Assembly (NCBI GenBank): GCA_038826135.1
Contig: JAWBON010000002.1
Span: 1-30,257, forward strand
From: Candidatus Odinarchaeota archaeon
Lineage (GTDB): Archaea > Asgardarchaeota > Odinarchaeia > Odinarchaeales > Odinarchaeaceae
Direction of reading: 5' to 3'
Length of the DNA: 30,257 nt
In this document: positions 1 to 30,257 of the stretch, one piece after another
Position numbering within the stretch: position 1 is the first letter of the stretch
How the letters are laid out: every line of letters starts with the position of its first letter
Translations under genes and position numbers: made by a program
The notes under the pieces: generated by a model
Told to the model about the DNA's origin: nothing
What the model saw: the letters and a program-made list of their open reading frames with translations, nothing else
Databases searched by the model: none

Positions 1-221
1 GTGTGAGAAAACGGTGGTGGAATATAATAGAGGCGGAAGATAGGGAGAAAATTAGAGAAAGGGTTTAAACTAAGCATGTTATCCTTGAAAATTTTTATTT
101 AACTCTTTCAGCGGGAAGTCTTTGTCCGATATACGCTTTACGAATATACGCTGCGGCTTGTAATTTTAAATAGTTCTAAATTTTATTATATATTAAATCT
201 TTAAACGAGCTGTTAACGGAA

Positions 222-1643
222 TTGCTTAAAGCTAAAAGACTGGGAGTTTACTCCTTGATCGGTATCATCCTGTTAACTGTGGGCTTATCTTTCACAATTT
301 ATAATAAGGCTCTTGTAAACGAGGCCCGCGAGTTGTACACTTTATCCATCGAGAACGGTTACACAGCTAATTTCACTATTAACTTAAACTATAATGATAG
401 GGTTCTAATCTATATTTCGCCGTTTAAGCAGGTCAACTACACTCTGACTATTAAAACAAGCAACGCTACTACAGTAATTAACTCAACTCAAATATATAAT
501 AAGACACTATTAATCACCGTAAACAGTTCTGAAACACATCGTTTCTCCTTAAATGAGCTTCCCCCCTTCCAGTATACTCAGATACGGTTTGAAATGGTTA
601 GATACGCTAATGAACCGGTGAACACTTATATCGTATTCGGTCTGCCGTTAACTATCATCGGAGTTCTACTTAGTATTCTAGGTTTCAGAGAGCTAGGTTT
701 CTTAAAGATTAAAATTGGAGGCCGCCCCAGCTACAGTTTAAAAGAGTTTTCTTTAATAATTGCGGGGGTTATGTCCTACTCGCTTATTATAATAATGCTG
801 CAGCGTTTTCCTATAGGCCTTATCTTCCAGGACTGGTTGATAATTGGATTACTGCTGTTTGTTTCACTTATGAACATAATATTAATTTATTTAATATCGA
901 TGATTTTAACCGGGGATAAACTTAAATTATTCTCCATACTCTTAGTTGCATTAGCTTATTTATGGATCCCCTTATCCTTAACATTTTTAATTCAATCACA
1001 AGCTATTGTATTTAACTATTATGACCCCGATAACTCACTCAGTTTTGAGCTTATTAAAGACTTTGCAGTAAACTATACAAGTATTTATTTTCAAATTATT
1101 TTACTTGTATTAATATTTCCATTATTCTACATATATCTCGGTTATAACTGGGGTAAATCCATTTCTATTGACACGGGTTCAAGTCAGGAAAACCAGCTTC
1201 CAACAACTCCTTTAACTTTATTGAAGAATCAGTTAATAGATTCTGTACATAAAAAAGACGCAGCCAGCTTCTTTAAAATTCTGCGTGAAGAAAGCATTGA
1301 AGCCTCAGCTATACTATATATAGTGATTAGAGAGTATGTGGATAAAGGTGTCTGTGAGTTCACTTATCATAAGCTGATTACAGAGTATAGTGACTTGTTT
1401 AATAAGAAGCTGTATGAACGGAAACCCGTTGAACATTTCTTAGCACCCTTGTCGCTTGTTGAACAGCCTTCTGGAAGATTTAAATTTTTCAAGTTGAACA
1501 CGGATGCTCAGGAAATAAAATTTATAGTTAAAAGTTTTAACCAGCACAAGAATTTAGAGTTTGCTAAATTTCTTGAGGATGCTTCAGGGGTTGGAGAGTT
1601 AAGAGAGAGGAAGCTTAAGTTCAGCGGCTCTGACCGTTTTTAA
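222..1643 (+). CDS. Multi-pass membrane protein: N-terminal TM, glycosylated extracellular domain, about 5 further TMs, cytoplasmic C-terminal domain (possibly winged helix)
   Basis: 473-aa ORF with hydrophobic segments at about aa 9-28 and 137-310. There are six N-x-S/T sequons in aa ~50-105 and a soluble charged C-terminal ~150 aa. An AT-rich TATA-like stretch lies at ~186-196. No family recognised. Confidence 0.7.
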   Translation: MLKAKRLGVYSLIGIILLTVGLSFTIYNKALVNEARELYTLSIENGYTANFTINLNYNDRVLIYISPFKQVNYTLTIKTSNATTVINSTQIYNKTLLITVNSSETHRFSLNELPPFQYTQIRFEMVRYANEPVNTYIVFGLPLTIIGVLLSILGFRELGFLKIKIGGRPSYSLKEFSLIIAGVMSYSLIIIMLQRFPIGLIFQDWLIIGLLLFVSLMNIILIYLISMILTGDKLKLFSILLVALAYLWIPLSLTFLIQSQAIVFNYYDPDNSLSFELIKDFAVNYTSIYFQIILLVLIFPLFYIYLGYNWGKSISIDTGSSQENQLPTTPLTLLKNQLIDSVHKKDAASFFKILREESIEASAILYIVIREYVDKGVCEFTYHKLITEYSDLFNKKLYERKPVEHFLAPLSLVEQPSGRFKFFKLNTDAQEIKFIVKSFNQHKNLEFAKFLEDASGVGELRERKLKFSGSDRF

Positions 1644-1654
1644 AACTGTTTTTG

Positions 1655-1693
1655 ATTTCCACCTTTACCTTAATGTATTTCCACCTTTATATA
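1655..1693 (+). promoter_or_regulatory. 13-bp direct repeat ATTTCCACCTTTA (1655-1667, 1677-1689) overlapping a TATA box TTTATATA (1686-1693)
   Basis: The exact repeat has a 22-bp period. The TATA lies ~28 nt upstream of the ATG at 1721, and a GGTGA SD is at 1712-1716. Confidence 0.6.
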
Positions 1694-1720
1694 GTATTAC
1701 AACAAAAAAATGGTGATAGT

Positions 1721-3277
1721 ATGAGTAAAAACACCATAAGAGCGTTAGCTATAGGAATAGCTTTACTATTCGCTGTGGGTTTAGCAGCCCCATCGCTTAT
1801 CCAGGCACGGCCAAGTCAGCTACCGGATGAATATGATTACATCGGTCACAGGTTCACAGAAACATCTTGGTCTACGGAAGTTGACTGGATGGATATATTT
1901 AGGCTAGCTGTTCAACAGGTTTCAGAGAGTTTGCCAGCAGCGGCTAACTTAACTGGTGTGATGCCGCCTGAATTCGATAATCTATCTGTTATGACATATC
2001 ACGCTTTCGTAAACCAGTATAATTACTGGATGCTCTACAGTGGGTTTGAATACATTTACTACACTGATGGTGTACATGAATTAAACGGTACAATGCCGAT
2101 GCAGACAATAATTCAATCCTATAAAACATCATCCGGGTTAGAAGTCTACTCTGTTCAAACATACCTTCTTATCGCAGCTTTTCAAGACGATAACGTTAAT
2201 GGTGTATTTGATAATGACAGTGAACATTTGTTTTTAACAGTAGGATTCGGATTTGATGTTTCTACTTGGCTTGGAATGTTTCCTAACTCTACTTTAGCTC
2301 GTGAAATATTCGAGACGCCTATGCTAGTTACAATTGAACCTCTTACACAGGTGAACGGTGGCTATGAATGGGGTATGAAATACAAGGGGATCAAACTATT
2401 GATTATAGACAGAGACGGGGGAACCCTCCTCGGTTTGATGAGTTTGAAAGAGTTAGATTTTCACTATGTTCTAGGCTTTGACCAAGCTAATGGGCGTGTG
2501 ACCATTAACACATATTACACTATCGGAGCACCTGAACGGCTTCTATTAAGCGACGGCACCTATATCTACAATGATCCCGCTCATGACAATTATACTCTAA
2601 CAGACTTCTTCTTAAGTTCTAATATAGTTCTCGGGATTGTGAACTTGCAGCTTACATCTATTATAGACCCGTACCACCACCCAGTTACGTCTGTAACTCA
2701 TAATGAAACAGCTGTTAATAGTTCTACTGAAGACCTGGATTTAAGTGATAGCTGGTATACAACCTACGCTGGTGAGGAGAGAGTTTTCCAAGTCGACTTT
2801 GGAACAAAGAAAACCTATACTACAACCCATCCGAATGGTACTGGGACAGGGGAACACCTTGCAATAACAAGGTTGTACAATGCTTATCTGGGTAAAGGTA
2901 TCCTTGAAGCGCCTGTTTACGCGGTTTCAGCTGCTTTAATAAATCTTCCTTCAGCGATAGCTGTATTATACATGTCTGAGAATATGTTAGCAGGGATTAG
3001 AGCTTTATTCGGTATACTGTTCCCATTCATCCCGAACGGTGAAGAAATATTAGAGAATATAAACACGGTTTTCCCACTTAACATTGAAGCCAACGCTAAC
3101 TATTATGTGATATATTATCCTGCGTGGAAAGGTCAGATAGTTGAACATGACCCTGTGTTTATCGCGTTCGCTGATCTTTCATTTCTACTGAACCCTGCGA
3201 TTCTAGCACCTTTAGTGGTTATCGGTATAATAGCTGTTGTCATTGTAGCTATGGTTATTATAAGGCGTAGACGTTAA
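1721..3277 (+). CDS. Secreted, C-terminally membrane-anchored cell-surface glycoprotein
   Basis: Start moved to ATG 1721 (SD GGTGA). Signal peptide MSKNTIRALAIGIALLFAVGLAAPSLIQA, nine N-x-S/T sequons, and a C-terminal TM followed by RRRR. Confidence 0.75.
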   Translation: MSKNTIRALAIGIALLFAVGLAAPSLIQARPSQLPDEYDYIGHRFTETSWSTEVDWMDIFRLAVQQVSESLPAAANLTGVMPPEFDNLSVMTYHAFVNQYNYWMLYSGFEYIYYTDGVHELNGTMPMQTIIQSYKTSSGLEVYSVQTYLLIAAFQDDNVNGVFDNDSEHLFLTVGFGFDVSTWLGMFPNSTLAREIFETPMLVTIEPLTQVNGGYEWGMKYKGIKLLIIDRDGGTLLGLMSLKELDFHYVLGFDQANGRVTINTYYTIGAPERLLLSDGTYIYNDPAHDNYTLTDFFLSSNIVLGIVNLQLTSIIDPYHHPVTSVTHNETAVNSSTEDLDLSDSWYTTYAGEERVFQVDFGTKKTYTTTHPNGTGTGEHLAITRLYNAYLGKGILEAPVYAVSAALINLPSAIAVLYMSENMLAGIRALFGILFPFIPNGEEILENINTVFPLNIEANANYYVIYYPAWKGQIVEHDPVFIAFADLSFLLNPAILAPLVVIGIIAVVIVAMVIIRRRR

Positions 3278-3282
3278 ACCCT

Positions 3283-3302
3283 TCTCTTCTTTTTTATTTT
3301 TT
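3283..3302 (+). terminator. Oligo-T tract, putative archaeal intrinsic terminator
   Basis: Pyrimidine/T run directly after the stop at 3277, at the junction of convergent genes. Confidence 0.45.
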
Positions 3303-3519
3303 ATAGAATTGATAGTGATGGTGTGAGGGACCCGTCTTTTAAAGATATAAGACCCTTCTCTAAACCTGTTTTCAGAATCATTTGGGCTTCTGATGGTTTT
3401 AAAACTCTTAAGTCGAATGAGAGGGTGTAAATGAACTCTTTCTCGTCTAGTGAATATTTATTTCTAGACTTGAATGGGAGCCCTATTAAACGGTTTTCAT
3501 CACCAGTTCTATCCGGCAT
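3301..3519 (-). CDS. Short DUF2240-like protein (N-terminal part only, 72 aa)
   Basis: The motif F..(KG/RN)K..L...EFIYTLSFDL.....EA..ILKTGLEKGL matches my recollection of archaeal DUF2240. Start moved to ATG 3519, overlapping the GTPase stop by 11 nt. Confidence 0.6.
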   Translation of the reverse strand: MPDRTGDENRLIGLPFKSRNKYSLDEKEFIYTLSFDLRVLKPSEAQMILKTGLEKGLISLKDGSLTPSLSIL

Positions 3520-4450
3520 GTGAGCCCCCCAGTTCTTTTTTATCTTCAATTTTCTCTGTTTCCATTTTAGATATTTTGAGGCTGACTCCTTTAGCTTCAA
3601 ACCATTTCTCCATGGCTTCCCCTATTATTTTGAGTAGTGTTTTTCTATTAGAGGGGTCTATTCCAACAATCCCGTATGTTTTAATACCTAGAACACGGTT
3701 TACAAGTTCTGGTTTAACCGCTCCCGGTAGATCCTGCTTGTTAGCTATCCCTATTACCTGGGTGGTTTTAGATACATTATCCATGAGTTTGAGGAAATCT
3801 TTACGGGTTTTTAAAACATTCACTATGGATGAATCTAGTATTAGTAATACTATATCCGAGGCTTGTACTAGGCGGTCCCAAGCTTTCTTAAACTGGTCTT
3901 GGCCTCCGAAATCCCATATGCGTAAGGGTATCTTGTACTCGCCGATCTTGGCTTTAACGCCGCCGATGTCTACGAATATTGTAGGGTCGTGTTCGATCGG
4001 TGTCTCCTCGCCTTTAATCAGTTTGAATATTGTTGTTTTACCAACGCCGCTGGAGCCTACTAGTGAGATTTTTATTGGGCCTAAAATTATTTTATCAATT
4101 TCTTCGCTGAAGGGTTCAAAAAGACTTGTATCACCATTCCAGGTGTCTAACTCTTGCTGAAATCTTCTGATAAACTCTTCTTTAAGGGTGGTGATCTTCT
4201 CCTGTGCAAGTCCCTCATCCTCGTCTTCGCTTGTAGCTAATACGAATATCAGGTCTTTCGCAACTCCGTATATGAATTTAATATTTCCTGTTCTGATTAT
4301 TTTAATAATGTCGCCGCTTACCTCGGTTACAAATGATTGAAGTGCGCTGAGGAAGCCTGAGATTAATCCCTCATCTAAAAGCTTAGGACCGTAGTTTTTA
4401 GAGAAAAGACATTCCCCGCTTCTCCTTATTATATATACATGATGTATCAT
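3509..4450 (-). CDS. Longin-domain / Arf-like small GTPase fusion protein
   Basis: aa 1-~122 show the longin pattern (VYIIRRSGECLFSKNY, LISGFLSALQSF, KFIY..KDLIFVL). GTPase motifs: G1 GSSGVGKT, G2 PTI, G3 WDFGGQ, G4 NKQD. Confidence 0.88.
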   Translation of the reverse strand: MIHHVYIIRRSGECLFSKNYGPKLLDEGLISGFLSALQSFVTEVSGDIIKIIRTGNIKFIYGVAKDLIFVLATSEDEDEGLAQEKITTLKEEFIRRFQQELDTWNGDTSLFEPFSEEIDKIILGPIKISLVGSSGVGKTTIFKLIKGEETPIEHDPTIFVDIGGVKAKIGEYKIPLRIWDFGGQDQFKKAWDRLVQASDIVLLILDSSIVNVLKTRKDFLKLMDNVSKTTQVIGIANKQDLPGAVKPELVNRVLGIKTYGIVGIDPSNRKTLLKIIGEAMEKWFEAKGVSLKISKMETEKIEDKKELGGSHAG

Positions 4451-4611
4451 TTTACCGAGGCCTCGGCGTTTTAGTATTTAACTAACTGTATGATAAAAAA
4501 GATTATAAATATTATTTTAGGGTTAGAATCGGTTTATGTTCTATAAATTTCTTTTTAAAAATTATTTAGATAGATTGAGTGTTGGATTTAACGGTGACTG
4601 TGATAGGTTGA

Positions 4612-5355
4612 CTAGAATATTTTAGGCACAACTTCGTAGTGTTTTCGGAAGGCGTTGGGTTTTTTAATAACAGTTATGCCGGTGTAGTCTACATTATACA
4701 TTTTTATCATGTACTTTACCATGGTCTTCTGATATTTTTTAAGCGGGGTGTCTTTATCAACCTGGTTTAGTATTTTGTCGACGCCTGTTTTTTTACGCTG
4801 CCGTAAATATCTTATTAAACCGTCTATAAGTTGTTGAACAACACCTTTTAAATAAGCTTGTTCACGCTTCCACCTGTCATGGTCTTCATAATAATATTCG
4901 GCTATTTTTATAGCTATTCTTCTCCTAAGCAGCATGGCGAAACCTATAACTGAGGTGCCTACCGCATACAGGGCTAAGCCGATGTATAATATCATGCTAG
5001 GCAGTTTGAGAAAAATACTTGCTATAACTATAGATGAAGCTACTAGCATAAGTATTAAGCCGGCTATATGAGTGAGTATGCGAAGCGTCATCATCTTATT
5101 CACGTTGGGTATATTTTTAGGGAATGTGCCTATCCGCCACAGGACTTTACGTATATTTTTCCATTTCTCCGCGAAAACTCTGCCGAGAACCCCTTTCTTA
5201 ATATTGTCATCTAGTTTTCGAAAATCCGGGCATCTGTTTATCCTGTAACCGTCTATGATTGAAATTATGTTCAGTAGAATGTTTATTTTACTGATTTTCT
5301 GAAAACCGAGAGGCTCGACAACCTCTTTCTCTGTTTTCTTCTCAACCTCGCTCAT
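4612..5355 (-). CDS. Hypothetical basic membrane protein with two adjacent TM helices
   Basis: Long ORF with a hydrophobic hairpin around aa 95-145 and Lys/Arg-rich flanks. Start is ATG 5355 or GTG 5364. No family recognised. Confidence 0.7.
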   Translation of the reverse strand: MSEVEKKTEKEVVEPLGFQKISKINILLNIISIIDGYRINRCPDFRKLDDNIKKGVLGRVFAEKWKNIRKVLWRIGTFPKNIPNVNKMMTLRILTHIAGLILMLVASSIVIASIFLKLPSMILYIGLALYAVGTSVIGFAMLLRRRIAIKIAEYYYEDHDRWKREQAYLKGVVQQLIDGLIRYLRQRKKTGVDKILNQVDKDTPLKKYQKTMVKYMIKMYNVDYTGITVIKKPNAFRKHYEVVPKIF

Positions 5356-5538
5356 AATTATCACGTTTGAGTAATTTACTTTTAATAGTGTGTTAAGGTA
5401 TTAATCCTTATCGGATTTGTCAACACTAATATTAAGGGTATTTGATTATTAGAGTATATTAATATTTATAGAGGTCTCTTAAATTATAATTCAAAGGGTG
5501 TATTAATAGTTTTATCATGGTTTATGAGAGGTATTCTT

Positions 5539-7455
5539 ATGGTTAACGCGCGTGTGAATTACCGTGAACTGGGGTTTAAAGCAGGCTTGGAGATTCACCA
5601 GGAGCTTAATCTTAAAAATAAATTATTCTGTAAATGCCCTAATATATTGCAGCGGGGTGAGCCTGACTTTGTAATTAAAAGATTCTTCCGCCCTGTTATG
5701 GGTGAGATGGGTGAATTTGATAAAGCGATGCTTATAGAATATGAGAAGAATAAAACCGTGATTTATGAAGGATTCTACCAGTCCACCTGTACTTATGAGC
5801 TTGATGAAACACCCCCTCTTAGCATAAACGAGGAGGCGGTTGAAGCTGGTTTAATATTAACACTGTTACTTAACGGGACTCCTGTAGATGAGCTTCATGT
5901 CTGTCGGAAAAACTATTTAGACGGTTCAGTGACATGCGGCTTTCAACGAACACTGATTGTCGGGTTAAATGGGTTTATGCCTATTGAAGGTAAAACTATT
6001 CCGGTAACCAGTATTAGCATCGAAGAGGATGCTGCTAGGAAAATATCTGAGGAGAACGGGATTGTCCGTTATAGATTGGATCGCCTCGGTATTCCATTAG
6101 TAGAGCTTGTCACCGCACCTGTCTTGGAGAGCCCGGAGGAAATATATGAGGCGGCTTATAGACTAGGCCTTCTTTTAAGAGCTACCGGTAGGGCTAAGAG
6201 AGGTATAGGAACTATAAGACAGGATATAAATCTTAGCATAGCAGATGGGGCGAGAGTGGAGCTTAAAGGCGTTCAGAAACTTGAATGGATAAATAGGCTG
6301 GTTGAAGCTGAAATACAGAGACAGCTTACTCTAATAGATATAAAGAAAACTCTTGCAGGCCGGGGGGGATCCCCTAACGATCTGGTTGTTAACCCTGTGA
6401 ACTTGTCTAAGCTGATGGAGAATACACGGTGCAAGTTGATTTCAGCTAATTTAAAACGCGGTAACCATGTTTTAGGTATACGCCTGCCTTTATTTAAAGG
6501 AATTCTGGGTAGAAAAGTTCAGCTGGATAAATCATTCGGTTTTGAAATAGCTGAGAGAGTTATTGCTATAACCGGTCTTAAAGGCATAATACACTCGGAT
6601 GAGGATCTTTCAAAATACGGGTTTGAAAAAAATGAAATAGGCGCTGTATGCTCAATGCTTAAAATAAACTCCGAAGACGCTTTCGCTTTGGTGGTGGGGG
6701 ATTTAGAGACAGCTAATAAAGCTGTTAAAGTAATTATAGACAGATGCCGTATAGCGTATCAGGGTGTGCCGTTGGAGACGAGGAGAGTTTTAGAGGATGG
6801 TTCGAGCAGGTTTGAACGTGAAATCCACGGTGGTGCTAGACTTTACCCTGACACTGACACGCCGCCTATTAAAATTAGTGTTGAAAAAATAGACTCGTTG
6901 AAGAACAGTCTTCCAACATATCCTTGGGAGGTTGAGAGAGTATACTCTGAAAAATATAGTTTACCGTCTAAAACAATCCGGGAACTCATCTTAGATGATA
7001 AAATAGACTTATTTATTAAGATAGTTAATGAGCTTTCAATTGATCCTATACTGGTTTCTAAAACGCTGCTGGAAACTTTGAAAGCTCTTCAAAGAGAAAA
7101 CCCTCTGTTCAAAGAGCTTTCCGACGATAAAATAATGGATGTTTTTTCAGCTCTTAAAACAGGCCGGATCGCGAAGGAGGCTATAGAAGAGGTGATACGG
7201 ATTTTAGGCTCGGATCAGAATATAACTTTTGAAGCAGCGTTGAATAGGCTCGGATTAAAACAGCTTTCAATAGATGAGCTTGACTGTATAATAAAGCAGT
7301 GTGTTGAAGAGAATCTGAAAATTATAAAGGAGAGAGGGGAGAGGGCTTTCGCGCCTCTTATGGGTGAGGTTATGAAAAAGGTTCGTGGAAGAATAGACGG
7401 TAAAATAGTATCGGAGAGGCTTAGAAAAGAAATTAGTCGAGTGGGTGGTGACTGA
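5539..7455 (+). CDS. gatE: Glutamyl-tRNA(Gln) amidotransferase subunit E
   Basis: GFKAGLEIHQEL..KLFC, GFQRT, EEDAAR, LDRLGIPLVELVT, GTIRQDINLSI, ARLYPDTD. SD GAGGT precedes ATG 5539. Confidence 0.97.
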   Translation: MVNARVNYRELGFKAGLEIHQELNLKNKLFCKCPNILQRGEPDFVIKRFFRPVMGEMGEFDKAMLIEYEKNKTVIYEGFYQSTCTYELDETPPLSINEEAVEAGLILTLLLNGTPVDELHVCRKNYLDGSVTCGFQRTLIVGLNGFMPIEGKTIPVTSISIEEDAARKISEENGIVRYRLDRLGIPLVELVTAPVLESPEEIYEAAYRLGLLLRATGRAKRGIGTIRQDINLSIADGARVELKGVQKLEWINRLVEAEIQRQLTLIDIKKTLAGRGGSPNDLVVNPVNLSKLMENTRCKLISANLKRGNHVLGIRLPLFKGILGRKVQLDKSFGFEIAERVIAITGLKGIIHSDEDLSKYGFEKNEIGAVCSMLKINSEDAFALVVGDLETANKAVKVIIDRCRIAYQGVPLETRRVLEDGSSRFEREIHGGARLYPDTDTPPIKISVEKIDSLKNSLPTYPWEVERVYSEKYSLPSKTIRELILDDKIDLFIKIVNELSIDPILVSKTLLETLKALQRENPLFKELSDDKIMDVFSALKTGRIAKEAIEEVIRILGSDQNITFEAALNRLGLKQLSIDELDCIIKQCVEENLKIIKERGERAFAPLMGEVMKKVRGRIDGKIVSERLRKEISRVGGD

Positions 7456-7456
7456 T

Positions 7457-8839
7457 ATGGTGTCTCAAGACGAGTTTAAAGGATATAGGGGGACTTTGAG
7501 ACGGGTGCTGGAGTCATCCGGGGCTAAGGTTTGGAGTATTATAAGAATTATTAAAAACAGTCAAATATTTGAGGGAATCCTGCTACCTAGAAGCGAGTTA
7601 GAGGATGATCAGCATATTACTTTGAAGCTTAAAAACGGGTATAATATTGGAGTAAAATACGCTTCGAATATGAAAATTGAGGTTTTAGACTATAAGCCGG
7701 CAGCGTATCGAATACCCGATAAAAAAATAGCTTTTAGCAAGGATAAACCTAACGTGACTTTAATCGGTACCGGGGGTACGGTGGCTTCAAGATTAGATTA
7801 TAATACGGGGGCTGTTATACCCGCGTTCACACCATCAGAATTACTATCCGCTGTGCCTGAAATAGCGGATATATGTAATTTAACACCTAAACCAGTTATG
7901 AATGTTTTATCTGAGAATATGAGGCCTGAAGACTGGATTAAAATAGCTAGAGAGGTTGATAGGGAGATTCTAAGCGGCTCCACGCGGGGCGTTCTTATCG
8001 CTCACGGCACTGACACTATGAGTTACACTGCTTCCGCTCTCTCCTTTATGTTAAGGAACCCACCGCTGCCTATTGTATTTGTTGGAAGTCAGAGAAGTTC
8101 AGACCGTCCTTCAAGCGATGCGGCGCTTAACCTTATCGGTGCATGTTTATTCGCATCTAAAACTGATGTGGGTGAAGTGGTGGTTTGCATGCACGGTTCA
8201 AGCAGCGATAATTATATACTATGTCATAGGGCAACACGGGTTAGAAAAATGCATAGTAGCCGTAGAGACGCTTTCAAATCAATAGGGGCAACTCCCTTGG
8301 CTAAAGTTGAAAGCGGGCAGATCAAAATATTATCAAACGATTATAATATTGCTGGTAAAGCCCGTTATGAACCTCAAATCTCCTTAGACACTAAAGTAGC
8401 CTTAATATACTTCTATCCTGGTATGAATCCGGATATAATAGACCAATTTATAGATAAAGGTTATCACGGGATTGTATTAATAGGCACAGGTTTAGGTCAT
8501 GTATGTGAGTCGATGATTCCTTCTATTAGAAGGGCGGTTGAAAGTAAAATACCTGTTTTAATGACCACGCAAACAATCTGGGGGTATACTGGAATGGAGG
8601 TGTATGAGACAGGTAGAAAACTTCTAGCCGCTGGTGTAATTCCCTGCTCGAATATCCTCCCGGAGGTGGCTTATACAAAACTGATGTGGGTGCTCGCTCA
8701 AACAGATAATTTGAAGGAGATACACCGGTTAATGAACACTAATATCGCGCATGAAATACTTGAAAGAGAGGAATATAACGGGTTTCTTATACTCCAAGGT
8801 ATAGAGGATGGTGTGGATAAAATATTGAAAAATATTTAA
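7457..8839 (+). CDS. gatD: Glutamyl-tRNA(Gln) amidotransferase subunit D
   Basis: TGGTVASRLDY.TGAV, HGTDTM, GSQRSSDRPSSDA, RVRKMHSSRRDAF. SD GGTGGTGA precedes ATG 7457. Confidence 0.97.
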   Translation: MVSQDEFKGYRGTLRRVLESSGAKVWSIIRIIKNSQIFEGILLPRSELEDDQHITLKLKNGYNIGVKYASNMKIEVLDYKPAAYRIPDKKIAFSKDKPNVTLIGTGGTVASRLDYNTGAVIPAFTPSELLSAVPEIADICNLTPKPVMNVLSENMRPEDWIKIAREVDREILSGSTRGVLIAHGTDTMSYTASALSFMLRNPPLPIVFVGSQRSSDRPSSDAALNLIGACLFASKTDVGEVVVCMHGSSSDNYILCHRATRVRKMHSSRRDAFKSIGATPLAKVESGQIKILSNDYNIAGKARYEPQISLDTKVALIYFYPGMNPDIIDQFIDKGYHGIVLIGTGLGHVCESMIPSIRRAVESKIPVLMTTQTIWGYTGMEVYETGRKLLAAGVIPCSNILPEVAYTKLMWVLAQTDNLKEIHRLMNTNIAHEILEREEYNGFLILQGIEDGVDKILKNI

Positions 8840-8903
8840 TTAAAAATAGCTGGTTTCCAATATAATATGTCGTTGCTATCTAAACTGTAAATAAAATGGG
8901 GGT

Positions 8904-9197
8904 TTACTGCGGTTTCTCCGCTTCAACCTCCTCCATTTCCTCTTCAAGTTCTTCTATTGGAATCGGCGGCGGTGTAGTCATCATCGTATACCCGATCCAC
9001 GCTGCAATAGCCATAATTCCGATAATTGCAAGCCATAATGGTATAGCTAGAGCCCAAAGATAGTTAGCATATAAAGTGTTTCCAAGTGGAAGAACATCAG
9101 GTAATAATGGGACAAGTATAACCCAATACGTGTAGCCTATTATTATTATAACTGCTATTATAAATATTATAGCACCGTATGCTTTGTCCTTAGCCAT
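8904..9197 (-). CDS. Small two-TM membrane protein, DPM2/PIG-P-like
   Basis: 97 aa, two TMs and an acidic tail, with SD GGAGG. Motifs D...G, YT.WVIL.P, A.AIPL and I.Y.M resemble eukaryotic DPM2 and PIG-P (comparison from memory). Confidence 0.7.
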   Translation of the reverse strand: MAKDKAYGAIIFIIAVIIIIGYTYWVILVPLLPDVLPLGNTLYANYLWALAIPLWLAIIGIMAIAAWIGYTMMTTPPPIPIEELEEEMEEVEAEKPQ

Positions 9198-9235
9198 CAG
9201 CTTTCCTCCTGTTGTAGATTACTAAATCACTTACC

Positions 9236-9243
9236 TATATAAA
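9236..9243 (-). promoter_or_regulatory. TATA box (TTTATATA) of the DPM2/PIG-P-like gene
   Basis: Consensus archaeal TATA ~40 nt upstream of ATG 9197. Confidence 0.5.
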
Positions 9244-9315
9244 TGGTTTACGCTTTTAAATTTTTTTTACTATTCAGTTTCGCGTTACAGTCTTACTGGA
9301 CTGTTTAAAAAGATG

Positions 9316-10452
9316 TTAGGCTTTTAAGCTTTTTCTTCTAATCTTAGTCACTAACTTGCTTATACCGGGATCCACTCTGAGACTTAAAGCGTAATAGTAC
9401 GTCAGCCACATTAAGGGAATAGCGTAAAGCGCAGGTGAGAGCAAGTCGCCTGTATTCCCGTATAACTCGCTTTTTATAAAATTATAGGGGGAGATTAAGA
9501 AAATTTTATCTTTTCCAGCGTGTTTTCTCCACATTTTAGTTATGTATTTAACTGTGTTGAGCATAGTCTCACTGGAAAATGAGCTGTGCGGGTTTAGTAA
9601 GATTAACGGTTTTTTAACAGGGTTTTCAGGTTCAAGGGTCTCAATTAAACTGTGTATGAATTCCTCGGTTCTTATAGGGCACGCATCCTGTTTGCACCCT
9701 TCCATGAACATGATCGTGGCTTGTTTCAAAGCTATTAAGTATCTTACACCGTCACCGAGTACATAAAATGTTTCATTTCGATGTTTCATTAATTCTTCAG
9801 CTGTTCTCTTAGACCATTCTATTAATTTAGAGCTTCTAGTAGCCTCTTCGATAAGGTTTGGAAGTTTTTCTCTCTGAATTTTTTTAAGATTAAGCGATTC
9901 AGATGTATCTATAACTGTTAGGAGAAGATCGTTTAGTAAGGCTAATGTGGTTTGAAATGTTGAAGTGGATATTATCGGTTTCTCAGGGTATTTTACGGTA
10001 TGAGTGTTTAATATGATACAGTTGTCGGTCTTCAAATTATATATGGATCCCGGTGACTGTTCTTTAAGGTTAGTCACCCATATTGATAGTTTAATCTTCG
10101 AGCTGAGCTTCTTATAAGCTTGTATAGTGTCATATGTAGCCCCTGACTGTGAGAGAAAAATAACCGCGGTCTCATCATCTAATAACAGGTTTTGCTCACA
10201 CAGGCTCCGTGAATGATAGACTTCAACAGGTTTCTTGGAGAAGTGTCTCCAAACAATTTTTGAAATACACGGTATAATATACTTGTCGCCAGCACCTGTT
10301 AGAATAATATTTGAGCACTCCCTTAGTTTAGCAGCAGCCTCCTCTATTCTATTATCTTCTAAGTGGAAAGTTCTCTTCACGCTCTCCGCTAACGTTAAAA
10401 TATTTTCTTTAAGAGCAAGTGTATCGTACTGTTTTTCTAATTCCCCCCACAA
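9316..10452 (-). CDS. Double-SIS-domain phosphosugar isomerase/deaminase (GlmS C-terminal/GlmD/FrlB-like), without glutaminase domain
   Basis: SQSGATYDT (cf. GlmS SQSGETADT), STSTFQ, MEG...EEFIH and a C-terminal DPGISKLVTK. There is no N-terminal Cys glutaminase domain. Confidence 0.8.
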   Translation of the reverse strand: MWGELEKQYDTLALKENILTLAESVKRTFHLEDNRIEEAAAKLRECSNIILTGAGDKYIIPCISKIVWRHFSKKPVEVYHSRSLCEQNLLLDDETAVIFLSQSGATYDTIQAYKKLSSKIKLSIWVTNLKEQSPGSIYNLKTDNCIILNTHTVKYPEKPIISTSTFQTTLALLNDLLLTVIDTSESLNLKKIQREKLPNLIEEATRSSKLIEWSKRTAEELMKHRNETFYVLGDGVRYLIALKQATIMFMEGCKQDACPIRTEEFIHSLIETLEPENPVKKPLILLNPHSSFSSETMLNTVKYITKMWRKHAGKDKIFLISPYNFIKSELYGNTGDLLSPALYAIPLMWLTYYYALSLRVDPGISKLVTKIRRKSLKA

Positions 10453-10465
10453 TTTAGCACACCTA

Positions 10466-11839
10466 TTAAACAGTTATTTTCTTCATTAACTCCTCTATTA
10501 ATCCAAGACCCCAGTTTGAAAGTTTTTCAGCCTCATTTTTCAAGTCGGATTCAGCGTAGCATCTGATTATAGGCTCTGTTCCAGAAGCTCGGATTAACAC
10601 CCAACCTCTCTCCAGATATATTTTAACACCGTCGGTTGTATCAACTTCATAGTTTTTTAAACTCTCCTTTAACTTGTTTAATAATGTTTCCTTAACACTA
10701 TCTGGGCAATGTATTTTTTTCTTGACTTGATAGTATCTGGGTAGGCTGCTGGTTAACTTTGATAAAGGCTCCCCGGTTTCAGCTAAATATTCTATCATTA
10801 ACATCGCGCCCATCGCACCGTCTCTCACATACTGGTGGGGGGAGTAAAATATGCCGCCGTTCTCTTCCCCGCCTATTATGCCTTCAACTTCTTTCAAAGT
10901 TCTAGCCACTATTACGCTGCCAACCTTTGTTGTTATAAGCCGTCCACCGTACTCTTCAGTAACATCTTTTATCACGTTAGAGGATGCTATCGGAGTTACG
11001 ACTTTTCCTTTTTTAAATTTTGAAAGAGTTTTTATTATTAAAACTGCGAAGCTCCGGTCCCCTGTGATAAAATTGCCTTTATCGTCAACGAAGATAACTC
11101 TATCCGCGTCACCGTCATGAGCGATTCCTATATCCGCCCCTGTTTCTTTAACAGTTTTTTTAAGTAGCGTTAAAGATTCATCTGTGGGTTCGGGGGGTCT
11201 GCCTGGGAAAAACCCGTCTATGCTAGAGTTCACGGTCACCGTCGTGCATCCAGCTAGGCTTGTAAGATAAGGTGTTACAAGCCCTCCAACCCCGTTACCG
11301 GGGTCGACTACAACTTTCAAACCTGCTTTTTTAATCGCAGACACTTTAATCTTACCGAGTATGCTCTCCATATAAAGGTTTAAAACATCATCTCTTCTAT
11401 CAAACCCGCCTACGCTCATCCAATCGGCAGCATTATAATTATTTGAAAAATAAATTTTTTCAATCTCATTTTCCTCAACCGCCTGAACCTCTATACCGTC
11501 ACCGCCTACAACTTTTATACCGTTAAACTCTGGGGGATTATGGGAGGCTGTTACAATGATTGAGCCTTGCATTTCCCACTGTCTTGTAGCGTATTGTACA
11601 GCCGGTGTGGGAGCTAATCCAACATCTACAATGTTAACGCCTGTTGATAATAAGCCGGATATAACCGCGTTTTTTAACATTAAACCACTAACCCGCCCAT
11701 CACAGCCGATGAGGAGAGTGCCTTTTTTAAAATACGTTCCCACAGCTTTACCGATTTTAAGAGCAACTTCAGGTGTCATCTCTATGTTGGCGACACCCCG
11801 TATACCGTTTGTTCCGAATAATCTGCCCAAATTCACCAT
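10466..11839 (-). CDS. glmM: Alpha-D-phosphohexomutase (phosphoglucosamine mutase / PMM-PGM)
   Basis: LFGTNGIRG, phosphoserine motif TASHNP, metal loop DGDADR, sugar loop GEENGG, RASGTEP.IR. Substrate specificity is not determinable from sequence alone. Confidence 0.88.
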   Translation of the reverse strand: MVNLGRLFGTNGIRGVANIEMTPEVALKIGKAVGTYFKKGTLLIGCDGRVSGLMLKNAVISGLLSTGVNIVDVGLAPTPAVQYATRQWEMQGSIIVTASHNPPEFNGIKVVGGDGIEVQAVEENEIEKIYFSNNYNAADWMSVGGFDRRDDVLNLYMESILGKIKVSAIKKAGLKVVVDPGNGVGGLVTPYLTSLAGCTTVTVNSSIDGFFPGRPPEPTDESLTLLKKTVKETGADIGIAHDGDADRVIFVDDKGNFITGDRSFAVLIIKTLSKFKKGKVVTPIASSNVIKDVTEEYGGRLITTKVGSVIVARTLKEVEGIIGGEENGGIFYSPHQYVRDGAMGAMLMIEYLAETGEPLSKLTSSLPRYYQVKKKIHCPDSVKETLLNKLKESLKNYEVDTTDGVKIYLERGWVLIRASGTEPIIRCYAESDLKNEAEKLSNWGLGLIEELMKKITV

Positions 11840-11980
11840 CCTCGAATAAATATTATTGCGATATATTTATAGGTTTTAGATTATAATGTTAGCACTATTA
11901 TAGATAAAATACTACTATAATTATTGTTTGAGAAAAATTTAAATTCTAAAAGTAAATCCATAATTATCGAGGTAGTGTGA

Positions 11981-12376
11981 ATGCCAAGAGAGTTTACGTA
12001 TAGAGGTTCAACCCTTGAAGAATTGCAGAAAATGAGTATGGATCAATTCATAACCTTACTGCCGAGTAGGTATAGAAGGAGTTTAAAAAGAGTTTCTCAG
12101 GAGCAGAAAAAATTCATAGAGAAGATAAGAAAGATAAAATCTTCAGGTAAATCCGGTGTTAAAATAAGAACTCATAATCGTGATGTTGTGATACTTCCTG
12201 AGATGGTTGGTTTAACCATTCACGTTCATAATGGTAAAGAGTTTCTGCCTGTTGAGATCACACCTGACCATATCGGCCACTATCTCGGAGAATTCGCACC
12301 CACATGTAAGAAGGTTGTGCACGGTAATCCTGGTATAGGTGCGACTAAATCGTCACTGTATGTGCCTCTAAAGTAG
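11981..12376 (+). CDS. rpsS: 30S ribosomal protein uS19
   Basis: [48 protein letters not shown]. Confidence 0.97.
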
Positions 12377-12401
12377 AAATTATGGGTGTGGAAGGAAACC
12401 T

Positions 12402-13184
12402 TTACATAAACGCGAAAAATCTTTTACCGACTTTCTTAACTTGTAACGGATAATTGAAAAGTTCACTTACATTTTCAGAGGTTAAAACATTATTTATTCC
12501 ACCTGATTTTACTATTTCACCATTCTTTAATAGCAAGGTGTGAGTGAAGCTGTTAGGTATTTCTTCAAGATTATGAACAACCAGTATCAGTGTTATATCC
12601 GTTCTCTCCACACTTAATTTATTTATTAGGTTGAGCAGCCGCTCACGGCTTGGTAAATCAAGACCCTGACACGGTTCATCTAAGAGGAGGAGGCTTGGAT
12701 TAGACATTAAAGCTCTGCCGATAAGACATCTCTGCTGCTCCCCTCTGGAGAGTGTATGAAACTCTGCGTCTTTTATTTCAGAGCAATCTAAGAAACTAAT
12801 TATTTTCTCAGCGTAATTTATGTCCTCACTTCCAGGCTTATCGTAAAGCCCGAAGCTGGCGAATTTACCTGATAAAACTGCTTGTAGAAAGCTTATGTTA
12901 CGGGGAATGTATGGTAGAAGGTCGGGTGATATGAAACCTATTTCGCGTCTTAAGCTTCTTAGATCTATTTGCCCGAATAATTTGCCCAGAACTTTAACCG
13001 CTCCATTAGAAGGCCATATGTAACCTGATATAACGTTTAGCAGCGTTGTCTTACCTGAGCCGTTCTCGCCTAGAATAACCCATCTTTCACCAGCTAAAAC
13101 CTTCCAGCATATGTTTTTCAAGATTACCCTGCTATCCCTGATATAATATATGTTTTCAAGTTCTATAACCGGTTCCATAGCCAT
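12402..13184 (-). CDS. ABC ATP-binding protein, ModF/YlmA-like, without adjacent permease
   Basis: Walker A GENGSGKTT, signature LSRGEQQR, Walker B LLLLDE, DLPSRE and H-loop VVH. Confidence 0.9.
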   Translation of the reverse strand: MAMEPVIELENIYYIRDSRVILKNICWKVLAGERWVILGENGSGKTTLLNVISGYIWPSNGAVKVLGKLFGQIDLRSLRREIGFISPDLLPYIPRNISFLQAVLSGKFASFGLYDKPGSEDINYAEKIISFLDCSEIKDAEFHTLSRGEQQRCLIGRALMSNPSLLLLDEPCQGLDLPSRERLLNLINKLSVERTDITLILVVHNLEEIPNSFTHTLLLKNGEIVKSGGINNVLTSENVSELFNYPLQVKKVGKRFFAFM

Positions 13185-13216
13185 TCAAGCACCATGATGA
13201 AAATAGAAAGGTATGG

Positions 13217-13444
13217 TTATGTTATTTCTATAGCTTCAACCGCGCAGCTCTCCGCGCCTTCTCTAGCGCAGTTTTCAAGCTCCTCTTCAACTTCACCTAT
13301 ACTGTTCTCATCCGAATGCTCCTTCAAGTATTTATCTACTATTTTAGATTTCCCCTCTTCATCGCTCTCATAGACTTCTGGGCAAACAGCGTAGCAGGAG
13401 CCGCAGGCTATACATAATTCCCGATTAATTTTTATCCGAACCAT
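13217..13444 (-). CDS. Single-cluster ferredoxin (75 aa)
   Basis: CIACGSC...CPEVY and a distal SCAVEAI. Start moved to ATG 13444 after SD GAGGTG. Confidence 0.9.
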   Translation of the reverse strand: MVRIKINRELCIACGSCYAVCPEVYESDEEGKSKIVDKYLKEHSDENSIGEVEEELENCAREGAESCAVEAIEIT

Positions 13445-13542
13445 TAAAACACCTCTAATAAATGTGGAATTATATGTAATAGTGGAGCGTAACATTTTTA
13501 TATCTTACTATATTCTCTCAATGTAGTCGGATCTGATTTGCT

Positions 13543-13556
13543 GAAAAACTTTTAAA
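13543..13556 (+). promoter_or_regulatory. Putative BRE/TATA promoter of the uL22-to-cmk operon
   Basis: GAAAAA followed by CTTTTAAA, ~65 nt upstream of ATG 13621. Confidence 0.45.
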
Positions 13557-13620
13557 GTTTACCAGCAATCATCGGATATTATAATAGTTGATAGTGAATT
13601 TAATATTCAAGGGTGCTGAT

Positions 13621-14109
13621 ATGCCAAAATTCCGTTATTCCATAATCGGTATAGACCCTGATACTACTGTTAAAGGTAGTGCGCGTGAGGTTCACGCCTC
13701 CCCTAAGGAGACCTTAGAGGTTTGCGCGTCTATTAAAAATATGAGGTTAAGTGATGCTAAAAAATATCTTGAAGAGGTTATTCAGAAGCGTAGGCCTGTA
13801 CCGTTTAGAATTCATAAAAAAAAGGTTCCTCACCGGAAAGGATTATTCAAATGGTATGCTGGCAGGTACCCTGTTAAATCCGCTATGGAGGTTTTAAAGG
13901 TTCTTCAAAACGTTGAAGCTAACGCTGAGGCTAAAGGCCTTGACGTGGACGGGTTGAAAATAATACACGCCGCGGTTCATAAAGGCCGTTATATTAGGAA
14001 AGCTATTCCAAGAGCTTTCGGACGGGCTACTCCATATTATGAAAACTTAATTCATATAGAGATTGTAGCTTCACAGCTAAGTTTAGGTGAAATAGAGGAG
14101 GTCTCATAA
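13621..14109 (+). CDS. rplV: 50S ribosomal protein uL22
   Basis: RPVPFR.HKKKVPHRKG, GRYPVK, RAFGRATP. Start MPKFRYS at 13621. Confidence 0.96.
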   Translation: MPKFRYSIIGIDPDTTVKGSAREVHASPKETLEVCASIKNMRLSDAKKYLEEVIQKRRPVPFRIHKKKVPHRKGLFKWYAGRYPVKSAMEVLKVLQNVEANAEAKGLDVDGLKIIHAAVHKGRYIRKAIPRAFGRATPYYENLIHIEIVASQLSLGEIEEVS

Positions 14110-14110
14110 A

Positions 14111-14887
14111 ATGCCGGCTAAAACCCACTTTGTACAGACAGGCTTACAACACACTGAAATAGATAATTTTTTAGCTAAAGAGTTAAGTAAAGCTGGCTAT
14201 AGTGGTGTTGATGTTCAAAAAACACCTTTAGGAACAAGGGTCATAATATATGCGGATCGCCCTGGCATAGTTATCGGCAGATCTGGGAAGAACGTTAGAG
14301 ATTTAACAGCGGTGCTGGAGGAGAAGTTCGGTCTTGAAAACCCTCAGATAGAGGTGAGCGAATTAGAGGTGCCTGAGCTTAAAGCGCGTGTAGTGGCTAA
14401 CCTATTAGTTCAGAGATTGGAGCGTGGTGATCATTTCCGGAGAGCCGCTTACGCTATTATGAGAAGGGTTATCGCGGCTGGTGCTAAGGGTGTTGAAATA
14501 AAGATTTCCGGTAAACTCTCAAGTGAGAGAGCGAAATACCAGAAGTTTCGTGAAGGGGTTGTATGTAAAGCGGGGGAGCCTTCGATGGTTTTCGTAGATT
14601 ACGCTGCGCTTCAAGCTTATCTTAAACCGGGTGTTCTAGGTGTCCAAGTTAAATTAATGCCTCCCGATGTTGAAATGCCGGATGTTGTTAAAATAAAACC
14701 GCGTGAGGAGCCTATGCCTGTGAAAGAAGGTCTTGAAGTTTATCAGAAAACTGTTGAGGAGGCTAAGGTTGAACAAGCCGGTGAAACAGCTTCAAATACA
14801 GATAATCAAGCTCAAAAAATCTCTGACACCCAACCCCCCTCGGAAGTTAAAGAAGATTCAATAGGTGAAGCGTCTAAGGAGGAGTAG
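14111..14887 (+). CDS. rpsC: 30S ribosomal protein uS3 with acidic C-terminal tail
   Basis: KTPLGTRVIIYADRPGIVIGRSG, FRRAAY, GAKGVEIKISGKL..ERAK. Confidence 0.97.
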   Translation: MPAKTHFVQTGLQHTEIDNFLAKELSKAGYSGVDVQKTPLGTRVIIYADRPGIVIGRSGKNVRDLTAVLEEKFGLENPQIEVSELEVPELKARVVANLLVQRLERGDHFRRAAYAIMRRVIAAGAKGVEIKISGKLSSERAKYQKFREGVVCKAGEPSMVFVDYAALQAYLKPGVLGVQVKLMPPDVEMPDVVKIKPREEPMPVKEGLEVYQKTVEEAKVEQAGETASNTDNQAQKISDTQPPSEVKEDSIGEASKEE

Positions 14888-14889
14888 TT

Positions 14890-15105
14890 TTGGCTATATA
14901 TAGAATGAAGCAAGTCCGCGGTATGTTAGATGAAGAAATTGATAAGAAACTTGAGGAATTGTATGCAGAGTTATCGCAGCAAAGGGTTCTCATAGCAGGT
15001 GGTGGGGCTGTGGAAAACCCTAGTAGAATAAGATTGGTGAGGAGAACAATCGCTAGACTGTTAACAGTTAAAAACGAACGGTTAAAGCAGGGTAGGGCTG
15101 AGTAA
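14890..15105 (+). CDS. rpmC: 50S ribosomal protein uL29
   Basis: ENPSRIRLVRRTIARLLTV, in its canonical position after uS3. Confidence 0.95.
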   Translation: MAIYRMKQVRGMLDEEIDKKLEELYAELSQQRVLIAGGGAVENPSRIRLVRRTIARLLTVKNERLKQGRAE

Positions 15106-15106
15106 A

Positions 15107-15388
15107 ATGGTTGCTGATATTCTTCGAAGCAAACAAGTTTTCACGCTAACAGGTTCTAGAATCAAGGTCTTAGATTCACGGGACTCTAATCTTAAAGGTG
15201 TAAAGGGAACTGTAATAGATGAGACTAAGAACATGATGCTTGTTAAAGAAGGTTGTAGAATGCTGATGATTCCTAAGCGAGTGGTTAAATTATCCGTTCA
15301 ACAAAGAACCGGCCGTTTGATAGTTAACGGCTTTCAACTGATAGGTAAGCCGGAAGATAGGATAAAAAATTATTATTGGAGGGACTAA
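15107..15388 (+). CDS. rnp1: Ribonuclease P protein component 1 (Rpp29/POP4)
   Basis: G..I.V.DS.D..L.G..G.VIDETKN, LIGKPEDRIK. Canonical position before uS17. Confidence 0.92.
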   Translation: MVADILRSKQVFTLTGSRIKVLDSRDSNLKGVKGTVIDETKNMMLVKEGCRMLMIPKRVVKLSVQQRTGRLIVNGFQLIGKPEDRIKNYYWRD

Positions 15389-15391
15389 GCT

Positions 15392-15730
15392 TTGCGTAAC
15401 ATCGGTGTTAAAGTTAACCCGCCTAAAAACATGTGTAAGGATCCTGAATGTCCATTTCACGGTTCTCTGTCAATAAGAGGCAGGATCTTGGAAGGAATAG
15501 TAACCGGTAGGAAAATGATGAAAACCGTTACTGTTAGACGCGACTACCTTTGGTATGTTAAAAAATTTAAAAGATATGAGAGACGCCACACTCAACTGTC
15601 AGCTCATCTACCCGGTTGCATTGAAGTTAAGGAGGGGGATCGGGTGAAAATAGCGGAGTGTCGGCCTATTTCAAAAACCGTTAGTTTCGTTGTAATCGAG
15701 AATATGGAGGATACGGGAAATGGCCAGTAA
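15392..15730 (+). CDS. rpsQ: 30S ribosomal protein uS17
   Basis: RNIG..V.PP...[27 protein letters not shown]. Confidence 0.97.
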
Positions 15731-16196
15731 ACCAGCTAAAACTCAACCTACGAAGGCAGCTAAAGCCGGCGGTGCTAAGAGGGCTAGGAGGAAAGTGGAA
15801 GTAATACTTAAACCGAAGGTCTCCCGGGGATTATCAACAGGATCATATATAAAATGCGCTGATAACACTGGTGCTAAACTATTGAAAATCATCAGTGTCC
15901 TCGGATATAAGGGTCCTATTAACCGTCTGCCAAACGCGGGAGTCGGCGATATGATCATGGTATCCGTTAAACAGGGCACCCCTGAAATGAGAAGACAAGT
16001 TTTAAACGCGATTATAATCAGACAGAGAAAGCCTTATAGAAGACCCACCGGGGAATGGATTCAATTTGAAGATAATGCGGCTGTTATCACTTCACCTGTA
16101 GGTGAACCTAAAGCATCTGAGATAAGAGGTGCTATGGCATTAGAGGCTGCTAGCAGATGGCCGCGGCTTGCAAGCGCCGCTAGCACGATAGTTTAG
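15720..16196 (+). CDS. rplN: 50S ribosomal protein uL14 with Lys/Ala-rich N-terminal extension
   Basis: [40 protein letters not shown] lies upstream of ATG 15720. Confidence 0.96.
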
Positions 16197-16208
16197 GAGT
16201 TGAATGTT

Positions 16209-16580
16209 ATGGTATCTAAAAAGCCGTGTAAACAGAGAAAAATACTCTTCACACTCCCAGTTCACAGGCGAGGTAAAATTATGGAAGCGGGTTTGAGCAG
16301 CGAGCTAGCGGAGGATCTGGGTGTTAAAAAACTACCGATAAGGAAAGGAGATAATGTAATAGTCATATCAGGTGAATTTAAGGGCAGTGAAGGAACCGTT
16401 ACAAAGATTGATAGGAAAAACTATACTATACGTGTTAAAGAGTTGACTGTTGAGAAACCAGACGGCGCGGAATATAATGTTCCTTTACACTACTCGAATG
16501 TTATTATAACTAAATTAGAGAAAGATAAGTGGCGCTCTAAGATAATAGAGCGTCGAGCTGTAAAAGGAGGTTCAAGCTGA
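16209..16580 (+). CDS. rplX: 50S ribosomal protein uL24
   Basis: SKKP.KQRK, LPIRKGDNV...G.FKG.EG. Start moved to ATG 16209. Confidence 0.96.
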   Translation: MVSKKPCKQRKILFTLPVHRRGKIMEAGLSSELAEDLGVKKLPIRKGDNVIVISGEFKGSEGTVTKIDRKNYTIRVKELTVEKPDGAEYNVPLHYSNVIITKLEKDKWRSKIIERRAVKGGSS

Positions 16581-17338
16581 TGGGTAAATTAGGGCCTACA
16601 CTTCATCTTAAAAGATTGAACGCCCCGCGATTATGGAAAATACCTCGTAAAATTGTGAAATTCACTGTTAAACCAACACCGGGTCCGCATAAAAAAGGCG
16701 AGTACCTGCCTTTAGGTATAATTATCAGAGATATACTAGGCTACGCTAAAACATTGAAGGAAGTAAGATACATATTATCGAATAAAATGGTTTTAGTGAA
16801 CGGTAAACCCAGAGTAAATTACAGATTCCCCGTAGGTTTAATGGACGTATTAGAGATACCTGAAACAAAAGAGTTTTATCGACTACTAGTTAACAACAAA
16901 GGCTTTATAATTCATCCTATACCTAAAAAAGAAGCGGCTGTAAGATTATGTTATATAATTGATAAAACTAATGTGAAAGGCGGTCATATTCAAATCAATT
17001 TAAACGACGGTTCTAATATTCTGTTAAAAGTTAAGGATCCTAAAAATCCTGTAGAAGATAAATACCAGACTAGGGACGCGCTTCTACTAAGCAACGTGGA
17101 TAATAAGATTAAAGAGCATATCCCATTAAAGGAAGGCACCTACGTTTTAACGGTGGCTGGTAAGAACATGGGATACGCGGGGATTGTTAAAAAAATAGAT
17201 AGGCGTCTCGGACCGTTTGCAAGCGTTGTTACAATTTCAACAGAGAAATACGGGGAGATTCAAACAGCGCTAGAATTTGTTTTCCCCACCGGCTTTGAGA
17301 AACCTTTAATATCTTTACCTGAGGTGTCCGTTGAATGA
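16580..17338 (+). CDS. rps4e: 30S ribosomal protein eS4
   Basis: HLKRLNAP..W.IPRK, PGPH, FPVGLMDV, KGGHIQINL.DG.N. Confidence 0.97.
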   Translation: MGKLGPTLHLKRLNAPRLWKIPRKIVKFTVKPTPGPHKKGEYLPLGIIIRDILGYAKTLKEVRYILSNKMVLVNGKPRVNYRFPVGLMDVLEIPETKEFYRLLVNNKGFIIHPIPKKEAAVRLCYIIDKTNVKGGHIQINLNDGSNILLKVKDPKNPVEDKYQTRDALLLSNVDNKIKEHIPLKEGTYVLTVAGKNMGYAGIVKKIDRRLGPFASVVTISTEKYGEIQTALEFVFPTGFEKPLISLPEVSVE

Positions 17339-17874
17339 GTGAAAAAAGCATTTTGAATGATTGGGATACTAACCCTATGAGGATGCCTAGAATCTCAAGT
17401 GTGACTGTTAATATAGGTGTAGGTGTCTCGGGGGAAAAGTTAAACAAGGCGTTAACCGTTTTAGAGACTATAACAGGTCAGAAACCGGTAGCTACCTTGG
17501 CGAAGAAAAATATCAGAGACTTCTCTATAAAGGCTGGTGAAAGAATAGGCGCTAAAGTTACTTTGAGAGGGAGTAAAGCTGAGGGCTTCTTAAAGAAAGC
17601 GTTAGAGGTTGTTGAGTTCCGGATACCTGCATCCCAATTCGACCAGTATGGTAATGTATCCTTCGGTATAAAGGAGCATATAGAACTTTCTGGCGCTGAA
17701 TATGATCCTGAAATAGGAATATTCGGTATGGATGTATGTATCGCGCTTGAAAGACCAGGGTACAGAATCAAGAGGCGTAGAAATTACAGGAGGAAAGTAC
17801 CTTTATCACACAGAGTCAGCCGAGATGAGGCTATACTCTTCATGAAGAAGAAATTCGGTGTCAAAACCGATTGA
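17335..17874 (+). CDS. rplE: 50S ribosomal protein uL5
   Basis: NPMR.PRI..VTVNIGVG.SGE, FDQYGNVSFGIKEHI, YDPEIGIFGMDV. Confidence 0.97.
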   Translation: MSEKSILNDWDTNPMRMPRISSVTVNIGVGVSGEKLNKALTVLETITGQKPVATLAKKNIRDFSIKAGERIGAKVTLRGSKAEGFLKKALEVVEFRIPASQFDQYGNVSFGIKEHIELSGAEYDPEIGIFGMDVCIALERPGYRIKRRRNYRRKVPLSHRVSRDEAILFMKKKFGVKTD

Positions 17875-17888
17875 ATAGGTGAGCGAAT

Positions 17889-18035
17889 ATGAGTGAGAAA
17901 TCTTACGGTAAAGGTTCTAGAAGATGCAAGTTATGCGGGACACATCAAGCGCTAATCAGACGTTACGGTATTTATATATGTCGCCGCTGTTTCAGAGAGA
18001 GCGCTAAGAAAATAGGTTTTAAAAAATATAGTTAG
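17889..18035 (+). CDS. rpsN: 30S ribosomal protein uS14 (zinc-binding type), absent from the ORF track
   Basis: Manual translation gives [48 protein letters not shown] (48 aa). It has CxxC...CxxC and a GGTGA SD upstream. Confidence 0.96.
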
Positions 18036-18045
18036 GTGAGAGTAA

Positions 18046-18438
18046 TTGACACTGATGGATCCATTAGCTAATGCACTGTCAAACATAATAAATAGGGAGC
18101 GCATCGGTAGAAAAGAATGCGTAATATCCCCGGCCTCAAAGCTTATCGCGAACACTTTAAGAATAATGCAGAAAGCAGGCTATGTAGGGGAATTCGAATA
18201 CATAGATGACGGTAGAGCGGGTAAATTCCGAGTACAATTATTAGGGAGAATTAACAAATGCGGTGTAATAAAACCCAGATACTCTGTTAAATATAAGGAC
18301 ATTGATAAATGGGAGAGCGAGTTCTTACCTTCAAAAGATTTCGGTATATTAGTTGTCACAACACCGCGGGGTTTGATGACCCATATCGAGGCGAGAGAGA
18401 AAAAGATCGGGGGCAGACTATTAGCCTACGTATACTAG
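18046..18438 (+). CDS. rpsH: 30S ribosomal protein uS8
   Basis: [40 protein letters not shown]. Confidence 0.97.
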
Positions 18439-18450
18439 GGGTGACTTATA

Positions 18451-19020
18451 TTGGTGAAAGTAAAGTATAGTGAGAAACTGGTAAACATTCCAGCGGACGT
18501 TACCGTTAAAATAGAGGGTAAGAGTGTAACGGTTACAGGTGTGAAAGGAACTGTGAAAAAAGATTTCTCTGAAACCCCCTTCAAATATGAACTGGTAAAT
18601 AACAGTTTAAAAATCTCTAAGAATGATGTAAATAAGAAAGAGCTGGCTACGATGGGTACAATCGCATCCCATATTAAAAATATGTTTTCAGGTGTAACTA
18701 AAGGCTACACTTATAAAATGAAGATAGTCTACTCGCACTTCCCTATAAGCGTTAAAGTATTAAGCGCTGATAAACTCCAGATTGAAAATTACGGGGGTGA
18801 ACGTCAACCGCGAATTGCTAAAATACTAAACGGGGTTCAAGTACGCGTTGAAGGTGATGACCTAATAATCGCAGGTATTGATAAAGATGCGGTCTCACAG
18901 ACTGCAGCTAATATTCAACAAACCTGCAGAACTAAAGATAAGGATCCGCGAGTGTTTATGGATGGAATATATGTTTACCAGAAGCTCGTAGGTGAAGATA
19001 TATTCTGGAAGCTGATTTAA
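18451..19020 (+). CDS. rplF: 50S ribosomal protein uL6
   Basis: GVTKGYTYKMKIVYSHFPI, IENYGGE, KDPRVFMDGIYVY. Confidence 0.97.
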   Translation: MVKVKYSEKLVNIPADVTVKIEGKSVTVTGVKGTVKKDFSETPFKYELVNNSLKISKNDVNKKELATMGTIASHIKNMFSGVTKGYTYKMKIVYSHFPISVKVLSADKLQIENYGGERQPRIAKILNGVQVRVEGDDLIIAGIDKDAVSQTAANIQQTCRTKDKDPRVFMDGIYVYQKLVGEDIFWKLI

Positions 19021-19032
19021 CGGTGAACTGTC

Positions 19033-19743
19033 ATGAACGAGATTAATAGACTGCTGAAACTGAGAGAAAAAATAAAAAAACATAAGCCATCCTTCATAAG
19101 ACAGGAGAGCTGGAAATATAAGAGATTATGCGAAGCTTGGAGAAAACCGAAAGGAATCGACAACAAGGTTAGAAAATGCAAAAAAGGTTTTATTAAAATG
19201 CCGAGTATAGGTTACAGGTCCCCGGAGAAAGTTAGAGGATACCATCCTACAGGGAGAATGGAAATACTAGTAGAGAATATTAAACAGCTTGACAGCATAG
19301 AACCTGATAAATACATTCTCAGATTATCCTCCAAGCTAGGTATGCGTAAAAAAACTGATATAATACAAACAGCCCAAGAGAAGGGTTTACTGATAACAAA
19401 TCTGCCTTTAAAGAAAGAGAAAGCGCCTGAAAAATGGGAGAAACTAACAGAACTTGAAACAGAAGAAATAAAACCTGAATTAGATGAAAAATACGTTAAA
19501 GAGCTTGAAGCTGAAGGCGCGCTTGAAGGATTACCAGAATATGAGCCTGAAGTTAAAGAGAAAACCGGGAAATCGAAGAAAACAGCTAAAAAAGTAGGCA
19601 CGTCAAAAAAAGAGGCTAAAAGTAAGACTAAAACAAAAAAGGTTAAAACCAGTAAAAAACCAGCGGCGGCTAAAAAATCGAAGAAACCCGTAAAAGAGGT
19701 TGGTAAAGATGAGTCTAAGACCCCAAAAAGAACTAGCGGCTAA
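19033..19743 (+). CDS. rpl32e: 50S ribosomal protein eL32 with ~110-aa C-terminal extension
   Basis: KPSFIRQESWKYKRL..AWRKPKGIDNK, GYRSP..VRG.HPTG. The core ends near aa 125. Confidence 0.95.
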   Translation: MNEINRLLKLREKIKKHKPSFIRQESWKYKRLCEAWRKPKGIDNKVRKCKKGFIKMPSIGYRSPEKVRGYHPTGRMEILVENIKQLDSIEPDKYILRLSSKLGMRKKTDIIQTAQEKGLLITNLPLKKEKAPEKWEKLTELETEEIKPELDEKYVKELEAEGALEGLPEYEPEVKEKTGKSKKTAKKVGTSKKEAKSKTKTKKVKTSKKPAAAKKSKKPVKEVGKDESKTPKRTSG

Positions 19744-20158
19744 AATACTGAAGGTTGGTAAAAGCAGGGTTTGGATCGACCCTACTAGAATCGACGACGT
19801 TATGATTGCTATAAGACGGCAGGATATTAAAAAACTAATACATGAAAAAGTCATAGATAAAAAACCTGAAACAAGCATCAGCAGAGGAAGAGTTCGAGTC
19901 AGTAAAAATAAGAAGAAAAAAGGACTTAGAGTAGGTCACGGCTCGAGGAAAGGTCCGAAATTCTCAACACTGCCAAATAAAACACTCTGGGTTTCAAGAA
20001 TAAGAAAACAGAGGGAGTATCTTAAACAGCTTAGAGAAAGACGTTTACTAACACCTGCAAATTATAGAATGCTGTATTTGCGCGCTAAAGGCGGGTCGTT
20101 TAACTCAATAGCCCAGCTTAAAGCGTTTATCGCGCAGAATAAGCTTTTGAGGAGATAA
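19709..20158 (+). CDS. rpl19e: 50S ribosomal protein eL19
   Basis: QKELAAKILKVGKSRVWIDP, GHGSRKG, LYLRAKGG.F. ATG 19709 follows SD GAGGT and overlaps the eL32 end by 35 nt. Confidence 0.96.
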   Translation: MSLRPQKELAAKILKVGKSRVWIDPTRIDDVMIAIRRQDIKKLIHEKVIDKKPETSISRGRVRVSKNKKKKGLRVGHGSRKGPKFSTLPNKTLWVSRIRKQREYLKQLRERRLLTPANYRMLYLRAKGGSFNSIAQLKAFIAQNKLLRR

Positions 20159-20161
20159 AAT

Positions 20162-20812
20162 ATGGCTAAAGGACCAGAATACCGGGTGGAGTTCCGGCGG
20201 AGAAGAGAGGGTAAAACAAATTATTACCTCCGTAGAAAACTGTTAGCTTCAAAATTAATTAGGTTTGTGGTTAGAAAAAGTTCAAAACATTTAACAGTCC
20301 AGTTAATAGCCCCGAAACTTGGCGGTGATAAAGCTATCGTAACTGTTAACACAAAAGAGCTTCAAACCAAATACGGTTGGAAGGCGGGAACAGGTAATCT
20401 CCCTGCAGCTTACTTAGCCGGGTATTTAGCAGGTAAGCGGGCGATCGCAAAAGGTGTGAAAAACGCGATAGTAGATATAGGGTTATGTCCGTGCATAGGC
20501 GGGAGCAGAATTTTCTCCGCTCTTAAAGGCGCGTTGACAGCAGGTTTAAGAATACCGGTCTCCGAGGAGATTCTACCTGATGATGAACGGGTTAAAGGCG
20601 TTCATATTAAAAACTATTATGAACACCTCGCAAAGAATCATCCTGAATCGAATAAACAACAGTTTAGTAAACTCGCATCCGCCGGGCTTGACCTATCAAA
20701 ATTACCAGAACATTTCGAAGAAGTTCTAAAAACTATTGATAAACAACTTGACAAAGCGAAACCTGGAAAACAATCATCTAAAAAAACAGCTGAAAGCTCT
20801 AAGGGAGGTTGA
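20162..20812 (+). CDS. rplR: 50S ribosomal protein uL18
   Basis: [33 protein letters not shown]. Confidence 0.97.
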
Positions 20813-20817
20813 AGTTA

Positions 20818-21441
20818 ATGTCAAACCTAGATGAATGGCAGCCTAAAACAAGACTTGGTAGAATGGTGAAAGAAGGTAAGATCACAAACATTGACGAATT
20901 GTTCAGGCTCTGTCAACCCATTAAAGAGGTTGAAATAATCGACAGTCTTCTACCGAATCTTCAAGAAGAGGTTGTAGACTTGAACCTTGTTCAGAAACAA
21001 ACAGATGCTGGTGAAAGCTCCCGTTTCAAGGCCACAGTTGTCGTCGGTAACAGTGAAGGTTATGTTGGTATAGGTGAAGCTAAGGCTAAAGAGGTTGGCC
21101 CGGCTATAAGAATAGCTATAATCAAGGCTAAACTAAATATCAGACCTGTTAAAAGAGGATGCGGTAGCTGGGAATGCGGATGCGGAACACCCCACTCCCT
21201 ACCGTTCAAAACCACCGGTAAAGCTGGTAGTGTAGAAATCACGTTACTTCCAGCCCCTAAAGGAGTCGGTCTTGTTGTAGCTGACTGTGTGAAACTGGTA
21301 TTAAGATTAGCCGGGATTAAGGACGTTTGGTGTTGGAGTAAAGGCCATACCAGAAGTACTTTCAACTTCGCGAAAGCAGCTTACGACGCTTTAAAAAACA
21401 CATATAATATTATGACACCTAAGGAATGGGAGCGTGCGTAA
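20818..21441 (+). CDS. rpsE: 30S ribosomal protein uS5
   Basis: [38 protein letters not shown]. Start moved to ATG 20818. Confidence 0.97.
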
Positions 21442-21444
21442 AAT

Positions 21445-21924
21445 ATGGAGGCTACTAAAGTGTTATCGGTTATACGTATAAGAGGAACAGTCGACGTTAA
21501 CTATGAAATAGAGGACACTATGAAAATGCTTAGACTGCATAAACCAAACCATCTTGTGCTACTAGATGATAGGAAATCATATGTTAAAATGCTTCATAAA
21601 ATAAACAATTACATTGCTTGGGGTGAGGTTTCCGCAGATATGATAGAAAAACTTCTCAGAGAGAAGGGTAGGCTACAGGGGAACAAGCCGTTAACCGATG
21701 AATACTTGCAGAGTAACTCCGAGTTTAAATCGGTAAAGGAGCTTGCTAAAAGAATCCACGAGCTTAAAGCTAGTTTAACAGATGTAAAAGGTTTAAAACC
21801 TGTATTTAGATTACACCCACCGATGGGAGGTTTTAAAGGTTCGAAGAAAAAACCTTATAGTATGGGGGGCTTATTAGGCTATCACGGTAAGGAGATAGAG
21901 AACCTGATAAATAAAATGTTATAA
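21445..21924 (+). CDS. rpmD: 50S ribosomal protein uL30 (long archaeal form)
   Basis: IRIRGTVDV, FRLHPP.GGFKG.KK.Y..GG.LGY.G. Confidence 0.96.
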   Translation: MEATKVLSVIRIRGTVDVNYEIEDTMKMLRLHKPNHLVLLDDRKSYVKMLHKINNYIAWGEVSADMIEKLLREKGRLQGNKPLTDEYLQSNSEFKSVKELAKRIHELKASLTDVKGLKPVFRLHPPMGGFKGSKKKPYSMGGLLGYHGKEIENLINKML

Positions 21925-21943
21925 ATAACCGGGGTAGAGCGTA

Positions 21944-22528
21944 TTGTCTGAGGAAGATGAGAATAAAAGAAAAAAGAAGAATTGGTGGGAGGAGGACTCC
22001 TTCGATGAGCTTACAGATATAGATGAATTATTCAAGAAACTAGCTGAAGGTTTTTTCAATCTTCCTAAAATAAGTGAGATGATTGAAAGTCTAATCAGAG
22101 ATTTCGAACAGGATAAAGAAAAATTTATGAATTTAAAAGAACCGCTTTTCTGGGGGTTTTCAATAACCAGAGGCCCTGATAATAAACCTGTGATAAGAAA
22201 ACTCGGCAACATTGAACCTGGAGAGGAACGGACAATAGTTAAAGAGGAGAGGGAGCCCCTTGTAGATATATTAAGCGAGGGTAAAGAAATAGTGGTGATA
22301 GCTGAGCTTCCAGGGGTTGAAAAAGATCAGATAAATCTTAAAGCAACCGATAACTATCTTGTCTTGAACGCTACTGCTCCTCAGCGGAAATACTATAAGA
22401 AGATACAATTCAAAGAGAAAATAGATCCGAGCAGCGCTAAAGCCATTTATAAGAATGGTGTTTTAGAAGTCAGATTCAAAAAACATGCTGCTGTGAACAG
22501 TTCAGGCGCGGAGATAAAAATTCAATAA
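21944..22528 (+). CDS. hsp20: Archaeal small heat shock protein Hsp20 (alpha-crystallin domain)
   Basis: GFSITRGPD.KP.IR.LGN, EREPLVDI, VIAELPGVEKDQI, KA.YKNGVLEV. Confidence 0.93.
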   Translation: MSEEDENKRKKKNWWEEDSFDELTDIDELFKKLAEGFFNLPKISEMIESLIRDFEQDKEKFMNLKEPLFWGFSITRGPDNKPVIRKLGNIEPGEERTIVKEEREPLVDILSEGKEIVVIAELPGVEKDQINLKATDNYLVLNATAPQRKYYKKIQFKEKIDPSSAKAIYKNGVLEVRFKKHAAVNSSGAEIKIQ

Positions 22529-22548
22529 AATTTTCAAGGAGGTTAATT

Positions 22549-22992
22549 ATGACGCTTAGATTCTCTAAAAAAGTGAGAAAATACAGGGGTTGGAGAACGC
22601 AAGGTTATGGTAGAGTAGGTCAGCATAGGAAAAGCGGTATGAAAGGCGGTAAAGGCTTTGCCGGTATGAAAAAACACGGTAAAAGCTGGATTTTAACACA
22701 TATACCTGGATATTTTGGGAAACACGGTTTCACGAGCCCTGTCTCATCATCCGCGAAAGTTAAACCGATAACTCTGAGAGAGTTAGATCAACTTGTAAAG
22801 CGTTTAGGGGCAGGTTCAACACCGACCGGTAAGCTTTTAACTGTTAATCTTAAAAATCACGGCTATAATAAACTTCTCTCAACAGGTTATCTTTCAACTC
22901 CAGCTGAGATCATGGTTGAAAAAGCAACCGCTAAGGCGATAAGTAAAGTTGAATCCATCGGCGGTAAAGTGATATTAGCTAATAAAAACTAA
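22549..22992 (+). CDS. rplO: 50S ribosomal protein uL15
   Basis: KKVRKYRG.RT.GYGRVGQHRKSG.KGG.G.AG, YFGKHGF, KLLSTG. Confidence 0.96.
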   Translation: MTLRFSKKVRKYRGWRTQGYGRVGQHRKSGMKGGKGFAGMKKHGKSWILTHIPGYFGKHGFTSPVSSSAKVKPITLRELDQLVKRLGAGSTPTGKLLTVNLKNHGYNKLLSTGYLSTPAEIMVEKATAKAISKVESIGGKVILANKN

Positions 22993-23064
22993 AAATATTT
23001 AATTAAAACCAGTAAAATAGAAGAATAATACTCTCGTCATTCAAGTAAGCGAGTTGAACTCTAA

Positions 23065-24516
23065 ATGGTTCGTTTCCTAGAAGTCTTCAAGCCTTTGATG
23101 AGAATAGTCCCGGAGGTTAAGATTCCAGAGCGTAAAGTATCTTTTAAAATGAAGATTCTTTACACGATAATAGTGCTTATAGTCTATCTTGTCATGTCAA
23201 ATATCCCGCTCTGGGGTATACCTGTAGGAATTGGATCAGACTACTTTTACTACTGGCGTATTTTATTCGCTTCAAACCGTGGCACTCTCACAGAGCTTGG
23301 AATAGGACCGATTGTAACAGCCGGATTAATACTGCAGGTTTTAGCCGGTTCTAAAATAATTAAAGTAGACTTCTCAGATCCTTATGATAGATCACTATTC
23401 ACAGGCACTCAGAAAGTGCTTGCAATATTAATGACTGCGATTCAAGCTATCGCCTATATAAGCTTCGGAGCCTACGGTGCTTTAACATTCGAAGTGGCTT
23501 TCTTCGTTTTCCTCCAGCTTTTCTTCGCAGGTATACTTATAATTTTAATGGATGAAATGATTCAGAAAGGTTGGGGTATAGGAAGCGGTGTGAGCCTGTT
23601 CATAGCAGCTAACGTCACAGGCTCTATTTTCTGGAATATGTTCTCTCCAGCTCCAGCCAGCGACGGATATTTCCGGGGTGGTATAATAGCATTCTTTCAG
23701 GGAGTTATAGCCGCAGTTACAGGCGGTACTATAAACGGTAATCCCCCGGATCTAGTTTATTTAAGCTTCACAAGATACCCTGAGCCTAGTCTAATAGGAT
23801 TTATAGTTACAATAGCTGTAGTTGTCATAGTAGTATACTTCGAGTCAGTTCGCGTGGAGATCCCTCTGAAAATGGCTAAATACCGCGGCTACACTGGTCG
23901 TTATCCTATAAGATTCCTCTATGTTTCAAATATCCCTGTAATATTAGCTCAAGCAATATACGCCAATATTCTCCTAGTAGGCCAAGGGGTTTGGAACACC
24001 TTCAATAAGTTAAACGATAACCCGTTGCTGAATATTATAGCTATGTTTAAATCAGGCAGCAGCGGGCAGCTGGAGCCTATAGGCGGCTTAGTGTATTTTC
24101 TCACACCGCCTAGAGGAATAGTGGGGGCTGGGAGCATAGCATCCGACCCGTTGAGGGCTCTAATATATCTTCTCATATTTATACTGCTATGCGCGGCGCT
24201 TGCTAAAGTATGGGTTGAAGTTTCAGGCATCTCTTCAAGGGATATAGCCCGCCAGCTTCTAGCTTCACCGATGCAGATCCCGGGGTTCCGTCAATCCCTC
24301 ACGGTTTATGAAAGTATATTAAACAGGTACATACCTACCGTAACAATTCTAGGAGGGCTATTCGTAGGTTTGCTGACTGTTTTCGCTGATTTTCTAGGCG
24401 CTTTCGGAACAGGTATGGGAGTCCTGCTCTTGGTGGGTATAGTCTTCCAGTATCTTAGAACAGTAGCGGAGGAGCAGCAGGGTGAACTCGCAGCCTTTAT
24501 CGGGAGGAGGAGATGA
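23065..24516 (+). CDS. secY: Preprotein translocase SecY/Sec61alpha
   Basis: ILFASNRGTLTELGIGPIVTAG, GWGIGSGVSLFIA, YPIRFLYVSNIPVIL, GTGMGVLL.VGI, about 10 TMs. Confidence 0.98.
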   Translation: MVRFLEVFKPLMRIVPEVKIPERKVSFKMKILYTIIVLIVYLVMSNIPLWGIPVGIGSDYFYYWRILFASNRGTLTELGIGPIVTAGLILQVLAGSKIIKVDFSDPYDRSLFTGTQKVLAILMTAIQAIAYISFGAYGALTFEVAFFVFLQLFFAGILIILMDEMIQKGWGIGSGVSLFIAANVTGSIFWNMFSPAPASDGYFRGGIIAFFQGVIAAVTGGTINGNPPDLVYLSFTRYPEPSLIGFIVTIAVVVIVVYFESVRVEIPLKMAKYRGYTGRYPIRFLYVSNIPVILAQAIYANILLVGQGVWNTFNKLNDNPLLNIIAMFKSGSSGQLEPIGGLVYFLTPPRGIVGAGSIASDPLRALIYLLIFILLCAALAKVWVEVSGISSRDIARQLLASPMQIPGFRQSLTVYESILNRYIPTVTILGGLFVGLLTVFADFLGAFGTGMGVLLLVGIVFQYLRTVAEEQQGELAAFIGRRR

Positions 24517-25115
24517 ATACGCCCTTCGGTAAAATTGTAATTATAGCAGGCGCTCCAGGAGTGGGGAAAACCACAGTGGTTAATCTAGCTGTTAAAAAAG
24601 CCGCTGAAAAAGGTTATACGAATATTGAAATATTAAATTACGGGACAGCTATGTTCGAAGCGGCTAAAGAGGAGAAATTAGTTGAGGAGAGAGATGGTAT
24701 GAGGAAACTCCCCCCTGAAACACAGATAAAACTTCAAAAAATCGCTGCTAAAAAAATAAGGGAGAAGGCTGCGGAGGGGGGAACTGTTATAATAGACACT
24801 CACATGCTTATCAGCACCCCCGGAGGTTACCTTGTAGGATTACCGTCATGGGTTGCTGAGGAGCTTAGACCAGATCAGATAATCTTGGTTGAAGCCGACC
24901 CTGAGGATATATTTATCAGAAGGCTTGAGGATGAAACTAGGAATAGGGATATTGAGGAAACCCGGTCGCTTCAACTACACCAGGATCTCGCGCGTTCAAC
25001 AGCTATCTCATGCGCTGTTCTAATAGGCTCTACATTAAACATAGTTTATAATACTCAAGGTGATCCTGATAAAGCCGCTGAAAAAATCGCGAAGCTGCTT
25101 GTAGGAGAAGTGTAA
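24513..25115 (+). CDS. adkA: Archaeal adenylate kinase
   Basis: P-loop GAPGVGKTT, NYGTAMFE, RDGMRKL, DTH..I.TP.GY..GLP. Confidence 0.95.
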   Translation: MNTPFGKIVIIAGAPGVGKTTVVNLAVKKAAEKGYTNIEILNYGTAMFEAAKEEKLVEERDGMRKLPPETQIKLQKIAAKKIREKAAEGGTVIIDTHMLISTPGGYLVGLPSWVAEELRPDQIILVEADPEDIFIRRLEDETRNRDIEETRSLQLHQDLARSTAISCAVLIGSTLNIVYNTQGDPDKAAEKIAKLLVGEV

Positions 25116-25118
25116 GAT

Positions 25119-25658
25119 ATGTTAACAACGACTCTAATACCCGGAATATTTGAAATAGTCCAGTACCCTCCAGGATCAGCGATCCTAGTTGTAGGTATAG
25201 CTGTTGTAACAGCTTTAGTTTCGAATCTTATTACACGGTTGCTAACTGATACAGCTCAGCTTAAAAGATATACTAAGCAGATTAGACTTCATAAAGAAGC
25301 TTTGAAAAAAGCTGAAACGGAAGGGGATACTAAGAAAATCATTCAACTTCAAAGAAAAAATAAATACATACAGAAGATCTCTGGAAAAATGGCTAAACAA
25401 AGGTTAAAACCTCTAATATTCACTTTTGTACCGTTAATAATATTATTCTTTATACTCAACAATTTTTTCACATCTAGCGGCTCCGCTATATTAGTCGCCT
25501 ACACCCCATTCCGACTTAACACTCTCCCCTTTATAGGCACGCTCCTGGGCAAAGTCGACTCACTAGGTTATGGTCTTTACTTTGTATTCTGGTATATGAT
25601 CTGTAACTTTGCCATAGCCACTGTAATATCGAGAGCTCTTGGAACATCAGGTGAATGA
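25119..25658 (+). CDS. EMC3/TMCO1 (DUF106, Oxa1 superfamily) membrane insertase
   Basis: TM, coiled coil, then two TMs (KPLIFTFVP, WYMIC). Canonical position after secY-adk. Confidence 0.9.
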   Translation: MLTTTLIPGIFEIVQYPPGSAILVVGIAVVTALVSNLITRLLTDTAQLKRYTKQIRLHKEALKKAETEGDTKKIIQLQRKNKYIQKISGKMAKQRLKPLIFTFVPLIILFFILNNFFTSSGSAILVAYTPFRLNTLPFIGTLLGKVDSLGYGLYFVFWYMICNFAIATVISRALGTSGE

Positions 25659-25671
25659 GAGAGGTGTTTTA

Positions 25672-25872
25672 ATGGCTAAATGCTCTAGGTGTGGTGGGAA
25701 ACTTAACGGTATACCTCAAAGAAGCAGAGTTGAAATATCTAAGCTAAGTAAGTCTATGAAGCAGGTTTCAAGACTATGCGCGGGCAGCATCTGCCATAAC
25801 TGCGTTGCTCAAATGATTAAAGCAGCTGTGAGAGGTGAGGCTGCTAAGCTAACTGGCGCTACTGAAGGGTGA
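25672..25872 (+). CDS. rpl34e: 50S ribosomal protein eL34, N-terminally shortened (66 aa)
   Basis: AKCSRCG.KL.G.P...CHNC...IKAAVR, in its canonical position. SD GAGGTG precedes ATG 25672. Confidence 0.8.
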   Translation: MAKCSRCGGKLNGIPQRSRVEISKLSKSMKQVSRLCAGSICHNCVAQMIKAAVRGEAAKLTGATEG

Positions 25873-25944
25873 GAGATTGCAGCGGGTAATGCTCCTCCTA
25901 ACCAGTCATCCCCCGTCTATTTGCTGGTTTCTTGAGGTGGTTTG

Positions 25945-26505
25945 ATGAACCTTGTTATATGTATAAGCGGTTCAGCTGGTACTGGTAAATCAACTCAAGC
26001 TACTGTAATAGCTAAAAAATACGGGTTAAAGTACGCTTCAGCTGGGAGTATTTTCAGAGATATTGCACGGGAAAGAGGGTTGAGTTTAAAAGAACTCTCC
26101 GAACATGTTTTAGAAGATACAAGTATAGACCTTGAAATCGACAAGAGAACTAAGGCTTTAGCTAAAGCCGGTAACATAGTTTTAGAGGGGCGTCTCACCG
26201 CTTGGATGACTAAAGGAATTGAGGCGCTTAGAATTTATCTAAGATGTCCGTTAGAAACGGAGATAAAGCGGGTTGCTGAAAGGGATGGTAGGAGTTTAGA
26301 GGAAGCTAGAGCTGAAACAATCGCTCGCGAGGAGAGTGAGAGAGTAAGATACAGTAAAATATACGGGATAGATGTCCGCGATCTAAGTATATACGATATT
26401 GTAGTGAACACCGACATTTACTCTATTGAAAGTGTTACAAAGATACTTATTACAGCAGTTGATGAGTATATTGCAAATATGGATAAGCGTTCAAACCGCT
26501 GCTAG
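25945..26505 (+). CDS. cmk: Cytidylate kinase (archaeal type)
   Basis: ISGSAGTGKST, SAG.IFR.IA.ERG, VLEGRL..W, RVAERDG, RY..IYGID. Confidence 0.95.
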   Translation: MNLVICISGSAGTGKSTQATVIAKKYGLKYASAGSIFRDIARERGLSLKELSEHVLEDTSIDLEIDKRTKALAKAGNIVLEGRLTAWMTKGIEALRIYLRCPLETEIKRVAERDGRSLEEARAETIAREESERVRYSKIYGIDVRDLSIYDIVVNTDIYSIESVTKILITAVDEYIANMDKRSNRC

Positions 26506-26506
26506 T

Positions 26507-26605
26507 TGGCGCGGGGGGCGGGATTCGAACCCGCGCGATCCAATGGATCACAAGCTTTCAGTATCCTCTCCAGGCTTGCGCCGTAGTCCACTTGGCTACC
26601 CCCGC
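26507..26605 (-). tRNA. tRNA-Ser(GGA) with an 11-nt intron at 37/38 (26557-26567) and encoded CCA
   Basis: Acceptor GCGGGGG/CCCCCGC, discriminator G and CCA. D-stem GCC/GGC, anticodon stem CAAGC/GCTTG with loop CT-GGA-G|intron|A. Long variable arm GATCC-ATT-GGATC and T-loop TTCGAAT. Confidence 0.92.
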
Positions 26606-26643
26606 CTAAAGATAGGTTAATTATAGTTTTCGCTACTTGTAAT

Positions 26644-27639
26644 TTAAGGTTTCCATGAAGGCGGATATGTTCCAGCCTTCATTAATACACTATCTGTTAA
26701 AGCGACCAGACCGTGATCCATATCTAAAATCTGCTTAGTGGTTGCTAAAGCCCTTCCTAAAGCTATAATCTCCCCCTTTAAAGTGAAGAACGCCACCAGT
26801 TCATTGGGCTGTATATCTGTCTCTAATTTTAAAACACCGGGCGCTGCTAGCGCGGCTCCGTGGCATATTGCGTCAACAGCTGAGTCTCTTACTATAATCT
26901 TAGGTATATGAGGGATCGCGTTCTCCATAGGTTGTATAACATTTCTAATAGCGTTCTCATCACCCTCCTCCTCGTAGAATCTGTAAGCGTCTAACACGTC
27001 GTGTAATGTTTTAAGTGTTTCATCCTCTCTATGGGGGCCACTTCTGGTTCTTCTAAGCTCCTGCATGTGAGCGCCGCATCCGAGAACCTCCCCTATATCA
27101 TATACTAGTTTGCGCGCGTATGTTCCAGCCTCGCAACCCACTATTATCAATGCATCTCTGCCAGAAACCTCTAATAAATCAATATAGTAAACGCTTCTAA
27201 TCCTCAGCTCTCTTTTAACAGATGATCTTACCGGGGGTCTCTGATATATTCTACCTTGGAAAAGCTGGACTGCTTCTCTAACCTTAGCTTCAGGAATCTG
27301 GGTGTGAAGCCTCATTAACACGATGTATTCTTTACCAGCGTTAAGTAATGCTTGAATTAGTTTAGTCCCTTTGCTGAGTAAAACAGGTAGAACGCCTGTA
27401 ACCTGAGGATCTAGTGTTCCGCTGTGCCCTGCTTTCCTTATTTGAAATATTTTCTTAATCCACGCTACAACCTCGTGGGATGTAGGTCCGGCTGGTTTAT
27501 CTAGGTTTATGAAGCCTCTATCAATATATTCTTTAATAGACCTCATATTCGGCGGTAGACCGTATTCCGGGTTAGTTGTATCATCAGCTTTAACTATCAG
27601 CTTTCTTTCTCTGTCAATAGGTAAACGATACTTCTCCAA
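26644..27639 (-). CDS. truB: H/ACA RNA-guided pseudouridine synthase Cbf5 (TruB family)
   Basis: NLDKPAGPTSHEV, catalytic GHSGTLDP, GKEYI, CEAGTY.RKL, ELRRTRSG and a PUA domain. Confidence 0.96.
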   Translation of the reverse strand: MEKYRLPIDRERKLIVKADDTTNPEYGLPPNMRSIKEYIDRGFINLDKPAGPTSHEVVAWIKKIFQIRKAGHSGTLDPQVTGVLPVLLSKGTKLIQALLNAGKEYIVLMRLHTQIPEAKVREAVQLFQGRIYQRPPVRSSVKRELRIRSVYYIDLLEVSGRDALIIVGCEAGTYARKLVYDIGEVLGCGAHMQELRRTRSGPHREDETLKTLHDVLDAYRFYEEEGDENAIRNVIQPMENAIPHIPKIIVRDSAVDAICHGAALAAPGVLKLETDIQPNELVAFFTLKGEIIALGRALATTKQILDMDHGLVALTDSVLMKAGTYPPSWKP

Positions 27640-27671
27640 TTAACCGCCTTCCAACCATTTTTATTCTATAA

Positions 27672-27719
27672 TCTGGAGAACGCTTTATTAGTCGATTTCA
27701 GCTATCAACCTGTATTCTC
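27672..27719 (-). ncRNA. Candidate K-loop-containing H/ACA-like hairpin between eL14 and cbf5
   Basis: Manual fold: lower stem GAGAAU/GUUCUC, internal loop, upper stem GGUU/AAUC capped by GA-UAGCU-GA, and an AGA box 3' of the stem. Confidence 0.3.
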
Positions 27720-27724
27720 GAGAA

Positions 27725-27997
27725 CTATTTCACAGGGTTTTTAACATAGTCTAACTGGTTGGCTTTCTGTAAAGCTTCTAGGATCTCCTTGTCATCAGCG
27801 CCTTTTTTAATATCTATTTTTATAGGGGTTGGCTCGATATGTTTAATATTAGTTCTTCTCCTACGCACTCCTGTAAGTTCCTTAGGACCTGTTACAAGTA
27901 CGAAGTTTTTATCAACACTGTCAACTATAATACATTTTCTACCCGCTTCTCTACCATATAGTTTTACACAAATCCTACCAACTTCTATAATCGGCAT
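27725..27997 (-). CDS. rpl14e: 50S ribosomal protein eL14
   Basis: [49 protein letters not shown]. Confidence 0.96.
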
Positions 27998-28103
27998 TTT
28001 ACACCTCCTCCTTTCTAGGTCTACATTAGAGTCGCCTCTAATGGTTCACTCCTGTGAATGAGAGGTTACTAACCCGATACTAAAAAACAAACAGTATTTA
28101 AAA
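27998..28103 (-). promoter_or_regulatory. eL14-cbf5 promoter (TATA TTTTAAATA, 28095-28103) with a ~75-nt structured 5' leader
   Basis: Perfect 8-bp hairpin CAUUAGAG-GCGA-CUCUAAUG (28024-28043), hairpin UUCAC-AGGA-GUGAA (28045-28058), and SD GGAGGAGGU. Confidence 0.6.
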
Positions 28104-28127
28104 GATTATTGGTTTATCTGAAGACTG

Positions 28128-28757
28128 TTATTTTAATATTTTGCCCGTTTCAATATACCAGAGATATAAATCCAGCTCAGCCAGACTTAAATTATTTCGC
28201 TCCGCTATTTCTCGTAGAGTCCCCTCGATCTCTAAATATTTTCTCTTAGTGAGTGTTTTAGGTTTAGTTACGAGTCTATGCTTGTCAAGCAGTTCTAGTA
28301 TGTGGCTGTCTATTATAGCTATATTCGAGTAGCCTATATTTCTCATAAAATGGGATGCCTCTTTATATCCTAGACCTTTAATGTTGTTTTTAAGCCATTC
28401 CCTGAGCTCAGATTCTCCTATACTATTATCAACTAGTTCCTTTATTTTCTCCCTATATTTTCTCGCTTGAACTATGTATTTTGCTCTGAATGGGAAACGG
28501 TAGCCGTTATCTCTTAACACTCTCTCCAGTTCCCCCTCTCCCATATTTAAAAAACATTCACGTATTCTCTGATGTATTGTTATAGCGCGTTCAGCGTTAA
28601 AATTCGCTGTTAAAATACAGTAACATAGCTCTTCATATATTCGATCACAACAACTTTTACCGGTGTTTTTAAATTCTAAAATCCGCTCTTCCACTTTATT
28701 TTTTAAACCGCTGGCTTTCAATCTTTCAATTTCTCTTATAAGCTGCTCGTAAACCAT
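28128..28757 (-). CDS. ogg: N-glycosylase/DNA lyase, 8-oxoguanine glycosylase (Ogg2 type)
   Basis: ELCYCILTAN, YRFP.RAKYI, HhH-GPD region IKGLGYKEASHFMRNIG...IAIIDSHIL, LDLYLWY..TGKILK. Confidence 0.93.
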   Translation of the reverse strand: MVYEQLIREIERLKASGLKNKVEERILEFKNTGKSCCDRIYEELCYCILTANFNAERAITIHQRIRECFLNMGEGELERVLRDNGYRFPFRAKYIVQARKYREKIKELVDNSIGESELREWLKNNIKGLGYKEASHFMRNIGYSNIAIIDSHILELLDKHRLVTKPKTLTKRKYLEIEGTLREIAERNNLSLAELDLYLWYIETGKILK

Positions 28758-28793
28758 GCTAAATCCACATCTGATAATTAGAAAAATTTAAAA

Positions 28794-29981
28794 TTACAGT
28801 AAACCGATCTCTTTATGCTTTAATGCTACTTGCTCAGCTAATTGATCTAGTTTTTCAAAATCAGGTTTTTTAGGATACCCTTTTATTATTACAGGTTCAA
28901 TTATCTCTGGTTTTATAGATGTGAATAATCCCTTAATGTATTCGACCATTCTACCACCCCACCCGTAGGAGCCGATTACTGAAACATATCTTGTTTTAGG
29001 TCTAAGTATGTTTACAAGATATGCGGCGTAGAAAGCTGACGGGTGCGGGCCGATTAGCATTGTAGGTGAACCTATTATAACCGTAGCCGCATCAATCAGG
29101 CTCATAGCTAACTCCCCTATATCCGCGTTCGTCAAATTATAGGGTTTAACTATTATTCCTTTACCTTCAAGCGCTTTTATAAGATGTTTAACCATTCTCA
29201 ACGTGCTGCCGTGCATTGAAACATAAGGTAAAACCACTATGTTTTTCACATTATCCGACGCCCATTCTCTGTAGGCTTCGAATATTAACTCAGGATTTTT
29301 ATAAATCGGGCCGTGGCTTGGAGCGATAAAATCTATTTTCATTTTTCCAAGACTCTCTAAATGTTTTATAATATGTGCTCTGAAAGGCATCATTATCTCC
29401 GCGTAGTATCTTTTAGCCGCACTTAACAGCTTGTTTTCATCGATAGAGGTGGAAAAACTGTTAGATGCCATATGGGAGCCGAAGAAATCGCAGCTGAATA
29501 GAATAGAATCCTCTAAGAGAAATGTTACCATGGTTTCCGGCCAGTGAACCCACGGGGTCATAATAAATTTTAAAGTCTTATCGCCTAAACTCAGTGTCTC
29601 ACCGTCTCCCACGACTTTAAATTTCTCTTCAGGTATTAGTAATAGGTCTTTAAGCATCTCTTTACACTTAATATTAGTAACCACTTTAGCTGTAGGGTAT
29701 TTTTCGAGAACTAACGGTATTCCCCCTGAGTGATCTTGTTCAGCGTGGTTGGAGATAACGTAGTTTATCTCTCTTATTTTTAAGCTTCTCAGATTATCTA
29801 TTAACTCATCCTGCTTGGTCGGGTCTACAGCGTCGATAAGAGCGGTTTTACTTTTACCTATAATAATGTAAGAGTTATATGAGGTCCCATCTGGTAGAGG
29901 GATTATCTCATCGAAAAGTCGTCTATCGGCATCTAAAACACCTACAGAATATACGCCGGGTTTTAACTCTCTCACGTTCAT
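28794..29981 (-). CDS. fprA: Flavodiiron protein (FprA family, A-type flavoprotein)
   Basis: GTSYNSY, HAEQDHSG, VHWPETM, SCDFFG, IAPSHGP, flavodoxin YVSMHGST and GSYGWGG. Start moved to ATG 29981 after SD AGGTG. Confidence 0.95.
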   Translation of the reverse strand: MNVRELKPGVYSVGVLDADRRLFDEIIPLPDGTSYNSYIIIGKSKTALIDAVDPTKQDELIDNLRSLKIREINYVISNHAEQDHSGGIPLVLEKYPTAKVVTNIKCKEMLKDLLLIPEEKFKVVGDGETLSLGDKTLKFIMTPWVHWPETMVTFLLEDSILFSCDFFGSHMASNSFSTSIDENKLLSAAKRYYAEIMMPFRAHIIKHLESLGKMKIDFIAPSHGPIYKNPELIFEAYREWASDNVKNIVVLPYVSMHGSTLRMVKHLIKALEGKGIIVKPYNLTNADIGELAMSLIDAATVIIGSPTMLIGPHPSAFYAAYLVNILRPKTRYVSVIGSYGWGGRMVEYIKGLFTSIKPEIIEPVIIKGYPKKPDFEKLDQLAEQVALKHKEIGLL

Positions 29982-30052
29982 ATCATACACCTGTAATTTA
30001 ATATTTTATCGATTTTATAAATAATAAGCTTTCAAATATTAGTTTCTTCGCT

Positions 30053-30256
30053 TCACTCGCGGTCTCTGAGTCTTCTTAATAGCGCTTTATATTTTTCAGC
30101 GTGTCCCTCCTCAGCTCTAGCTAATGCTAAGAATTTAACAGCTATATCTGTGTAACCTTCATCTTTAGCTATTTTTGCGAAATTCGGGTACATTTCCTTA
30201 AACTCGTACACTTCCCCGGTCACAGCCATATTTATGTTTTTAAAAGTGGAACCTAA
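30053..30256 (-). CDS. rbr: Rubrerythrin-family protein, 3' part (5' end outside window)
   Basis: Manual translation gives LGSTFKNINMAVTGEVYEFKEMYPNFAKIAKDEGYTDIAVKFLALARAEEGHAEKYKALLRRLRDRE*. It contains the second diiron half-site (GE.YE..EMYP, ExxH). Confidence 0.9.
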   Translation of the reverse strand, partial: LGSTFKNINMAVTGEVYEFKEMYPNFAKIAKDEGYTDIAVKFLALARAEEGHAEKYKALLRRLRDRE

Positions 30257-30257
30257 A

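Follow-up and report, generated by a model that had tools for sequence, protein, structure and literature searches.

A gene in the window (the whole 30,257-nucleotide stretch of Candidatus Odinarchaeota archaeon contig JAWBON010000002.1 that was analysed) encodes an N-terminal longin domain fused to a small GTPase (G) domain, and its product is very probably a longin-ArfL. The G domain lies outside the true Arf lineage, and an Arf-related ancestry is not supported. As the preliminary description had said, the class is already known from Asgard archaea: longin-GTPase fusions and the ArfL clade have been reported since 2016, as ArfL by Vargova et al. and as LG by Tran et al., and the protein is an ordinary member of this family.

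Gene and sequence motifs

The ORF had earlier been given without a strand; it lies on the minus strand (Table 1), and the plus-strand ORF that overlaps it (3474-4160) is presumed to be a shadow frame. The preliminary description's intact small GTPase stands: motifs G1 to G4 are all present, together with a six-stranded G-domain fold, and K138, T139, T157, D180, G183, Q184 and NKQD are invariant across the homologue alignment, as is the switch II Trp191. G5, previously called a degenerate GIVG, is indeed variant in sequence, but it is not decayed, since it follows a conserved family variant, G-[MIL]-[VI]-A-I-[DNE] (114 homologues); the window protein has Gly at position 263, where 96 of the 114 have Ala. 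In G3, the window protein and its subclade carry DxGG; GG occurs in only 14 of the 114 homologues and DxAG in 100.

Four Pfam families score above cut-off in the window protein: Arf (64 bits, residues 126-258), Roc (55), Ras (47) and Gtr1_RagA (26). At the N-terminus, matches to Fuz_longin_1 and Clat_adaptor_s are both below the Pfam cut-off. Sixty-five homologous N-domains matched Fuz_longin_1 in 25 cases, Clat_adaptor_s in 21 and Longin in 6. The fusion protein has no C-terminal cysteine. The first half of its tail, modelled with low confidence, is conserved only in this Odinarchaeia paralogue clade; the stretch WF..GV.IKI.KIETE (window 3512-3600, minus strand) is kept in that clade and is absent from the pan-Asgard paralogue.

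Table 1. Position of the fusion gene, its domains and motifs, and the overlapping downstream gene in the window
Feature	Position	Strand	Remarks
DUF2240-like gene, 72 aa	3301..3519	-	its ATG overlaps the end of the fusion gene by 11 nt
Probable longin-ArfL small GTPase fusion gene, 313 aa	3509..4450	-	ATG start; ORF list, Pfam, homologue search, AlphaFold2, tree
Longin domain, aa 1-123	4082..4450	-	its last helix, 114-123, adjoins the G domain
ArfL-type G domain, aa 126-286	3593..4075	-	Pfam, tree, AU test, fold comparison
G1 P-loop GSSGVGKT, residues 132-139	4034..4057	-	no Arf-type GLD
G2 Thr157	3980..3982	-	invariant in homologue alignment
G3 WDFGGQ, residues 179-184	3899..3916	-	catalytic-position Gln184 invariant
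G4 NKQD, residues 237-240	3731..3742	-	invariant in homologue alignment
G5 variant GIVGID, residues 260-265	3656..3673	-	family consensus G-M-V-A-I-D
C-terminal tail, aa 287-313	3512..3592	-	low model confidence, no cysteine

Domain structure

In an AlphaFold2 model built with 114 homologues as input (mean pLDDT 79, pTM 0.70), residues 2-123 adopt the order beta-beta-alpha-beta-beta-beta-alpha-alpha, which is the longin topology, and residues 126-286 form the G domain. The N-terminus is beta1 of the longin, and an amphipathic N-terminal helix is absent from the model. Folded alone, the N-domain matched synbindin (2zmv; Z 15.7, rmsd 2.3 A over 118 residues), Sec22b (3egd_C; Z 15.6, 2.1 A over 119) and VAMP7 (4afi; Z 15.2), these top three longins superposing at 2.1-2.4 A over 115-119 residues. 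Roadblock domains fell under the solved longins, with Z of at most 10.5, so that the longin fold claimed for the N-terminus is borne out. SRX longins gave Z of 10-12 and those of Mon1-Ccz1, DENN and GATOR1 Z of 9-10; the matches also include 8yqg, a Lokiarchaeal longin crystallised as a dimer. The G domain matched Arf and Rab alike at Z of 20-21, the two groups being inseparable by fold.

Phylogenetic position of the G domain

The G domain was placed in a tree of 80 Asgard G domains (IQ-TREE, LG+C20+F+G4; Asgard sequences only, no eukaryotic rows), in which the ArfR group is anchored by L001, a near-copy of GerdArfR1 (PDB 8OUN; 331 bits). The fusion family forms its own clade (100/99) with a long stem, separate from ArfR-like (95/94), Rag-like (100/96) and RasL (100/98) sequences and from two MglA-like groups (100/99); the best tree joins ArfL with Rag, weakly (92/69). 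The window protein is the second, Odinarchaeia-specific paralogue of the family (subclade 100/99). Its 100/99 clade also contains P0030 and P0037, by eye near-copies of published ArfL sequences; in the Table S3 rows of Vargova et al. (bioRxiv 10.1101/2024.02.28.582541) from which labels were taken, which hold no Odinarchaeum entries, the counterparts of P0030 and P0037/P0038 are labelled ArfL. An AU test rejected forcing the window protein's subclade into ArfR (p=0.002); with the whole ArfL family as sister of ArfR it gave p=0.18. The Arf-related GTPase of the preliminary description is thus not upheld, given the separate clade outside ArfR in this Asgard-only tree, the rejected ArfR placing and the ArfL labels on close homologues.

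Motif comparisons place the protein in the same way. It shares with ArfR/AArf and with eukaryotic Arf and SRbeta the fold, NKQD and the Trp that ends switch II (W191), and it has the Arf-family DxGG in G3. It lacks Leu-Asp at positions 2-3 of G1 (the GLD of Arf), the 18-residue interswitch, an SA-type G5 and the N-terminal amphipathic membrane helix, although many ArfR also lack that helix (Zhu et al., PMC11914678). G1 is GSSGVGKT in the window protein and G[FY]GG in the family, and it is GLx-type in all 17 ArfR-like sequences; the spacing from the G2 Thr to the G3 Asp is 22, within a family range of 18-22, and every one of the 17 ArfR-like sequences has 18. Arf structures are matched at 44-49 bits, against 143-151 bits for true ArfR. 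Like eukaryotic Rag/Gtr proteins, weakly its nearest group in the tree, the window protein combines a G domain with a module of the longin/roadblock class. However, it falls outside the Rag clade, its longin is N-terminal where Rag/Gtr have a C-terminal roadblock, its G4 is NKQD and not HKxD, and Pfam Gtr1_RagA scores only the 26 bits given above.

These results bear on the idea that the protein resembles a fused ancestor of the SRalpha-SRbeta or adaptin-Arf1 pair, its longin touching an Arf-related G domain in the same chain. Its top Pfam and PDB sequence matches are Arf proteins, and ArfL as sister of ArfR survives the AU test. Nevertheless, the reading as a fused ancestor-like pair is highly improbable in view of the low bit scores to Arf structures, the rejection of an ArfR placing and the weak joining of ArfL with Rag, which accords with the placing of ArfL near Rag and outside the Arf clade by Zhu et al. 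2025 (PMC11914678). SRX longins rank below the top matches of the N-domain, and the family was unmatched in the searched genomes of the families richest in ArfR, with 15 candidates scored per genome.

Distribution and paralogues

A homologue search gave 279 matches. The organism-named ones among the best 120 of the 279 are all Asgard, which bears out an Asgard origin of the gene, and the closest named ones among the same 120 belong to Odinarchaeia. NCBI labels of 'Hodarchaeota' on some matches were not relied on; matches of that subgroup resemble orthologues of genes in Odinarchaeia genomes. The family profile matches 114 of 151 Asgard genomes at E<=1e-40. It found no match in the searched genomes of families f4, f18, f21, f24, f25 and f27, the families in which the best Arf-scoring proteins occur; because only 15 candidates were scored per genome, this is not proof of absence. 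An 86% identical orthologue, with gene order kept, occurs in a complete genome (G001) that is almost certainly that of Odinarchaeum yellowstonii.

The source genome also encodes a 46% identical paralogue (on C57), a more diverged fusion of longin and GTPase (C10), a relative that stands alone (C97) and, besides these, some eight further longin proteins. The gene of the C57 paralogue (C57:1953-2849) is separated by one SSB-like gene from an ESCRT cluster (two Snf7, Vps4, ESCRT-II; whole locus L088, G000:C57:1953-7359), and in the sister family a C57-type longin-ArfL gene still has an ESCRT-III-like gene within a few genes of it (L087, L089); this proximity may be plain synteny. The Vps4 gene of the cluster (L088:4979-6634, plus strand, 551 aa) has a sub-cut-off Intein_splicing match at residues 177-327, inside the AAA domain, and the matched segment is possibly a mini-intein. 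At G000:C10:21059-22817 the gene of the diverged longin-GTPase (363 aa) stands head to head with a RasL gene, with two more longin-containing genes nearby on the same contig.

Gene neighbourhood

The DUF2240-like gene is linked to the fusion gene only within the genus and is probably outside any conserved module with it. Upstream, a membrane protein gene and gatE/gatD are conserved across the class. An operon-level module was rejected because the first link is confined to the genus and the second is plain class-level synteny. A promoter and terminator scan with a bacterial model found no more than it did in shuffles.

Three other loci in the window were noted. Positions 222-3277 (plus strand) encode two membrane-anchored proteins that belong to no Pfam family and are conserved beside the GTPase gene across Odinarchaeia. 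A 97-aa membrane protein (8904-9197, minus strand) matches DPM2 above the cut-off and PIG-P below it; its gene adjoins SIS-domain and phosphomannomutase genes, and the protein is 97% identical over 75 aa within the genus. An EMC3/TMCO1-like gene of the Oxa1 superfamily (25119-25658, plus strand) follows secY and adenylate kinase in a ribosomal protein cluster, an arrangement that is ordinary for archaea.

Domain junction and possible mechanism

In the AlphaFold2 model, the last helix of the longin is followed by two residues and then by beta1 of the G domain, and the span F114-K127 is 14 residues long in 110 of the 114 homologues. For an Asgard homologue, an independent model from the Atlas can be superposed across both domains, over 268 residues (TM 0.70/0.79), which suggests that the domains keep a fixed arrangement. 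Strand beta1 of a G domain starts at the end away from the nucleotide site. SRX and the longin GEF/GAP dimers touch the P-loop and the switches. With beta1 so placed, the modelled topology makes an in-cis copy of such contacts unlikely, and the short junction of fixed length argues against an SRalpha-SRbeta-like contact in cis. The compact in-cis model of the SRalpha-SRbeta or GEF partnership, which the preliminary description had seen in this protein, is therefore weak.

The beta1-beta2 loop of the longin lacks a GP motif, the residue after G12 being E or K, and the 114 homologues hold no conserved Arg in this domain; a GP motif before beta2 and an arginine finger mark the GAP longins FLCN, SMCR8 and NPRL2 (PMC12290439). 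The longin might instead act in trans as a GEF/GAP platform, a dimeric longin working on the G domain of the partner chain or on a different GTPase, for example the stand-alone ArfL on C97, in the manner of TRAPP, Mon1-Ccz1 and folliculin. Eukaryotic longin dimers do act in this way (PMC12290439 and PMC10933270), weak similarity to Fuz/Mon1 longins was found in the 25 of 65 members matching Fuz_longin_1, and the stand-alone ArfL is present in the same genome. Yet the absence of the GP motif and of a conserved arginine, together with the low rank of the Mon1-Ccz1, DENN and GATOR1 longins in the fold search, makes this role improbable.

The rigid junction would also suit allostery in cis. The last helix of the longin would then occupy the site of the Arf N-terminal helix and sense or restrain the beta2-beta3 hairpin, and as a result either the longin would move with the nucleotide state or it would tune exchange. 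Two structural alignments to Arl2 reach this helix (1ksg_A, model 106-286 against chain 0-179; 9edr_G, model 110-284 against chain 1-191), although these ranges are end points only, and the invariant Trp191 and the DxGG of the subclade are Arf-like. The G2-G3 spacing of 22, however, departs from the 18 of ArfR-like proteins, and 100 of the 114 homologues have DxAG instead of the Arf DxGG. Allostery of this kind seems unlikely. It is a rather improbable proposal in its specific form, that the last helix replaces the Arf N-terminal helix and that the nucleotide state moves the longin in cis, making a self-contained, non-membrane switch whose Odinarchaeia paralogues possibly pair as Rag proteins do. 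In that case ArfL would illustrate signalling by a longin and a GTPase joined in a single chain.

From the model and by analogy, we lean towards a soluble switch in which the longin is the contact point for another longin, by docking or by dimerisation. Within the ArfL group, described as exclusive to Asgard archaea, the protein would act as a soluble GTP/GDP switch that carries its longin rigidly attached ahead of beta1, and it would bind GTP and hydrolyse it slowly. As a module for docking or dimerisation, the longin would pair with a longin of another copy of itself, of the paralogue or of another longin protein of the genome; such pairing would bring the switch into a complex, similar to the pairing of Rag GTPases by roadblock domains. 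It would not act in cis as GEF or GAP on its own nucleotide site, and membrane localisation, if any, would come via partners. The fixed junction, the Atlas superposition and the lack of a GP motif or conserved Arg count for docking or dimerisation, as do the Lokiarchaeal dimer 8yqg and the AF2 homodimers that Tran et al. (PMC10933270) give for MK-D1 longin-GTPases, with typical longin contacts and, in one case, low confidence. Against it, the closest structural matches include the monomeric longin modules Sec22b and VAMP7. A homodimer prediction for residues 1-290 scored 0.29, against a mark of 0.42, and counts neither for nor against dimerisation; inter-domain covariation over 166 sequences (effective number 41) gave noise-level pairs only.

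Relation to known longin-GTPases

Homologues of the same architecture, namely WP_147664152.1 (MK-D1), OLS16432.1 and TKJ18978.1, are ArfL in the tree of Vargova et al., and the preprint describes ArfL as exclusively Asgard and without direct kinship to eukaryotic Arf. The window protein shares with ArfL proteins such as WP_147664152.1 the longin and G domains, the length, the junction and the G3, G4 and G5 motifs; it differs in having GSSG and not G[FY]GG in G1, DxGG and not DxAG, a Gly at the position of Ala in G5, and a tail of greater length. In MK-D1, Tran et al. 2024 (PMC10933270) count 26 GTPases that carry a fused roadblock or longin domain; they list WP_147664152.1 as LG (longin-GTPase), an architecture like that of the window protein, and give AF2 models of such fusions. 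Longin-GTPases are classed there as Rag-like by structure, whereas in the present tree they fall outside the Rag clade and are its sister group at most. Dey et al. 2016 (PMC4917890), citing Klinger et al. 2016, mention Lokiarchaeal Arf-like GTPases that carry a fused longin, five longins in all. Longin fusions also occur among true Asgard Arfs (Zhu et al., PMC11914678); one example, L028:1474-2634 (minus strand, G025:C51), encodes 386 aa, in which an N-terminal longin precedes a G domain of true ArfR type (GLDRAGKT, 18-residue spacing). A literature search found no biochemical or structural study of any ArfL protein.

On its own the window protein has little meaning, since both its architecture and its clade are already on record, and ArfL is said to have left no eukaryotic descendants. 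Longin-ArfR fusions such as L028 are better models of how the SRalpha-SRbeta or adaptin-Arf partnership arose. The value of the window protein is practical: it is a compact, 313-aa member of ArfL with a close paralogue, and thus convenient for testing.

Follow-up and report, generated by a model that had tools for sequence, protein, structure and literature searches.

The window, which is the whole stretch of DNA analysed (30,257 nucleotides at the start of contig JAWBON010000002.1), originates from a 1.26 Mb, 93% complete assembly (GCA_038826135.1) of an Odinarchaeon, a member of the Asgard archaea. The gene of interest is an ATG-to-stop ORF of 97 codons on the minus strand, in which the residues quoted by an earlier sequence-only reading of this DNA were all recovered, and which encodes a small protein with two predicted transmembrane (TM) helices (Table 1). 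The co-oriented genes upstream encode an archaeal phosphoglucosamine mutase (GlmM) of the PGM/PMM family and a 378-aa SIS-domain protein, which resembles the isomerase half of GlmS and has no glutaminase domain. NCBIfam GlmS models match residues 8-245 of the latter, with scores far under their cut-offs. The SIS gene starts 13 nt downstream of the GlmM gene, and its product could act as a deaminase or as a GlcN-6-P synthase that uses ammonia.

A gap of 118 nt separates the SIS gene from the hairpin gene. Within this gap lie a TATA-box-like element, TTTATATA, and a Shine-Dalgarno-like GGAGG, suggesting that the hairpin gene may be expressed from its own archaeal signals; the length of the gap together with the separate TATA-like box would argue against strict co-transcription with the GlmM and SIS genes. 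Comparison with orthologues from the same genus gave 45-50 nucleotide differences, with 36-42 codons changed synonymously and only 3-4 non-synonymously, demonstrating that the gene is under purifying selection.

Table 1 Features of the hairpin locus and of related loci discussed in the text. Positions without a contig or locus name refer to the window.
Feature	Location	Strand	Evidence
CDS, 97-aa DPM2/PIG-P-like hairpin protein	8904..9197	(-)	ATG-to-stop ORF, Pfam matches, codon comparison among congeners
Residues 3-31: short basic N-terminus (M-A-K-D-K-x-x-G), then predicted TM helix 1 with conserved Pro at its end	9105..9191	(-)	AlphaFold2 model
Residues 48-74: predicted TM helix 2, starting Y/W-A-x-A-I-P and ending A-W-I-G-x-T-M	8976..9056	(-)	AlphaFold2 model
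Residues 67-78: W-I-G-x-T-M-x-T-T-P-P-P, where conservation in the family is highest	8964..8999	(-)	Alignments of 23 and 25 relatives
Residues 81-93: acidic Glu-rich C-terminal helix, inferred cytoplasmic	8919..8957	(-)	AlphaFold2 model
Shine-Dalgarno-like GGAGG	9205..9209	(-)	7 nt before the ATG, read directly from the sequence
Archaeal TATA-box-like TTTATATA	9236..9243	(-)	Seen in the sequence itself, with its end 38 nt ahead of the ATG
SIS-domain protein, 378 aa	9316..10452	(-)	Pfam SIS
Archaeal phosphoglucosamine mutase GlmM	10466..11839	(-)	TIGR03990, 564.9 bits against a cut-off of 439
Longin-like/small GTPase protein, 313 aa	3509..4450	(-)	Pfam matches, weak for the longin-like region
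Sole GT2 of the genome, 250 aa	contig 33 (L033), 1240..1992	(-)	
Weak second DPM2 match, 79-aa hydrophobic ORF	contig 3 (L002), 1441..1680	(-)	Below cut-off
Free-standing DUF4332 protein, 137 aa	contig 5 (L077), 1480..1893	(-)	Pfam DUF4332
Tandem double hairpin, 181-aa ORF, another Asgard genome	L021, 568..1113	(+)	
Hairpin fusions with HHH_5/DUF4332	P0136, P0196, P0240, P0252		
Hairpin fusion with HHH_5/DUF4332	L012, 1264..1719	(-)	
Membrane-anchored DUF4332 gene, Thor locus	L036, 5152..5916	(+)	

DPM2 is the regulatory subunit of the eukaryotic type-II dolichol-phosphate-mannose (Dol-P-Man) synthase and also a component of the GPI-GlcNAc transferase, of which PIG-P (Gpi19) is an essential small subunit. 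The sequence-only reading had taken the protein for a relative of DPM2 that also carries traits of PIG-P, and had proposed a comparison with both Pfam families by hmmscan. Indeed, the DPM2 family (PF07297) matched with 40.9 bits (E 2.5e-10) over profile positions 2-71 of 75, well over the curated (gathering) cut-off of 27.3 bits, as it also did in a scan of the whole genome, placing the protein among the sequence relatives of DPM2. The PIG-P family (PF08510) matched positions 3-85 of 121 with 35.9 bits (E 7.9e-9), just under its cut-off of 39.3 bits, so that of the claimed likeness to PIG-P the features following the second TM helix (TM2) stand, but the score falls short of the curated threshold. 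When the tail was removed and residues 1-80 were searched alone, the DPM2 score remained at 41.8 bits and the PIG-P score dropped to 26.2 bits, suggesting that the PIG-P-like part is carried by the T-T-P-P-P stretch after TM2 and that the hairpin itself is DPM2-like. Among 25 diverse relatives, 17 matched DPM2 and nine matched PIG-P, the latter counted at E values up to 0.01. Searches of PDB sequences with the protein and with two profiles of its family returned no DPM2, PIG-P or PfDPMS match at E values up to 10, and thus no solved structure for any relative.

It is highly improbable that this likeness is convergent or compositional, in the sense that any two-TM protein of this size might match DPM2 or PIG-P without common descent. 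The protein is indeed short and hydrophobic, unrelated TM families do match it weakly, the next best being a holin family at 20.8 bits, and the bare hairpin has no specific fold match in Foldseek. However, its DPM2 score lies 13.6 bits above the curated cut-off and 20 bits above the next unrelated family with the whole profile covered, another Asgard member reaches 54.3 bits with the same model, and an independent published phylogeny was built on the very same family, PF07297. In none of 14 control genomes did the DPM2 model score above its cut-off, which argues that the match is not plain hydrophobic bias. As a claim of homology, the link to DPM2 is well founded and the link to PIG-P marginal. 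A second candidate in the genome, a 79-aa hydrophobic ORF on contig 3, gave a DPM2 match below the cut-off (E 0.008) and was set aside as probably no relative.

Structural modelling with AlphaFold2, using 23 relatives, gave a two-helix hairpin as the sequence-only reading had predicted (pLDDT 85), with a short helix in the loop and a further helix at the C-terminus. Foldseek comparison of this model with the PDB returned nothing at E values up to 0.001; ArnC and GtrB appeared at E 3-4, values that are meaningless for a bare hairpin. The alignments of 23 and 25 diverse relatives revealed that Gly-8, Trp-67, Ile-68, Gly-69 and Pro-78 are invariant and that Asp-4, Thr-71 and Thr-75 are nearly so. 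On average across the family, the eight N-terminal residues contain 1.5 Lys and Arg and the 19-residue loop only 0.5, and the tail contains 9.9 Asp and Glu. This clustering of positive charges at the N-terminus and their scarcity in the loop predict, by the positive-inside rule, that both termini are cytoplasmic (N-in/C-in), and the W-I-G-x-T-M-x-T-T-P-P-P motif would then lie at the cytoplasmic end of helix 2. Both termini of DPM2 are known to be cytoplasmic. The resemblance to DPM2 thus comprises two TM helices, the inferred orientation, the full-length profile match above cut-off and a similar size (97 aa here, compared with 80-90 aa; PMC5526996). Unlike DPM2, the archaeal protein carries the acidic Glu-rich C-terminal helix and the invariant motif, both of which fit the PIG-P profile and not that of DPM2. 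In another Asgard genome, two DPM2-like hairpins are arranged in tandem within one 181-aa ORF, suggesting that the working unit may be a pair of hairpins.

An archaeal profile (A2), built from 25 archaeal members, detected the family in 354 of the 400 Asgard genomes, in 87 of the 90 genomes of high quality and in 79 of the 85 genera, mostly as a single copy. The Pfam model for DPM2, a family with eukaryotic named members, saw it in only 61 of the 400 genomes of the phylum, indicating that standard annotation misses most members. Scanning species-representative genomes for the motif of residues 67-78 yielded at least 469 carriers, including Thor-, Hermod-, Jord-, Borr-, Baldr- and Atabeyarchaeia as well as many Bathyarchaeia, and an exhaustive search gave 534 clusters at 50% identity, of which the best 150 all had E values up to 3.4e-10. 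The hairpin family is therefore near-universal and single-copy in Asgard archaea and widespread in Bathyarchaeia. A patchy spread, with a possible trade-off against GtrA_DPMS_TM (present in 211 of 400 genomes) or against orthologues of the glycosyltransferase described below, had been suggested by the Pfam DPM2 model alone and was overturned by the count of 354. Because the family is near-universal, no one client can be picked out from its distribution, which provides no discriminating co-occurrence signal. In public records, relatives are named 'hypothetical' or, wrongly, 'transcriptional regulator', and one cluster of Bathyarchaeota relatives in the ESM Atlas already bears an automatic DPM2-family name.

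DPM2 and PIG-P are poorly understood helpers of two essential ER pathways. One of these pathways provides the mannose that goes into N-glycans, O-mannose and GPI anchors; the other carries out the first step of GPI synthesis. A single-copy, almost universal Asgard counterpart offers a simpler system in which to ask what the hairpin does. The sequence-only reading had proposed that the protein could represent the ancestor of DPM2 and PIG-P before their duplication and point to an ER glycosyltransferase complex having had an archaeal forerunner, with novelty still to be checked. Its first proposal agrees with a dated tree published in Nature in December 2025, in which 'DPM2 and PIGP: 2.88-2.06 Ga' is listed among the earliest pre-LECA duplications of archaeal-origin ER proteins (PMC12872463), and is for that reason not new. 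The supplement of that study gives Asgard as the line of descent for PF07297, with an nFECA divergence followed by a duplication node and by the LECA nodes DPM2 and PIGP (PMC12872463). With the central idea in print and the DPM2-family name already on the ESM Atlas cluster, novelty is not supported; the proposed precursor of an ER complex is not borne out either, given that genome searches found no PIG-A domain, PIG-C/GPI2 or DPM3. What holds of the earlier interpretation is the kinship with DPM2, the PIG-P traits, the hairpin and the Asgard host. Since the Asgard origin and the pre-LECA duplication are published, a functional test is what remains.

In its genomic context, the hairpin gene occurs in at least four unrelated arrangements with nucleotide-sugar genes. 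The order GlmM, SIS and hairpin occurs in both Odin families, the SIS gene keeping its position upstream of the hairpin gene in each. In a second arrangement, a PGM/PMM gene adjoins the hairpin gene or lies within a few genes of it, as found in family f8, in family f33 (where the two are co-directional) and in Thor-type loci. The third, in 27 of the 74 loci with a hairpin ORF among 80 fetched, consists of an AdoHcy hydrolase gene, the hairpin gene and a gene for a sugar-1-phosphate nucleotidyltransferase of about 250 aa on one strand, all 27 loci being labelled Bathyarchaeota/Bathyarchaeia or Thermoproteota. In the fourth, found in Hermod-type loci, a nucleotidyltransferase of about 355 aa, whose best NCBIfam match is mannose-1-phosphate guanylyltransferase (below cut-off), is encoded divergently upstream of the hairpin gene. 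The hairpin gene is thus repeatedly linked to nucleotide-sugar genes, in at least four lineage-specific arrangements that span two phyla. The other neighbours are housekeeping genes encoding GatD, NAC, V-ATPase subunit F, AdoHcy hydrolase, dehydroquinase and a class-II (Asp/Asn-type) tRNA synthetase, indicating that the linkage to sugar genes may partly reflect inherited gene order. In the third arrangement (within L088-L151), the gene order is strongly conserved and often continues with genes for one protein of about 550 aa and one of about 455 aa; these were considered as membrane glycosyltransferases and rejected, both being soluble, with no hydrophobic segments and no Pfam match.

The GlmM gene and the GlmS-like SIS gene upstream lie on the route to UDP-GlcNAc, which raises the question of whether the hairpin could act in the manner of PIG-P within a proto-GPI-GlcNAc transferase, aiding a GT4 enzyme that moves GlcNAc from UDP-GlcNAc to an inositol lipid (of the glucosaminyl-archaetidylinositol type). 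The genome does hold seven GT4 genes, and the hairpin shares with PIG-P both the two-helix architecture and the T-T-P-P-P segment after helix 2, which matches PIG-P profile positions 73-85 and adds about 10 bits (from 26 to 36). PIGP and DPM2 are moreover duplicates of one Asgard-derived family in the published tree (PMC12872463). However, the PIG-P score stays below the Pfam cut-off, and in this 93%-complete genome neither a PIGA domain (PF08288, E values up to 10) nor GPI2/PIG-C (PF06432, E values up to 1) was matched. In other lineages, the best match of the neighbouring nucleotidyltransferases is mannose-1-phosphate guanylyltransferase, albeit below cut-off. A role of this kind therefore appears improbable.

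Fusion proteins point in another direction. In at least five separate clusters, the hairpin is joined through a charged linker to a C-terminal HHH_5 or DUF4332 domain, which in some relatives comes after the acidic stretch. They were all found in the search of representative clusters; a search for longer fused forms found none, which is weak evidence. To our knowledge, DUF4332 has no known function. A free-standing DUF4332 protein of 137 aa (145.8 bits against the Pfam model) from the Odinarchaeial genome looks by eye much like the domain fused in P0136, and in a Thor locus a membrane-anchored DUF4332 gene lies directly upstream of the hairpin gene. It is conceivable, if rather unlikely, that the hairpin is a generic membrane tether, whose cytoplasmic end and acidic tail recruit soluble proteins such as those with HhH/DUF4332 domains, glycosylation being a role of the eukaryotic descendants only. 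The universality of the family and its housekeeping neighbours would suit such a tether. Against it, the fusions are a small minority among the best 150 of the 534 clusters, the adjacency to DUF4332 is confined to one locus type, and a tether would not explain why GlmM/PMM and nucleotidyltransferase genes recur beside the hairpin gene across distant lineages. Lipid-linked sugar transferases are, furthermore, what both eukaryotic descendants serve.

The glycosyltransferase inventory of the genome comprises one GT2, one STT3 and the seven GT4 genes. The GT2 is a protein of 250 aa, in which no hydrophobic segment was seen by eye and which ends in a long basic C-terminal helix; the Arg/Lys-rich extension (residues 225-250) occurs only in this genus, orthologues elsewhere ending at about 220-235. 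Its nearest solved folds belong to three polyprenyl-phosphate glycosyltransferases, ArnC, the Dol-P-Man synthase of P. furiosus and GtrB; in these the enzyme is fused to membrane helices, whereas the GT2 of this genome has none. Its best NCBIfam matches are PpgS and AglJ, both below their cut-offs. This helix-less GT2 has close orthologues in some Asgard families but not in all, which speaks against the pairing with the hairpin that is proposed below. Other small partners known for such enzymes were searched for. DUF2304 was not found in the genome, GtrA_DPMS_TM was found neither there nor in three congeners (one of them a single contig), and the best match to DPM3 (PF08285) was 12.6 bits (E 0.15) inside a 564-aa frame, so that DPM3 counts as not found in this 93%-complete genome. 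Combined with the analogy to DPM2, these results make the hairpin the best candidate for the membrane partner of the GT2. The minimal Odinarchaeial genome, with one GT2, one STT3, seven GT4s and no other searched small partner, narrows the candidates to a handful.

We favour, tentatively and with a probability of about 0.45, the reading that the hairpin has no catalytic role and would be a membrane subunit in the synthesis of dolichol-phosphate sugars, with the helix-less GT2 as its most likely client. At the cytoplasmic membrane face it may assist the making of lipid-linked sugars (Man, Glc or GlcNAc) in an accessory role, like DPM2 for Dol-P-Man synthase, either by holding or activating an anchor-less glycosyltransferase or by presenting dolichol phosphate to that enzyme. 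The obvious candidate client in this genome would be the single 250-aa GT2, with its polyprenyl-phosphate glycosyltransferase fold and no TM helix; contact would probably be made through the acidic tail and through the invariant W-I-G-x-T-M-x-T-T-P-P-P motif, which would lie at the inner surface of the membrane, and the hairpins might work as a pair. Such a helix-less, DPM1-like GT2 in the same genome is a further parallel to the eukaryotic DPM2 system. Several observations count against this reading. Human DPM1 is tethered by DPM3 and not by DPM2 (Maeda 2000, Ashida 2006, as cited in PMC12992685), and the Odinarchaeial genome, in which no DPM3 was found, differs from the eukaryotic system in this respect. 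In the human enzyme, DPM2 works through DPM3. The hairpin-HhH/DUF4332 fusions likewise have no obvious link to glycosylation. The GT2 and hairpin genes lie on different contigs and share no operon. A predicted complex of the hairpin (alignment A1) and the GT2 (alignment A3) scored 0.00, a value that bears on binding in neither direction.

Partners of helix-less GT2 enzymes are also found in bacteria, where GacJ (DUF2304) works with GacI and the GtrA-like Rv3632 with PpgS. The Odinarchaeial pair would share the logic of these systems, in which a soluble GT2 that loads a lipid phosphate is stimulated by a small membrane protein, and PpgS is the top NCBIfam match of the Odinarchaeial GT2, although below cut-off. 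However, GacJ and Rv3632 belong to families unrelated to the hairpin, neither DUF2304 nor GtrA_DPMS_TM was found here, and the hairpin and GT2 genes are located on separate contigs. A further comparison, from archaea, is provided by the type-III Dol-P-Man synthase of P. furiosus (PDB 5mlz), in which the GT2 is fused to two pseudo-symmetric TM hairpins. Its catalytic domain is the fourth-ranked fold match of the Odinarchaeial GT2 and its best sequence match among solved structures, and the archaeal relative with the tandem double hairpin recalls its membrane part. The authors of that structure noted that the two hairpins could topologically correspond to DPM2 and DPM3, with TMH1 and TMH3 resembling human DPM2 (PMC5526996). 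Unlike the hairpin, the membrane domain of 5mlz is filed by Pfam under GtrA_DPMS_TM (PF04138) rather than DPM2, and the archaeal hairpin profiles gave no match to it at E values up to 10. According to a paper of 2026, the membrane parts of the eukaryotic and type-III enzymes can be expected to differ (PMC12992685).

A wider extension of the favoured reading, which we consider unlikely and put forward as speculation, is that a split 'type-II' dolichol-phosphate-sugar synthase, made up of a helix-less GT2 and a DPM2-like hairpin, might already have existed in Asgard archaea and Bathyarchaeia. The paired hairpin would then be a universal lipid-facing module binding dolichol phosphate for the enzyme, possibly aiding the transfer of the product across the membrane, and the pre-LECA duplication would have given one copy each to the Dol-P-Man synthase and the GPI-GlcNAc transferase. 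Elsewhere in the window, a 313-aa protein combines an N-terminal longin-like region with a small GTPase domain of the Arf/Roc/Ras type, an architecture that bears a eukaryotic signature.

Follow-up and report, generated by a model that had tools for sequence, protein, structure and literature searches.

The window, a 30,257-nt stretch from a Candidatus Odinarchaeota archaeon (contig JAWBON010000002.1), carries on its minus strand a leader between an N-glycosylase/DNA lyase gene and rpl14e, which encodes ribosomal protein eL14, with cbf5 next after rpl14e (Table 1). Comparison with relatives showed that the spacer between eL14 and cbf5 is not conserved, and since cbf5 has its own Shine-Dalgarno sequence (SD) behind it, eL14 is regarded as the directly controlled gene. 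Comparison of this spacer across sister species revealed no conserved kink-turn; a kink-loop-like string at ~27686-27713 on the minus strand occurs in this genome and is absent in the sister species. Gene order differs between lineages: in this genus (window 25942-28757), eL14, cbf5 and a tRNA-Ser gene run head-on to cmk, and most relatives have cmk, eL14 and cbf5 in line. The leader stayed with eL14 when this genus separated eL14 from cmk. In the window, cmk ends 1 nt from the 3' end of the tRNA, and cbf5 is uninterrupted.

Table 1. Features of the eL14 leader and neighbouring genes, numbered by window position.
Feature	Position	Strand	Remarks
cbf5	26644-27639	-	Downstream of rpl14e; separate SD behind a non-conserved spacer of 85 nt; NF003280, 452 bits
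tRNA-Ser	26507-26605	-	Better read as Ser(GGA), a short intron following the anticodon, than with the AGA anticodon given by ARAGORN
rpl14e (eL14)	27725-27997	-	Gene with the hidden SD; NCBIfam NF003320, 123 bits against a cut-off of 87
SD GGAGGU of eL14	28003-28008	-	3' side of the closing helix; complements this genome's own 16S tail
Kink-turn, non-bulged strand	28017-28023	-	G28021, A28020, then C-stem CCU; from family comparison
Kink-turn plus capped arm	28017-28053	-	Full span
8-bp stem with G-GCGA-C cap	28024-28043	-	On either strand, 10 nt from the kink; covariation; may mimic the 23S tips to which eL14 binds
Kink-turn, bulged strand	28044-28053	-	C-stem AGG, bulge AGU (L3 = U at 28048), G28047, A28046; UGA nearly invariant
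Anti-SD ACCUCU	28061-28066	-	5' strand of the closing helix; predicted pairing with the SD
Candidate 5' hairpin	28063-28075	-	GGGUU with AACCU, captures the anti-SD; possible in 4/4 genus members
BRE-like and TATA-like box	28095-28112	-	TATA-like TTTTAAATA at 28103-28095; nearly identical in 4/4 genus members
N-glycosylase/DNA lyase gene	28128-28757	-	Upstream, context only; NF002305

The strings named in a preliminary description of this leader were all found where it had placed them on the minus strand, and two of the helices proposed there held up. The 8-bp stem (28043-28036 with 28031-28024) around the GCGA loop (28035-28032) showed pair probabilities of 0.95-1.0 at 37 °C, and hiding of the SD GGAGGU (28008-28003) by ACCUCU (28066-28061) showed probabilities of 0.86-1.0 depending on the chosen ends; both are conserved. 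These helices dominate the predicted ensemble, and the leader region folds better than shuffled sequences (z = -3.0, with 2/200 shuffles equally good). For a second hairpin that had been proposed (28058-28045), the probability was only 0.2-0.3 at 37 °C and fell to 0.02-0.06 at 65 °C; this hairpin shares sequence with the kink-turn's 5' strand, and an equivalent UUCA/UGAA pairing was seen only within the genus. The suggested alternative pairing of ACCUCU with AGAGG inside the capped hairpin had to be abandoned: its probability is <0.0001, it is ~8 kcal/mol worse, it would destroy the most conserved helix, and family f12 has no AGAGG at all. The interpretation as a regulatory leader thus survives as a conserved, SD-hiding cis-leader, given its covariation, its fixed place before eL14 and the TATA/BRE-like box upstream, but the switch geometry built on the second hairpin and the AGAGG alternative does not, and the kink-turn that defines the element had been missed.

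We compared the sequences upstream of eL14 in 110 Asgard genomes and at 76 TACK loci. One element, with a common order of parts, recurs in eight Asgard families: a short G:C stem leads into a 3-nt bulge whose last base is U and then GA; a 9-11-nt stem closed by a GYRA loop follows, and the return strand runs through a second GA into the partner stem. Among 31 aligned leaders, 80% of the cells pair, and 86 double-change cells were counted against 34 in shuffled alignments and 14-20 in slid controls, where kinship among leaders inflates such counts, the slid controls retain that kinship, and related genomes are not independent. A covariance model matched 55/150 Asgard genomes from the eight families, nearly always once per genome, and leaders held out of its training still scored down to E = 1e-5. 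All of the best 30 matches lie directly before eL14, with cbf5 behind eL14 in 30/30. The same model matched 0/151 Thermoproteota and gave no significant match in five named TACK genomes or at 80 metagenome eL14 loci. A comparison across Asgard and TACK genomes had been suggested; the structure is conserved among Asgard and was not found in the TACK sequences searched. A search of Rfam 15, at the gathering score and at E up to 10, returned no family matching the leader. On this comparative evidence, the leader is a real folded element common to eight Asgard families, whose covarying structure regularly precedes a ribosomal-protein gene, as expected of ribosomal-protein leaders (r-leaders). It is restricted to Asgard among the Asgard and TACK sequences searched. 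The comparison shows these predicted parts: the helix of anti-SD and SD, an arm with interruptions, a kink-turn with a bulged U and tandem G·A pairs, and a stem of ~10 nt capped by G-GYRA-C.

The kink-turn has the standard sequence features, namely a C-stem, a 3-nt bulge, tandem G·A and A·G pairs and an NC-stem, and these are conserved in the eight families. Its UGA occurs in 29-31/31 aligned leaders, its closing pair is G:C in 29/31, and a strict full descriptor of the element occurs once in this genome. In 16 leaders of family f6, a 3' insertion pairs with the UGA while the cap and its distance remain unchanged; the polarity of the kink appears from sequence to be reversed in most f6 leaders, and L3 is U in 12/16 of the flipped ones. 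The 2n position, which L7Ae reads, is A in 2/4 f15 leaders and in several f6 leaders in the flipped register. Kink-turns with a G:C-type closing pair do not fold in ions alone and do fold with L7Ae (Huang 2019, PMC6298567), and by these sequence rules we predict protein-dependent folding of the leader kink-turn. An L7Ae gene is present in this genome.

A stem, an internal loop and a kink-turn in this order and orientation also characterize archaeal H/ACA guide RNAs, and with cbf5 as the constant neighbour behind eL14, the element could be read as an H/ACA or C/D guide RNA, or as an H/ACA mimic bound by Cbf5-L7Ae. We consider this very improbable. No conserved ACA or ANA follows the basal helix, which contains the SD, and sequences past that helix vary freely; the helix below the kink has only 2-3 bp to the first interruption, and internal-loop sequences differ between families and offer no conserved pseudouridylation pocket. 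For a C/D RNA, the 24-nt hairpin interior is too short to hold C'/D' boxes and two guides of 10-12 nt, and no guide RNA family of Rfam matched. A small-molecule riboswitch, one of the classes to which the leader had been likened, is hardly tenable. The hidden SD would suit it, and kink-turns and GNRA docking occur in riboswitches, but outside the kink and cap no unpaired base is conserved that could build a pocket, the ribosomal-protein gene context points to a protein ligand, and Rfam contains no match. Cbf5 as the ligand, also suggested earlier, is similarly unlikely given the lack of a conserved pocket and an ACA box and the separate SD of cbf5.

In L7Ae translational operators, the kink-turn hairpin overlaps or abuts the SD. 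In most of the families studied here, the SD follows the kink by ~11-13 nt, with a CCUC-type anti-SD on the upstream side of the kink, and a long-range helix is predicted to hold the SD at this distance. Long-range SD pairing was predicted in 37/53 motif-bearing leaders, compared with 9/60 TACK controls and 16/48 other Asgard regions. The anti-SD:SD helix shows little covariation because the SD sequence is fixed, and per-sequence pairing was not significant against dinucleotide shuffles of each leader's own flank because the shuffles retain the C/U bias. Only the comparison between motif-bearing and motif-less loci separated, with median anti-SD pairing of -9.4 and -4.5 kcal/mol, respectively. 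SD sequestration, an expression platform of r-leaders, is thus predicted here.

The BRE/TATA-like box lies 37 nt above the anti-SD in this genus, and an AT-rich box occurs at similar spacing in the stand-alone leaders of f12 and f6. In archaeal promoters, a general spacing rule places the start site relative to the BRE/TATA box; the position of the box here therefore makes a transcript start near 28075-28070, upstream of the element, likely. The 5'-terminal GGGUU can form a hairpin that captures the anti-SD. Relative to the closed fold, this alternative was calculated to be less stable by 1.2 kcal/mol in the window and by 3.5-4 kcal/mol in three sister species. This hairpin is a candidate for the open state in this genus and, by these energies, a better alternative than the AGAGG pairing.

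A different way of opening the element is suggested by the families in which cmk precedes eL14. In f5, f15, several f12 leaders and one f7 leader, cmk terminates at the UGA of the kink, so translating ribosomes would open the element in those families; in f19, the cmk stop lies 8 nt upstream. This arrangement could be taken to mean that the leader is only a ligand-free hairpin for coupling or expression damping, in which ribosomes ending cmk melt the anti-SD with no protein sensor involved. We judge this improbable, as the element is intact where cmk has been inverted away (this genus) and where it stands alone with the end of cmk 60-140 nt upstream (f6, f26 and part of f12), and coupling would require neither a kink-turn nor a specific cap.

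A search that did not fix the loop sequence found G-GYRA-C in 49/53 leaders, with all four GYRA variants represented and a purine at loop position 2 in none; three of the four exceptions are misregistrations or contain no element, and the fourth has truly lost the cap. Counting from the loop, a 5' purine is retained at the third pair and the second pair varies freely, as is also the case at the H54/55 hairpin of 23S rRNA. The cap also occurs before eL14 on scaffolds without the canonical kink (3/3 in f27 and 2/8 in f4), compared with 1/76 TACK regions. Conversely, the kink-turn is kept in f2 and f3 where the cap is missing, and the loop differs in one f7 leader. In the three f13 leaders, GGCAAC is present in 3/3; this string was not counted in support of the cap because it may be a junction linker.

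These observations bear on a protein-based alternative, an operator for L7Ae alone, in which L7Ae would bind the kink, stabilize the arm and close the SD helix, thereby tying eL14 output to free L7Ae, with the cap having a merely structural role in stability or RNA-RNA docking. We consider such an operator the less likely reading. It would account for a standard bulged-U kink-turn in a 5' UTR, for the G:C closing pair (PMC6298567) and for the f2 and f3 leaders, where the kink occurs with no cap; operators of this kind are established (PMC5539422), an L7Ae site has been noted in the T. kodakarensis cbf5 transcript (PMC4247193), and L7Ae itself is present. It would leave unexplained the near-invariant G-GYRA-C at a fixed distance and the recurrence of the cap without the kink. 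The hidden SD, moreover, is that of eL14 and not of an L7Ae partner, and some leaders have the A at 2n. Known L7Ae operators have no cap, and those of l7ae in this genome and in genome G040 carry a kink-turn but no capped arm; the cap therefore needs an explanation other than L7Ae.

A candidate explanation comes from the ribosome. Each archaeal 50S subunit contains two copies of L14e: the H25 tip, next to H41, binds one copy and the ES20L tip, next to H58, the other, and in Pyrococcus L7Ae is bound at Kt-25 of 23S rRNA (Armache 2013, PMC3553981). Archaeal ribosome entries in the PDB likewise contain two eL14 chains each. We examined about 50 Asgard and 30 TACK 23S sequences and scored 29 GNRA tips in Asgard. 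The H54/55 hairpin, which we take to be ES20L by reference to the yeast rRNA structure, carries G-GYRA-C in 48/49 Asgard sequences, where the same four variants occur, and in 30/30 from TACK. At the Asgard H25 tip, GYRA was found in 39/41 and G-GYRA-C in 26/46 sequences, and the tip is G-GAAA-C in 3/4 species of this genus. G-GYRA-C is frequent at only 4/29 Asgard 23S GNRA tips, namely the H54/55 hairpin, H25 and two others; the chance that both eL14 tips fall among these four is ~1.5%, a rough, post hoc figure that assumes H54/55 to be ES20L. Since two further 23S tips carry the cap, it may be a general docking motif.

The leader and H25 (PMC3553981) share a helix, an internal loop, a short G:C stem, a kink-turn, a stem and a GNRA-type tip, and the G-GYRA-C cap is common to the leader, H25 and the putative ES20L tip at H58. 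In contrast to the leader, however, Asgard Kt-25 mostly lacks the bulged U, and arm lengths differ; the covariance model matched neither 23S rRNA nor l7ae leaders, so the likeness to rRNA is confined to a 6-10-nt tip and does not extend to the whole element. H25 in this genus (L246-L249) is ~18 nt shorter than in most Asgard families (L250-L296), and the longer Asgard H25 contains an extra capped hairpin behind a loop-E-like motif. An eL27 family search of five genomes gave no match, and its controls likewise gave none.

Our preferred interpretation, held with about even confidence and based on sequence comparison, is that the leader is a translational feedback r-leader for eL14, in which the kink-turn would act as a hinge or an L7Ae site, with or without L7Ae. 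Through the kink, the capped hairpin would come to lie alongside the SD helix and so reproduce a GYRA tip set against a helix backbone, which is how eL14 is bound at its two 50S sites (the H25 tip with H41 and the ES20L tip with H58). Tandem C-G pairs, such as those in the SD helix, are typical GYRA receptors. Spare eL14 would bind this composite of tip and helix, lock the closed fold and block loading of the 30S subunit. Binding and folding of the kink by L7Ae is probable, by analogy with Kt-25 of the same rRNA helix in Pyrococcus, and the element may read both proteins. Opening would depend on the 5' hairpin in this genus, or on ribosomes finishing cmk where its stop lies inside the element. 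A stronger version of the feedback leader, which we put forward tentatively and regard as unlikely, is a two-protein sensor: L7Ae would fold the kink, and the G-GYRA-C tip, docked beside the SD helix, would be read by eL14. That such a sensor would amount to a miniature 23S helix 25, shutting eL14 synthesis only when both proteins are in excess, is an equally speculative proposal.

The feedback leader resembles several known systems in part. With the l7ae 5'-UTR operator (Daume 2017, PMC5539422; Huang 2019, PMC6298567) it shares a bulged-U kink-turn, SD occlusion and the closing pair that predicts protein-dependent folding. Unlike that operator, it precedes eL14, has its SD in a separate long-range helix ~12 nt beyond the kink, bears a stable arm with a near-invariant G-GYRA-C cap, and was found only in Asgard. 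With rRNA-mimicking leaders, among them the archaeal eL15, S15 and L4 candidates (Eckert and Weinberg 2020, PMC7247131), it shares a covarying structure before a ribosomal-protein gene, a narrow lineage and a small rRNA-like motif; it differs from them by adding a kink-turn that could recruit a second protein. Compared by description, the T. kodakarensis cbf5 site (TK1509; Jager 2014, PMC4247193) is also of the kink-turn type, and a transcript here can include cbf5, but the hidden SD is that of eL14 and cbf5 has its own. Archaeal H/ACA guide RNAs share the hairpin, internal loop and kink-turn, whereas the leader has neither ACA box nor conserved pocket and overlaps the SD. The published leader list has no L14e/eL14 entry (PMC7247131), and no Asgard or eL14 leader was found in the literature searched. 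By sequence, the leader appears to work like an rRNA-imitating ribosomal leader and to contain an L7Ae-type kink-turn, and its membership is putative in both classes.

The survey also revealed other RNA elements in Asgard genomes. Kink-turn operators abutting the l7ae SD were seen at L208 (G000:C20, upstream of 1562, minus strand) and at L206 and L207, which extends the element of Daume 2017 to Asgard. Further structured, lineage-specific eL14 leaders comprise a multi-helix junction in f13 (L015-L017), an H25-like hairpin in f27 (L088/L097/L116), paired hairpins in f4 (L030/L078), and kink-turn-only leaders in f3 (L022/L023) and f2 (L006/L010/L011). In f13, f19 and f7, cbf5 contains a ~30-nt insert with bulge-helix-bulge-like flanks at the catalytic Asp codon, near codon 77 (L015-L017, L018, L021, L025, L219, L224, L228-L230, L232 and L234), which is the site of the crenarchaeal cbf5 intron (PMC2738675). 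A different, frame-breaking insert near codons 43-47 of f12 cbf5 (L013, L217, L225, L226, L231, L236 and L238) is possibly a second intron site, and our literature search found no report of it.

The leader predicts what eL14, and its eukaryotic relative eL27, recognises, and it represents a regulator that has outlasted rearrangement of its operon, its overlap with a stop codon and what appears to be a reversal of its kink-turn. If the two-protein sensor were true, it would be the first eL14 leader and an Asgard-only cis-regulator, and G-GYRA-C would be the recognition element of the eL14/eL27 fold.
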